From the NCBI GenBank assembly GCA_964602665.1, contig CAZRRH010000003.1, positions 2,963-66,962 of the forward strand: 64,000 nucleotides of DNA, given 5' to 3'. Source of the DNA: an uncultured Candidatus Saccharibacteria bacterium (GTDB taxonomy: Bacteria > Patescibacteriota > Dojkabacteria > SC72 > WJKH01). The position numbers and the translations under genes are program-made. The first letter of the stretch is position 1. Every line of letters starts with the position of its first letter. Under the pieces are notes generated by a model, which saw only the letters and a program-made list of their open reading frames with translations, had not been told where the DNA came from and searched no databases. Shown piece after piece: positions 1 through 64,000 of the stretch.

Positions 1-49
1 CTCCGAAGTATCCTCCAACTCCACCAGTTCCAACTATGTAGATTTTCAT
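1..49 (-). CDS. N-terminal fragment (gene continues beyond window start) of an NAD(P)-binding Rossmann protein, ApbA/PanE (2-dehydropantoate 2-reductase)-like
   Basis: The reverse complement of 1..49 reads MKIYIVGTGGVGGYFG. This is a GxGxxG dinucleotide-binding motif with the GGYFG signature typical of the ApbA/PanE family. The start codon is the complement of 47..49. Confidence 0.4.
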   Translation of the reverse strand, partial: MKIYIVGTGGVGGYFG

Positions 50-67
50 GTTTTTAATAGTAATAAA

Positions 68-259
68 TTAGTATCTTAAATCAATCTCAATTCGACTATC
101 AACAAATTTATCATTAAAAAGCTCTGAGGGAGCTAGCTTCCATACTTTAATAGGAACTGCCTTATAAAGTCTTAATTTTGAAACTCCTTGAAAATCCTTA
201 TACTGTTTTACGAACCTTTCAATCTGAGCTTTGCTTTCTGTGAAACCGGTCGCAAGCAT
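68..259 (-). CDS. hypothetical small protein (63 aa)
   Basis: ORF-track ORF lying between two minus-strand genes. No recognisable motif. Confidence 0.25.
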   Translation of the reverse strand: MLATGFTESKAQIERFVKQYKDFQGVSKLRLYKAVPIKVWKLAPSELFNDKFVDSRIEIDLRY

Positions 260-288
260 CTTCTTCCCATAAACTATTAATCCTTTTA

Positions 289-594
289 TTATCTCAATTT
301 ATTTGTGATCTCTAAAGCATTTGCTTTAATATATACTGCATCAACATTATCTCCAATTGCTGTCGAATCAAAAATAGATATTGCGATATTAGAGTTTTCT
401 CTTATAAGTTTAGAGTGTAATGAATTTGTTGGGGAGTACCAATATATATTAAACCGAGAATCTATTGCATAATATATATTTGCTATCCATGGTTCTCCAT
501 GCTTTGATGAAACTGAAATTGTCATGTATAGGTTTTTATTTATTATTTTACGTGCTTTCTCTTTGTCTGTCATGCGAAAATTATAACACTTCAA
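289..594 (-). CDS. pyridoxamine 5'-phosphate oxidase-like FMN-binding family protein (general stress protein 26-like)
   Basis: 101-aa ORF. Its sequence pattern (…MTISVSSKHGEPWIANIYYAID…YWYSPTNSLHSKLIRENSNIAISIFD…) resembles the PNPOx-like split-barrel family. Confidence 0.45.
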   Translation of the reverse strand: MKCYNFRMTDKEKARKIINKNLYMTISVSSKHGEPWIANIYYAIDSRFNIYWYSPTNSLHSKLIRENSNIAISIFDSTAIGDNVDAVYIKANALEITNKLR

Positions 595-690
595 ATAAGA
601 TGATGATACTATATTTTATCACAAATGGGGAAAAGTTAAACTTTCTAAAGAACAAAATCAAAATTTAGATTCAAAAGAGAAACAAAAATA

Positions 691-699
691 TGATATACT
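691..699 (+). promoter_or_regulatory. extended -10 element (TGATATACT) 7 nt upstream of the maf ATG. A leaderless or near-leaderless transcript is likely.
   Basis: TGnTAnAnT box at 691..699 with the ATG at 707. The same geometry recurs upstream of several genes in the window. Confidence 0.35.
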
Positions 700-706
700 C
701 ATAACA

Positions 707-1306
707 ATGCCGAAAAAAGAAACACGAAAAATAGTATTAGCATCAACATCAGAAGTAAGAAAAAAACTATTAAAAAATGCTGGTTTAAAATTTGAAACAG
801 CTTCTCCTTTATTCGATGAAGAGTCGGTAAAAATCAGCGATCCTAAGGAGCTTGTACAAACTTTAGCTCTCGGTAAAGCAAAATCTATCGCATCAAAGCA
901 TCAACGTTCAATAATAATTGGTTCAGATACAGTTGTCTCATTTAATAATCAAATACTTGGGAAGCCTAGAACTGAAAATCGAGCTTATGAAATGTTAGGA
1001 ATGATGCAAGGTAATTGGAATATAGGATATACAGGGCTGGCAATAATTGATACAACTACAGGTAAAGAATGGGTAGGTATTGGAGAAACAAAAGTCAAAA
1101 TTCGAAAATTAACAGATGAGGAAATTTGGGGTTATATAAAATCGGGTGAGCCACTAAATAAAGCAGGTGCATATAGTGAGGCGAGAGGGTCAATGATAAT
1201 TGAAAAAATGGAGGGCGATATTTTTGCAGTGCAAGGACTGCCACTTCAACTTTTAGCAAAAACCTTGTTATCTGAATTTGACTATAAATATTGGTTGTGC
1301 CATTAG
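707..1306 (+). CDS. maf: Maf-like nucleoside triphosphate pyrophosphatase (septum formation protein Maf)
   Basis: 199 aa. N-terminus IVLASTSEVRKKLLKNAGLKFE and overall length match the Maf/Ham1 family. Confidence 0.85.
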   Translation: MPKKETRKIVLASTSEVRKKLLKNAGLKFETASPLFDEESVKISDPKELVQTLALGKAKSIASKHQRSIIIGSDTVVSFNNQILGKPRTENRAYEMLGMMQGNWNIGYTGLAIIDTTTGKEWVGIGETKVKIRKLTDEEIWGYIKSGEPLNKAGAYSEARGSMIIEKMEGDIFAVQGLPLQLLAKTLLSEFDYKYWLCH

Positions 1307-1348
1307 GAATTAATTATCATTAAAGTATAATTTGATAAAAACAAAAAG

Positions 1349-1993
1349 GTGAACATCGTAATAATCCCCGGATTTACAGGCTATCCGGAAGAAAAAGCTT
1401 ACATAGAGTTAACAAAAAAACTTACACAAAAAGGTCATAAAGTAATCAAAATCGCATGGCCACACTTACCAAATGACCTAACAAAATACAGTATAAGTGA
1501 AACCATCAAACATGCCAATACAATCCTATACAAGCTAGATATGACAGAAACTTCACTAATCGGACATTCTATGGGTGGTATAATTGCTTCCTATCTGGCA
1601 AAAGAGCACAAACCAAAGAAATTATGTTTTCTTGTATCACCATATCAAATTGGCACAAAAGAAGAGTTAGAGGGTAAATATAAGGAGTGGAAAGAGCTTG
1701 GTTATCGTGATGTAGCTTCATCAAGATTTGGATTGATAAGGGTGCCTTTCTCATTTGTAGAAGATGCACAGAAATATAATGCTTTAGATGTTATTGGCGA
1801 TTTAAGTATGCCCAAACTATTTATTGTGGCGGGTAATGATGATAAGGTGCCTTTTCATATGTCAAAGAAGCTGTATGATTGTGCCATTGAGCCTAAATCA
1901 TGGAAGCTTGTTGAAGGTTTGGAGCATAAATATCAGTATCAAGATGGTATGATTAAGGTTGTTAATGATTTGATTTTGGATTTTATCACTTAA
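1349..1993 (+). CDS. alpha/beta-fold serine hydrolase (YdeN/RBBP9-like esterase)
   Basis: 214 aa. GHSMGG nucleophile-elbow motif and the typical size of the small serine-hydrolase family. Starts at a GTG embedded in an AGGTG Shine-Dalgarno-like string. Confidence 0.7.
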   Translation: MNIVIIPGFTGYPEEKAYIELTKKLTQKGHKVIKIAWPHLPNDLTKYSISETIKHANTILYKLDMTETSLIGHSMGGIIASYLAKEHKPKKLCFLVSPYQIGTKEELEGKYKEWKELGYRDVASSRFGLIRVPFSFVEDAQKYNALDVIGDLSMPKLFIVAGNDDKVPFHMSKKLYDCAIEPKSWKLVEGLEHKYQYQDGMIKVVNDLILDFIT

Positions 1994-2052
1994 TATCAGT
2001 TAATATCGCAGGCAACATTGCTTTTCATTAAGCTAAAATATATAATTAAAAC

Positions 2053-2457
2053 ATGTGGAAGTGCCCTAAATGCAATAGAGAATTTGCGAAAGAAAATCAA
2101 TCTCATTCTTGTGTAAAATACCCTTTAGAGGAACATTTTCGTAACAAAGAAAATCAAAGAAAATTTTTTGATACTTATATTGATTTTGTCCGGAAAAATG
2201 TTGGAGATTTTAAGATAGAAGCGATGCCATGCTGTATTCATTTGGTTGGTACATATACTTTTAGTGCTGTTTGGATATTAAAAGACAAAATGAGAATTGA
2301 TTTTATGCTCCCCGAGAAGCTTTCAAATGCTCGCATTACAAAGATCGCACAACCTTCCACAAATAGATATGTTCATTATTTGGAAGTTGTAGATGAGAGA
2401 GATTTTGATGATGAGCTAGTAAATTGGTTGAAAAAGGCTTATTTTTTGAAATCGTGA
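2053..2457 (+). CDS. hypothetical protein with N-terminal CxxC…HSC zinc-ribbon-like motif (DUF5655-like)
   Basis: 134 aa. The MWKCPKCNREFAKENQSHSC start resembles DUF5655-family proteins. No catalytic motif recognised. Confidence 0.35.
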   Translation: MWKCPKCNREFAKENQSHSCVKYPLEEHFRNKENQRKFFDTYIDFVRKNVGDFKIEAMPCCIHLVGTYTFSAVWILKDKMRIDFMLPEKLSNARITKIAQPSTNRYVHYLEVVDERDFDDELVNWLKKAYFLKS

Positions 2458-2476
2458 TAAGATTTTAATTTTTTAT

Positions 2477-2497
2477 ACATGCGGAGAGGCCGGGATT
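2477..2497. repeat. 21-nt direct repeat duplicating the 3' end plus flank of the tRNA-Ser gene
   Basis: acatGcggagaggccgggatt at 2477..2497 matches acatAcggagaggccgggatt at 2627..2647 with one mismatch. The second copy is the 3' end of the intact minus-strand tRNA. This is the pattern left by integrase-mediated recombination at a tRNA 3' end. Confidence 0.6.
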
Positions 2498-2631
2498 TTA
2501 CGCCACTATTTCGCTTCGCTACATAATAGCATAACGATGCTTCTGCCCATTACTTCGTAATAGGCAGACTAGTCTCATCCCGTCTATATATGTCCATAAA
2601 CTTGGAAACAAGTTCCAACTTTACTGACATA

Positions 2632-2749
2632 CGGAGAGGCCGGGATTCGAACCCGGGATCCCGCCTTAACAATATTCTAATATAAAATATCATTAAGGCG
2701 GGATGACTCGTTAGCAGTGAGTTGCTTTCGGCCACTCAGCCACCTCTCC
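2632..2749 (-). tRNA. tRNA-Ser(GCU), class II, with an unusually long (~48 nt) variable arm
   Basis: Minus-strand fold: 7-bp acceptor GGAGAGG/CCTCTCC plus discriminator G, 3-bp D-stem GCT/AGC with a GG D-loop, anticodon arm ACTCA-CTGCTAA-CGAGT (anticodon GCT, U33, A37), T-arm CCGGG-TTCGAAT-CCCGG. The variable arm is a 10-bp stem CCCGCCTTAA/TTAAGGCGGG around a 23-nt AT-rich loop. CCA is not encoded. Confidence 0.75.
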
Positions 2750-2793
2750 ATTCAATTTTAATTGATGTGATTATACCATAAAGGTCCATTTTT

Positions 2794-2802
2794 TGCTATA
2801 AT
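2794..2802 (+). promoter_or_regulatory. extended -10 element (TGCTATAAT) 8 nt upstream of the nfo ATG
   Basis: TGnTATAAT at 2794..2802 with the ATG at 2811. Confidence 0.35.
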
Positions 2803-2810
2803 AACCTCAA

Positions 2811-3686
2811 ATGAGAAAAAACTTAGGAGTACACATAAATGGCGGGCTAGCACAAGCAATTAAGTTGGCGCCAAAATACGGTTATGACTGTGCTCAAATA
2901 ATGCCAACTGCTCCTATGAGATGGTGTACAAAAGAAATTGACGAAGAAAAAGTTTCTCCAATAGTCGACTTGCCCGGTACAGGATTAAAAAAAATACTAA
3001 TCCATGGCGTTTACCTGACAAATTTAGCGCGTAAAGATAAACAGATGTTTCATCTTGGCAAAATATCATTAGTTTACTATCTAAATTATGCTCAAAAACT
3101 TATTGATTTGGCAAAACAAAACAATATAAAAGTCGAAATACTTGGCGTTTGCTTTCATCCCGGATCAGCAATAGATTTACAGCCAACAGAAGCAATTAAT
3201 AGAATAATATATGGAATCAATTGGATTTGTGAACAGACGGCCAAAAGTGCTCCCGACGCCAAATTATTATTAGAAAGTACTGCAGGTTCTGGCAATGTGC
3301 TTGGCAGTTCATTTGAGCAGTTAAAAGAAATACGAGAAGGTGTGCAAGAGCAATTTCAATCAAGAATTGGATATGTCCTTGACACACAACATACATGGGT
3401 AAGCGGTTACGATTGGGTAGGAGATTTGTCAGGAGTGACTTCTAAAATAGATAGTGTACTTGGTATAGAAAATATTGCGGCAGTTCATTTAAATGATAGT
3501 GCCAAAGAACTAAACTCTCGCAAAGATAGGCATGCAAATATCGGTGACGGCCTAATAGGGTTACCTGCAATTAAAAATATAATCTCACACAAACTCTTTG
3601 TAGATAATGATATACCTTTTATAATGGAAACACCTGCCCTAAAAGATGAGGCAGGAATTCAAAGTGAACTATCCAAATTAATATAG
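2811..3686 (+). CDS. nfo: endonuclease IV (AP endonuclease family 2, Nfo)
   Basis: 291 aa. N-terminus LGVHINGGLAQAIKLAPKYGYDCAQIM matches the Nfo pattern (xIGAHVSxAGG…D…QIF). A TIM-barrel AP endonuclease of typical length. Confidence 0.7.
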   Translation: MRKNLGVHINGGLAQAIKLAPKYGYDCAQIMPTAPMRWCTKEIDEEKVSPIVDLPGTGLKKILIHGVYLTNLARKDKQMFHLGKISLVYYLNYAQKLIDLAKQNNIKVEILGVCFHPGSAIDLQPTEAINRIIYGINWICEQTAKSAPDAKLLLESTAGSGNVLGSSFEQLKEIREGVQEQFQSRIGYVLDTQHTWVSGYDWVGDLSGVTSKIDSVLGIENIAAVHLNDSAKELNSRKDRHANIGDGLIGLPAIKNIISHKLFVDNDIPFIMETPALKDEAGIQSELSKLI

Positions 3687-3696
3687 ATTAAAAACA

Positions 3697-6600
3697 ATGT
3701 CACAAATAAATCTAAATGCAAAGCAGGAAGAAGCGGTAAAACATAAAGTTGGCCCTTTGCTTATAATTGCTGGTGCAGGCACAGGTAAAACACAGACAAT
3801 AACTGATCGTATTAAATATATTATTTCACAGGAGTGGGCACAAACAAACGAGATATTAGCACTAACTTTTACTGATAAGGCCTCATATGAGATGCTTGAT
3901 CGAGTAGAAGAGAGCATCCCTTTTGGATATACTGATAATTGGATAAGTACATTCCACTCTTTTTGTGATAGGGTGATTAGAAGTGACGGACATTTGATCG
4001 GTCTGGACACGAATTACTCTCTGATGACATCTGCTCAGTCTTATATCCTTTTTCGTCGATATCTTTTTGACATGCCACTTGATACATTGCGTCCTTTGGG
4101 CAATCCTACAAGCTTCATACAGGACATATTAAAACACTTTTCTCGATTGCAAGATGAGGATATTACTCCTGATGATTACATAAATTTTGCCAAAAAGAAT
4201 CTAAAGACTGCAAAAGATGGAGAAGATATATACCCAGAGATTTTGGAGCTGGCAAACTGTTATAAAAAATTTTCTGAAATTAAAATTGCAGAATCAAAAT
4301 TTGATTTTGGAGATCTTATCACGATGACGCTCAAACTTATGCGCGAGAAACCTGCGGTATTAAAAAAATACCAGCAAAAATTTAAATATATACTGGTTGA
4401 CGAATTTCAGGACACAAATTATGCGCAAAATACACTCGTAAACTTATTGGCAATAAAAGACGGCGATACGAAAAATGCAAATATAACAGTAGTTGGGGAC
4501 GATGATCAGGCAATTTATAAATTTAGGGGTGCGGCGATATCAAACATCCTTCATTTTAAAAGCACATATAAGACAGCAAAAAGCATCGTTTTAACTGAAA
4601 ATTATCGATCTTATCAGCAAATTCTTGATTTGGCCTACAATGTAATTCAAAACAACAATCCCGATCGACTTGAAATTGCCGAAAATGTCATGAAAAGGCT
4701 TGTTTCACACTATATTTCCAGTAAGGATGATGGTCAGGAGAAGCCTTCTCTTTTTACTCCTGCCAAGGATTCTGGCGAACCCGTAAAAGTTGGTCAGTTT
4801 AAAAATCATCATGATGAAAGTGATTTTATAGTAAGCGAAATAAAGAAACTGCATAATTTGCAAGCATATGAATATAATGATATAGCAATAATTGTCAGGT
4901 CAAATAAAAATGCAGAAGAATTAACGAAGACCCTTACTTATAACGGGATTCCTTATAAATATCCGGGAACAAAAGGTCTTTATATGCGTAAGGAAATTAT
5001 GCCTTTTATCCTTTTTATGAGATTGCTTGCTGATTATACAGACAATGTAAGCGCTTTTGGATTGTTGCAGATGGAGCAATTTAATTTGTCACCGAGGGAT
5101 TTGACAGAGATCTCAAGGGCAAGCTCTTTTGATCGCGTTTCTATAATTGAATTTATCGAGAAAAATTTAGGTGCAAAAACAGGATCTAATGAAACTGATG
5201 GCAAGGAGCAGGTGGAGAATATTAGTAAAATGTTATTTGAGTCTGTTAAAACTAATAATTACATGCAAAGAATTCTGTCACAGAAAGGTCTTCTAGGCGT
5301 ATGTAATCTTGTTGCGCTAATGGACTATTCTATGACCATGGTTAAAACTGGTAAAAGTATTGGAGAGATACTTTTTATGTTTTTTAAAGGAAGTGGTTAC
5401 ATGGGCGATCTTGCTAATGTTGAGAGTCTTAGCGATATGCAGAAAAATAAAAGAATTTTTATAACAAATAATATTAGCAAATACTTTGACTCTGTACATA
5501 ATTATGAAAAAGAAGCCAAAAATAACTACATAAAAGATTACGTAGATTTTATTGATTACTCAATTGAGGTGGGAGATGGTCCTTCTGTTGATGCTGATTT
5601 TCTTGAAGATCAGGATGCTGTTACTATAACAACCGCACATAGTGCCAAGGGTCTTGAATATTATATTGTTTTCATACCACATCTTGTTACAGATAGATTT
5701 CCATCAAAAAGCAGAGTAGACAGATTGCCTGTTCCTGATCAACTTCTTAAAGAGACAAATCCAAATTATGAGGAAAATAAAACGCATTTGCAAGAAGAAC
5801 GAAGGCTGTTTTATGTTGCATTGACAAGAGCAAAAGAGAAGCTTTATCTGACTTGTGCTAGCAGATATGATGGGTTAAAAAGAGAAAAGAAGGCTAGTAA
5901 GTTTTTTGATGAAGCAAAAAAACATTTAGATAACAGACATGAGTTATTAATTACTGATAGAAAAGAGAATAAATTATTTGATGATGTTGAAATTGCATTA
6001 TGTAACACAGACGATGAACAAGATGTGCTTATGAATACTGTTAAATCAAGTAATAATTGCGGGTTTAATTCGAGCTATTCTGCTCTTACAGCGTATAATT
6101 GGTGTCCAAGGAAATATGCATATTCTTATCTCTATCGTATCCAGACTGCCCAAAGTGGTGCTTTGGCGTTTGGATCTACAATCCATGCGGTCTTAAAGGA
6201 GTTATACGACAGACTTATGCAGGCTAAGAGCGGGTTTGCAGGTATGGTCGAATACCCGACGCTTGATTTTGTTAAGGATACATATGAGAAAAAATGGATA
6301 AGAGTAGGTTACGACAGCAAAGAGCATGAAGCCAGGCGCAAGAAAAAAGGTCTTATGCTTATAACTAATTATTACAACAATGTTTATAATCCAGATGAGA
6401 AGCCTCTTTTTATTGAGATGGGTTTTAAATATAATATAAATGATATATCATTAAAAGGACAAATTGATAGGGTTGATTTGTTGGGCGTTGATAAAGATGG
6501 CAAGAAAATTGTAAGGATAATTGATTATAAGACGGGGACAGTAAAAAAAGACCAGACAGAGGAGGATTTACAGTTAAGCTTATATACGCTTTTTATGCAA

Positions 6601-6819
6601 CAACAAGGGTATATCGTCCAGCGGGCACAGTATTATTATATTGAGCATGAACAATTTGTTGATATAGAGCTTAATCAAGTTGAAAAATCCATTATAGAGG
6701 GCAAAATTAAAGCTATTGCAGACAAAATAAGAAGTGGTGACTTTAATGCAACACCAGGTATGTTTAAGTGTAAATATTGCGATTATAGGGCTATATGCCC
6801 AAACGCAGAGCTAAGTTGA
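3697..6819 (+). CDS. UvrD/PcrA-type superfamily-1 helicase fused to a C-terminal RecB-family (PD-(D/E)XK) nuclease domain with Fe-S cysteines (AddA/AdnB-like)
   Basis: 1040 aa. N-terminal UvrD Walker A (IIAGAGTGKTQT) and the later helicase motifs are present, including DEFQDTN and VGDDDQAIYKFRGA. The C-terminus has the RecB/Cas4-style IIDYKTG motif and a cysteine set (…NWCPRK… then CKYCDYRAICPN) of the kind that binds a 4Fe-4S cluster in AddB/Cas4-type nucleases. Confidence 0.8.
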   Translation: MSQINLNAKQEEAVKHKVGPLLIIAGAGTGKTQTITDRIKYIISQEWAQTNEILALTFTDKASYEMLDRVEESIPFGYTDNWISTFHSFCDRVIRSDGHLIGLDTNYSLMTSAQSYILFRRYLFDMPLDTLRPLGNPTSFIQDILKHFSRLQDEDITPDDYINFAKKNLKTAKDGEDIYPEILELANCYKKFSEIKIAESKFDFGDLITMTLKLMREKPAVLKKYQQKFKYILVDEFQDTNYAQNTLVNLLAIKDGDTKNANITVVGDDDQAIYKFRGAAISNILHFKSTYKTAKSIVLTENYRSYQQILDLAYNVIQNNNPDRLEIAENVMKRLVSHYISSKDDGQEKPSLFTPAKDSGEPVKVGQFKNHHDESDFIVSEIKKLHNLQAYEYNDIAIIVRSNKNAEELTKTLTYNGIPYKYPGTKGLYMRKEIMPFILFMRLLADYTDNVSAFGLLQMEQFNLSPRDLTEISRASSFDRVSIIEFIEKNLGAKTGSNETDGKEQVENISKMLFESVKTNNYMQRILSQKGLLGVCNLVALMDYSMTMVKTGKSIGEILFMFFKGSGYMGDLANVESLSDMQKNKRIFITNNISKYFDSVHNYEKEAKNNYIKDYVDFIDYSIEVGDGPSVDADFLEDQDAVTITTAHSAKGLEYYIVFIPHLVTDRFPSKSRVDRLPVPDQLLKETNPNYEENKTHLQEERRLFYVALTRAKEKLYLTCASRYDGLKREKKASKFFDEAKKHLDNRHELLITDRKENKLFDDVEIALCNTDDEQDVLMNTVKSSNNCGFNSSYSALTAYNWCPRKYAYSYLYRIQTAQSGALAFGSTIHAVLKELYDRLMQAKSGFAGMVEYPTLDFVKDTYEKKWIRVGYDSKEHEARRKKKGLMLITNYYNNVYNPDEKPLFIEMGFKYNINDISLKGQIDRVDLLGVDKDGKKIVRIIDYKTGTVKKDQTEEDLQLSLYTLFMQQQGYIVQRAQYYYIEHEQFVDIELNQVEKSIIEGKIKAIADKIRSGDFNATPGMFKCKYCDYRAICPNAELS

Positions 6820-6835
6820 TTAAGTGGTCTAATTT

Positions 6836-6844
6836 TGGTATAAT
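6836..6844 (+). promoter_or_regulatory. extended -10 element (TGGTATAAT) 6 nt upstream of the first pilin-like gene. A leaderless start is likely.
   Basis: TGGTATAAT at 6836..6844 with the ATG at 6851 and no Shine-Dalgarno room. The identical TGGTATAAT box recurs at 22479 and 39105. Confidence 0.45.
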
Positions 6845-6850
6845 AATGAG

Positions 6851-7276
6851 ATGCATAAGAAGATCGCTAAATATATTTTGACATTTTTTGCGTTGATAGC
6901 AATAACAAGTGCATATTTACCTACAAGAACTTATGCAGAGGATGGTATTGGTACTCAAATAGGGAATCAGTTACAAGATTTGCTTGACCCTGAGGATATT
7001 AACTCTGATCCGGGTAACGAAAACGAGGCTCCAGAAGCCCTTGTACAAATGGTGCAATCGATTGTCCAAATATCTCTGATGGTAGCGACCTTAGCTGTGA
7101 TAATTCTTTTTATAGTTGTGGCATATAATATGGTGACAAGCCAGGGTAATCCCGAGAAGCTTAATGAAGCAAAAGAGATCGCTGTTAATGCTATAATAGG
7201 TTTTATGATGATAGCAATGGCATCAACTATTTTATGGATTTTGGCTAATCTTGTCGGTATCGATAAATTATTTTAA
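6851..7276 (+). CDS. VirB2/TrbC-like pilin paralogue 1 (signal peptide plus two-helix hydrophobic hairpin)
   Basis: 141 aa. Cleavable signal peptide (…TRTYA|ED), acidic variable region, then TM-loop-TM (…IILFIVVAYNMVTSQGNPEKLNEAK…IGFMMIAMASTILWIL). Shares its architecture with the five genes that follow. Confidence 0.5.
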   Translation: MHKKIAKYILTFFALIAITSAYLPTRTYAEDGIGTQIGNQLQDLLDPEDINSDPGNENEAPEALVQMVQSIVQISLMVATLAVIILFIVVAYNMVTSQGNPEKLNEAKEIAVNAIIGFMMIAMASTILWILANLVGIDKLF

Positions 7277-7284
7277 AGTTAAAT

Positions 7285-7587
7285 ATGAAAAACATTATTG
7301 CGGCTAATTGGTTCGGAGTAACTGATTCTTTTGGAAAAGATATAACTACATTTGATGGCATAAAATTAGAAGCGCTTAACTTCGTGTCTGGTATCATAGG
7401 TTTTTTAGGAGTTGTTTTTGTATGCCTTTTTATTTACGGAGCAGTAACATGGATGACTGCTCAAGCAGATGCCGAGAAGGTAAAAAAAGCTCAGGGTATA
7501 ATAACAAGTGCATTTGCAGGTCTTTTGGTTATTATTTTAGCAAGAGTTATTATAGGCTTCGTTATAAGACTAGTCTTGCCAACTTGA
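7285..7587 (+). CDS. VirB2/TrbC-like pilin paralogue 2
   Basis: 100 aa. Core VVFVCLFIYGAVTWMTAQADAEKVKKAQGIITSAFAGLLVIIL aligns with the other paralogues. Confidence 0.5.
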   Translation: MKNIIAANWFGVTDSFGKDITTFDGIKLEALNFVSGIIGFLGVVFVCLFIYGAVTWMTAQADAEKVKKAQGIITSAFAGLLVIILARVIIGFVIRLVLPT

Positions 7588-7620
7588 AATTATATCTGAT
7601 TTATGATATAATACAAGGTT

Positions 7621-8025
7621 ATGAGATTACAGAAAATCGCTTTTAAACTAGATACTACTTTAGCGCTATTTCTCTTTTCTGCGCATAAAGCTTTTGCTCA
7701 AAATACCTCCACTACAGTCAAGAATATTGATACAAGTGGTGATATAAACAGCATAAAAAATAACATCAAATACATAAGAATTGCAGATAGAGAAGGTGAT
7801 CTCGTTGCAATGATTGTCTATTTACTTAATCAGGCGATTGCACTTATTGGAATTATTGCCGTTATTTTCTTGATTATTGGTGGATTCCAGTATATTACAG
7901 CGGGTGGTGATGATTCAAAAACAGAGAAAGCAAACAAAACGATCATTAATGCGTTGGTAGGTTTGGCTATTGTGCTTTTATCGGGAGTTGTGGTACAATT
8001 CCTTATAGACAGATTAATTTTTTAA
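7621..8025 (+). CDS. VirB2/TrbC-like pilin paralogue 3
   Basis: 134 aa. Signal peptide, then core IAVIFLIIGGFQYITAGGDDSKTEKANKTIINALVGLAIVLLSG. Extended -10 TGATATAAT at 7604..7612, 8 nt upstream. Confidence 0.55.
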   Translation: MRLQKIAFKLDTTLALFLFSAHKAFAQNTSTTVKNIDTSGDINSIKNNIKYIRIADREGDLVAMIVYLLNQAIALIGIIAVIFLIIGGFQYITAGGDDSKTEKANKTIINALVGLAIVLLSGVVVQFLIDRLIF

Positions 8026-8051
8026 ATTTTTAAATTTTTAATTATATTTAT

Positions 8052-8429
8052 ATGAGTAGATTTATTCGATTAGTAAGTACACTTGGATTAACAGGAATGC
8101 TTTTTAGTTATCTTCCTGCAAAGGCTATGGCAGCAGGAGATGTCGCTGATATTAAAGGGTGGATGGGTAGAATAAGCATATATAATGAGACTGCTAGTGG
8201 TAATCCAGAAGCCAAAATTGCTAACATTATAAACTATGTTGTTGGAGCATTAGGTTTGGTTGCTGTTTTGTTCTTAATCATAGGTGGTGTTCAGTATATG
8301 ACAGCAGGTGGCGATGACGGCAAAGTTGAGAGTGCAACAAAGACTATAAAAAATGCTTTGATTGGCCTTGCAGTTATAGTATTATCAGGATTAATTGTTA
8401 ACTTCGTATTTTCAATTCTTGCTAAATAA
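8052..8429 (+). CDS. VirB2/TrbC-like pilin paralogue 4
   Basis: 125 aa. Signal peptide (…AKAMA|AG). Core VAVLFLIIGGVQYMTAGGDDGKVESATKTIKNALIGLAVIVLSG. Confidence 0.55.
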   Translation: MSRFIRLVSTLGLTGMLFSYLPAKAMAAGDVADIKGWMGRISIYNETASGNPEAKIANIINYVVGALGLVAVLFLIIGGVQYMTAGGDDGKVESATKTIKNALIGLAVIVLSGLIVNFVFSILAK

Positions 8430-8878
8430 TGCGTAGAAGCGGATTAATTAAAAAAGTAACAATCTTGACTCTTCTGACATTTTTAGTCGGAGGAGTCATG
8501 CTTGGTTTTTTTCCCGCGAAGACCTATGCGGCTACTGATCCACTTGAACTTTTAAAAAGTATAAAGATAGGACAGGAGCCATTAGATAGCACAGAAGAAG
8601 TTGTTGATACATATGTTATTAATAATATCAATTATGTGATTGGCGCAACAGGTCTTGTTTGCGTTATTTTCTTGATAATTGGAGCTGTTAAATATATGAC
8701 TGCCGGTGGTGACGATCAGAAGGTTCAAGATGCTCAAAAGACAATTCAAAATGCACTCATTGGTCTTGCGCTTATTGTATTATCCGGTCTTATTATCAAT
8801 GTGGTATTTTCAATTCTTGATAACAAAAAAACTGCAAGAGCTAAACCGACACCGTCCCCTGTTCCAGTAGCTACTTGA
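8429..8878 (+). CDS. VirB2/TrbC-like pilin paralogue 5, with Pro/Thr-rich C-terminal tail
   Basis: 149 aa. Core VCVIFLIIGAVKYMTAGGDDQKVQDAQKTIQNALIGLALIVLSG, then the tail KKTARAKPTPSPVPVAT. Start overlaps the previous stop (ATAATG). Confidence 0.55.
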   Translation: MRRSGLIKKVTILTLLTFLVGGVMLGFFPAKTYAATDPLELLKSIKIGQEPLDSTEEVVDTYVINNINYVIGATGLVCVIFLIIGAVKYMTAGGDDQKVQDAQKTIQNALIGLALIVLSGLIINVVFSILDNKKTARAKPTPSPVPVAT

Positions 8879-8901
8879 TGATTTTTAATGGTTAATAAAT
8901 A

Positions 8902-9183
8902 ATGAAAAGCTTAATACTAAAAATACTTCTAATAGATCCTCCAAAAATAACGGACTTGTTTTCTTCTATAGACAGTTTAATTGCATTGATTTTTGATTTA
9001 TTAATAATCGTTTCGGTATTGATGACGGTATATGGCGGAGCAATGTGGATGTTATCAGCAGGGGATCCTCAGAAGATAAAACAGGCACAAGGTACAATCA
9101 CATGGGCTATATTCGGATTGATTTTCTCTTTGCTTATAAGGGTTGTTCTTTTCAATATATTTAACTGGGTTGTATCAGCGTGA
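8902..9183 (+). CDS. VirB2/TrbC-like pilin paralogue 6
   Basis: 93 aa. Core VSVLMTVYGGAMWMLSAGDPQKIKQAQGTITWAIFGLIFSLLI. The same TM-loop-TM hairpin. Confidence 0.5.
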   Translation: MKSLILKILLIDPPKITDLFSSIDSLIALIFDLLIIVSVLMTVYGGAMWMLSAGDPQKIKQAQGTITWAIFGLIFSLLIRVVLFNIFNWVVSA

Positions 9184-9189
9184 ATTTTC

Positions 9190-9198
9190 TGTTACAAT
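9190..9198 (+). promoter_or_regulatory. extended -10 element (TGTTACAAT) 6 nt upstream of the SpoIID-like gene start
   Basis: TGnTAnAAT at 9190..9198 with the ATG at 9205. Confidence 0.3.
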
Positions 9199-9204
9199 AT
9201 AACT

Positions 9205-11013
9205 ATGAGAAAAAAGACTCCTCTTTATCTTGCAGTGTTTTTTCTGCTAATGTTTGGCAATATTGTATATGCTCAGACAGCAGCTGATCAGCATGAGCAA
9301 CTCATAAGAGAGCAAGAAGAGCTTAAGAAGGAGAAAGAAAAAATAGTCGCAGATACAAAATCTCAGATAGATCAGATACTTCTTGGCAAGGGTACTGTTG
9401 ATCAAAAAATCAGGCAAGTAAATTCAAAAATATCAGAGATAGATGGTACATTAAGCTCTACTAAATCACAGATTAATGAAAAAGAGGCAACTCTTGTGGG
9501 AAGGCAAAAAGAGCTTGATGAAAAAAGCGCTCAACTTTCCAAAGTATCAATTGATATGTATAAAGACCTCAGAGTAGGTTACTTAGAAATTTTATTATCA
9601 AGCAATGATTTTGAGAGAAGTATCAAGATGTTTAATTATCGCAAATTTATCCTGCAAGCACAGACAGAGGAATTTAACAGTATTTATGGCACTTATAGCT
9701 TAATTCTTGATCAAACAAAAGCCTTGCAAAGGGATAAAGAGCTTTTAGATACTCAAAAGAAAGCTTTTGAAGATGCAAAAATCGCATTGGAGGCTGAGAA
9801 AATAAGAATTCAGCAGGAAATAAATGAAAAAAACGCTTATGCGAGCAAACTAAATAGCGAAATAGCTGGCCTTAGTAAGTCAATCTCAAAATTACAGCAA
9901 GAGTTGATAATATTAAAATCAGGTGGAACATATGTTGATGTTAATACTATTCCGTCGGTATCAGTTGATAAAAACTCTACACTCGCGGGATTTTTAAACA
10001 ATGCTCCGTCAGGCTCTTTTGCGGTTTTTTCTTTTAGTGCTTACACTCATCGCAATGGTGTAAGCCAATATGGTGCAAAAGCTAGAGCTGCTGCTGGACA
10101 AAACCATCTGCAAATTCTAAAATTCTATTTTCCTAATGGCGCAATCAACACGACTTATCCTGTTATGGAGAAAATTAGAGTTGAAGGTTATGGTGAAATT
10201 GATTTTGAGACCACATATTTGTATGGAATATCAGAGATGCCTACAAGTTGGGATATGGAGGCATTAAAAACTCAGGCTATTATTGCAAGGACATATGCAA
10301 TTCGCCGTACTGCAAATGGCGCCGGCACAATTTGCACAACAGAGTCTTGTCAGGTTTATAGGCCGAGAGATCCAAATACCGTACCAAATTGGAAAAGAGC
10401 TGTTGATGAAACTCGTGGTATGGTTTTGCTTGATGGATCGGGCAATGTAATATCGACGCAGTATGCATCTTTGCATGGTGGATATGTCAATAATGTCGGT
10501 TGGGATACAACAGATGGGACAAATCAAGGTGATTGGCCTGGTAGATCTTGGGATGCCAAAGCTCCTCATCCATGGTTTTATAGATCATGGTATCGCAAAG
10601 GATACTCTGATAGTGGAGATACTTGTGGGCATCCTGCATGGCTTACTGAAGAAGAGATGGCTGATATTATTAATGCATATTTATTGCTAAAAGGGACTGA
10701 TCTTAAAGCGCCTGTTGATACAAGTAGAATTGCTGGTGTAAACACAGTAAGCTGTTGGGGCAAAAATGTTAGCCCTTATAGCATGCAGGAGATAAGGGAT
10801 TTGATAAACACTCCTGTAACGCAGATTTATGGCAAGCCAGTTGTTTCTCAAAGCAACAACGGAGTAACAACAACAGTGATTTTTAGTACAAATAGAGGGA
10901 GTATAACGATGAGCGGTTCTGACTTCAAAAATGCTTATAATCTCCGAGCGCCAGGCGCTATGAGAATCCCACAAAGTGGCTTTTCATTCTTTAATATCGA
11001 AAGGAAGATCTAA
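9205..11013 (+). CDS. secreted coiled-coil protein with C-terminal SpoIID/LytB peptidoglycan-remodelling domain
   Basis: 602 aa. Signal peptide, then ~230 aa rich in heptad-like K/E/Q/L (coiled coil). The C-terminal region carries the SpoIID/LytB signature …WDMEALKTQAIIARTYAIRR… and Gly/Trp-rich segments. Confidence 0.65.
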   Translation: MRKKTPLYLAVFFLLMFGNIVYAQTAADQHEQLIREQEELKKEKEKIVADTKSQIDQILLGKGTVDQKIRQVNSKISEIDGTLSSTKSQINEKEATLVGRQKELDEKSAQLSKVSIDMYKDLRVGYLEILLSSNDFERSIKMFNYRKFILQAQTEEFNSIYGTYSLILDQTKALQRDKELLDTQKKAFEDAKIALEAEKIRIQQEINEKNAYASKLNSEIAGLSKSISKLQQELIILKSGGTYVDVNTIPSVSVDKNSTLAGFLNNAPSGSFAVFSFSAYTHRNGVSQYGAKARAAAGQNHLQILKFYFPNGAINTTYPVMEKIRVEGYGEIDFETTYLYGISEMPTSWDMEALKTQAIIARTYAIRRTANGAGTICTTESCQVYRPRDPNTVPNWKRAVDETRGMVLLDGSGNVISTQYASLHGGYVNNVGWDTTDGTNQGDWPGRSWDAKAPHPWFYRSWYRKGYSDSGDTCGHPAWLTEEEMADIINAYLLLKGTDLKAPVDTSRIAGVNTVSCWGKNVSPYSMQEIRDLINTPVTQIYGKPVVSQSNNGVTTTVIFSTNRGSITMSGSDFKNAYNLRAPGAMRIPQSGFSFFNIERKI

Positions 11014-11019
11014 CCTCAT

Positions 11020-12471
11020 ATGCAAAAGCTATTTAGTAAAATTCCTGCTCAATATCATGCATACATCAAAAAAGCGATTGCTTTTGCAAACGGTTATTGT
11101 AATGGAGAAAAGATGCTTAACGGAAAAGAATATTTGGAGCATTCTATCAATGTTGCTTTGATACTCTGCGATTGGGATCTTGATGTTAACACAATTATTG
11201 TTGGAATAATCCATCATGCAGTGAGGTTTGCTGATGATAAAGAGCTTGTTTATTCAAATGTAAAAAAGGAATTTGGCGAAGATGTTTGTTTTTTGCTTGA
11301 GCAACTACATAAAATTTTTTACTCTACAAAATATTCGACAGAAATATCTGCAATCACAAAATATATATTAAAAAGTACGACCGATTTAAGAATAATTTTT
11401 GTAAGATTAGCTGATAAACTTGATAATACAAGAACATTAAATGCCTTGCCAAATGATAAACAACTAGTATTCGCTGATAAATTATTAAAAATCTATTCAC
11501 CATTAGCAGAGTACTTAAATCTTATAGAGGTAAAAAACGAGTTTGATGATGTGGCGTTTAAAGTTAAGTATCCACATGATCATAGAAATATTACAAAATA
11601 TCTGGAAATAAATAATCTGCGTAACAATGAAATATTAAAACAAATAGAAGAGTATCTTAATTTTATATCAAGCGAAATAGTCAAAGATAATACTCCAATT
11701 GTGTTTGGTCGTATAAAATCTCCGTATAGTATATTTCGCAAAGCAAGAAAATACTCAACTGAAGGGAAAAAAGCCTCCGTTGAACAATTCAAGGATATTA
11801 TAGCTTTTACGATTATTGCGAAGACAATCCCAGATTGTTATCAAATAGCAGGCGCAATTAGAGGACTTGCGGATTGGACTGATGACTCTTTTGAAGATTA
11901 TATTAGAGAACCTAAGCCTAATGGCTTTAGTGAGTTGCAAATAGTTGTCTCTTTTCCTGATATTTCTGATCTAAAAATAGAGGTTCAGATATTGACTATG
12001 GAGATGTATCATTATAACACTTATGGCCCTGCCTCTCATTTTGCATATAAAACGCAGGGTGCAAGATATGCTAAGGCGACTAACGAATTTAGCTGGATTG
12101 AAGATGTTAAAAAAAGTATAGAATCAAGTCTTAAACAAAATGAAAAACTATCCTGCCCAATGCCAACAACACTTTTCTCGGAACAAACTTTTGTTTGGAC
12201 ACCCAAAAACGAGTTGATAGATCTTCCTAATGGTGCAACAGCATTGGATTTTGCTTTTGCTATTCATACAGACATAGGCTTAAAAGCAGAAAGCGCAATT
12301 GTTAATGGTATAAGGCACCCGCTAAATTATGTTTTGCAAAATGGGGATGTTGTAGAAATTTCGCAAGCTAAAAATAGATCGAAAAACAACAATGTAAAAA
12401 GTCAGTGGAGACAATGGGTATTCACGAGTAAAGCCAAAGATAAAATTGAAAAGGTGCTTAAAAAGTGGTAA
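11020..12471 (+). CDS. RelA/SpoT-homologue (RSH) (p)ppGpp synthetase with degenerate N-terminal HD hydrolase motif and TGS domain. No ACT domain.
   Basis: 483 aa. HD-like region GKEYLEHSINVALILCDWDLDVNTIIVGIIHHAVRFADD, where canonical HD…ED is replaced by HH…AD. Synthetase block GRIKSPYSIFRKARKY…DCYQIAGAIRGLADW…DYIREPKPNGFSELQIVV. TGS-like C-terminus (…ALDFAFAIHTDIGLKAESAIVNG…GDVVEI). Confidence 0.7.
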   Translation: MQKLFSKIPAQYHAYIKKAIAFANGYCNGEKMLNGKEYLEHSINVALILCDWDLDVNTIIVGIIHHAVRFADDKELVYSNVKKEFGEDVCFLLEQLHKIFYSTKYSTEISAITKYILKSTTDLRIIFVRLADKLDNTRTLNALPNDKQLVFADKLLKIYSPLAEYLNLIEVKNEFDDVAFKVKYPHDHRNITKYLEINNLRNNEILKQIEEYLNFISSEIVKDNTPIVFGRIKSPYSIFRKARKYSTEGKKASVEQFKDIIAFTIIAKTIPDCYQIAGAIRGLADWTDDSFEDYIREPKPNGFSELQIVVSFPDISDLKIEVQILTMEMYHYNTYGPASHFAYKTQGARYAKATNEFSWIEDVKKSIESSLKQNEKLSCPMPTTLFSEQTFVWTPKNELIDLPNGATALDFAFAIHTDIGLKAESAIVNGIRHPLNYVLQNGDVVEISQAKNRSKNNNVKSQWRQWVFTSKAKDKIEKVLKKW

Positions 12472-12481
12472 GATTAGCCTC

Positions 12482-12598
12482 ATGAAAATAAAAAATAAGA
12501 AAAAAATATTGATGAGCGTTTTACAGATCTTCCTAGGAGGATTAATAGTTCTCTCGATTCTTGTCCCTGTAATTGCTGCGATAATTGACATGCTTTAA
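12482..12598 (+). CDS. possible 38-aa small membrane protein (below the ORF-track size cutoff)
   Basis: ATG at 12482 gives MKIKNKKKILMSVLQIFLGGLIVLSILVPVIAAIIDML*. A basic N-terminus is followed by one hydrophobic helix. No clear Shine-Dalgarno. Confidence 0.2.
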   Translation: MKIKNKKKILMSVLQIFLGGLIVLSILVPVIAAIIDML

Positions 12599-12599
12599 T

Positions 12600-14582
12600 A
12601 TGCAAAGTGCTAATTTAAGCCAAAGCATAAAGACAATAGCCGGAATTGGCGACAAAACTTACAGTAAATTTCTCAAATTAGGTGTATCAACTGTACAAGA
12701 TTTGCTTTTTTATACTCCTGTAAAATATCGTGATACAAGGAATATATTGACAGTAAAAGAATTTTTAGCTCTTGAGACAGGCACATTTAAGGCCACTATT
12801 GAAAAAGTAAGCGCGGCAAGAAGGGGCAGATATTTTGTCGTCAATGTACTAGCCCAAGATAGTACTGGTACTATAAGGCTAGTTTGGTTTAATCAGCCTT
12901 ACATATTACAGACCTTAAAAAAAGGAAATCAATATCTGTTTTATGGAAAAATGTCTAAAGGTGTTGTTAATCAGCCAAAGTTTGAAATTATTAAGGATAA
13001 CATTGACACAAAAACTTTGGGCAAACTTATCTCGATATATAACGCAACATCAGGTGTAAGCTCTCTAGTTATAAGAAGCAAGATAAAACTCGCAATGACA
13101 GACTTGGATGACACATTGCCTCAAAATATTCGCAAAGAACAGGGTATGATTGATATTACTGATGCAATCCATAAGATTCATTTTCCTAAAAGCGAGCAAG
13201 ATATAGAAGAAGCAAAAAAAAGATTAGCTTTTGATGAACTTCTATCAATACTTTTAGATGTTGAGCTTAAAAAGAAGCTTATTGGCAAGGGTAAAACTCC
13301 TGTTTTAAAGCATGGCAAGTATAAGCAAGATATTGAAGAATTTATAAAAACTTTGGAGTTTAAGCTGACGACAGATCAAAATCAAGCAATTAAAGATATG
13401 TTTGATGACTTTAGCTCTGGTAAGCCAATGAGAAGATTGTTAAATGGAGATGTCGGTAGTGGCAAAACCGTTGTGGCTTTTATTGCGGCATATTTGCTAT
13501 ATCTTGCGGGTTACAGCATTGTTTTTATGGCTCCAACGACTATTTTGGCTCAACAGCACTATGAGACCTTTTTAAAATATGCGAAAAAAAGTAGTATAAA
13601 AAGTAAAGAGATTGCACTTGTTATTTCAAAGAGCAAGAAAAATCTAACTGATAAAAGGCTTGTAATAGGTACACATGCTCTTTTATATGATTGTGTTTTG
13701 CCAAAAGAGACTCTTCTTGTAATTGTGGATGAACAACACAGATTTGGTGTTAAGCAAAGAGAGTCTTTGCTAAAAGGAAAAGAATTCCATTATTTAAGTA
13801 TGACTGCTACCCCAATCCCTCGCACATTGGCAAATATCCTTTATGGAGATATGGAAGTCTCTTATATAAAATCTATGCCAATAGATAGATTACCGATCAA
13901 GACTCATCTTGTACCAGAGGAGAAAAGAGAAGAATGCTTAAAATGGATAGCTAATCAAGTGCGTAAAAACAAAGATCAGGCTTACATAGTTTATCCGGTG
14001 ATTGAGCAATCAAGCAAAATTGAAACAAGATCATTGATAAACTCTTATGAGCAATTAAAAAGCGACATTTTTTTTGATTTAAAAGTAGGATTATTGCATG
14101 GGAGAATGGAAGATAAAGAGAAAGAGAGAGTGATAAATGAGTTTAAAAAAGGCGGTTATGATATAATAATCTCAACGACAGTTGTAGAGGTTGGCATAGA
14201 TGTTCCAAACGCTACCATAATGTTAATTGAAGGAGCACAGCAGTTTGGATTGGCACAACTTCATCAGCTAAGAGGTAGGGTTGGAAGAGGTCGTAAGCAG
14301 TCTTATTGCTTTGTAATACCCAATAAAGCATCTCAAGATAGTAGCAAAAGATTGAAATTTTTTGCTAAAAATAGCAACGGTTTTGATTTGGCAGAATTTG
14401 ATCTTGAGAATAGAGGACCGGGTCAAGTATTTGGTGTTTTGCAGGCGGGGATACCAGAGTTTAAAATCGCAGATATAATGAATATCTCGCTTGTTAAAAA
14501 GTATAAACAAGTAGCAAAAGAAATTGTTGATAATAATACAAAAGAACAGATTAAAAATATAAAAGAAGGATTGTTTAGATAG
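12600..14582 (+). CDS. recG: ATP-dependent DNA helicase RecG
   Basis: The ORF track starts at TTG 12585 and the first ATG is at 12600. Wedge/OB N-terminal region, Walker A GDVGSGKTVVA, DEQH box (VIVDEQHRFGV) and helicase C motifs (QLRGRVGRG). Confidence 0.85.
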   Translation: MQSANLSQSIKTIAGIGDKTYSKFLKLGVSTVQDLLFYTPVKYRDTRNILTVKEFLALETGTFKATIEKVSAARRGRYFVVNVLAQDSTGTIRLVWFNQPYILQTLKKGNQYLFYGKMSKGVVNQPKFEIIKDNIDTKTLGKLISIYNATSGVSSLVIRSKIKLAMTDLDDTLPQNIRKEQGMIDITDAIHKIHFPKSEQDIEEAKKRLAFDELLSILLDVELKKKLIGKGKTPVLKHGKYKQDIEEFIKTLEFKLTTDQNQAIKDMFDDFSSGKPMRRLLNGDVGSGKTVVAFIAAYLLYLAGYSIVFMAPTTILAQQHYETFLKYAKKSSIKSKEIALVISKSKKNLTDKRLVIGTHALLYDCVLPKETLLVIVDEQHRFGVKQRESLLKGKEFHYLSMTATPIPRTLANILYGDMEVSYIKSMPIDRLPIKTHLVPEEKREECLKWIANQVRKNKDQAYIVYPVIEQSSKIETRSLINSYEQLKSDIFFDLKVGLLHGRMEDKEKERVINEFKKGGYDIIISTTVVEVGIDVPNATIMLIEGAQQFGLAQLHQLRGRVGRGRKQSYCFVIPNKASQDSSKRLKFFAKNSNGFDLAEFDLENRGPGQVFGVLQAGIPEFKIADIMNISLVKKYKQVAKEIVDNNTKEQIKNIKEGLFR

Positions 14583-14583
14583 T

Positions 14584-15039
14584 ATGGATTTAGTAATAGT
14601 TCTTGACAATATAAGATCGGCGTTTAATGTTGGTAGCATTTTTAGAACTTCTGATGCCGTGGGAGCGAGCAAACTTTATCTTTGCGGTATGAGTGCTTTA
14701 CCGCATAATCCCAAAGTAGTCAAAACAGCATTAGGTGCAGAAGAAAATGTGCCGTGGTACGGATTTGATGATACCATTGGCGCTATTAAAGAGCTTAAGG
14801 ATGATGGTTATAAAATATTTGGAATTGAATTATCTGAAAATGCCGTGGACTATAGTAAAGCAACTTATCCATCTAAAATAGCTATAATCTTGGGACACGA
14901 GAGAAAAGGGTTAAGTCAAGATATACTTGCTTTATGCGACAATCAAATATATGTACCGATGAGAGGCAAAAAAGAATCTTTGAATGTTGCGGTTTGTGCT
15001 GGTATAATAGCTTATAAAATTTATGAGTCTAGCAGATAA
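14584..15039 (+). CDS. SpoU/TrmH-family RNA 2'-O-methyltransferase (TrmL-like size)
   Basis: 151 aa. N-terminus LVIVLDNIRSAFNVGSIFRTSDAVG and the C-terminal SLNVAVCAGIIAY trefoil-knot motif. Confidence 0.75.
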   Translation: MDLVIVLDNIRSAFNVGSIFRTSDAVGASKLYLCGMSALPHNPKVVKTALGAEENVPWYGFDDTIGAIKELKDDGYKIFGIELSENAVDYSKATYPSKIAIILGHERKGLSQDILALCDNQIYVPMRGKKESLNVAVCAGIIAYKIYESSR

Positions 15040-15757
15040 ATCATTTAAAAAATTAAGAAAAACTGTTGCAAAAAGGCATGTCCAAACAGCTACTGATTAT
15101 GAACAACTTCAGAAAGAAGTTTACGATAAGTTTTATGAAAAGCAGGAAAAAAGTGATGTCCCTTTTGTGCCGATCACAGCAGGCAAAGCTAAAAATGTTA
15201 AGTTAGAAGTGCCAAGAAGTGCCAAAACAATGACCTCAAGGCTCAAAATAAGCATGTTTGATTTCCTTGGAATTGATATTCAGAAAACGCGCATACTTGA
15301 TTTATATGCAGGTGCAGGCGCGTTTGGGTTTGAGGCGTTATCTAGAGGAGCCAGTGAAGCGACATTTATTGATAGCTCAAAATTTGCCCAGTATTCTCTA
15401 GAAAAGAACGCTCAGAGAGCTGGCTTTGTTATGGAAAGCACAATTTTGCGCGAAAAAGCAGAGTTTTTCCTAGAAAGAGAGCTTGATAATAAAGAGGCTA
15501 TATTTGATGTGGTATTTATGGATCCTCCTTACAAGCTTTTTAATAGTAAGAAAATTACTCATATGGAGAGCATAATTAACAGGATCAAGCTTTTTTTACC
15601 ATATTTCAGAGGTGAAGATAAACAATTTAAAGGCTTGATAATTGTGAAACATCCATCAACATATCCAATGAATAAATTGATTTTAGAACAATTAAGAATT
15701 GTAGAGACAAAAAAATTTGGTAAAAACAGCTTAAGTTTTATCATAGTGCAATTATGA
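15023..15757 (+). CDS. rsmD: RsmD-like 16S rRNA (guanine-N2)-methyltransferase
   Basis: 244 aa. SAM-binding LDLYAGAGAFGFEALSRGA and the DPPY catalytic motif (VVFMDPPY). It has an N-terminal extension compared with typical RsmD. Confidence 0.6.
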   Translation: MSLADKSFKKLRKTVAKRHVQTATDYEQLQKEVYDKFYEKQEKSDVPFVPITAGKAKNVKLEVPRSAKTMTSRLKISMFDFLGIDIQKTRILDLYAGAGAFGFEALSRGASEATFIDSSKFAQYSLEKNAQRAGFVMESTILREKAEFFLERELDNKEAIFDVVFMDPPYKLFNSKKITHMESIINRIKLFLPYFRGEDKQFKGLIIVKHPSTYPMNKLILEQLRIVETKKFGKNSLSFIIVQL

Positions 15758-17382
15758 GAAAATATATTTTTATATCAGGGGGGGTAATCTCTGGGATTGG
15801 GAAAGGGATCACTGCATCGTCGGTGGGTGTGCTCTTAAAAAATGCGGGCTATAAAATTACCATGATAAAAGCGGATCCATATCTCAATGTTGATGCAGGC
15901 ACAATGAATCCGATTGAACATGGTGAAACTTTTGTTTTAGAAGATGGTTTTGAGACGGATATGGACATTGGAAGCTACGAGAGATTTACAAATGAGCAGT
16001 TTACTCGTGAGAATTCTATGACTCTTGGCGCTGTGTTACAAAAAGTTATTAAAGATGAAAGAGAGCTTGCTTATGAAGGCAAGTGGGTTAGCTTTGATTA
16101 TCATGTCCCTGAGCAGATTGTCTCTTGGATTAAACAAGTAGGTAAAAACAAAAAAGCTGATGTGGTTATAATTGAGATAGGAGGAACGGTAGGTGAAGTA
16201 GGTAATGAAATATTTTTAGAGGCTAACAGAATGATGTTTGTTGAGGATCCAAGAAATGTCGCTCATATACATGTTTCTTATCTTCCAGTACCTTATACTC
16301 TTGGCGAGATGAAAAGCAAACCTGTCCAGATGTCTGTTAAAACGCTACATTCCTGTGGTATAAACCCCGACTTTCTTATTGCAAGGTCAAATGAGCCAAT
16401 AGATCAACCCAGGATGGATAAATTATCAAGATACTGTACTGTAAAGGTTGAGAATATTATTCCCGCACCGGATATTAGCAATATTTATGAATGTCCTCTT
16501 AATTATGAAAAATACAATTTATCAAAAAAAATAGCAAAGAGATTAGGTCTAAAAATAAAAGCTGGTATTATGAGCGAATGGGAGAAAAGATATGCTGGTA
16601 TAGCAAAAATCAAAAAAGAAATTAACATTGGTGTTGTGGCAAAATATTACAGGAGCGGCCAATTTAATCTGAAAGATTCATATGTTTCTGTTATAGAGGC
16701 AATAAATCATGCTGCGTGGAAACATGGAGTTAATGTTAAATTAAACTGGTTTGTTGCTGAGGAGTTTGAAAAAAATGCGTCAAAAATAAAAGAGTTAAAT
16801 CTTATGGATGGCATTGTGGTGCCACAGGGATGGGGTTCACGAGGTGTCGAGGGTAAAATAATGGCCGTAAAATTCGCAAGAGAGAAGAAAGTTCCTTATT
16901 TGGGACTTTGTTTTGGTATGCAGATGGCTGTTATAGAATACGCTCGAAATGTCTTAGGGTTAGTAGATGCAAATTCAGAAGAGGTAAATTCTAATACAAA
17001 AAACCCTGTAATACACGTTATGCCTGAGCAAAAGAAATATCTTGAAAGCAAAAATTTTGGAGGTACAATAAGGCTTGGAGCTTGGCCATGTAAGCTAACG
17101 AAGGGAACTCATCTTGAAAAAGCTTATGGGGCTGATCTGGTTTATGAACGACATAGACATAGATATGAATTTAATAATGAATATAGAGAGCTGCTTGAGA
17201 AAGCGGGATTGATAATTGCAGGCACGAGCCCTGACGGTAAACTTGTTGAGGCGATTGAGCTTCCGAAGAAAATTCATCCGTTCTTTGTCGCGACGCAATA
17301 TCACCCAGAATTAAAAACAAGTTTTCTCAAACCAAACCCGGTTTTTGATGCCTTCATAACTCAGTGCATTAAAAAAAGATAA
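15754..17382 (+). CDS. pyrG: CTP synthase
   Basis: 542 aa. N-terminus KYIFISGGVISGIGKGITASSVGVLLK and a C-terminal glutamine amidotransferase domain (GLCFGMQ…HRHRYE). Confidence 0.9.
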   Translation: MRKYIFISGGVISGIGKGITASSVGVLLKNAGYKITMIKADPYLNVDAGTMNPIEHGETFVLEDGFETDMDIGSYERFTNEQFTRENSMTLGAVLQKVIKDERELAYEGKWVSFDYHVPEQIVSWIKQVGKNKKADVVIIEIGGTVGEVGNEIFLEANRMMFVEDPRNVAHIHVSYLPVPYTLGEMKSKPVQMSVKTLHSCGINPDFLIARSNEPIDQPRMDKLSRYCTVKVENIIPAPDISNIYECPLNYEKYNLSKKIAKRLGLKIKAGIMSEWEKRYAGIAKIKKEINIGVVAKYYRSGQFNLKDSYVSVIEAINHAAWKHGVNVKLNWFVAEEFEKNASKIKELNLMDGIVVPQGWGSRGVEGKIMAVKFAREKKVPYLGLCFGMQMAVIEYARNVLGLVDANSEEVNSNTKNPVIHVMPEQKKYLESKNFGGTIRLGAWPCKLTKGTHLEKAYGADLVYERHRHRYEFNNEYRELLEKAGLIIAGTSPDGKLVEAIELPKKIHPFFVATQYHPELKTSFLKPNPVFDAFITQCIKKR

Positions 17383-17455
17383 AGAAATTGTTACTTTTTG
17401 AAGGAGTAGTCGTTATATATAATATAAGGAAAATTAAATTTTAATATATTTTAAG

Positions 17456-19561
17456 ATGGAAATTTCTGAAAAGAGTGTGTTAAAGCAGGCCGGAGTCTCT
17501 TTTATTGCTTCTGTGCTGTTAGGTGTGTTATTTATCTATTTGTTTTGTTGGAAGCCAGTAGGAATTTCTTATCCGATTTTTTCTCTTTTTTATATAATCC
17601 TTTCTCTTGTACCGCTATTTATAATTGAGAAAAAAGATGCTTTTAAAAAAATATCAAAAGGCATTATTATCCTGCCATTAGCATATCTTTTTTCTTCAGC
17701 TTTTCTTTACAGACTAAATATTGCAGGTGTGGTTTGGGGTCTTCTAATCATCACTATAACACAGATTTTTGTTATTACAGGAGTATTTAAAAAAGAGATA
17801 TATTCAAATTTAAACATAATAGGTCTCATTCTCTTACCAATTCTGTTTTCTGTATCATGGATTGGAGATGCTATATCCTTTTTAAAAAGGTTTTTTGGAC
17901 TTATAAGGCATCTTCTTACAAGCAAAAACAATGTGACAAAAAATTTCGCTAAAATAGCTATGGGTTTGATTATTTCATTGCCACTTTTTATTTTATTTGC
18001 GGCGCTATTCTCCATGGCTGACCAAATATTTGCTAAAGAGTTTATAAAAATATTTCAATCTATATTTGGAAACATATTTGCAAGTTGGGATAAATTTGGA
18101 GAGTTCTTTGCAAAGGTCGTTGTTGGTGGAATAGTCTCTGTGTATACAATGGTGTATTTCTTCTCTTTATGGAATAAGGATTCTTTACTAGACAAAATGT
18201 TAAGCAAAAAGCTTATGTCAAATCTTGCCGAAATTAAAAAAAGTTTTAGTCCTTTAACTATAAGTACAATTCTTGTGGTAATAAATTCTATATTTTTGTT
18301 TTTTGTTGTTGTTCAATTTAAATATCTATTTGGAGGCGAGGAGAAGGTTTTGACTTATGACAACGGGCTTAGCTATGCTGAATATGCTAGAAGAGGTTTC
18401 GGCGAGCTAATGCTAATTTCTGTGTTAACATTCTTTATTATTTCAATAATATCATTAAAGACAAAAGCTACTACACTTATTGGCAAAATTATTTACAAGG
18501 GAAATTTGTTTGTACTTATAGGTTCGGTTTTTGTTGTTATAGCATCTGCTTTTACTAGGATGATGCTATATGAAAATGTATACGGCTTTACATCGAGTAG
18601 ATTACTTGTAAATGTCTGTATTGTGCTTTTAGGAATTATGTATCTGCTTCTTGTGATATCAATGATAGTAAAAAATCAGTGGAGATTTCTAAATATATCT
18701 ACTGCCGTGATGGTAATTTTTAGTTTGCTTTGTATTCCTCTTATCCCATACGATTTAGTTGCTATTAAACTCAATTATACTAGGTATCTTAAGGAGGATA
18801 AAATTGATGTAAAATATATTGCAAAGCAATCAGATGAAGTTATTCCTGTACTTGTTGGAATGCGAGATGATGTAAATGTTTCTTCTGAAGTCAGAAGATT
18901 CATAGACATGGATCTAGAAAAAAGATACCATGATGAATCTACCAAAAGAGATAGATGGCAATCATTCAACTTATTGTACTGGTTTGGAAGAGATAAGCTT
19001 GGTAATGATTATGAAGCTTCTAATAGTAAATATATGGATGAAATGGTGATTTCGCTGGAACAGTTTATAAATGATTATAGAGATGAACTTATAGCTGGGA
19101 ATTATGAAGAAGCGTATAATAAATTTTGGATGTCAAATTCACTAAAAAATGAAGATTTTGAGAAATTAAAAAATGTGAGAGTTCGTAAATATGAGATTTA
19201 TAATTATAATGATTATGAAGATAGTACAAATATAACAAGCCTTAAGAAAGATCTGGAGTGGTATTTATATCCTTCTTATGATTATAATTATGACACTCTC
19301 TCGGTATCGATGGAATTGGAGTACGATTTGATGACTCCGGGGTGTAGCTGGGATGATAGCTACGGTTATTGTATGACGCGCCTGGAAAGAACAGATATCT
19401 TATACATAATCTTAGAAAACGGAAACTGGAAGGTTAAAAGATCCTCTCAAATGCCTATTGGTAACTTTGTGGATGGAGATATGGAAACAGGACGAGTGTT
19501 TACAGATTCCAACATATATTATGAAGATAATCTAGATGTATTGTTTGATACAAGCTATTGA
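17456..19561 (+). CDS. hypothetical polytopic membrane protein (~10 predicted TM helices) with ~250-aa acidic, Tyr/Asp/Asn-rich C-terminal soluble domain
   Basis: 701 aa. A run of long hydrophobic segments covers residues 1-450. The C-terminus is hydrophilic and contains Cys pairs. No recognised family. Confidence 0.5.
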   Translation: MEISEKSVLKQAGVSFIASVLLGVLFIYLFCWKPVGISYPIFSLFYIILSLVPLFIIEKKDAFKKISKGIIILPLAYLFSSAFLYRLNIAGVVWGLLIITITQIFVITGVFKKEIYSNLNIIGLILLPILFSVSWIGDAISFLKRFFGLIRHLLTSKNNVTKNFAKIAMGLIISLPLFILFAALFSMADQIFAKEFIKIFQSIFGNIFASWDKFGEFFAKVVVGGIVSVYTMVYFFSLWNKDSLLDKMLSKKLMSNLAEIKKSFSPLTISTILVVINSIFLFFVVVQFKYLFGGEEKVLTYDNGLSYAEYARRGFGELMLISVLTFFIISIISLKTKATTLIGKIIYKGNLFVLIGSVFVVIASAFTRMMLYENVYGFTSSRLLVNVCIVLLGIMYLLLVISMIVKNQWRFLNISTAVMVIFSLLCIPLIPYDLVAIKLNYTRYLKEDKIDVKYIAKQSDEVIPVLVGMRDDVNVSSEVRRFIDMDLEKRYHDESTKRDRWQSFNLLYWFGRDKLGNDYEASNSKYMDEMVISLEQFINDYRDELIAGNYEEAYNKFWMSNSLKNEDFEKLKNVRVRKYEIYNYNDYEDSTNITSLKKDLEWYLYPSYDYNYDTLSVSMELEYDLMTPGCSWDDSYGYCMTRLERTDILYIILENGNWKVKRSSQMPIGNFVDGDMETGRVFTDSNIYYEDNLDVLFDTSY

Positions 19562-19615
19562 GCTAGGCAGAATTTTGTGATATAGTTTATTAAGTTAACT
19601 TTTATCATAAAAATT

Positions 19616-19936
19616 ATGGATATTCCTAACTATTTTTGGATGATTATAATCGGAGTTGTTTGCGTCATGGTGTGTTTTATTCTTTATTATATTGCTATAC
19701 TTATAAAAAAGCTTGGATTTACAGTTGATAGCGTAACACAGGTGGTAAATAGCTCAAATGAGATTGTAAATGAGAGTAGTTTTATAGTAAAAGATACAAG
19801 AGAGATGGTTAATGATGTGAAAGTAAACATCGTTAAGCCTCTTCTTGCGATAGGTGATATGATTAAAAGTATCGCTTCAATAGCTCAGAAGATTAGCTCG
19901 TTTACAGAAAAACTTCCTAAGTCTAAAAAAGGCTAA
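19616..19936 (+). CDS. hypothetical small membrane protein (106 aa)
   Basis: One N-terminal TM helix (IIIGVVCVMVCFILYYIAILI), then a hydrophilic tail. Confidence 0.35.
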   Translation: MDIPNYFWMIIIGVVCVMVCFILYYIAILIKKLGFTVDSVTQVVNSSNEIVNESSFIVKDTREMVNDVKVNIVKPLLAIGDMIKSIASIAQKISSFTEKLPKSKKG

Positions 19937-19946
19937 TTTTATGACT

Positions 19947-20774
19947 TTATAACGCCTCGTCTATCAATGATTTCATCTCTGTGTAGCTATACGCACCTGG
20001 GAACATTGTTTCATTTATGATAAAACCAGGGGTTCCTGACGCACCGAGCTTATTAGCAGTAGCCATATCTCTTGTAGTCATGGCTTTATATTTTCCACTA
20101 TCAAGACAATCTTTCATTTTTGATGGGCTGACGACAGGCGATAAGAACTGTGAGAGCTGTTCTGATGATATTCCTGCGAAATTCTCAACACCGGTTCCGT
20201 TTATTAGGTCATATCCTGCACTAGACATTATTAAATCATGTGCTTGCCAGAATTTTTTATCCTCGTATGCGCAGTATAACGCTTGTGCTGCAAGCTCTCC
20301 GTTTCCATGCCCATTTTGATAAATATAGACAAAGCCTGCTTTTTTGTCGTCAACTAGCTTTTTAAATTCTTGTACTGGAGGAATGTAGCTTCCACCATCT
20401 TCTTCCATTGTAAATTGTGCACCTGCCATCTTGTTTAGATCGGGGTTTTTACCTGCGGCTATTGCGCAATATGGACAGCTAGGATCACTAACTTCTACTA
20501 ACAGCACATCTTCTTTGCCATCGCCAAAAGTAATATAAGATCCATCATCAAACAGTGCCTTAATGTCATATATATTTATTTTAGGTGTAGTATCTTCTGT
20601 CGTTGTATCCGTTGCGCCTTTAACATCAGCGCTATCAAGCTTTTTGTTGATTTTGTCTATTTCTGAATCAAATTTAAACCATGAGAATGCAAACAATACT
20701 ATTATGACAATAGGTGTAAGGTAGTTTGTTAAATTCTCGGGAAGTGTAATTTGTATATTATCGCTTTTTTCCAT
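19947..20774 (-). CDS. membrane-anchored DsbA/BdbD-like thiol-disulfide oxidoreductase
   Basis: 275 aa. N-terminal TM anchor, then a thioredoxin-fold domain with a CxxC active site in DsbA-like context (…EVSDPSCPYCAIAAGKNP…). Confidence 0.65.
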   Translation of the reverse strand: MEKSDNIQITLPENLTNYLTPIVIIVLFAFSWFKFDSEIDKINKKLDSADVKGATDTTTEDTTPKINIYDIKALFDDGSYITFGDGKEDVLLVEVSDPSCPYCAIAAGKNPDLNKMAGAQFTMEEDGGSYIPPVQEFKKLVDDKKAGFVYIYQNGHGNGELAAQALYCAYEDKKFWQAHDLIMSSAGYDLINGTGVENFAGISSEQLSQFLSPVVSPSKMKDCLDSGKYKAMTTRDMATANKLGASGTPGFIINETMFPGAYSYTEMKSLIDEAL

Positions 20775-20830
20775 TAAATCATTTTGATAAATTTATCTAG
20801 ATGTTGTATTATATATGCAATTGAATTAAT

Positions 20831-22474
20831 TTGCAACTATTGTCTATGCGTACCGAGATTATTAACATTCCGAAAAAAAAGAAAAAAATAAAAGTAATAA
20901 GTTATGGCTTATATGTGGTTTTATTTATAATAATAGGCACGGTTGCATCTTTAGTTGTCTATAATATACTTACTCGAGCTGCTAGTGAGGCAAATCCGCA
21001 AAATGTCGTTTTAAGTAATCCAACACCGACCTCAATTACAGTCTCTTGGATAACTGATGTTGGAGCTGATGTGTCTATAAAATATTGGGTATCAGGTCAA
21101 GTACAAGTAGGAGAAAAAGAAGCGATTGATGTACGAGAGAGTAAAAAGCGTGTAATACACTCAGTGGAAATAAATAACTTAGAACCTTCCACTGAATATA
21201 ATTTTAAAATAATCTCAAACGGCAAAGAGTACTCAGAAATAAATGGTAAAGCAATGTCGTTTAAAACGATAGATTTTAAAAGCGATTTTGCAACCCCTAA
21301 ACCTGTTTATGGGACTGTCAAGAATGTAACACATAATGATGCACTAATATTCTTAATCGCTAGTGGAGGTTGGCCTTTATCTGTACCAGTAGCTTCTGAT
21401 GGTAATTGGATTGCAGATTTATCTTCTGTTATTAAGATATCTGATAGCACTGTTTTAAAAGTCACTGACGATATTGCTATAAAAATAATATTAATCGACA
21501 AGGATGGAAAAGGTGCTATAAAAGAGGGAAAATACTCAGAACTTTTTGGCGGGGATGGTAAATTGCTATCTTCTGTTGAAATAAAATCTGATGTCTTAGG
21601 CTCTTACATCGATAAATTCCCACCTGAGGCTGTCGTTGCATCATCTTTTGCTCCGACGCCAACACCTACACCAACTCCGATTCCGACACCCACGCCGACG
21701 CCAACGCCTACACCCACGCCAACGCCTACACCCACGCCAACGCCAACACCTACACCTACACCAACTCCGACACCTTCTGGTAGAATATTTAGATATTTTA
21801 TTTCATCGAGTGTTGTGATTGATAAGCTAGAATCAACTAGAGCGCAAAGAAGTTCCGTCACCGATACCAGTATCAAGATAAGCAATCTGTCTGATACAGG
21901 ATTCTCTGTTATTTGGGCAAGTGCCTCAAAAGAGGAAGGGTATATTTCTTACGGAACTGATTCAAGTAATCTGTCGCAGAAAGTTTATGATACTCGTGAT
22001 ACCGTTTTGTTAAAAGGCAAATATTATTCCCATCAGGTTGATATAAGATCTCTTGATCCTGAGAAAAAATACTACTTTGAGGTTTATTCTGGCGAGGTAA
22101 AAATAAGCGGTTCTTCTCCAATGGATGTAACAACTTTTGCGACATTGGCTGCTGCTCCGCCATTTAAAACCATGTCGGGTAAAATTGAGAGCAATGGAAC
22201 TATTGTTGATGGTGTAGTTTATTTAAAAATTGTAAACAAGGACTCTGACGGCAGTAGTGGAGAATCTGTTCTTTTCTCTACTACAGTTGACAGTACAAAC
22301 AGCTGGATTGCAAGTATCGGCAATGTAAGAATGTCTGACGGATCAGATTATTTTGACTTAACAGATGGTGATGAAATACAAGCAGTATTTTTCTCAAATG
22401 TGCAATCTGATTCTGTAAAATTTGAAACAGATAATATTGATGAAGACATTTTCATCATTGAGGTGACGCAGTAA
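20831..22474 (+). CDS. membrane-anchored surface protein with two fibronectin type III-like domains separated by a (Pro-Thr)n linker
   Basis: 547 aa. Lys-rich N-terminus plus TM. Fn3-like segments (…[13 protein letters not shown]…EYNFKIIS…; …[21 protein letters not shown]…[10 protein letters not shown]…). The 42-residue PT(P/I)T repeat is encoded at 21653..21775. Confidence 0.5.
21653..21775 (+). repeat. in-frame tandem repeat (ccNacNcc)n encoding (PT)n linker
   Basis: A periodic ~12-nt and 6-nt repeat visible directly in the DNA. It translates to [18 protein letters not shown]…TPS. Confidence 0.8.
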
Positions 22475-22478
22475 TCTG

Positions 22479-22487
22479 TGGTATAAT
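22479..22487 (+). promoter_or_regulatory. extended -10 element (TGGTATAAT) 7 nt upstream of the ATG at 22495
   Basis: Same TGGTATAAT box as at 6836 and 39105, with leaderless geometry. Confidence 0.4.
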
Positions 22488-22494
22488 AGACTAG

Positions 22495-24651
22495 ATGAAA
22501 AAATCTTTTCTGATAATTACAGTTTTGTTAATTACCGTTTCTTTATCATTTAATAATGCAATTGCAGCTGAGCTCCTCATAGCACCTAAAAGCAATGTAA
22601 AAAGCACCAGCAAAGTTTTGGGAACAAATACTGCTGGATGTTCGGTGAGCGGATGCTGTGGAGAGGAGTGCCCAATAAACGCTCCCGTTGGGTCAGAAAA
22701 GCCTCAATCTATTTGTACAGAATCTTCTCTTAGCATCACTCATGGTACAAGCGGCAGAACTTTATCTCAAATTCCTGTTGAGTTGGCTCCTCTTATGATA
22801 ACTTATCCTAATCAGATAGGTGCTGGATACGGTGTAAAAGTACAGGAAGACGGAAAAGAAGTTGTTTATGAAATTAAGTTTAAACTTAAAGAAGGTAGAA
22901 CAGGAGAATACTTGGATGATTACTCACTAATTATTGGTTACCCAAGCATGGGTGAAGCACATGATATTGTTAAATCGTGGGCAACACCTGGCGCTATTGA
23001 AGGCGAAAAAGAACTAGTGCTCGTACAGGAAGGACTTTGTAATTATGATCCAAATAATGTAACTGCAGATAATGGTCCTTATTGGACATCGTTAAAACTA
23101 GAAGTCGGCGGATTACAGGAGACAAAAAGGAGTAATCCGGGAGTGATAATATCTGATTTGTTGTACAACAGAGATTTCTCTACTGGGCAGTATAATGCAA
23201 ATCAATCTCAAAGATATGCTGCTATTGGCTTAAACAAAATACTTGAGCCTTATAAAGTAAAGGAAAAAGAGAGCAAAATTGCAGAGTATGAGAGCTTAAG
23301 AAGCTCAGATTGTATAGAGCAGCCTGATTTCTCAAGATATACTGTTGTAAATGACTCACAAGGGCGCAAGATATACTTGCCTTCATCTGATTATGTTGCA
23401 ACGGTAAGCTCTGGCGGTGTACAGCCTGATACTTATTTGGGCAAAAGAATATCAGGTCCTGTAGTAAGTGGTACATCCGAGATGAATTTGACTGCATCTC
23501 AAGTTAAAGATTGTGTTAATCCGGCAACTGGTAAACCTAAGGTATGTCCAACTAAAGATCACACAGTTATTTTAGATACAGGACAGGTTTATGGTCCTCA
23601 CGGAGTAGTTGAAGGATATAATGCATATGCATTTGATTATGAATGGATACTAAGCTTGTATGGACCACAAAAATTAGAAGAACTAAAAGCGTCTTCTGAT
23701 AGCTCATTAAGTAGTGTTGATAGGTTGTTAAAAAACTTCCTTGTAACAGGGTATTATGCACATACAGATTGTAAAACTATTGGTACAAATGGAATTGATA
23801 ATATTCAGTGTGTATACTCAGATCCAATGTATGTGTTAGCGTTTTTACTTAAAACGATGGCTTATAATACTCCTGATCAGAACTTAATAACAGTAAAAGA
23901 TGGTGCGGGCAATGATGTAAAGATAACAATAGATGATGCTTTTATGAGAACTGTTGAATCGCATTGGATTTCTCTTGGCACAAGTTGCTCAGGCAGAACT
24001 TATAGTCGCAAGGTAGAAGGAGAGAGTTATGTTCCGATAAATAATATGCCATCAAATCCAATCGATTTCACAAACTTAAAAGATGCTGCGGAAAAATTAA
24101 AAACCTTGCAGGAATACTGGAATATTGTCAGAGAAGATGTACGATCTAGATATGGAGATGAGGCTTATAAATCTATCCCTGAAGGGATTATCATGGTTGA
24201 AGATAGAAATACAGAAACCGGATACTATTGCTATGCCTCTAATCCTGTAGAGTGTGGAACAAACATAATGAACTCAAGTAAGTCAAAAATAATAGGTAAT
24301 CTACTACATGAAGCAATGCACTTTTGGCGAGCAAAGTTAAAAAGTCAAAATGATTATTGCAAAACACTAAAAAGCATTGAAAATAGCTGTTGGACTAAAA
24401 TAAGTGAGCTAAATGCAGAAAGACTTTCAAATAATGGAGGTTCATATAGTTTTAAGATTGGAGGCCAGTGGGTATGCTCACAGGGCGTTGTCTCTCATAT
24501 ATCCAGTAAGACAGGGCTTAGTTATGAAGAAGTCGGCAAATTTTTTGATGGAGATTGCTCTTATGAGAAAAAATATGTTTCTTCTGGCTTTAACTTCTGT
24601 CAAGAAATACAAGATATTCATTTGGGAGCAAGTCATTGCAATGGGTGGTAA
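22495..24651 (+). CDS. secreted cysteine-rich protein with C-terminal HExxH motif (putative zincin-like metallopeptidase)
   Basis: 718 aa. Signal peptide (…SFNNAIA|AE). About 25 Cys, several as CxxC or Cx3C. LLHEAMHFW lies near the C-terminus. No other family assignment is possible by eye. Confidence 0.45.
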   Translation: MKKSFLIITVLLITVSLSFNNAIAAELLIAPKSNVKSTSKVLGTNTAGCSVSGCCGEECPINAPVGSEKPQSICTESSLSITHGTSGRTLSQIPVELAPLMITYPNQIGAGYGVKVQEDGKEVVYEIKFKLKEGRTGEYLDDYSLIIGYPSMGEAHDIVKSWATPGAIEGEKELVLVQEGLCNYDPNNVTADNGPYWTSLKLEVGGLQETKRSNPGVIISDLLYNRDFSTGQYNANQSQRYAAIGLNKILEPYKVKEKESKIAEYESLRSSDCIEQPDFSRYTVVNDSQGRKIYLPSSDYVATVSSGGVQPDTYLGKRISGPVVSGTSEMNLTASQVKDCVNPATGKPKVCPTKDHTVILDTGQVYGPHGVVEGYNAYAFDYEWILSLYGPQKLEELKASSDSSLSSVDRLLKNFLVTGYYAHTDCKTIGTNGIDNIQCVYSDPMYVLAFLLKTMAYNTPDQNLITVKDGAGNDVKITIDDAFMRTVESHWISLGTSCSGRTYSRKVEGESYVPINNMPSNPIDFTNLKDAAEKLKTLQEYWNIVREDVRSRYGDEAYKSIPEGIIMVEDRNTETGYYCYASNPVECGTNIMNSSKSKIIGNLLHEAMHFWRAKLKSQNDYCKTLKSIENSCWTKISELNAERLSNNGGSYSFKIGGQWVCSQGVVSHISSKTGLSYEEVGKFFDGDCSYEKKYVSSGFNFCQEIQDIHLGASHCNGW

Positions 24652-24654
24652 AAA

Positions 24655-26589
24655 TTGTTAAAATACAAATTAATATTTATACATAAAAACAAGATGAAAA
24701 GAACTCAAAATATATTGGCGATAATGCTTACTGTAATAGTACTCTTCCAAATCGGCTTCGCTTACTCTCAGGAGGCAAAAATAGATGTTGTGAGCGGATA
24801 TAAAGAGCAAGGCAAAATTCTTGAGCATGTCACAGATAGTCCACTTCCTGATAGTTATAAAAGTGTTTCAAACACGCAATACGGGATGTTGAGTTCTTTA
24901 CTCGAAGGAATTGTCCCTCAGATTTATGAAGGCTACGAGGATATGATCAAAGATCCTGAGATTTCTTTAAATACTAAATTGGGTCTGTACGGCATGGTTC
25001 AGCTTGGTAACGAGTCTTTGCTTGGTGCTCAACCAAGTATTGATATTAAACAGCATTTGGCGATGCAATGGATTCCTGGATATGATGAATCAAAGTATAC
25101 TACATGGGCGCAGGACGAAACAGAAACATGGGTAAAATATTGTAATACAATAAGTGATAGTGATATGCTTGCAAGGAATAAATGTTTGTCTGATTGTGGT
25201 AAACTTACTAATGCTTTTGATAAAATTACCTGTGCAAGAGATGCTGCTGACGAATGGGAGAATCAGGAACTTGGTGAGGAGGTTGAAGAGACCGAGGAAA
25301 CTGTTGTAGAAGATGGTTTGTTAAACTGTTCTGCTTTAGAATATAATCCTTATAGGGATTATTGTTTAGAGCAGTGTACAAGTTTTGTTGAAGGTAAGGT
25401 TACTTCTTCTCATGAAGAAGACCAAAACTGTATAAAAGAGCTTATTGAAATCGAAAAAGCAGCTGATAAAACTGGGCTTGAAGATCTAAGAGACGAAACA
25501 GAGGCAGAAATGCTTGAAAGGTACGAAAGAAGTTTGGACATTGAAGTTGAGGATAAAAACAAGATAGCTGTCTCTGATGGGTGGGATTATCTTAACAAGT
25601 CAGGAGTGAGATCATTGTGGGGACGAATGCTGGCAATATCATACATCTTGTTCATAATAGTGATGATAATTGGTGGATTTATGGTGATGTTTAGAAATAA
25701 GATTGGGGGACAAGTTGCTGTGACGATATTTAATACAATTCCTAATGTCGTTATTGCTCTTTTGCTTGCGACATTTAGCTTTGCTATTGTAGGCTTAATA
25801 CTAAACGCTAGTGTTATCGCATCAAACATCATCAAAGGATTTATGGGTCTTGGAGATGATTTTCTTTATGTAAACAATCTTGTAAGTTTGGTCCAGGGGG
25901 GAGAAGCCACGGCAAGCCCAGAAGCAATGCTTGGTGATGCTTTTTATGCACTTTCATTTATACTTGATGGAGTTCTTGCCCTTTTAACAGGAGGGATCTC
26001 TCTTATAGGAACTGGTGTAATTGCCGTCGGTGGATGGATTATTGATGGAAAAGTTCATTCTATTGGATCTCTCTTAGTCATATTAATCTTTGTGATTGCA
26101 TTTGTTTTTATATCTATAAGGGTCTTTTTGACTCTTATGAAGGCTTTCCTAGGAATAATCGTCGACACTGTTTTTGGTCCTATTCTTATAACATTGTCAG
26201 CTATACCTGGACTAGATAAACTAAGGAAGCAGTGGTTTAACAGATTGATAAAAAACGCTTTGGTTTTTCCATTGGTATTGGCATTGATAAATCTTCCTGT
26301 TTATATAAGAAAAATCGCTGAAAACGGCGCACTATCGTTGGATATGGAGATTTTATCGGCGGGAGATTTTAGCAAGGGGGTTCTTGAAGGAAAGAGCTTC
26401 TTAGTGTCGATATTCTTTGGAGTCTTGCCGTTTATTTGTTACAATGCGGCTGCAAATGTACCTCTTCTACTTGAGGACTTCTTCCCAACTCAAGTTGGAC
26501 AAGGTATGGCTAAATTTATGGCTGGAGCATCTGCTCCTATGAGCAAAATACCTATAATTGGTAAAGCTTTTAAGCAGGAGGGTAAATAG
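24655..26589 (+). CDS. VirB6/TrbL-like polytopic membrane protein with Cys-rich N-terminal ectodomain (paralogue A)
   Basis: 644 aa. Signal peptide, a ~300-aa extracytoplasmic domain with Cx3C pairs, then 6 or more TM helices. Long identical stretches shared with paralogue B (e.g. FRNKIGGQVAVTI.NTIPN, LDKLRKQWFNRLIKNALVFP). Confidence 0.4.
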   Translation: MLKYKLIFIHKNKMKRTQNILAIMLTVIVLFQIGFAYSQEAKIDVVSGYKEQGKILEHVTDSPLPDSYKSVSNTQYGMLSSLLEGIVPQIYEGYEDMIKDPEISLNTKLGLYGMVQLGNESLLGAQPSIDIKQHLAMQWIPGYDESKYTTWAQDETETWVKYCNTISDSDMLARNKCLSDCGKLTNAFDKITCARDAADEWENQELGEEVEETEETVVEDGLLNCSALEYNPYRDYCLEQCTSFVEGKVTSSHEEDQNCIKELIEIEKAADKTGLEDLRDETEAEMLERYERSLDIEVEDKNKIAVSDGWDYLNKSGVRSLWGRMLAISYILFIIVMIIGGFMVMFRNKIGGQVAVTIFNTIPNVVIALLLATFSFAIVGLILNASVIASNIIKGFMGLGDDFLYVNNLVSLVQGGEATASPEAMLGDAFYALSFILDGVLALLTGGISLIGTGVIAVGGWIIDGKVHSIGSLLVILIFVIAFVFISIRVFLTLMKAFLGIIVDTVFGPILITLSAIPGLDKLRKQWFNRLIKNALVFPLVLALINLPVYIRKIAENGALSLDMEILSAGDFSKGVLEGKSFLVSIFFGVLPFICYNAAANVPLLLEDFFPTQVGQGMAKFMAGASAPMSKIPIIGKAFKQEGK

Positions 26590-36240: not shown

Positions 36241-36831
36241 ATGGCAGATATTAAAGGTATAGATAAAGTTAATAAAACGATGACTAATCCTCTTTTCGCA
36301 ATACCTGTTGGCGATGATGCTCCAAATGAAGTAAATATGCTTGTAGAAAATCCTAAGGGAAACATTAATAAATATGAATACAATACGGCTACAGGACTGA
36401 TAAAGCTTGATCGTGTGCTATATTCCCAGATCCCTTATCCAATTGAATATGGCGCGATACCACAAACTTGGGATGAAGACAGTGATCCCTTGGATATAAT
36501 GTGTCTTATAACTTATCCGACATTTCCTGGATGTTTATTAAGTGTAAGACCTGTTGGTGTGCTACTTTTTGATGACTGTGGTGAGGTTGATGATAAGATT
36601 TTAGCCGTTCCAACTGATGATGTAAGATTTAGAAATATAAAAGATATTTGTGATGTCGATCCACATACTTTAGACGAAATAGGTTTCTTTTTCGCAAATT
36701 ATAAGCAGTTGCAATTTAAGTACAAAAATAAAGAAGGAAAGGTCTTGGTAAAAGAGTGGAAAGGGAAATCATCTGCTCATGATATTATAAATAAGGCTGT
36801 CGCAAGATTTAAAAAAGAGTTCCCAGCTTAA
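36241..36831 (+). CDS. ppa: inorganic pyrophosphatase (family I)
   Basis: 196 aa. The …NPKGNINKYEYNTATGLIKLDRVLYS…YPIEYGAIPQTWDEDSDPLDIMCL… core matches soluble PPase. Confidence 0.85.
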   Translation: MADIKGIDKVNKTMTNPLFAIPVGDDAPNEVNMLVENPKGNINKYEYNTATGLIKLDRVLYSQIPYPIEYGAIPQTWDEDSDPLDIMCLITYPTFPGCLLSVRPVGVLLFDDCGEVDDKILAVPTDDVRFRNIKDICDVDPHTLDEIGFFFANYKQLQFKYKNKEGKVLVKEWKGKSSAHDIINKAVARFKKEFPA

Positions 36832-36836
36832 TAATA

Positions 36837-37436
36837 TTACAAGCAGTTTTTCCAAGGGGATGTTCCTCTTGTTCTTATCATATTTAATGCAATGTCTATT
36901 TGCTCGTATCCATTCCATATATCTTTTCCACCGTTGTTTCTATATGTGCTTGGATGGAATTGTAAAAGGCCATGGTTTACGCCGTTACTTGCTTGTGGAT
37001 TACAAGTAGACTCGCATTTAATTAGCTTTTTAAGCAAAGTAGACTCGTGATTTTCAAGGCTTAGTGTATCGACATAGGCAAACCAGTAGTTACATCCTTT
37101 AGGGCCAGTTTTGCTTCCAAGTACCTTGGGCTTAGGTTCAATTTCTTTGATATAAATAATATATGGAAATAAAACAGGTTTTTCTTCATCTACAATATAC
37201 TGATTTGTGCTATTAAAATTAAGATTCTCTAGGTTAAGGACGATGTCCTTTGCATTACTGTATGTTGTTCTTTCTACCACATTTTCTTGGTTGGGAAGTA
37301 CAATTTTGACATATTTAGGACGATTAAAAATTGACAAAGAATTGCCAGTATTTTGTTTAGCTAAAACTGATAGTGGGAATACGGTTATTATAAAAAAGGC
37401 CGACGAAAAACTTAATAAGATTTTTAAAAAGGACAT
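36837..37436 (-). CDS. secreted protein with C-terminal transglycosylase-like (Rpf/SLT-like, lysozyme-fold) domain
   Basis: 199 aa. Signal peptide. The C-terminus KCESTCNPQASNGVNHGLLQFHPSTY… resembles the Rpf transglycosylase-like motif (CESGGNW…GGLQF..STW). Confidence 0.45.
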   Translation of the reverse strand: MSFLKILLSFSSAFFIITVFPLSVLAKQNTGNSLSIFNRPKYVKIVLPNQENVVERTTYSNAKDIVLNLENLNFNSTNQYIVDEEKPVLFPYIIYIKEIEPKPKVLGSKTGPKGCNYWFAYVDTLSLENHESTLLKKLIKCESTCNPQASNGVNHGLLQFHPSTYRNNGGKDIWNGYEQIDIALNMIRTRGTSPWKNCL

Positions 37437-37571
37437 CAGTATAAAAATAAACTTATTCCTATTAAGAGTACTTGGGGAGAATATAATAATTAATCAGAAT
37501 CTTAATAAGACAATTCTGACTATACCATATTTTAGTAGAAATTTAAATAAAGATATGGTACACTACATAGT

Positions 37572-39008
37572 ATGAAAAAGAAACTATTTTTAATACCACT
37601 TGTAGTCATAGTGCTACTAATAGGTGGTTTGTTTATAAATGATTATCTTAAGAAGAAGGAGTCTCAAAACAGTATTATTAAATACGATCAGCTTATTACG
37701 GCTGCCGACTCTTATTATGCAAGTAAACAGTTTGCTTTGGCGTTAAAAGAGTACACAAAAGCTTCGGACATGTTGCCATACAGGCCAAATGCTTATATTG
37801 GGATAATAAATATCCTTATGGATAAAAAGCTATATGATAAAGCAGAGGAGACGATTCCTGTCATTACAAGCAAGCTGACATCAGAAGAAATGTCTGCAAT
37901 AAATGAGCTTATGGGGGATAGGTACACACAGATTAATGATTGGGATAAAGCAGCTCAATATTACGAAAAAACTGGAGATTCGTATAAAAAGGCAAAGGCT
38001 TATATACTGATTGAGGAATACGGTAAAGCCAAAGAAGTTGTAAAAGATTTAGAAGACGATGATTCGCTTATTGTTTATGCGTTATTATATGCACAAGAAC
38101 AAGATCTTGCCCAAATGTCTAGCATAATGAATAAAAGCGGATGTCAGACAGAAGATAAGACACCAACATGTAACAAAGTAAATGAGCTAAAAAATTTAAT
38201 CGACAAAGCCAATGAGAACAATAAAGAAAAACTTTATATAGCGACTCTATTCTCAAAATATGCATATAACCAAGGATACTACGCATTGTCAGGTCATATT
38301 GTAGAAGATCAAATAAATGAGAATGTAGAATATTGGGAGAGTGTTTATTTGTATGGAATATCCTCTCTTGCTACGGGTAATTCTGAGTTGGCAATTGAAA
38401 ATATCGAGGAGGCTATTAATCAGGGGTGTAATCTAGCTGAATGTTATTTATCATTGGCAAGAAGTTATCGTCTTGCTGGCAATGTCGAAAAGACCTCGGA
38501 GTTTTATGAAATGGCTATATCAATAGACAAAAACACAGATATTGCAGAATACATTGATTGGCTTATAGAACAGAAACTCTATGCCAAAGCAATCGAGTTT
38601 TTAAATGCTTATAAAACAGATGGTGATATTGCCAATTTTAGCCTACTAATTAATAAAATTAAAGTCCAGATTGCGGATGAAAACTGGACAGAGGCAAAGA
38701 ATCTTGTTGATGGAGCAGAAACATTACCGTCAGATTTAGAAGATGTTTTAGTTGCTCAATTTCTTAGATATAAAGGGCATATTCATCTAACAATATTAGA
38801 GTCTGATGGCAAAGAGCCAACCCAGGACATTGTTGACAATATTAATAAGCTAGGTCAAACCGTAGAGAATGATGCTTGGTATTATTTACTACTGGGCAGA
38901 TTGTATAAACTGCAGGGAGATATAGAAAAAGCCACAGAAAGTTTAGAAAGAAGTATAGACATAGATACAACAGGCGATGTAAGTAATATCGCAAGGAAGT
39001 TTATGTAA
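37572..39008 (+). CDS. membrane-anchored tetratricopeptide-repeat (TPR) protein
   Basis: 478 aa. N-terminal TM, then repeated 34-aa-like A/Y/L-rich helical pairs (…ALALKEYTKASDMLPYRPNAYIGIINILMDKKLYDKAEE…). Confidence 0.55.
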   Translation: MKKKLFLIPLVVIVLLIGGLFINDYLKKKESQNSIIKYDQLITAADSYYASKQFALALKEYTKASDMLPYRPNAYIGIINILMDKKLYDKAEETIPVITSKLTSEEMSAINELMGDRYTQINDWDKAAQYYEKTGDSYKKAKAYILIEEYGKAKEVVKDLEDDDSLIVYALLYAQEQDLAQMSSIMNKSGCQTEDKTPTCNKVNELKNLIDKANENNKEKLYIATLFSKYAYNQGYYALSGHIVEDQINENVEYWESVYLYGISSLATGNSELAIENIEEAINQGCNLAECYLSLARSYRLAGNVEKTSEFYEMAISIDKNTDIAEYIDWLIEQKLYAKAIEFLNAYKTDGDIANFSLLINKIKVQIADENWTEAKNLVDGAETLPSDLEDVLVAQFLRYKGHIHLTILESDGKEPTQDIVDNINKLGQTVENDAWYYLLLGRLYKLQGDIEKATESLERSIDIDTTGDVSNIARKFM

Positions 39009-39084
39009 TTGTCTTTTGATAAAAATAAAAACTATCTCGTAAGGGGTGTAAGAGGGCTTGGCTTAAAGGAGATCTTCCCAATAC

Positions 39085-39113
39085 TTGCGATATCAGCTTA
39101 TTTATGGTATAAT
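39085..39113 (+). promoter_or_regulatory. sigma70-type promoter upstream of fusA (TTGCGA-17 nt-TATAAT with TGG extension)
   Basis: -35 TTGCGA at 39085..39090, a 17-nt spacer, extended -10 TGGTATAAT at 39105..39113. The fusA ATG is at 39178, giving a 65-nt leader. Confidence 0.5.
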
Positions 39114-39177
39114 TAATAGTCCTACAAGATTCTAATTGTTGGGACAGTTTTTATTTCTAAATTTATTAGTAATTATT

Positions 39178-41265
39178 ATGGGAACGCAGATAACTTATGA
39201 TGTAAAAATGCCGCTTAATGTTGTAAGAAATATTGGCATTATCGCTCATATCGATGCTGGTAAGACTACCACAACAGAGAGAATTCTTTACTTCACTGGA
39301 CAGAAGCATAAAGTTGGAGAAGTGCACGATGGTGAAGCAACGACAGATTTTATGGTGCAAGAACAAGAGCGGGGTATCACAATAATGTCTGCGGCTGTTA
39401 CTTGTTTTTGGACTGTTAATGATATGTTGTATAGAATCAATATAATTGATACTCCGGGACATGTGGACTTTACAGCTGAAGTTCAAAGATCTTTGCGCGT
39501 ACTTGATGGAGCTGTGATGATATTTGATAGTAGGCATGGAGTTGAACCACAATCAGAGACGGTATGGAGACAAGCTAACGATTATGGTGTTCCGAGGATA
39601 TGCTTTGTCAATAAGCTTTCTCTTATAGGGGCTGATTTCTTGATGTCTCTAGGCACAATTAAAGAAAGATTAAGTAAAAAGGCTGTAGCGGTTTCACTTC
39701 CTATAGGCCGAGAGAGCGAGCATAGAGGCATGATCGATTTAATCGAGATGAAGGCTTATACTTATAAGAACATTGAAGATATAGATGTAATTGAGGAAGA
39801 AATACCTGCAGATATGCTCGAAATGGCAAATAAGTATAGGGCTGAGCTTCTTGATAGAATTGTGGAACAAGACGACGCGCTAATGGAGAAATATTTGGCG
39901 GGTGAGGAGATATCAGTTGATGAGCTTAAGAAGGCAATGCGTAAAGGCGTAATTGCAAACGAGATTTATCCTGTTACTGGTGGTGACTCCCGAACTCCTA
40001 TAGTCAAGAGATTGTTAAATATGGTAATCGAGTATTTGCCTTCTCCTTTAGATATTCCTGCTGTAAAAGGTGTGCATCCTAAGACAGGTGAGGAGGTTGA
40101 AAGGAAAGCCGACGAGAATGAGCCATTCTCTGCGTTGGTGTTTAAGCTTGTAAATGATGAGCATATTGGTACACTGTCTTACTTCAGGGTTTATTCCGGT
40201 AAGATAAAATCAGGCGTTTATGCTTATAACTCAACAAAGAATATTAAAGAAAGAGTCAGTCGATTGGTTCTTATGCATGCAGATCAAAGAGAAGAAGTGG
40301 ATGAACTTAGAGCTGGAGACATTGGAGCCATAGTTGGACTTAAAGATACAGACACTGGCAATACAATTTGTGATGAGAGCAAGCCTGTTGTTTTGGAGCA
40401 GATTAAATTCGCAGAGCCAGTCGTTTCACAGGCAATTGAGCCTGCCTCCAAATCAGATCAGGAGAAGCTTGGAATGTTCCTCGCACGCTTAATGAAGGAA
40501 GATCCTACTTTTAAAGTTTTTACAAATCATGAGACAGGCCAGACCATAATGAGTGGGATGGGCGAGCTACATCTAGATATTATGGTCGACAGATTAAAAA
40601 GAGAGTTTGGAGTAAATGCTAATGTTGGAGAACCACAAGTTGCTTATAGAGAGACTATTACCGCAGTAAGGGAACAGGAAGGTAGATATGTTAAGCAGTC
40701 TGGTGGTAAAGGACAGTATGGGCACTGCTGGCTTAGGTTGGAACCAAATCCTGGTAAAGGATATGAATTTAATGATGAAGTTAGAGGAGGTGTTGTCCCT
40801 AAGGAATATATCCCTTCAATTGAAAAAGGTGTTAAAGAAAGTTTACTTTCAGGTGTGATTGCTGGCTATCCGGTGGTAGATATCAAAGTAACTGTTTATG
40901 ATGGTTCTTATCACGAAGTTGACTCATCTGATGCGGCATTTAAGGTTGCAGGCTCTATGGCTTTTAAAGACGGTTGTAGAAATGCTAATCCAGTTCTTCT
41001 TGAGCCAATTATGTTGCTTGAAGTTAGTGTTCCACAGGAGTTTATGGGAGATGTAACTGGGCAGATAAGTAGTAAGAGAGGTCGAATAGAGAAAACTGAA
41101 ATAAAGGGCAATGTTCAGGTTGTAACAGCCAAAGTTCCACTTGCTGAATTGTTTGGCTTTACGACTTTACTTAGATCTATAACAAGTGGGCGTGGAAGCG
41201 CATACATGGAAATGTCGCACTATGAACAGGTGCCAAAAAACATCGTCGAACAGATGAAAAAGTAA
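39178..41265 (+). CDS. fusA: translation elongation factor G
   Basis: The ORF track opens at 39136 but the conserved EF-G N-terminus begins at M15, ATG 39178 ([10 protein letters not shown]…[22 protein letters not shown]). Full G, II, III, IV and V domains (…HVDFTAEV…, …[18 protein letters not shown]…). Confidence 0.9.
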
Positions 41266-41374
41266 TGATTTGGCAATCAAGCCAAATTAGAGATGTGAAT
41301 TTGTTGCATTTTTGAGTCTGTTATGATATGATAAACGAGAAACTTAATTAATTAAATTATTTATTTAAAAAAAT

Positions 41375-42541
41375 ATGGCGGATTTTATAAGAAATAAACC
41401 ACATGTCAATATCGGGACATTGGGCCATGTAGACCATGGTAAAACAACACTCTTAAGAGGTGTTTTACGAGTTTTTTCTAATGATTACGAGAAAGTTGTT
41501 GATAAGCTTGATAAGGATCCTATGTCAAGAGCTAAGAGTATTACTATCTCTATTGCACACATTGAAGTTGAGACAGAAAATAGACACTATGCAGTTGTTG
41601 ACTGTCCAGGCCATAAAGACTATATCAAGAACATGATTACTGGTGCCGCGCAAATGGACGGTGCTATACTTGTTGTTTCTTCAACTGATGGCGTTATGCC
41701 TCAGACTAAAGAGCATTTATTGCTTGCAAGACAAGTTGGGGTTCCAAAGGTTGTAGTCTTCATAAATCTTTTTGGTGAAGCAGATGCAGAGATACTTGAG
41801 CTTATTAAGGTTGATGTTGCTGAATTACTTGAGAAATACGGATACGATCCAAAAGCACCTGTTGTAATTGGCGATGCTCTTAAGGCACAAGATGGTGCCC
41901 AAGAGGGTCTTGATGCTGTTAAAGAACTTTTTAAGGCTGTTGACGAATATATCGAAGTCCCAGAGAGACCTTTGGATAAGCCATTTCTTATGCCGATTGA
42001 GGATGTTTTCTCAATTGAGGGAAGAGGTACTGTTGTAACAGGTAGAGTTGAGAAAGGTTCTGTAAAAGTTAATGATACAGTTGATGTACTTGGTATGGCA
42101 AGAAAAGATCAAAATACGGTTGTTACAGGTATCGAGATGTTCAACAAATCACTTCCTGAAGCGCAAGCTGGAGATAATGCAGGTATATTGCTTAGAGGAC
42201 TTAAGAGAACAGATGTTGAGAGAGGACAAGTGCTTGCTAAGACAGGATCGGTTAAGACTCATACGGAATTTGTTGCTCAGTGCTATGCTCTTAAAAAAGA
42301 GGAAGGTGGAAGACACAAAGCATTCTTCAAGGGATACAAACCACAATTCTATATTAGAACAGCCGATGTAACAGGAGAGGTTACTTTACCTGAGGGAGTT
42401 GAGATGGTTATGCCTGGAGATAATGTTGATTTGACAATTAAATTGATATCACCAGTCGTTATTGAGGAAGGAATGAGATTTGCTATTCGAGAGGGTGGAC
42501 AGACTGTTGGAAATGGCGTCGTTACAAGTATTATTAAATAA
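41375..42541 (+). CDS. tuf: translation elongation factor Tu (divergent)
   Basis: 388 aa. [45 protein letters not shown] and the GDNVD box. Several otherwise-conserved blocks are altered (e.g. TLLRGVL for TLTAAIT). Confidence 0.9.
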
Positions 42542-42550
42542 TAGACTTTT

Positions 42551-42865
42551 ATGGCTACAAAGAAACAGAACAAAATAAGAGTAAAGATAAAAGGATATGA
42601 TAGTAGCGTAGTAGAAGCTTCTGCTAAGAACATAATGGAGGTGGCAATAAACACAGGAGCCAAGGTTCTTGGCCCTGTGCCACTCCCTACAAACAAGAAG
42701 CTTTATGCAATGTCTAGATCACCTTTTATTTACAAATCTTCTTTTGAACAGTTTGAGATGGAAGTCCATAAGAGAATGATAGATATAATTGATCCTACCG
42801 TCAGTACATTGGAGAAATTGCAGAATTTGCAACTACCAGCTGGTGTAGGTATAGAGGTTAAGTAA
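42551..42865 (+). CDS. rpsJ: 30S ribosomal protein S10
   Basis: 104 aa. IRVKIKGYDSSVVEASAKNI…SRSPFIYKSSFEQFEMEVHKR. Confidence 0.9.
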   Translation: MATKKQNKIRVKIKGYDSSVVEASAKNIMEVAINTGAKVLGPVPLPTNKKLYAMSRSPFIYKSSFEQFEMEVHKRMIDIIDPTVSTLEKLQNLQLPAGVGIEVK

Positions 42866-42866
42866 A

Positions 42867-43448
42867 ATGAAAGCTATAATTGGAAAGAAAATTGGTATGA
42901 CACAGATGTATAAGGATGATAGGGCAAATCCTGTAACTCTTATAGATGTGTCAGATTGTAAAATCGCTTTTGTTGATAAATTAGGCGTAGAGCTTGGCTT
43001 TGGTAATAAAAAGAATCCTACAAAAGCACAACAAGGCAAGTACAAAGCTGCCGGCTATGTTCCTCTTTTTAGACAGTATTTTTACGGACTCAAATTAGAG
43101 CTTAATGCGGGAGAGCTTGTTGATCCAACTTTATTTGTTGTCGATGAGCTTGTAGATGTAATTGGAGAATCAAAGGGTAAGGGATATGCAGGAGTCGTTA
43201 AAAGATGGGGATTTAAAGGTGGTAAAAGGACCCATGGACAATCAGATAGACAAAGAGCTCCTGGCTCAATTGGCGCTGGTACTGATCCTGGTAGGATAGA
43301 GAAAGGTAAAAAAATGGCAGGAAGAATGGGAGGAGAGAAAATCTATAATGAAAACAAGAAAATCGTTGATATTAAAGATGGAGTTATTGCAATAAAAGGA
43401 AGCGTTCCAGGCAATAAAGGAGATAAAGTTATAATTATAAAGAAGTAA
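42867..43448 (+). CDS. rplC: 50S ribosomal protein L3
   Basis: 193 aa. AIIGKKIGMTQMY…TDPGRIEKGKKMAGRMG. Confidence 0.9.
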   Translation: MKAIIGKKIGMTQMYKDDRANPVTLIDVSDCKIAFVDKLGVELGFGNKKNPTKAQQGKYKAAGYVPLFRQYFYGLKLELNAGELVDPTLFVVDELVDVIGESKGKGYAGVVKRWGFKGGKRTHGQSDRQRAPGSIGAGTDPGRIEKGKKMAGRMGGEKIYNENKKIVDIKDGVIAIKGSVPGNKGDKVIIIKK

Positions 43449-44050
43449 TGAAAGTTGATATAATAAATACAAAAGAGTCTTTGGAGTTGTCAAAAGAGGT
43501 ATGGGGGCTTGATTACAATACAGACTTAATTGCTCAAGCAGTCTGCATATACAGATCAAACAGAAGAGCTAACACTGCTAGGACAAAAACAAGAGCAGAT
43601 GTTTCCGGAGGTGGTATTAAACCTTGGAAACAAAAAGGTACTGGTAGAGCAAGGCATGGTTCAAGAAGATCTCCAATATGGGTAAAGGGAGGTGTAACAT
43701 TTGGTCCTAATAGTGAGAACTGGTCGAGGAAGCTTAATAAGAAAATGGCTAGGAAGGCTAGAAATATCGTGCTTTCCGGGAAATTAAAAGACAATGAAAT
43801 CTTTTTTGTTGACTTATCAAAAATTGGTAAAGACACAAAAGAGATTCGGAAAAATTTGATAAAAGATATGGACAAAAAGAGTTTAAGTTATCTCATAATA
43901 ACTGATAATAAAGATGTTCAGCTAGCAATGAGGAATATGAGCAATGTTAGCGTTCTTAAGCTTGAAAATGCGGATACATACGAGTTATTGGCAAGTAAAA
44001 TACTTGTAATAGACAAAAACTATATAGATAAGATTGAAGGCAAGAAGTAA
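43448..44050 (+). CDS. rplD: 50S ribosomal protein L4
   Basis: 200 aa. …TKTRADVSGGGIKPWKQKGTGRARHGSRRSPIWVKGGV…. Confidence 0.9.
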   Translation: MKVDIINTKESLELSKEVWGLDYNTDLIAQAVCIYRSNRRANTARTKTRADVSGGGIKPWKQKGTGRARHGSRRSPIWVKGGVTFGPNSENWSRKLNKKMARKARNIVLSGKLKDNEIFFVDLSKIGKDTKEIRKNLIKDMDKKSLSYLIITDNKDVQLAMRNMSNVSVLKLENADTYELLASKILVIDKNYIDKIEGKK

Positions 44051-44051
44051 A

Positions 44052-44405
44052 ATGGCAAAAGAGAAAGCAAAAACCAAAACCAAGGTAAAAGTAAAAGAGC
44101 CTGATTTTATATTTGATAAAATAATAAAATCTCGTGTGGTTACAGAGAAATCGTTTAATAGCGCAGATCAGTTGAAAAAATACACATTTTACTTAGAGGC
44201 AGATAAGAATAAGCTAGAGGCAAAAAAAATAATTGAGAATAAATATAAAGTTAAAGTTGCAAAAATTAATATTATTACTGTTCCTGGGAAGCTTAAGAAA
44301 ACAAGAACAGTAAAAGGCATGCAGATAAAAAGATATCCTGACAGAAAAAAGGTGATGTTTACATTGAACGAAAAAGATGAAATTAAAAACTTTACACAAA
44401 TATGA
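44052..44405 (+). CDS. rplW: 50S ribosomal protein L23
   Basis: The ORF track opens at 44034 inside rplD. The ATG at 44052, directly after the rplD stop, gives MAKEKAK…IIKSRVVTEKSF… with L23 size and pattern. Confidence 0.8.
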   Translation: MAKEKAKTKTKVKVKEPDFIFDKIIKSRVVTEKSFNSADQLKKYTFYLEADKNKLEAKKIIENKYKVKVAKINIITVPGKLKKTRTVKGMQIKRYPDRKKVMFTLNEKDEIKNFTQI

Positions 44406-45244
44406 TAAAAAGATTTAAGGCAAAAACAAGTTCGCTTAGAGGTACAAGACTACTTGATACTAGTCATCTTGACAGTAACAAAGATATTCCTTCAAAGTTA
44501 CTGAAGACAAAAAAGAAAAACGCAGGTAGAAATAATACAGGAAGAATAACTGTAAGACACCAAGGAGGTGGATTTAAAAGAAAGATTCGTGTTATAGATA
44601 TGAAAAGGGATAAGTTTGGTGTTAAAGCAAAAGTTGCTGGAATATATTTTGATCCTAACAGGACGGCTCATTTGGCTTTGCTAAATTATGCTGACGGGGA
44701 AAAACGGCTTATACTTGCAGTTAAAGAAATGAAAGCAGGAGATTATGTAATATCAGATGAAAAAACAGATGTAATCCCAGGTAATGCAATGCTTATTAAA
44801 AATATACCATCAGGTACAATCGTTTGTTGTGTTGAAAATGTTCCACAGCAGGGAGCAAAATATGCTAGATCTGCTGGAACATCTGTAGTTGTGCAGGGAA
44901 TTGATCCAACAGGTAAATATGTACAGTTAAAAATGCCTTCAGGAGAGATAAGACTTGTTGGTAAAGAGTGCATGGCAACAATAGGGTCTATTTGCAATGA
45001 AGAGAAAGTAAATGTGAAACTTGGAAAAGCTGGAAGAAAAAGAAATCTTGGTATTAGACCAACTGTTAGAGGAATGGCAATGCATGCTGTACAGCATCCA
45101 CACGGTGGTGGTGAAGGTAAAGGTGTTATAGGAAGGGGAAAAGATATATGGGGTCATAGAATTGGTACTAGGACAAGAAAGAATAAGAGAACTGATAAAT
45201 TCATAATAAAAGGTCGAAAGGTTAAGACAAGACCAGATAGATAA
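44402..45244 (+). CDS. rplB: 50S ribosomal protein L2
   Basis: 280 aa. …VRGMAMHAVQHPHGGGEGKG… is the L2 signature. Confidence 0.9.
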   Translation: MIKRFKAKTSSLRGTRLLDTSHLDSNKDIPSKLLKTKKKNAGRNNTGRITVRHQGGGFKRKIRVIDMKRDKFGVKAKVAGIYFDPNRTAHLALLNYADGEKRLILAVKEMKAGDYVISDEKTDVIPGNAMLIKNIPSGTIVCCVENVPQQGAKYARSAGTSVVVQGIDPTGKYVQLKMPSGEIRLVGKECMATIGSICNEEKVNVKLGKAGRKRNLGIRPTVRGMAMHAVQHPHGGGEGKGVIGRGKDIWGHRIGTRTRKNKRTDKFIIKGRKVKTRPDR

Positions 45245-45261
45245 CTTAAAATAAAAAATAA

Positions 45262-45567
45262 ATGGCAAGGTCGCTTAAAAAAGGACAATACGTAGATAAA
45301 AACATAGTAGAAAAAGTAGCAAGAGCTATAAGTAGTGGTGATAGGAAACCTATAAAAACATGGGCGAGAGCTAGCGTAATAACTCCAGATATGGTAGGTC
45401 TGACATTTGCGGTTCATAACGGTAAGAAACATGAGCAAGTTTTAATAATGGAAAATATGATTGGACACAGACTAGGCGAGTTTTCAAAGACTAGGACATT
45501 TAAAGGACATGCTAAGAAAGGTAAAATATCTAAGGTTTATGGAGGTACGGGTAGATTTGAATCATAA
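45262..45567 (+). CDS. rpsS: 30S ribosomal protein S19
   Basis: 101 aa. [12 protein letters not shown]…[25 protein letters not shown]. Confidence 0.9.
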
Positions 45568-45579
45568 TATTACAAAAAT

Positions 45580-45933
45580 ATGGAAAAGAGCAAAATAAAA
45601 GACAAAGTAATCGTGAAGGGAGTTCCTTATACTCCACAGAAGCTTAGATTAATAGCTGATCTTGTAAGGGGCAGAGAATCAAAAAATGCTATTTCAATCC
45701 TAAAAGTGCTTAATAAAAAAGGAAGTATATATGTAAGAAAAGCTATCGAATCGTGTCTCGCTAATATAAATTATAAAAACGGTTATATTCCTGAGAAACT
45801 TTATATAACAGAAATAATGGTTGATGAGGAATCTAACAAATATAGCAAAAGAGGGCGATTTGTTTCACGAGCAAGGCATACAATATTGGTTAAAAGAAAA
45901 TCAAAATTAAGTTTAGTATTATCAGAAAAGTAA
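45580..45933 (+). CDS. rplV: 50S ribosomal protein L22
   Basis: 117 aa. …PQKLRLIADLVRGRESKNAISILKV…. Confidence 0.85.
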   Translation: MEKSKIKDKVIVKGVPYTPQKLRLIADLVRGRESKNAISILKVLNKKGSIYVRKAIESCLANINYKNGYIPEKLYITEIMVDEESNKYSKRGRFVSRARHTILVKRKSKLSLVLSEK

Positions 45934-45934
45934 A

Positions 45935-46561
45935 ATGGGTCAGAAGATTTCAGCACATGGACTTAGGCTTGGAGTTAATGTAGAACACCTTTCAAATTGG
46001 TATTTTGAGGGTAAAGATTATGCCAATGCTTTAGCTGAAGATATTAAAATAAGAAAGCTTGTTTTTGCAAACATGAAAGTTGCTGGCCTTGCAACTACAC
46101 ATATTAATAGGAATGAAAACATTGTTGAGATAATAATTTCAGTGTCAAAGCCTGGAGTTGCTATAGGTAGAGGCGGAAGAGGAATTGATGAATTAAAAAA
46201 AGAGCTTGAGAGATTAACAAAAAAGCCTGTAACATTAAAGATTAACGAAATAAAGAAACCTGATTTATCGGCTCCTGTTATTGCAAGAGAAGTTGCAGAT
46301 GGATTAGAAAGAAGATTACCGATTAAAAGATTAATGGGAAACTGCAAAGAGAAGGTTATGAATGCTGGCGCACTTGGAGTTAAAATTCAGGTATCAGGAA
46401 GAATTGCAGGCGCAAAGCAGGCCAGAACAGTAAAAATTTCAGACGGACAAGTGCCTCTTCATACGATAAAAGCAAATATTGACTTTGTTGAAGATACAGC
46501 ATATGTTAGAAATATGGGATTATTTGGAATTAAAGTTTGGATAAATAAAGCAAAGGAGTAG
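45935..46561 (+). CDS. rpsC: 30S ribosomal protein S3
   Basis: 208 aa. MGQKISAHGLRLGVN…KH domain…GRIAGAKQARTV. Confidence 0.9.
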   Translation: MGQKISAHGLRLGVNVEHLSNWYFEGKDYANALAEDIKIRKLVFANMKVAGLATTHINRNENIVEIIISVSKPGVAIGRGGRGIDELKKELERLTKKPVTLKINEIKKPDLSAPVIAREVADGLERRLPIKRLMGNCKEKVMNAGALGVKIQVSGRIAGAKQARTVKISDGQVPLHTIKANIDFVEDTAYVRNMGLFGIKVWINKAKE

Positions 46562-46565
46562 ATTT

Positions 46566-46979
46566 ATGTTACAACCTAAGAAGGCAAAATACAGAAAGCA
46601 ATTTAGAGGGAAGATGCGTGGCGTAAGTGGCTCAAATAACTCTGTATCTTTTGGAGAATTTGGTCTTAAATCAACAACAAGAGGATGGGTTAATGCAAGG
46701 GAAATAGAAGCCGCAAGAAGAGCGATAATAGGTCATACTAAACGAAAAGCTAAGGTTTGGATTAAGATTTTTCCCGATAAATCTTACACACAGAAAGCAA
46801 CAAACTCAAAAATGCTTGGTGGTAAGGGAGATGTTGTTGGTTATGTTGCAGTTGTAAGGCCGGGATTAGTGATGTTTGAAATAGCTGGTGTCAAAGAGGA
46901 TATAGCTAAAAGAGCACTTGAATTAGGAGCAGCTAAGCTATCTGTCCTTACAAAAGTTGTTGAAAAAACTGATTTTTAA
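46566..46979 (+). CDS. rplP: 50S ribosomal protein L16
   Basis: 137 aa. MLQPKKAKYRKQFRGKMRG…. Confidence 0.9.
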   Translation: MLQPKKAKYRKQFRGKMRGVSGSNNSVSFGEFGLKSTTRGWVNAREIEAARRAIIGHTKRKAKVWIKIFPDKSYTQKATNSKMLGGKGDVVGYVAVVRPGLVMFEIAGVKEDIAKRALELGAAKLSVLTKVVEKTDF

Positions 46980-47023
46980 TTGAAAAAATATAGGAAAGGT
47001 GGTAAAATAACTATTCAGAAACT

Positions 47024-47251
47024 ATGGATAAAAAAATAAAAAAATTAAAAGGTGTTGTAGTAGGAGATAAGATGGAGAAAAGTATCAAGGTAGAGGTAAG
47101 ATCTACAATGAGACATCCAAGATATGAGAAAATTGTTTCGAGAAGAAAAATATATATGGCGCATACAGATAAAGAAATTAAATTGGGAGAGACTGTGACT
47201 ATTGTACCTTGTAGGCCTTATAGTAAAAATGTAAAATGGAGGGTTTTATAA
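47024..47251 (+). CDS. rpsQ: 30S ribosomal protein S17
   Basis: 75 aa. LKGVVVGDKMEKSIKVEV…HTDKEIKLGETVTIVPCRPYSKNVKWRV. It follows L16 directly, with only 44 nt between them and no L29 gene. Confidence 0.85.
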   Translation: MDKKIKKLKGVVVGDKMEKSIKVEVRSTMRHPRYEKIVSRRKIYMAHTDKEIKLGETVTIVPCRPYSKNVKWRVL

Positions 47252-47252
47252 T

Positions 47253-47624
47253 ATGCTTAAAAGAGGAAGTATAACAAAAGTAGCGGATAACTCAGGAGCT
47301 AAAAGTGCTAAGATTATAGGAACAATTGGTTATTCGATAAAGAAAAGCTTAGAGATAGGTGATGTTGTCGCCGTAGCAGTACAGGAAGCAATGCCAAGGA
47401 CTAGTGTCAAGAAAGGAGAAGTCGCAAAGGCTGTTATTGCAAGGACAAAACAGAAAATAAGAAGAAAAGATGGAAGCTATATTAGTTTTGATGATAACGC
47501 AGTTGTACTCATTGACCCAGAGAAAAAACTGCCAAGAGGTACAAGAATATTTGGGCCAATGCCTAGAGAGTTAAAAGAATTAGGATTTGATAAGATAATT
47601 TCTTTGGCAAGTGAAGTATTATGA
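47253..47624 (+). CDS. rplN: 50S ribosomal protein L14
   Basis: 123 aa. MLKRGSITKVADNSGAK…. Confidence 0.9.
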   Translation: MLKRGSITKVADNSGAKSAKIIGTIGYSIKKSLEIGDVVAVAVQEAMPRTSVKKGEVAKAVIARTKQKIRRKDGSYISFDDNAVVLIDPEKKLPRGTRIFGPMPRELKELGFDKIISLASEVL

Positions 47625-48085
47625 AAATAAAACTTGGAGATAAAGTAAAAGTATTGTATGGTAAAGATTCTGGTAAAACAGGTTTGGTTGTTAAATCATT
47701 GCCTAAGAAAGATCAGATAGTTGTTGAAGGAATCAATATTTATAAAAGAGCCGTAAAAGGAGATGGACAACAGAAGAAATCAGAGATTGTGCTTATAAAC
47801 AAGCCGTTAAATATTGCCAAAGTAATGTTAATCTGTCCTAACTGTGGTAAAACAACAAGAATAGCAATTGATGATAAAAGAAATAGAGTCTGTAAAAAGT
47901 GTAGCAAGGAGATAGATATTGACAAAGTTGTTAAAGAGAAAGTATCCGAAAAATCAGAAAAAGTTAAATTAGGATTTGATAAGCTAAAAGACAAGAAAGC
48001 TGTTAAGACAGCAGAAGGAGAGATAAAAAATGTTGAGACAGTAAAAGTAAATCAGCAATCATATAGACAAGTAGGAGACAAATAA
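47621..48085 (+). CDS. rplX: 50S ribosomal protein L24 with C-terminal C4 zinc-ribbon and Lys-rich extension
   Basis: 154 aa, versus the usual ~105. Canonical KOW N-terminus (MKIKLGDKVKVLYGKDSGKTGLVVK…). Then CPNCGK-x16-CKKCSK and a 60-aa K/E-rich tail. Confidence 0.85.
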   Translation: MKIKLGDKVKVLYGKDSGKTGLVVKSLPKKDQIVVEGINIYKRAVKGDGQQKKSEIVLINKPLNIAKVMLICPNCGKTTRIAIDDKRNRVCKKCSKEIDIDKVVKEKVSEKSEKVKLGFDKLKDKKAVKTAEGEIKNVETVKVNQQSYRQVGDK

Positions 48086-48087
48086 AT

Positions 48088-48648
48088 ATGGAAAACGAAA
48101 TGCCAAGATTAAAAAAGGATTACAAAGAAAAGTATGCAGCTCAACTACAAAAAGAGCTTGGTTACAAATCAAGAATGGAAGTTCCTATCCTTGATAAAAT
48201 CGTAATAAATTGTGGATTAGGAGAGGCGCTAACAAATAGTGCAGCTTTAGATGAAATGAAACAAGTTTTTGAAGCTATATCAGGACAAAAACCAGTTGTA
48301 ACAAAAGCTAAAAAAGCAAATTCTACATTTAAAATACGAAAAGGTTATGAAATCGGCATTGCAACGACACTTAGAGGTGATAGAGCATGGTATTTCTTTG
48401 ATAAGTTAATAAGTGTGGTTTTTCCTAGAATAAAGGACTTTAGAGGAGTTAATCCGGATGCATTTGATGAGGCGGGTAATTATTCAATTGGAATAAGAGA
48501 GCACACATCATTTCCTGAGATTGATTCGTCTAAATTACAGAAAATTAGAAGCTTGCAGGTAACAATAGTTATAAAATCTGACGGGAAAGAAGCAAGTAAG
48601 GCGTTTTTAGATAAATTTGGTTTTCCTTTTGCAAAAAATGTCAACTAA
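48088..48648 (+). CDS. rplE: 50S ribosomal protein L5
   Basis: 186 aa. …[24 protein letters not shown]…. Confidence 0.9.
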
Positions 48649-48832
48649 TGCATTAGAATTAAAGCAGAAAAAAGGTAAGAAGGGTGGAGTATATAGCTCA
48701 AAAGTTTACAATAGATGCCATCTTTGTGGAAGAGCAAGAGGATATATGCGAGAATTTGATATGTGTAGAATTTGTTTTAGAAAATTGGCTCACGAGGGTA
48801 AAATCCCCGGAGTAATTAAATCAAGTTGGTAA
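48638..48832 (+). CDS. rpsZ: 30S ribosomal protein S14 type Z (zinc-binding)
   Basis: The ORF track opens at 48617. The ATG at 48638 gives the 64-aa [12 protein letters not shown]…[34 protein letters not shown] with a C-x2-C…C-x2-C zinc motif. Confidence 0.85.
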
Positions 48833-48836
48833 AAAT

Positions 48837-49217
48837 ATGAACTATTTAGTAGGAGATGCACTAATAAGAATAAAGAATGCTGTATTGGCAAAGAAAAAAG
48901 ACACAGAATTGCCAAAGAGCAACATGGTAGAAGGCGTTGTAAAGGTTTTGAAAAAGGATGGCAAAATATATGATTATGAGGTTAAAGACGATTGTATCGA
49001 AGTAAAACTTTTAATAGATGAAAAAGGTAGGAGTGAAATTGAGGATGTAATTATAATGAGTAAGCCGGGTCAAAGGAAATATGTTGGTTATAATAATTTG
49101 TGGCCTGTTAATAGCGGTCGCGGAACTGGTGTAATAAGCACATCTAAAGGATTTATGACAACAGCAGAGGCTAAGAAATTAAAGATCGGCGGTGAATATA
49201 TTTGTAAAATACTATAA
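48837..49217 (+). CDS. rpsH: 30S ribosomal protein S8
   Basis: 126 aa. MNYLVGDALIRIKNA…. Confidence 0.9.
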   Translation: MNYLVGDALIRIKNAVLAKKKDTELPKSNMVEGVVKVLKKDGKIYDYEVKDDCIEVKLLIDEKGRSEIEDVIIMSKPGQRKYVGYNNLWPVNSGRGTGVISTSKGFMTTAEAKKLKIGGEYICKIL

Positions 49218-49221
49218 AATC

Positions 49222-49785
49222 ATGTCAAGAATAGGATTAAAACCAGTAAAAATTATAGAAGGGGTAGAAGTAAAAGTCGAAGGAAAAGAGGTCCTTTTTA
49301 AGGGCGCTTTGGGTGAGAACAAAGTCATTCTTCCAAAAAAAATTAATGCTGTCATAAAAAAAGAGATTGTAGATGGAGAAGAAGTTGATTGTTGCTTAAT
49401 TAGCAGAGAAGACGAGCAGAAGCAGACAAAATCTGTACACGGTACAATGAGGTCAATTGTTAATAACGCAATGAATGGGGTCAAATCCGGTTACGAGCGT
49501 AAATTAGAAATTGTTGGTGTGGGTTATAGAGGTAAAATCGAGGGAAATCAGATAGCACTTTCTATTGGATATACTGTTCCTGTAAAAATTGCTATCCCTG
49601 AATATCTAAAAGTTACAATGCCGGATGAATTAACAATTGAAATAAAAGGAGTTGATAAACAATTAGTAAATCAGTACGCAGCAAAAGTCAGATCTCTTAG
49701 AAAGCCAGAGCCTTACAAAGGTAAAGGTATTAAGTACTCTGATGAGATTGTAAGAAGAAAAAGTGCTAAAACAGCAGCAGCTTAA
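49222..49785 (+). CDS. rplF: 50S ribosomal protein L6
   Basis: The ORF track opens at 49192. The ATG at 49222 (MSRIGLKPVKI…), just after the rpsH stop, is the likely start. Confidence 0.85.
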   Translation: MSRIGLKPVKIIEGVEVKVEGKEVLFKGALGENKVILPKKINAVIKKEIVDGEEVDCCLISREDEQKQTKSVHGTMRSIVNNAMNGVKSGYERKLEIVGVGYRGKIEGNQIALSIGYTVPVKIAIPEYLKVTMPDELTIEIKGVDKQLVNQYAAKVRSLRKPEPYKGKGIKYSDEIVRRKSAKTAAA

Positions 49786-49804
49786 ATGATTATATAAAAA
49801 CAAG

Positions 49805-50119
49805 ATGAAAAGTAGAGAAACACAAAGAAAAAAGCGAAAGCTTCACATAAGAAAAAAAGTATTTGGAACACAGGCTAAGCCACGTATATTTGTCAAGAAA
49901 ACAAACAGATATATCTATGCTTGCATAGCAAATGATGAAAAAGGTATTGTACTAAAATCTTTTAGATCGGTTAAAGGGCTTAAAGGAGCTAACGAAGCCG
50001 GATCAAAGCTTAGCACTTGGATGAAAGATAACAAAATAAAGCAGTATGTATTTGATAGAAGCGGCTACAAATTCTGTGGCATGCTTAAAGAGATTGTTAA
50101 TGAGATAGATAAGAAATAA
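49805..50119 (+). CDS. rplR: 50S ribosomal protein L18
   Basis: 104 aa. …PRIFVKKTNRYIYACIANDEKG…. Confidence 0.85.
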   Translation: MKSRETQRKKRKLHIRKKVFGTQAKPRIFVKKTNRYIYACIANDEKGIVLKSFRSVKGLKGANEAGSKLSTWMKDNKIKQYVFDRSGYKFCGMLKEIVNEIDKK

Positions 50120-50136
50120 AATTATAGGAGTAAAAT

Positions 50137-50787
50137 ATGTACAAAGGGAGAGAGGAAAGAAAATATGATAGCAGGATGATAAGTCACAGAAGAGTGGCAA
50201 AAGTCACTGCAGGAGCAAAAAGGCTTAGATTTAGCGCACTTGTTGTCGCTGGCGATAGAAAAGGTAAAGTTGGACTTGGACTTGGAAGAGGTGCCGATGT
50301 AAGGCAAGCAGTTGAAAAAGGAGCAAAAAAAGCTGAAAGAGTTATGACACAGATTGAAGTTATTGGAGATACAGTACCACATGAATGTACAAAGAAGTAT
50401 AAGTCAGCAAAATTAGTCGTTAAACCTGCAAAACCTGGTACAGGCGTAATATGTGCGACCTCTATTCGATCAATAATCGAGCTTACAGGAATTGAGAATG
50501 TTTATGTGAAACAGCTTGGTTCTAATGATCCAATCGCAAATTCATACTGTCTTATGAGTATTCTTAAAAGTATGAAATCAGAAAGAGTATTGGCAAGAAG
50601 TCAGAAGATGCAAGGAAGGATAGAAGTTAAGAAAGAACTTGAAAAAGAAAGAAAAAAACGAGAAATGCTTGTTAAAAAATCAAAGCCAAAATTCGAAAAA
50701 AGAGGGCAAAATCAGAATAGAAGAAATTTTCAGACTACAACAAAGCCTGTTCCTAAAACAGAAAAAGTAGAAGGTGATAAAAAATAA
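50137..50787 (+). CDS. rpsE: 30S ribosomal protein S5 with ~50-aa Lys/Glu-rich C-terminal extension
   Basis: 216 aa. The S5 core (…VAKVTAGAKRLRFSALVVAGDRKGKVGLGLGRGADV…), then KKELEKERKKREMLVKKSKPKFEKRGQNQNRRN…. Confidence 0.85.
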   Translation: MYKGREERKYDSRMISHRRVAKVTAGAKRLRFSALVVAGDRKGKVGLGLGRGADVRQAVEKGAKKAERVMTQIEVIGDTVPHECTKKYKSAKLVVKPAKPGTGVICATSIRSIIELTGIENVYVKQLGSNDPIANSYCLMSILKSMKSERVLARSQKMQGRIEVKKELEKERKKREMLVKKSKPKFEKRGQNQNRRNFQTTTKPVPKTEKVEGDKK

Positions 50788-50806
50788 ATTTTAAGATACT
50801 AATGAG

Positions 50807-51253
50807 GTGGAGTTAAATAAAATTGCAAGAAGAAAAAACAGGACAAATAAATCTAAAAGACTCGGAAGAGGATACGGATCTGGTGTAGGTGGTCATACAG
50901 TTGGTCGTGGTCAGAAAGGACAGCTCTCAAGATCTGGTCATAAATCAATGCTTGCATTTGAAGGAGGAAATACACCAATTTATCGAAGAGCTCCTAAATT
51001 TAGAGGATTTAGAAACATTAATCGCAAGAAATATTTTGCTGTCAACATCGGGAGTCTAGAGAGCAAATTTAAATCAGGCGATATAATAACTATTGATTTG
51101 CTCAAAAAATCAATGCTTGTAAAAGAAGGAACAACACTTGTTAAAATACTTGGCTTTGGAGAAGTTAAGAAAAAGCTTATAATAAGTGGTCTTCATGTGT
51201 CAAAAGAAGCAGAGAGGAAAATAATTGAAGCTGGCGGAAAGGTAAATCAGTAG
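50807..51253 (+). CDS. rplO: 50S ribosomal protein L15
   Basis: 148 aa. …RLGRGYGSGVGGHTVGRGQKGQLSRSG…. It follows S5 directly with no L30 gene between them. Confidence 0.9.
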   Translation: MELNKIARRKNRTNKSKRLGRGYGSGVGGHTVGRGQKGQLSRSGHKSMLAFEGGNTPIYRRAPKFRGFRNINRKKYFAVNIGSLESKFKSGDIITIDLLKKSMLVKEGTTLVKILGFGEVKKKLIISGLHVSKEAERKIIEAGGKVNQ

Positions 51254-51258
51254 CTTTT

Positions 51259-52563
51259 ATGAGAAAGAAATTCATAGGTAAAAACATAGAAAAATTAAAA
51301 CAGCTTTTTTATTCAAAAGAAATTAGAAGCAAGCTGTTATATATATTCTTCGTTTTATTAGTTCTTAGAGTACTTAGTTCCATCCCTGTAGTTGGCATAA
51401 AAGCTGATGATATAAAAGCACTTTTTGCGGGAAGTAGTTTTACAGAAGTCTTAGCAATGGGTACTGGAGCTGTTTTAGAGCAGGCATCTGTACTTGCAAT
51501 AGGCCTTGCTCCTTATATTAATGCGTCTATATTTATGCAGCTTATGTCGACGATTATTCCTAAGCTTAAGCAATTAAGAGAAGAGGGAATGGAGGGGAGA
51601 AGAAAAATCAGCATGTATACAAGGTATATAACAATTCCATTGGCAATATTACAATCTTTTGTGGTTTATTCTGCTTTGAGACAAGGGATAACCAGCACTG
51701 TTGCAGTAGAGGGATTATCAACACTTGAATTTATTACCATGATATCTGTGCTTACAGCAGGCGCGACTTTGATGATGTGGCTTGGTGAGCTAATATCTGA
51801 ATCAGGAATTGGTGGAGGTACGACAGTTTTAATATTCTTTGGAATTATCTCAAATGTCCCTTACTTATTATCTCAAGATATAATGTTAAAAGATGAAATA
51901 GAGATTTTAATAACATTTTTAATATATTTTGCGATCTTTGCTGTAGCAATATTTATAAATGAAGCAGTAAAAAAAATCCCTGTTCTGTATTCTAGAAGAG
52001 TAAGAACAGATTCTTTGGCACCTGAAAACAGTAGCTATATCCCATTGAAATTCACACAATTTGGCGTCATGCCTGTAATATTTGCGACATCATTGTTTTA
52101 TTTTCCTCAAATAATTGCTAAATTTATTCTTACTCGTGACGGCAGTTCCGATAAATGGATTTCTTTCGCGAATAAAGTACTTGAGCTTACAAATGATTTT
52201 TGGTTTCAAAACATAGGTGTTGCTTTATTGGTTATAATATTTGCATTCTTTTATATTACAATAATATTTGATGTAAATGAGCAGGCAGATAACCTTCAAA
52301 AGCAAGGAGCCTTTATTAAAGGTGTACGACCGGGCAAAGAAACCGCCTCATACTTACAAAAGATACTGTTTAAGCTTACGGCTGTTGGAGCTGTTTTTCT
52401 TGCTGTTTTCTCAGTCTTGCCCAATATCCTAATAGAAATCGGATTATTAAATGTTGCTATAATATCAGGTACTGGATTGTTTATTGTGATAAGTGCTGTG
52501 ATGGATATTAAAAGAGAAGTTGAATCAATGGCAATAGTTAGAAGCTACGATAAATATCTATGA
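51259..52563 (+). CDS. secY: preprotein translocase subunit SecY
   Basis: 434 aa, 10 TM. …GIKADDIKALFAGSSFTEVLAMGTGAV…. Confidence 0.9.
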   Translation: MRKKFIGKNIEKLKQLFYSKEIRSKLLYIFFVLLVLRVLSSIPVVGIKADDIKALFAGSSFTEVLAMGTGAVLEQASVLAIGLAPYINASIFMQLMSTIIPKLKQLREEGMEGRRKISMYTRYITIPLAILQSFVVYSALRQGITSTVAVEGLSTLEFITMISVLTAGATLMMWLGELISESGIGGGTTVLIFFGIISNVPYLLSQDIMLKDEIEILITFLIYFAIFAVAIFINEAVKKIPVLYSRRVRTDSLAPENSSYIPLKFTQFGVMPVIFATSLFYFPQIIAKFILTRDGSSDKWISFANKVLELTNDFWFQNIGVALLVIIFAFFYITIIFDVNEQADNLQKQGAFIKGVRPGKETASYLQKILFKLTAVGAVFLAVFSVLPNILIEIGLLNVAIISGTGLFIVISAVMDIKREVESMAIVRSYDKYL

Positions 52564-53201
52564 GAACATACCTTTTCCATGGCCCTTCTGGATGTGGCAA
52601 AGATACACAGGTTGCTAGGCTTAAAGGATTTGAGATTATTGGGACAGGCGATATGTTTCGAAGGATGTATGAGGATGGTGATCAGGATGGTATAGAGGCA
52701 CATAAGTATTGGAGCGTTGGTAAACTTGTGCCTGATGAGTTAGTTTATAAAATGCTTGGTAGGTGGCTAGAATCTTTTGATAAGAATAAAGATTGGGCAT
52801 TTGTTTCGGTCGTGAGGGCGTATAATCAGATTGAGCTGTTTGAAAAAATGCTTGCAGAGAAGGGCAGAAAGCTTGATGCGTTTATACATTTCGAATTATC
52901 CGAAGAAGTTGCAATAGAGAGAATGTCAAACAGGCTTTTTTGCAAGAAATGTGGAGCTACATACCATACAATACATAAACCACCAATAAAAGAAGGCTTG
53001 TGTGATAATGACGGAGAAACTTTGATTAGAAGAGAAGATGATCAGCCAGAGAAGATAAAAAACCGCCTAGAAGAGTATAAAAAGGAGATAGAAAGTATAA
53101 AAAAGTATTATAAAGATAATAATTTGCTTGTTGAAATAGATGCGAATCGCAGCATTGATGAGATAGCAAAAGATTTAGTAGCATATATAGTTGCAAAATA
53201 A
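52560..53201 (+). CDS. adk: adenylate kinase with zinc-binding LID (Cys3-Asp)
   Basis: 213 aa. P-loop GPSGCGKDTQ. LID CKKCGATYH…CDNDG. Confidence 0.85.
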   Translation: MRTYLFHGPSGCGKDTQVARLKGFEIIGTGDMFRRMYEDGDQDGIEAHKYWSVGKLVPDELVYKMLGRWLESFDKNKDWAFVSVVRAYNQIELFEKMLAEKGRKLDAFIHFELSEEVAIERMSNRLFCKKCGATYHTIHKPPIKEGLCDNDGETLIRREDDQPEKIKNRLEEYKKEIESIKKYYKDNNLLVEIDANRSIDEIAKDLVAYIVAK

Positions 53202-53223
53202 TGTAAAATCTGATAAAATACAT

Positions 53224-53445
53224 ATGAACGAATTAATAGTATTAGAAGGAGTAGTTAAAGAGTGTTTACCAGGAGGTAAATTTACTGTTACAGTAGATTT
53301 CAACGGCATTAAAAAAGATGTCGAGGGTTACCTCTCTGGAAAGATGCGTGTACATTACATCCGACTAATCGAAGGAGATAAGGTAAAAGTTGAAATATCT
53401 GGCTACGATACAACTCGGGCTAGGATAGTTTATAGATTAAAGTGA
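53224..53445 (+). CDS. infA: translation initiation factor IF-1
   Basis: The ORF track opens at 53191. The ATG at 53224 gives [22 protein letters not shown]…[32 protein letters not shown], a 73-aa S1-like OB fold. Confidence 0.85.
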
Positions 53446-53447
53446 TT

Positions 53448-53564
53448 ATGAAAGTAAAAGCATCAGTAAAAAAAATATGTGCTGACTGTTATACGGTAAG
53501 AAGGAAAGGTCGCATTTATGTTTATTGTAAAAAGAATCCCTCTCATAAACAGAGACAGGGATAG
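53448..53564 (+). CDS. rpmJ: 50S ribosomal protein L36 (not in the ORF track, below the size cutoff)
   Basis: Translation from the ATG at 53448 gives [38 protein letters not shown]. This is a textbook L36 with a C-x2-C…C…H zinc ribbon. Confidence 0.85.
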
Positions 53565-53586
53565 TTTAATTTATTGAGTAAAGAAA

Positions 53587-53970
53587 ATGGCTAGAATAGC
53601 GGGTAAAGATATACCAGACAATAAGAAGATAAAAGTATCTCTTAGATATGTATTTGGGATAGGAGAAACAAAAGCTAATGAGATTTTAAAAACGCTAAAA
53701 ATTGATGGAGAAATACTAACAAAAAATCTCACAGAAGATCAACTTAACAAAATTCGAAACTTTGTAGAAAGTGAGATGACTGTAGAAGGAGAACTCAAAC
53801 AAACAGTAAAAAGAAACATCAAACGTCTTGTAGATATAAGAAGTTATAGAGGTTTAAGGCATAAACTTGGACTTCCCGTAAGAGGGCAAAGAACAAGACA
53901 TAACGCTCATACAAGAAAGGGTAGAGCTCAGCCTGTTGGAGGATTAAAACGAGTACTTACTAAGACATAA
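53587..53970 (+). CDS. rpsM: 30S ribosomal protein S13
   Basis: 127 aa. MARIAGKDIPDNKKIKVSLRYVFGIG…. Confidence 0.9.
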   Translation: MARIAGKDIPDNKKIKVSLRYVFGIGETKANEILKTLKIDGEILTKNLTEDQLNKIRNFVESEMTVEGELKQTVKRNIKRLVDIRSYRGLRHKLGLPVRGQRTRHNAHTRKGRAQPVGGLKRVLTKT

Positions 53971-53991
53971 AATTTTTAAACTACTTTAGAA

Positions 53992-54366
53992 GTGAAAAAG
54001 AAAATTAAACGAAAAAATATAGAAAAAGGGTGTGCAACAGTTCTTGCAACATTTAATAACACAATAGTAACAATTACCGACGAAAACGGAGATACTTTAG
54101 TACAGAAATCTCCAGCTAACGCAGGATTTAAAGGTTCGAAGAAAAGCACTGCTTATGCTGCAACAAAAGCAGGAATATTAGCTGCAGAAGTCGCCACAAA
54201 AAAGTACTCGATGAAAGAAATTTCTGTAAGTATCAAAGGCGCAGGAGCAGGAAGAGCGGGAGCTGTAAAGGGGCTTGATAGTGGTGGACTTAGAGTAAGC
54301 TTACTTAAAGATGTTACTTCTATACCGCACAATGGTTGTAGACCAAGAAAAAGACCTAGAAAATAA
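53992..54366 (+). CDS. rpsK: 30S ribosomal protein S11
   Basis: 124 aa. …ATVLATFNNTIVTITDENGDTL…. Confidence 0.9.
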   Translation: MKKKIKRKNIEKGCATVLATFNNTIVTITDENGDTLVQKSPANAGFKGSKKSTAYAATKAGILAAEVATKKYSMKEISVSIKGAGAGRAGAVKGLDSGGLRVSLLKDVTSIPHNGCRPRKRPRK

Positions 54367-54383
54367 TATAATATTATAAGAAT

Positions 54384-54995
54384 ATGGGAAGATATACGGG
54401 ACCAAAAGAAAGATTATCAAGAAGAGAAGGCGTTGAGCTATATCTAAAAGGCGCAAGATCTTTTTCTGAGAAAGCGGGGATCAAAAGAAGACAGTTTTTT
54501 CCTGGTCAGCACGGCAATAAAGGAGCTGTTAGATTATCAGAATACGGCGTGCGACTTAGAGAGAAGCAAAAGGTCAAAAGAATTTATGGTATTAGAGAGA
54601 AACAATTTAGAAAAGTATTTGAAGAAGCCATTAGGAAAGCTGGGTTGAAAAAAAGCGACAAAGGAGTTGAACTTTTGGTACTATTAGAGACAAGATTGGA
54701 CAATGTCGTTTATGTGGGCGGATTAGCATCCTCAAGATCACAAGCAAGGCAATATATTACTCACAAACATGTAAAGGTTAACGGCAAAGTAATAAATGTC
54801 CCATCTGTAACGGTTAACGAGGGCGACATAATTGAGATGGTCAAAGAAAAATTAGTTCCAGAGAAAGAACTTTTCAAAGCGCCTCTTTGGGTTGAGAAAA
54901 ATGCTAAAAAAATAAAGGTGTCTAGCATGCCAACAAGAGACATGATTGATCCAGGAATACGAGAGAATTTAATAATTGAGTTCTATTCAAGATAA
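54384..54995 (+). CDS. rpsD: 30S ribosomal protein S4
   Basis: 203 aa. MGRYTGPKERLSRREG…, with an S4 RNA-binding domain. Confidence 0.9.
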   Translation: MGRYTGPKERLSRREGVELYLKGARSFSEKAGIKRRQFFPGQHGNKGAVRLSEYGVRLREKQKVKRIYGIREKQFRKVFEEAIRKAGLKKSDKGVELLVLLETRLDNVVYVGGLASSRSQARQYITHKHVKVNGKVINVPSVTVNEGDIIEMVKEKLVPEKELFKAPLWVEKNAKKIKVSSMPTRDMIDPGIRENLIIEFYSR

Positions 54996-55012
54996 ATTTA
55001 TAATAAAAAGAT

Positions 55013-55978
55013 ATGTTAGATTTTAGTGATATTAAAGTCGTTTTAAAAGAGGAGAATAAAAATAAGGGAATCTATGAAATTGCTCCTATTGTAAAAGGAT
55101 ATGGAAATACTCTTGTTAATCCACTTAGAAGGATCCTTTTATCAAGCATAGAGGGTGTTGGCATAACAAGCGTAAAAATAGAGGGTGTTGATCATGAATA
55201 CACAACTATTGAGGGAATTAAAGAGGATGTTGTTGAGATTATTTTAAACTTAAAAAATATCAAATTTAAAATGCTCTCAGGTGAAACACAGGTTCTTAAA
55301 TTAAGCTTCTCGGGTAAGGGTACTATAAAAGCATCTGATATAAAACTTAATCAAAACATTGAAATAGTAGATGAATCCGTTGTGATAGCAAATAGTTCAT
55401 CTGATAAGCTTAAATTAGAAATGGAAATTGTAGTTGAAAAAGGAATAGGATATAGAGATGCTGACGAGGGACTCCGAAATGAAGTTGGGAGAATTCCTGT
55501 TGCATGTGATTTTAGTCCTGTTAAACTTGTTAACATGGAGGTTGGCAAAGCTAGAAAGGGCCAAGACATGCATTGGGATAGCATTCTTGTGACAATTGAG
55601 ACAGACGGTTCTGTAGAGCCAAGAGAGACACTAATTCAGAGTGCTAAGATTTTACAGCATTTCTCAGGCAAAGTTATGATGGCACTAGGCATAGCACAGG
55701 AGGAGGTAAAAGAGCTTGAGGAAGAGAGTATTAAAGTGCCCGAAGATACAAACAAAGCTGATGAGACAGAAGTAATGGGATGGAATATTGAGGATTTAGA
55801 AGTTTCTAAAAGAACAAAAACAGCTCTTCTTAACGCAGGATATGCAAATATACGAGATTTGGCATCTTTGACACAGGATGAGCTTAAAAGCATAAGAGGA
55901 CTTGGTACAAAATCGTATGGTGAAATATCAGAAATTTTGGTAAGTTACGGGGTTAATTTAGCAAAAGAAACAATATAG
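55013..55978 (+). CDS. rpoA: DNA-directed RNA polymerase subunit alpha
   Basis: 321 aa. …GYGNTLVNPLRRILLSSIEGVGITSVKIEGVDHEYTTIEG…, with a C-terminal HhH domain. Confidence 0.9.
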   Translation: MLDFSDIKVVLKEENKNKGIYEIAPIVKGYGNTLVNPLRRILLSSIEGVGITSVKIEGVDHEYTTIEGIKEDVVEIILNLKNIKFKMLSGETQVLKLSFSGKGTIKASDIKLNQNIEIVDESVVIANSSSDKLKLEMEIVVEKGIGYRDADEGLRNEVGRIPVACDFSPVKLVNMEVGKARKGQDMHWDSILVTIETDGSVEPRETLIQSAKILQHFSGKVMMALGIAQEEVKELEEESIKVPEDTNKADETEVMGWNIEDLEVSKRTKTALLNAGYANIRDLASLTQDELKSIRGLGTKSYGEISEILVSYGVNLAKETI

Positions 55979-55982
55979 AGAT

Positions 55983-56378
55983 ATGAAAAAGAGAGTGCAG
56001 AAGAAAAAAATGGGTGTAAAAGCTAGTCATAGGAAATCACTTAAAAGGAATTTGTTAACTTCACTTATTGAGAATGGCAAAGTTACCACAACAACGGTAA
56101 AAGCAAAAGTATTAAAAGAAGAAGCACAAAATTTTCTTGCTAATTTAAAAAAGCATGAAGGAGTTACTTTGGTAAGAAGTCTTAAAAAGATACTCACAAC
56201 GGTAAAAGCCTCTAAGATAGCTAACAAATTAAGGGAAGTTGATGATTTAAAGGTAACTGTTGTTAAAGAAGGTTTCCGAAAAGGAGATAATGCAGAGGTT
56301 AGTACGGTATCAATTTCTAATTATGATAAAATAAAGGGCAAAAAAAATGAAAAACAAAAAGACAAGTTGGATAAATAA
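55983..56378 (+). CDS. rplQ: 50S ribosomal protein L17 (Lys-rich C-terminal tail)
   Basis: 131 aa. …KASHRKSLKRNLLTSLIENGKVTTT…. Confidence 0.85.
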   Translation: MKKRVQKKKMGVKASHRKSLKRNLLTSLIENGKVTTTTVKAKVLKEEAQNFLANLKKHEGVTLVRSLKKILTTVKASKIANKLREVDDLKVTVVKEGFRKGDNAEVSTVSISNYDKIKGKKNEKQKDKLDK

Positions 56379-56784
56379 AACCGATATTAAAAGAGATTGG
56401 TATGTACTTGACGCCAAAAATCAAATTCTTGGCAGATTTGCAGTACAGGTGGCAAAATTGCTTATCGGTAAACACAAAACTAACTATGTCCCTAATATGA
56501 GCTGTGGAGATAATGTAATCGTGATAAATAGTGCTGATATAAAGCTAACACGAGGCAAAGAGGAGAGTAAAATATATTACAGACATTCAGGATTTATGGG
56601 GAACCTTAAGCAATTTTCATTTAAACAGATGATGGCTAAGAACCCTAATAGAGTTATTGAACTTGCCGTGAAAAGGATGCTTCCAGTTAATAAACTTACG
56701 GATGAAATGATGGCTAGATTACATGTATATGCTGATGCTAATCACAAACACGAAGCACAAAAACCAATTGAATATAAATTATAA
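56347..56784 (+). CDS. rplM: 50S ribosomal protein L13
   Basis: 145 aa. …IKRDWYVLDAKNQILGRFA…. The start overlaps the rplQ 3' end by ~32 nt. Confidence 0.85.
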   Translation: MKNKKTSWINKTDIKRDWYVLDAKNQILGRFAVQVAKLLIGKHKTNYVPNMSCGDNVIVINSADIKLTRGKEESKIYYRHSGFMGNLKQFSFKQMMAKNPNRVIELAVKRMLPVNKLTDEMMARLHVYADANHKHEAQKPIEYKL

Positions 56785-56795
56785 TTTTAAATGAA

Positions 56796-57197
56796 GTGGC
56801 AGAGAGAAAGACAGGTTATTTTGAAGGAGTAGGTAGAAGGAAATGTTCTACAGCTAGAGTCAGAATATATAAAGGAAAAGGTGTTACAACAGTTAATGAG
56901 AGACCAATAGAGGAGTATTTCCTTGTTGACAAGATGCTTGCAAATGCACAAAAATCTTTAAAAGTCGCTGGACTTGATTCAGACTACTATTTTACCGTGA
57001 AAACAAACGGCGGAGGAATTGCAGGACAATCAGATGCTGTCTCTCTTGGGCTTGCTAGAGCAATTATAAAAATGGATCCAGACAAGAAACCTGTTCTTAA
57101 AAAGGAAGATTTGGTTAGCCGAGATGCTCGAATCATCCAAAGAAAGAAAGCTGGATTTAGAAAAGCAAGAAAAAAGCCACAGTTCTCAAAGAGATAG
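56796..57197 (+). CDS. rpsI: 30S ribosomal protein S9
   Basis: 133 aa. …GGGIAGQSDAVSLGLARAI…KPQFSKR. Confidence 0.9.
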   Translation: MAERKTGYFEGVGRRKCSTARVRIYKGKGVTTVNERPIEEYFLVDKMLANAQKSLKVAGLDSDYYFTVKTNGGGIAGQSDAVSLGLARAIIKMDPDKKPVLKKEDLVSRDARIIQRKKAGFRKARKKPQFSKR

Positions 57198-57225
57198 TTT
57201 GTGCTTATTTTCACAAGATTTTCAT

Positions 57226-58362
57226 TTATTTCGTATAGAAAATAGCCTTTTTTAATTTGCTGCTTTTGCATAGTTTAATAATCTTAAAAGTATTATATAA
57301 AGAAGATGGGATCTTTTTATAATAATTTATCTTATCCTCATTAGTGCATACGCATTTACCAAGAATATTTGCACAAGGGCATAGGGCTCCAATGGCAATA
57401 ATTGTTATATTTTGGCTTTTAGCAATATATTTGAGCGTCACAGACGAGGCCTCAAATATATTTTTAAAAATTATAAACCCTTTGTAAGCGAAATTAATTG
57501 CACGGCTTAACTCTTTATGCTCAATCGTCTCGTTTATAATTGATATAGGTGGTTTAGGGTATGCAATACCATTTTGATCTTGTGCTTTAATTAGATTTAG
57601 CAAATCAGGCTTATTCGTTGGAAGATAACATTTAGACATCATGCTCTCAAAATTAGTTAATGGATAAGCATGATTAGTCAATATAAGTACGTTTTGTTTT
57701 TTATTTAAAGCTGTTTGTAAAGGGGAGATTAGATCAGCATCAAGAATCGAACAAAACTTGCAAGATAAATCAAAGGCTGGCTTATCAAAGCAGTAGAGAT
57801 TTATTCGAGGTGTAATATCATGCCGAAGTTGGTGGATGTTTTCTATACTCCAGAAATTGATCTTTGGAAAAACATAGCCTATCAATTTTAGCGTCTTAAT
57901 AGGAATATGTGGGATTATTAGCAGATCTTTGCTTCCAATATTATTCCCATATAATTGAAGGAAATGAAATAAACCATGCGTTTGCGTTATATCACCATTT
58001 AAATTAACCTCTCCAAAAGCATATATATTTCTAGTCAGAAGCTCTTTGTTAATCATATTTGGGGCGAGATTTTTTAGCAGACAAATAGCAAACGGGAGAT
58101 CATAATGAGTTCCTTGTTTAAGTAACGTCGTGGGTGTAATATTTGTGCGAATTTTTTGGGCGGGAAATGTTCCAATAATTGATCTGCATACAGAAATAAC
58201 CTTGCGAAGCGACTCTTTTGTACTTGAGCTAATGGATCCCGATGTATAAAAATTGGGTAAACCTCTTAAAGTTAGGCACTCAACTGATGATTTATATAGC
58301 TCTTGATTAGTTATTGTGATTGTTTTTACTGCGTTAAACATTAGCAATATTTTAGCAATCAT
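57226..58362 (-). CDS. divergent ComM/YifB (Mg-chelatase-like) family protein with degenerate Walker A. Truncated relative to canonical ~500 aa.
   Basis: 378 aa. The N-terminal ~190 aa match the ChlI/YifB N-domain (…GLPNFYTSGSISSSTKESLRKVISVCRSIIGTFPAQKIRTNITPTTLLKQGTHYDLPFAICLL…FGEVNLNGDI). At the expected P-loop position the sequence is NVLILTNHAYPLTN, not GPPGTGKT. C-terminal Cys cluster CPCANILGKCVC. Confidence 0.4.
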   Translation of the reverse strand: MIAKILLMFNAVKTITITNQELYKSSVECLTLRGLPNFYTSGSISSSTKESLRKVISVCRSIIGTFPAQKIRTNITPTTLLKQGTHYDLPFAICLLKNLAPNMINKELLTRNIYAFGEVNLNGDITQTHGLFHFLQLYGNNIGSKDLLIIPHIPIKTLKLIGYVFPKINFWSIENIHQLRHDITPRINLYCFDKPAFDLSCKFCSILDADLISPLQTALNKKQNVLILTNHAYPLTNFESMMSKCYLPTNKPDLLNLIKAQDQNGIAYPKPPISIINETIEHKELSRAINFAYKGFIIFKNIFEASSVTLKYIAKSQNITIIAIGALCPCANILGKCVCTNEDKINYYKKIPSSLYNTFKIIKLCKSSKLKKAIFYTK

Positions 58363-58411
58363 TTATTAACTAGTACTGAATTATTTCTGAAATCTCGTTA
58401 TCCTTTTAATA

Positions 58412-58440
58412 TTGACAGAACAAGCTAAATGTGCTATAAT
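58412..58440 (+). promoter_or_regulatory. consensus sigma70 promoter for RNase P RNA (TTGACA-17 nt-TATAAT)
   Basis: -35 TTGACA at 58412..58417, a 17-nt spacer, -10 TATAAT at 58435..58440. The predicted TSS at ~58447-58449 coincides with the P1 5' end of rnpB. Confidence 0.7.
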
Positions 58441-58448
58441 GATATTAT

Positions 58449-58777
58449 AGACAAGTTCTCTGGGCAACAGCAGGTGAGTAAAATCGCTTGAGGAAAGTCC
58501 GGACACAGCAAGTGAGACTGTCCAAAGACAGGTGGGCGTGAGCTTACGGAGAAAAGGGCAACAGAAAGATACCGTCTATCCAGTGCTTGCACTGGGTGGA
58601 TAAGGGTGAAATGGTGGTGTAAGAGACCACCGCACTACCTGCAAAGGTGAGTGGCACGGCAACCCCTCTCTTGTGCAAGGTTTAACCGCACCAGCTTTAA
58701 AACTGGGAGTTACGCTTATGTGTAGCTCAGATAAATTGTTGCATTATACAGAATCCGGCTTATAAGAGGACTTGTCT
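58449..58777 (+). ncRNA. rnpB: RNase P RNA (bacterial type A)
   Basis: P4 strands GAGGAAAGTCCGG (58490..) and ACAGAATCCGGCTTA (58748..). Conserved J11/12-J12/13 module GGATAAGGGTGAAATGGTGGTGTAAGAGACCACC. P1 is formed by AGACAAGT (5') pairing with ACTTGTCT (3'). Total ~329 nt. Confidence 0.85.
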
Positions 58778-59650
58778 TTAAGCCCCCTCCTCATCAATCC
58801 TCTTCCTTCCCTCAAACTGAAAAGAAACAAGTTTTACAAATCCGTCTTTACACTTAACAATAAACTTGCCCTTCTGAACAGGAGAATCAACAGCAGAGCA
58901 TTTAAAAATCTTAAGCCTCTTTCCTTCAAAAAAACACCAGGCAACAGGCCATGGAACAAAAGCACGTACTCGTCGACTAATCTGCTCATAATCCATATTC
59001 TCTAAGTCAATAGAAGCATTCTCTTTTGCTATATCACTTTCGTGGCAGTACGAAGCATCTTCTTCGCTCTGAGCCACGGGTATAATTTTCCCTGTGCACC
59101 AATTAGCCAGAACATTGCCTAGCTCCATCTTAGTAATATCTAAAAGTCTTTTTCTAATAGAGATATTTGTATCATCATTCGAAATACTTGTTTCAAATTG
59201 TGCTAAAACATCGCCAGCATCAAGGGCTTTAACCATCTTAACAATCGAAATACCGGTTTTGGTTTCACCTTCAAGAATAGCTTTCTGCACGGGAACAGCG
59301 CCTCTATATTTTGGAAGAAGCGAGTAGTGTACATTAATCGCTTTGAATTTTGGTGCCTCTAGAAAATATTCGGGTAGCAATCGCCCGTAAGATTTGCATA
59401 CAATAATTTCGGGATTGCACTCTTTTAATATTTTTTTGTAGTCATCAAAATATAAAGCGATTTTATTCTCTTCACAAAACTTTATAATATCAGATTTGAT
59501 TATTTCCATTTTTCGTCCTTGTGGTTTATCGGGCTGAGTAAGTACGCCTACAATTTTGAAGCGCTCATCTTGGTGCAATGATAGCAAAGTATGGAAAGCT
59601 TCAAATCCAACACCAATGTATAGCAGTTTTATCATTATGTTAAAAATCAA
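58778..59650 (-). CDS. fmt: methionyl-tRNA formyltransferase
   Basis: 290 aa. …YGRLLPEYFLEAPKFKAINVHYSLLPKYRGAVPVQKAILEGETKTGISIVKMVKALDAGDVL… (formyltransferase HxSLLPxxRG motif). Confidence 0.85.
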   Translation of the reverse strand: MIFNIMIKLLYIGVGFEAFHTLLSLHQDERFKIVGVLTQPDKPQGRKMEIIKSDIIKFCEENKIALYFDDYKKILKECNPEIIVCKSYGRLLPEYFLEAPKFKAINVHYSLLPKYRGAVPVQKAILEGETKTGISIVKMVKALDAGDVLAQFETSISNDDTNISIRKRLLDITKMELGNVLANWCTGKIIPVAQSEEDASYCHESDIAKENASIDLENMDYEQISRRVRAFVPWPVAWCFFEGKRLKIFKCSAVDSPVQKGKFIVKCKDGFVKLVSFQFEGRKRIDEEGA

Positions 59651-59697
59651 ATTTTATGCTATAATAATAGCAAATATAACATTATAAGTAAATATCA

Positions 59698-60996
59698 ATG
59701 GAAATTATAGCAATCGTACTAAGCGGAGTTTCATTATTAATTGCAATCCTTATTTTCATAAAAATAAATGGATTAAAAGGAGGAAATGAGAGCAACGAAA
59801 TTCTCAAACAAATATTGTTGGAACAAGAGAAATTGCCAAAACAGCTTAAAGAGGAATCTTCAACGAATCGTCAAGAAGCAAATTTACAACAAAAAGAGCT
59901 CCGTCAAGAGATAATAACCTCAATTTCTACACTTGGTGCTAATACGACAAAATATTTAACAGCCTTAACAGAGAAAAACGAAGAAAAGATGAGTAAAATT
60001 CAGCAAACAGTGCAGGATGGACTATTAAAGCTCCAGAAAGACAACTCTGTCCAGCTTGAGCGTATGCGAAATACTGTTGATGAGAAACTTACAGAGACAC
60101 TTGATAAAAGGCTTGGTGAGAAGTTTAAAATGGTCAATGATAGACTGGAATCTGTGTATAAAGGGCTTGGTGAGATGCAGAATTTGGCTAAAGGCGTGGG
60201 AGATTTAAAGAATGTTTTGACAAATGTAAAGACTCGTGGAACATGGGGAGAGGTGCAACTTGATAACCTACTTGAACAAATATTGGCGCCCACTCAATTC
60301 CTTAAAAATGTTAGTACAAAGAAAGGAAGCAATGATCGCGTTGAGTTTGCGATTAAAATTCCTAGCAAAACGACCAAAGATGAAAATGTGCTTCTTCCAA
60401 TTGATGTGAAATTTCCTGTAGAAGATTATCAGAGATTGCTTGATGCTGTTGAACAATCAGATAAAGAGGCGGTTGATCGAAGTGTTAAAGCAATTACAAA
60501 TAAGATTAAGGATCAGGCAAAGTATATACACGACAAGTATATTGATCCACCACATACTACAGATTTTGGTGTTTTATATTTGCCGATAGAAGGCCTATAC
60601 GCAGAGGTTACAAGACAGCTTGGATTATGCGAGCAAATTCAACAAGAGTATCAGATCGTTGTTATGGGACCAAACACTGTTGCAGCTTTCTTAAATAGTC
60701 TGCAGATGGGATTTAGAACTCTCGCAATAGAGAAAAAGACAAGTGAGGTTTGGGATCTTCTTGGAGACATAAAAAATCAGTTTAGGCAATTTGAAGAGGC
60801 TGTCGTTAAGACTCAAAAGAAGCTTACAGAAGCAAGTAATACTATTAACAAACTGTCTGTAAGAACCCGCGCAGTACATAAAAGGATAAGTAGTGTAGAA
60901 AGTCTGTCTACGACTCAAGGGGACATTTCAACTCCTAAATTACTGTTTGAGCCTGATTTGGAATTAGAACAAGACGAAGAGGATAATGAAAAGTAG
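59698..60996 (+). CDS. rmuC: DNA recombination protein RmuC
   Basis: 432 aa. N-terminal TM, a long coiled coil, then the RmuC domain (…RGTWGEVQLDNLLEQILAP…VEFAIKIP…LPIDVKFP…). Confidence 0.8.
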   Translation: MEIIAIVLSGVSLLIAILIFIKINGLKGGNESNEILKQILLEQEKLPKQLKEESSTNRQEANLQQKELRQEIITSISTLGANTTKYLTALTEKNEEKMSKIQQTVQDGLLKLQKDNSVQLERMRNTVDEKLTETLDKRLGEKFKMVNDRLESVYKGLGEMQNLAKGVGDLKNVLTNVKTRGTWGEVQLDNLLEQILAPTQFLKNVSTKKGSNDRVEFAIKIPSKTTKDENVLLPIDVKFPVEDYQRLLDAVEQSDKEAVDRSVKAITNKIKDQAKYIHDKYIDPPHTTDFGVLYLPIEGLYAEVTRQLGLCEQIQQEYQIVVMGPNTVAAFLNSLQMGFRTLAIEKKTSEVWDLLGDIKNQFRQFEEAVVKTQKKLTEASNTINKLSVRTRAVHKRISSVESLSTTQGDISTPKLLFEPDLELEQDEEDNEK

Positions 60997-62107
60997 TGAT
61001 TTTGATTATAATCTACCAGAAGAAAGAATTGCTAAATATCCTCCAAAAAAGCGAGGAGATACAAGATTACTTTTACTAAATTGTGATAACTCTCTGGTTA
61101 AACCGTCAGATAAAAAATATGCAGATTTAGCTGATTTGATTCCATCAAATGCGGTTATTGTCCTAAACGACACAAAAGTTTTAAGAGCAAGATTTTTTGC
61201 GAAATACGATAAAACAGGTAAAGAGTGCGAGATTTTGTATCTAAACAATATATCGTGGCATGACGATCATAATTCATATTGGGAAACTCTTATTGGAGGG
61301 GCAAAGAAGTTACAAGAGGGCGATATTTTAAGAATAGGCGAGTATAGTTGTAAGTTTTTGCAAAGAAATGCAGAGCATGCTACAAATATTCTCGAAATTG
61401 ACCCAAAGATAGAGAGGGAAATATTTGATAAATATGGTCATGTCCCACTTCCACCATATTTAAAGCGCCCTGACGAAGCGTCTGATAAGAAGCGATATAA
61501 TACAATTTTTGCAAAAATTGATGGGTCAGTTGCGGCTCCAACTGCTAGCTTAAATATTACAGAAGAATTGCTTTCTAAGTTAAAAAAGAATGGTGTTGAG
61601 ATTGCATATGTGACTTTAGATGTTGGATGGGGCACATTTGCTCCTGTTAAAACAGATAAAGTTCAAGATTTTAAAATTCATAGTGAGAGATTCTCTTTAA
61701 ATCAGGAGAATGCAGACATAATTAATTGCGCCATTAGGAAAAATAGACCAGTAATTGCTTTTGGGACAACAGCAACAAGAGTTTTAGAGAGTGTCGCTGT
61801 TTACGACGACAGAGAAGATAAATATATTGTAAAAGCCCAAAAAGGATATACTGATATTTTTATATATCCGGGGTATAATTGGAAAGTGATTACGGGACTG
61901 GTAACTAATTTTCATGCGCCAAAATCCAGCTTACTTATGTTGGTTAGTAGCTTTTTAGGGCATCTTCTAGGAAATCAAGAAATTGGGCTAGATGAGGTTA
62001 AAAAAGAATATCAATATGCAATAGATCAAAGATATGCATTTTTAAGTTACGGTGACTCAATGTTTATTAATAAAAAAATTATAAATTATGGAAAACAAAT
62101 TAGCTGA
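60986..62107 (+). CDS. queA: S-adenosylmethionine:tRNA ribosyltransferase-isomerase
   Basis: 373 aa. MKSSDFDYNLPEERIAKYPPKKRGDTRLLLL…, then the …GTTATRVLES… pattern of QueA. Confidence 0.85.
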   Translation: MKSSDFDYNLPEERIAKYPPKKRGDTRLLLLNCDNSLVKPSDKKYADLADLIPSNAVIVLNDTKVLRARFFAKYDKTGKECEILYLNNISWHDDHNSYWETLIGGAKKLQEGDILRIGEYSCKFLQRNAEHATNILEIDPKIEREIFDKYGHVPLPPYLKRPDEASDKKRYNTIFAKIDGSVAAPTASLNITEELLSKLKKNGVEIAYVTLDVGWGTFAPVKTDKVQDFKIHSERFSLNQENADIINCAIRKNRPVIAFGTTATRVLESVAVYDDREDKYIVKAQKGYTDIFIYPGYNWKVITGLVTNFHAPKSSLLMLVSSFLGHLLGNQEIGLDEVKKEYQYAIDQRYAFLSYGDSMFINKKIINYGKQIS

Positions 62108-63125
62108 TTTTGGTAAAAAGCCGATATTTATGCCTGATGCAACAAAGGGTGCGGTGCGATATTTATCGACAAATGATCTTAAAAGTATTGGTACAAAGGG
62201 CGTCGTTATAAACACATTGCACTTGGCGACAAGTATTGGTGCAGATAGAATAGAACGACTAGGCGGGATGCATAAATTTATGAATTGGGATGGGTATATT
62301 TTGAGTGATTCTGGGGGATTTCAGATTTTTAGCTTGTTGCATAGCGGTAAATGGGCAGGCGAGATAAATCAAAATGGAGCAATTTTTAAATCGCCCAAAG
62401 ATGGTGCCGTTTTTACACTTACACCCGAGAGTTCTATAGACATACAAATTAAGTTAGGCTCTGACATATTGGTTGTGCTTGATGATTGTCGTGATGCTCA
62501 AATAAGCAAAGATGAAGCTAAAAAATCTGTTGATAATACATTAAAATGGGCTGTTAGATCTAAAGAGCGTTTTGAGAAAGAGTATGGAGGAACCGCAAGA
62601 ACAGGTAAATTGTTAAGCGCTGTTGTCCAGGGTGCACAATTTCTTGATTTGCGAGAATATTGTGCTAAGGAGCTTGTAAAAATCGGTTTTGATGGCTATA
62701 ACTTTGGCGGATATGTCGTAGATACTGATGGTAGATTGGTAAAAGATCAGATGAAAGTTGTCGCTGATAATACACCAAATGATAAATTTAGATATGCTAT
62801 GGGGGTTGGTAAGCCTAAAGATATTCGTGACGGATTAGCGCTCGGGTATAATGTTTTTGATACTGTGTTGGTTACTCGTAATGCTAGGCACGGATCTTTA
62901 TACTCTTCTACTTCGCCAGAAGGAGCCGAACTTATTCATATAAAAAGTGCAAGATATGCTGAAGATTTAGATCCTATTGATAGTAATTGCGACTGTGAGG
63001 CTTGCAAATTGCATAGTAGGGCGTATTTGCACAATTTGTTTAAAAATGGAGAGGCAACGGCCCTTAGACTTATGAGTCTGCATAATTTGAGATACTATAA
63101 TAAAATTTTGAATTGTGAATTTTAA
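62088..63125 (+). CDS. tgt: queuine tRNA-ribosyltransferase
   Basis: 345 aa. …ILSDSGGFQIFSL…VLDDC…, with a C-terminal zinc site CDCEACKLHSRAYLHNL. Confidence 0.85.
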   Translation: MENKLADFGKKPIFMPDATKGAVRYLSTNDLKSIGTKGVVINTLHLATSIGADRIERLGGMHKFMNWDGYILSDSGGFQIFSLLHSGKWAGEINQNGAIFKSPKDGAVFTLTPESSIDIQIKLGSDILVVLDDCRDAQISKDEAKKSVDNTLKWAVRSKERFEKEYGGTARTGKLLSAVVQGAQFLDLREYCAKELVKIGFDGYNFGGYVVDTDGRLVKDQMKVVADNTPNDKFRYAMGVGKPKDIRDGLALGYNVFDTVLVTRNARHGSLYSSTSPEGAELIHIKSARYAEDLDPIDSNCDCEACKLHSRAYLHNLFKNGEATALRLMSLHNLRYYNKILNCEF

Positions 63126-63193
63126 ATTTTGAATAAGAGAGCACGGAACTGCTTGATTAATCTCAATTGTTGAGAAAGAAAAGATTTGATTTC

Positions 63194-64000
63194 CTAATTA
63201 TCCAAAATTTGTCTAATTTCATGCTGTCTTTTGGCAACAGTTGATCTTAGGAGATCGACCTCTTTCTTGCTTTCATCATCCTTTTTTTCCTGAAAAACTT
63301 GTTGAGAAAATGGTTGGGCTTGCTCATCGATTGGAGCATTCTGCCATTTTTCCAAAAGTGCTGCATCAGCAAGCTCTCTTGGGTCTGTTGTGATAAGATA
63401 ATGCTCACCTTGATTTGCGACTACTTGTATAGCAACATGATTTTGTCCTGCAAAAAATAGCCCTTGGCCTTTGTCGCAATTTAGCAAATAAGCCTTTTCA
63501 CCTTCTGATAAATTAAATACTTTGCCTATGCGATCAATTGCATTTGGGCTTTGTTTCATAAGAAATTGAATAGAAGAGTTGTTGATAATTGCTCTTCCAA
63601 GTTCGTTTTTAAGAAAGTCTTCAACATCTTGTGTAATAGTTGTAACCCCAAGATAGTATTTTCTTGCTCTTTTGACTAACGAGTACATAAATTTTGATGT
63701 GTCTTCATTTTGCATCATATACCAAGCTTCATCAACTATAAGAATTCTTTTGCGTCGTTCTTTGCGAATTGTTGTCCAAATATAGTCAAGGATTAAAAAC
63801 ATGCCCATCGGTCGTAACTCTTCTTGCAAATCTCGTACACTAAAAACAACAAACTGATTATTCATGTTGACATTGGTTTCCTCATTAAAAATCCCTGCTG
63901 CGCTACCAATTATGTACCGTTCTAATTTACCAGCCATGACACGAGCTTCTGGATCAGCCATGCCTTTAAGCACTTTGTAAAGATCTTCCAAAAGAGGCAT
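63194..64000 (-). CDS. C-terminal portion of a VirB4/TrbE/TraC-family type IV secretion ATPase. The gene continues beyond the window end.
   Basis: Walker B ILIVDEAW and the VirB4-type motif RKYYLGVTTITQ (RK-x8-TQ), then a conserved C-terminal region. The reading frame is open to the window edge at 64000. Confidence 0.7.
   Translation of the reverse strand: MPLLEDLYKVLKGMADPEARVMAGKLERYIIGSAAGIFNEETNVNMNNQFVVFSVRDLQEELRPMGMFLILDYIWTTIRKERRKRILIVDEAWYMMQNEDTSKFMYSLVKRARKYYLGVTTITQDVEDFLKNELGRAIINNSSIQFLMKQSPNAIDRIGKVFNLSEGEKAYLLNCDKGQGLFFAGQNHVAIQVVANQGEHYLITTDPRELADAALLEKWQNAPIDEQAQPFSQQVFQEKKDDESKKEVDLLRSTVAKRQHEIRQILDN

What the first reader, a model, noticed from the sequence alone, without database searches (positions are those of the whole stretch)
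6851..9183. Six tandem pilin-like paralogues with a conserved TM-hairpin core and hypervariable exposed N-terminal region
All six products share signal peptide, variable region, TM1, a loop (TAGGDDxK, or the variants TAQADAEK / SAGDPQK / SQGNPEK), then TM2. The mature N-terminal segments differ completely in sequence and length. Paralogue 5 also carries a PT-rich tail. A tandem array of major-subunit-like genes suggests mixed or exchangeable pilus subunits, a surface-variation mechanism. Such a mechanism would matter for host or partner recognition. Contacts 4 and 5 are the most similar pair, consistent with recent duplication.
Basis: seen in the sequence. Interest (0 to 1): 0.65.

Follow-up and report, generated by a model that had tools for sequence, protein, structure and literature searches.

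The report
Patescibacterial VirB2-like pilin gene array
Six neighbouring small genes encode membrane-hairpin proteins of the type IV secretion pilin family, in a tandem array of a kind already described in the ultrasmall Patescibacteria. Here the copies are old, fixed-order, non-interchangeable subunit types, not a surface-variation system.

Summary
The six ORFs are real and lie exactly where stated. All six score above the Pfam gathering threshold for PF18895 (T4SS_pilin, VirB2-like). The genome is a Patescibacterium related to Candidatus Dojkabacteria (WS6). Tandem arrays of 2-11 such pilin genes are already published for Patescibacteria (McLean 2018; Wang 2023; Quinonero-Coronel 2025). That includes an essential six-gene array in Southlakia epibionticum. 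The kind is therefore known.

Two details in the finding are wrong. Only four of the six have a signal peptide; copies 2 and 6 have none. The proposed [quoted passage not shown] reading is not supported. Each copy has a same-position orthologue in five divergent relatives, giving four ancient classes in the order A-B-C(1-3 copies)-D. There are no gene-conversion tracts. Strains at 97.6-99.7% nucleotide identity keep every copy captured on their contigs intact, under purifying selection.

The array always sits between a UvrD/PD-(D/E)XK helicase and a SpoIID-like wall hydrolase. VirB4, PrgI and coupling-protein genes lie nearby in other Dojkabacteria but not in this 64-kb window.

Most likely it is a set of non-redundant subunits of one T4SS-associated pilus or conduit. 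Interest is modest.

The parts
6851..7276 (+). Pilin-family gene 1 (141 aa), class A. It has a signal peptide (cleavage predicted after TYA29), an acidic N-region, TM1, the loop TSQGNPEKLNEAKEI and TM2.
   Evidence: PF18895 33.7 bits against a cut-off of 26.6. Same-position orthologues in L007, L008, L012, L013 and L014 score 177-323 against <=100 for other positions. The class A clade has bootstrap 100.
7285..7587 (+). Pilin-family gene 2 (100 aa), class B. It has no signal peptide. It carries a conserved N-terminal (G/N)WFG(I/V) motif and the loop TAQADAEK.
   Evidence: PF18895 27.0 bits, just above the cut-off. The position-2 gene is its best match in all five relatives. The WFG motif is seen in the alignment. 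A stop codon 8 nt upstream excludes a longer N-terminus.
7621..8025 (+). Pilin-family gene 3 (134 aa), class C. It has a signal peptide (AFA26) and the loop TAGGDDSK. It is the most conserved copy.
   Evidence: PF18895 38.0 bits and TrbC/VirB2 at E=0.0025, sub-threshold. Orthologues are 71% identical overall and 88-89% in the core. Clade bootstrap is 100.
8052..8429 (+). Pilin-family gene 4 (125 aa), class C. It has a signal peptide (AMA27) and the loop TAGGDDGK.
   Evidence: PF18895 51.8 bits, E=8.7e-14. An AlphaFold2 model of the core has pLDDT 90.5 and forms a helix-loop-helix hairpin. The identical protein occurs on 11 metagenome contigs.
8429..8878 (+). Pilin-family gene 5 (149 aa), class C. 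It has a signal peptide (TYA34), the loop TAGGDDQK and a hydrophilic Pro/Thr-rich C-terminal tail. Its start overlaps the stop of gene 4 by 1 nt.
   Evidence: PF18895 39.1 bits. Orthologues in L007 and L008 also carry hydrophilic C-terminal tails of unrelated sequence. Clade bootstrap is 95.
8902..9183 (+). Pilin-family gene 6 (93 aa), class D. It has no canonical signal peptide, a conserved PPK(I/F) N-terminal motif, and the loop MWMLSAGDPQKIKQAQGTITWA.
   Evidence: PF18895 32.2 bits. The last-position gene is its best match in all five relatives. The class D clade has bootstrap 91.5. Orthologues L012_4 and L013_5 keep a full signal peptide ending directly before the PPK/PPR motif.
9205..11013 (+). 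Neighbouring gene for a 602-aa secreted or anchored coiled-coil protein with a SpoIID/LytB domain. It is a candidate wall-opening partner of the array; this role is inferred.
   Evidence: PF08486 SpoIID, E=4e-19. It lies directly downstream of the array in the window, L007, L008, L012 (after two extra ORFs), L013, L014 and L017. A homologue about 30% identical lies divergently next to pilin genes in 13 of 19 more distant metagenome loci.
6816..6844 (+). Promoter-like site (TTGATT-17-TATAAT with an extended TG). It ends 6 nt before the ATG of gene 1.
   Evidence: 10 of 12 matches. The number of such sites in the region is not above the shuffled expectation, so this is only a lead.
7584..7612 (+). 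Promoter-like site (TTGAAA-17-TATAAT with an extended TG). It ends 8 nt before the ATG of gene 3.
   Evidence: (11 of 12, the best in the region), with the same caveat as above.

Best explanation
This is a chromosomal operon-like array of six VirB2-like pilin-family genes (Pfam PF18895). The genome is a Patescibacterium related to Candidatus Dojkabacteria. The array is the local version of the 'VirB2 pilin arrays' already described across Patescibacteria.

Each product is a roughly 75-residue transmembrane helical hairpin. The mechanism below is inferred.
- Copies 1, 3, 4 and 5 are inserted by Sec and trimmed by signal peptidase. Copies 2 and 6 insert without a cleavable leader.
- All lie with their N- and C-termini outside and the conserved G-D/N-x-x-K loop at the cytoplasmic face.
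- A VirB4-type ATPase and VirB6/PrgI platform, encoded elsewhere in this genome, extracts them from the membrane and assembles them into a pilus or short conduit. This structure is thought to reach the host bacterium.

The six are not interchangeable variants. They belong to four ancient classes kept in fixed order: A, B, C (triplicated here) and D. The best reading is one heteromeric structure. Class C would be the bulk subunit, and A, B and D specialised subunits (base, adaptor or tip). The adjacent SpoIID-like lytic enzyme would open the cell wall for it.
For: Family assignment:
- All six pass the PF18895 gathering score.
- The core folds as a confident two-helix hairpin, pLDDT 90.5.
- 23 of 118 relatives also hit TrbC/VirB2.

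Link to type IV secretion:
- In Dojkabacteria locus L012 the array is flanked by VirB4-like, TraC-like and PrgI genes upstream and a TrwB/TraG-like ATPase downstream.
- L013 has the coupling-protein-like gene downstream.

Fixed classes:
- Same-position best hits are found in five relatives, with class-specific motifs.
- NJ bootstraps are 100 for class A, 91.5 for class D and 66.5 for class C.
- Class-HMM typing of L017 gives A-B-C-C-C-D.

All copies functional:
- Every copy captured on six strain-level contigs is intact, with pN/pS 0-0.27.

Co-assembly:
- The database holds single polypeptides with 2-16 fused hairpin units behind one signal peptide, for example P0262 with six. This is a Rosetta-stone argument that separate hairpins sit side by side.

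SpoIID link.

Literature:
- Arrays of 2-11 VirB2-like genes occur in 383 Patescibacteria assemblies (PMC12102498).
- Pilin subunits encoded within the T4SS cluster are essential in Southlakia epibionticum (PMC10633639). A later review counts six (PMC12857230).
Against: - No VirB4, VirB6, PrgI or coupling-protein gene was detected in the 64-kb window, nor in the flanks of its closest relatives L007 and L008. A cognate machine in this genome is therefore assumed, not shown.
- No pilus of this family has ever been observed.
- Fold search could not separate the hairpin from generic hairpins such as CnrX and ATP synthase subunit c. No solved conjugative pilin appeared in the top 50. A profile search of PDB sequences found nothing.
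- Class B is not monophyletic on the core alignment (bootstrap 1.5).
- The roles assigned to the classes are pure inference.
- Covalently fused multi-hairpin relatives fit a membrane-embedded bundle as well as a filament.
Confidence: 0.6

Rival explanations
1. Exchangeable major pilins. The copies are alternative versions of one subunit, swapped or mixed to vary the exposed surface for host range or evasion. It is also suggested by analogy with Bartonella and Anaplasma in PMC12102498.
For: Paralogues differ strongly in the predicted exposed N-region and in tail length. The N-region evolves faster than the core: 25-67% against 52-89% identity among orthologues. Class C copy number varies from 1 to 3, and L007 has a seventh copy elsewhere. 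Copies 1 and 5 show the most non-synonymous strain differences, with pN/pS up to 0.27.
Against: One-to-one positional orthology holds over deep divergence. There are no conversion tracts; the best DNA match between copies is 71% over 204 nt. There are no silent or truncated cassettes. Every copy captured on the strain-level contigs is kept, and selection is purifying throughout. Two classes lack the signal peptide altogether, which points to different biogenesis and not just a different surface.
Confidence: 0.12
2. Membrane-embedded oligomer, not a filament. The hairpins assemble into a ring or bundle in the cytoplasmic membrane. This could be a channel or a platform tied to the SpoIID-like wall enzyme and cell-envelope remodelling. 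It would work with or without a T4SS.
For: There are no T4SS ATPase genes near the array in this lineage. The most constant neighbour is a wall hydrolase, not VirB4. Relatives exist as 2-16 covalently fused hairpins, that is polytopic membrane proteins. The best structural analogues include ATP synthase subunit c.
Against: The family is sequence-related to TrbC/VirB2. In the literature, pilin genes lie near virB4 in 1135 of 1948 assemblies. They also do so in L012 and L013. Both termini of conjugative pilins are adjacent on the pilus surface (established knowledge of F and T pili), so fused units do not exclude a filament.
Confidence: 0.22
3. Unrelated small membrane proteins, such as holins, bacteriocin immunity proteins or toxin-like peptides, that merely resemble pilins.
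For: A two-helix hairpin is a very common shape. There are noise-level hits to the lambda holin and Colicin V production families.
Against: All six are above threshold for PF18895 only. Holin hits have E=0.06-0.4, far below their cut-offs. No lysis, bacteriocin or phage genes lie nearby; the neighbours are housekeeping genes. The array is conserved across a whole bacterial class.
Confidence: 0.03

Closest known systems
VirB2-like pilin arrays of Patescibacteria. Examples are the six-gene essential array in the T4SS cluster SEML1_0006-0019 of Ca. Southlakia epibionticum ML1 and the 'Sec-secreted array' of Nanosynbacter lyticus TM7x. Sources: PMC10633639, PMC12102498, PMC12857230, bioRxiv 10.1101/258137.
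   Same: Same Pfam family (PF18895). Both are tandem arrays of small two-TM proteins in a monoderm, ultrasmall bacterium. Within-array identity is low: 22-58% here against a published mean of 25% and maximum of 54%. Six copies, as in Southlakia. The location is chromosomal, with no relaxase.
   Different: The lineage here is Dojkabacteria-related, which is not discussed in those papers. The array is not inside a recognisable T4SS gene cluster. It sits between a UvrD/PD-(D/E)XK helicase and a SpoIID-like gene among housekeeping genes. Two of the six lack signal peptides, whereas the TM7x array was described as all having them. Whether the A-B-C-D class order also holds in Saccharimonadia was not tested.
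Canonical conjugative pilins VirB2/TrbC/TraA (Pfam PF04956; T-pilus, F-pilus)
   Same: A leader peptide followed by two hydrophobic helices joined by a short charged loop. There is weak profile similarity: 18.4 and 16.4 bits for copies 3 and 4, and 23 of 118 relatives at E<=0.01.
   Different: The hits are below the PF04956 gathering score. Those systems use one major pilin gene, not four classes. They are diderm machines with VirB7/9/10, which are absent here. No filament, lipid co-assembly or cyclisation has been shown for this family.
Amplified virB2 paralogues of Bartonella and Anaplasma, and Neisseria pilE/pilS-type variation
   Same: Several pilin genes in tandem.
   Different: Those are recent, similar copies or silent cassettes that diversify by recombination. 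Here the copies are ancient, each has orthologues, there are no conversion tracts, and selection is purifying.
Mbov_0395 / MMCAP2_0565 pilin-like conjugal transfer proteins of Mycoplasma ICEs (NCBIfam NF045849)
   Same: Best NCBIfam match for all six (20-38 bits). These are also small two-TM proteins of monoderm T4SSs.
   Different: All scores are below the 40-bit cut-off. Those proteins are single-copy genes on mobile elements.

Membership tests
Pfam PF18895 T4SS_pilin (patescibacterial VirB2-like pilin) | Sequence score at or above the curated gathering threshold (26.6 bits) | tested here: met
   Scores are 33.7, 27.0, 38.0, 51.8, 39.1 and 32.2 bits for copies 1-6. All 118 collected relatives also match.
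Pfam PF18895 T4SS_pilin (patescibacterial VirB2-like pilin) | Two hydrophobic helices joined by a short polar loop, usually behind a Sec signal peptide | tested here: met
   The hairpin is modelled with pLDDT 90.5 and the segment layout is shown. A signal peptide is present in 4 of 6 and absent in copies 2 and 6.
Pfam PF18895 T4SS_pilin (patescibacterial VirB2-like pilin) | Genomic association with T4SS machinery (VirB4, VirB6, PrgI/VirB3) | tested here: inconclusive
   None was found in the 64-kb window or in the flanks of L007 and L008. Such genes are present next to the orthologous array in L012 and L013. The rest of this genome could not be reached.
Pfam PF18895 T4SS_pilin (patescibacterial VirB2-like pilin) | Polymerises into an extracellular pilus | not testable with these tools
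   According to the papers read, no filament of this family has been observed in any organism.
Patescibacterial 'VirB2 array' (Quinonero-Coronel et al. 2025) | Two to eleven pilin genes in tandem, or separated by one gene, with low mutual identity | tested here: met
   Six adjacent genes with pairwise local identity of 22-58%. The published values are a mean of 25% and a maximum of 54%.
Canonical TrbC/VirB2 pilin (Pfam PF04956) | Score at or above the gathering threshold (27.9 bits) | tested here: not met
   The best scores are 18.4 bits (copy 3) and 16.4 bits (copy 4). This indicates remote similarity only.
Canonical TrbC/VirB2 pilin (Pfam PF04956) | Structural match to solved conjugative pilins | tested here: inconclusive
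Pilin antigenic or phase-variation systems (pilE/pilS-like; amplified virB2 of Bartonella and Anaplasma) | Recent, highly similar copies or silent cassettes, recombination tracts, strain-to-strain hypervariability | tested here: not met
   The best DNA match between copies is 71% over 204 nt. Each copy has same-position orthologues. Strain-level pN/pS is 0-0.27, and every copy captured on the strain contigs is intact.
Holins / bacteriocin immunity proteins | Significant match to a holin or immunity family, with lysis or bacteriocin gene context | tested here: not met
   Only noise-level hits: Phage_holin_3_1 at E=0.42, TIGR01594 at E=0.059 and Colicin_V at E=0.042. The neighbours are housekeeping genes.

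The most novel reading that the evidence does not exclude
The arrays of Patescibacteria may not be collections of variant major pilins. They may instead be a conserved kit of four non-redundant hairpin classes (A, B, C, D) in fixed gene order. These would co-assemble in defined positions into one heteromeric pilus or conduit. The SpoIID-like lytic enzyme, which stays adjacent even after rearrangement, would stand in for the missing VirB1 wall-opening factor. The fused 2-16-unit 'polypilin' proteins would be the covalent form of the same assembly.
Probability: 0.35. Interest if true: 0.55.

Novelty: new member of a known kind. Interest (0 to 1): 0.33.

Why it matters
The patescibacterial T4SS and its pilin array are essential for epibiotic growth in the one species tested, and their function is unknown (PMC10633639, PMC11665869). 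This locus adds no new kind of system.

Its comparison does sharpen the open question. If the copies are fixed, non-redundant classes and not variants, then the structure to look for is a heteromeric assembly with defined subunit positions. In that case host-range 'versatility' is not the reason for the multiplicity. The constant SpoIID-like neighbour is a testable candidate for the missing cell-wall-opening factor.

Tried and rejected
1. Two scans of GTDB genome contigs with the SpoIID-like neighbour, once full-length and once with the C-terminal domain, found nothing. Organism names therefore came only from annotated homologues at about 40% identity.
2. Cluster look-ups gave no organism names.
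3. Walking off the window ends to search for VirB4 failed. One end gave only short contigs and the other had no record.
4. A profile search of PDB sequences gave 0 hits.
It was redone with class A only.
7. Gene conversion between copies was rejected.
8. The large unknown ORFs at 22.5-34 kb were considered as hidden T4SS parts. They have no Pfam or NCBIfam T4SS hit and no homologue in the T4SS-bearing flanks of L012-L014.
9. Holin and immunity identity was rejected.
Full report
**What is there.** The window carries six co-oriented ORFs at 6851-7276, 7285-7587, 7621-8025, 8052-8429, 8429-8878 and 8902-9183. Spacers run from -1 to 33 nt. No terminator-like site above chance lies between them.

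Their alignment shows a shared core of two hydrophobic helices joined by a short polar loop with an invariant Lys. An HMM built from the family hits exactly these six ORFs in the 64-kb window and nothing else. Minus-strand ORFs in the interval are 55 aa or shorter and unsupported.

**Corrections to the observation.**
- Copies 1, 3, 4 and 5 have canonical signal peptides ending TYA, AFA, AMA and TYA.
- Copy 2 starts MKNIIAANWFGV with no hydrophobic leader.
- Copy 6 has only MKSLILKILLID before a conserved PPKI motif.
- In-frame stop codons just upstream exclude longer N-termini for copies 2 and 6.
- The PT-rich tail of copy 5 is real. Copies 4 and 5 being the closest pair is also right: 58% over 106 aa, and 71% DNA identity over 204 nt.

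**Family.**
- All six exceed the Pfam gathering score of PF18895 (T4SS_pilin): 33.7, 27.0, 38.0, 51.8, 39.1 and 32.2 bits against 26.6.
- Secondary, sub-threshold hits go to TrbC/VirB2 and CagC and to the Mycoplasma ICE pilin-like family NF045849.
- Of 118 collected relatives, all match PF18895 and 23 also match TrbC/VirB2 at E<=0.01, with a best value of 1.9e-6.
- Holin and Colicin V hits are noise.
- A profile of the family finds 104,348 cluster representatives at E<=0.001 among 1.84 billion proteins. This is a very large family.

**Structure.**
- AlphaFold2 models copy 4 as a signal-peptide helix, a poorly defined N-region and a confident hairpin.
- The core alone reaches pLDDT 90.5, with helices at model residues 4-35 and 41-76.
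- Foldseek against PDB gives no significant match, only generic hairpins such as CnrX, ATP synthase subunit c and CHMP4B.
- A profile search of PDB sequences finds nothing.
- The fold is too simple to discriminate. The VirB2 link rests on sequence profiles and gene context.

**Organism and context.** The window is chromosomal, at about 35% G+C, with nearly all large ORFs on one strand. It contains genes for EF-G and EF-Tu, RelA/SpoT, RecG and CTP synthase. Named relatives of the neighbouring SpoIID-like protein are Candidatus Dojkabacteria / candidate division WS6, at about 40% identity. No VirB4, VirB6, PrgI or coupling-protein domain was found in any large ORF of the window.

**Comparative genomics.**
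- The identical copy-4 protein occurs on 11 metagenome contigs. The six examined are 97.6-99.7% identical to the window in DNA. The two contigs that span the whole array (L001, L002) carry all six genes intact; the four shorter ones end inside the array.
- Between strains, pN/pS is 0-0.27 for the pilin genes and 0.02-0.25 for the housekeeping neighbours. Copy 4 is biased by how the contigs were retrieved.
- Two divergent relatives keep AP endonuclease, UvrD/PD-(D/E)XK helicase, six PF18895 genes, SpoIID-like and RelA in the same order. These are L007 and L008, whose SpoIID-like proteins are 63% and 73-74% identical.
- Three further Dojkabacteria-type loci keep the helicase, 4-5 PF18895 genes and the SpoIID-like gene. 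These are L012, L013 and L014, with SpoIID-like identity of 41-48%.
- In L012, VirB4-like, TraC-like and PrgI genes lie directly upstream, and a DUF87/TrwB/TraG-like ATPase lies 5 kb downstream.
- L013 has the same ATPase downstream.

**Orthology.** Every window copy scores best against the gene at the same position in L007 and L008. For example, copy 1 scores 323 and 314 against 100 or less for other positions. Copy 6 scores 296 and 276 against 100 or less. Across all six genomes four classes emerge, each with its own motifs.

| Class | Position | Defining features | Copies |
|---|---|---|---|
| A | first | loop TSQGNPEKLNEAKEI | one |
| B | second | no signal peptide; N-terminal WFG motif | one |
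| C | middle | loop QYITAGGDDxKxEKAxKTI | 1-3 (here copies 3, 4 and 5) |
| D | last | PPK(I/F) start; MWMLSAGDPQKIKQAQGTITWA | one |

- NJ bootstraps on 87 core columns are 100 for class A, 91.5 for class D and 66.5 for class C. The copy-3 group has 100 and the copy-5 group 95. Class B is not monophyletic on the core alone.
- The triplication of class C predates the split of the window, L007 and L008 lineages (bootstrap 70.5).
- Among orthologues the mature N-region is 25-67% identical and the core 52-89%. The N-region evolves faster, but it is not hypervariable.
- There are no gene-conversion tracts.

**Wider link to SpoIID.** A metagenome scan with the class A alignment returned 27 loci. L017 types as A-B-C-C-C-D between the helicase and the SpoIID-like gene. 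In 13 of the 19 loci of 3 kb or more, a class-A-like pilin gene is followed by one further pilin gene (in L026 the contig ends after the first). These lie divergently next to a SpoIID-like gene. In several of these loci a homologue of the 207-aa ORF of L012 follows the SpoIID-like gene; in the three loci examined in detail it is followed by a protein of about 600 aa, and by SmpB in two of them. These loci come from a more distant lineage, with 44-49% G+C in the three examined and SpoIID-like identity of about 30%. The adjacency therefore survives a change of orientation. The loci may not be phylogenetically independent.

**Fusions.** The top profile hits are single polypeptides with 2-16 hairpin units. 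P0262 has one signal peptide and six hairpins joined by linkers of about 25 residues. P0273 has three hairpins, and P0153 and P0294 have two each. By Rosetta-stone logic, this suggests that separate hairpins of an array sit side by side in one assembly.

**Literature.**
- McLean et al. (bioRxiv 10.1101/258137) described arrays of 4-6 small signal-peptide proteins related to VirB2 in Saccharibacteria.
- Wang et al. 2023 (PMC10633639) found essential pilin subunits within the T4SS cluster of Southlakia epibionticum.
- Quinonero-Coronel et al. 2025 (PMC12102498) counted 441 arrays of 2-11 genes in 383 assemblies. Mean identity was 25% and the maximum 54%. Pilin genes lay near virB4 in 1135 of 1948 assemblies. 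The authors suggested host-adaptive versatility.
- A 2025 review (PMC12857230) speaks of six structurally conserved, sequence-divergent VirB2-like pilins in Southlakia.
- Term searches of the 2025 genomics paper found no mention of Dojkabacteria, SpoIID, positional orthology or pilin-pilin fusions.

**Conclusion.** The kind is already known. The surface-variation and recent-duplication interpretation is contradicted by positional orthology, purifying selection and the absence of conversion.

The most likely mechanism is co-assembly of non-redundant subunit classes into one T4SS-associated pilus or conduit, helped by the neighbouring wall hydrolase. The gene content, orthology and context are shown here. 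The topology, the assembly, the partner machine in this genome and the role of each class are inferred.

Noticed in passing
Proteins P0262, P0273, P0153, P0294, P0304 and P0315 (database hits, not in the window): Single polypeptides carry 2-16 tandem PF18895-like hairpin units behind one signal peptide. For example, P0262 is 552 aa with six units joined by linkers of about 25 aa and no internal leaders. The papers read do not mention them.
   Followed up: partly
window 24655-26589 and 26590-28152: Two adjacent paralogous proteins of 644 and 520 aa are 48.5% identical over 373 aa. Each has a Cys-containing extracytoplasmic N-half and a multi-TM C-half. They have no Pfam or NCBIfam match and no homologue in the T4SS-bearing flanks of L012-L014.
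   Followed up: partly
window 22495-24651, 28161-31559, 31495-32658, 32727-33929: A run of large envelope proteins with no or minimal annotation: a 718-aa Cys-rich secreted protein, a 1132-aa protein with TM segments and a weak C-terminal M23 peptidase domain, a 387-aa TM protein, and a 400-aa protein ending in an SH3_3 domain. Together with the two multi-TM paralogues they form an uncharacterised surface gene cluster.
   Followed up: partly
window 20831-22474: A 547-aa protein has two purple-acid-phosphatase-N/fn3-like domains separated by a long (PT)n linker of about 60 residues.
   Followed up: no
window 6816-6844 and 7584-7612: The two best sigma-70-like sites of the region (extended TG, -10 TATAAT) end only 6 and 8 nt before the ATG of pilin genes 1 and 3. 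This hints at leaderless or near-leaderless transcripts and an internal promoter. The site count is not above the shuffled expectation.
   Followed up: no
window 7285-7330 and 8902-8950; L012:8282-8599, L013:9654-9962: Class B pilins in all six genomes lack a signal peptide and share an N-terminal (G/N/S/C)W(F/Y/M)G motif. Class D keeps a PPK/PPR motif that follows a full signal peptide in L012 and L013. In the window lineage it follows only a 12-residue stub, so the leader appears to have been lost.
   Followed up: partly
L007:13326-13649: This relative has a seventh pilin gene, detached from the array and lying after RelA/SpoT. It is closest to copy 4 (60% identity) and lacks a signal peptide.
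   Followed up: partly
L012:10001-19459, L013:10001-19081, L028:983-6642, L033:282-6650: A neighbourhood recurs in two arrangements, with the pilins on the same strand or divergent. It runs pilin genes, SpoIID-like, a protein of about 207 aa, (DUF5657), an unknown protein of 600-885 aa, then SmpB. In L012 and L013 a DUF8128/DUF87 TraG-like ATPase follows.
   Followed up: partly
window 3697-6819 and 34195-36150: The window has two UvrD-family helicases. The one directly upstream of the array is fused to a PD-(D/E)XK/Cas4-like nuclease (AddA-like). It is the constant upstream neighbour of the pilin array across Dojkabacteria.
   Followed up: partly
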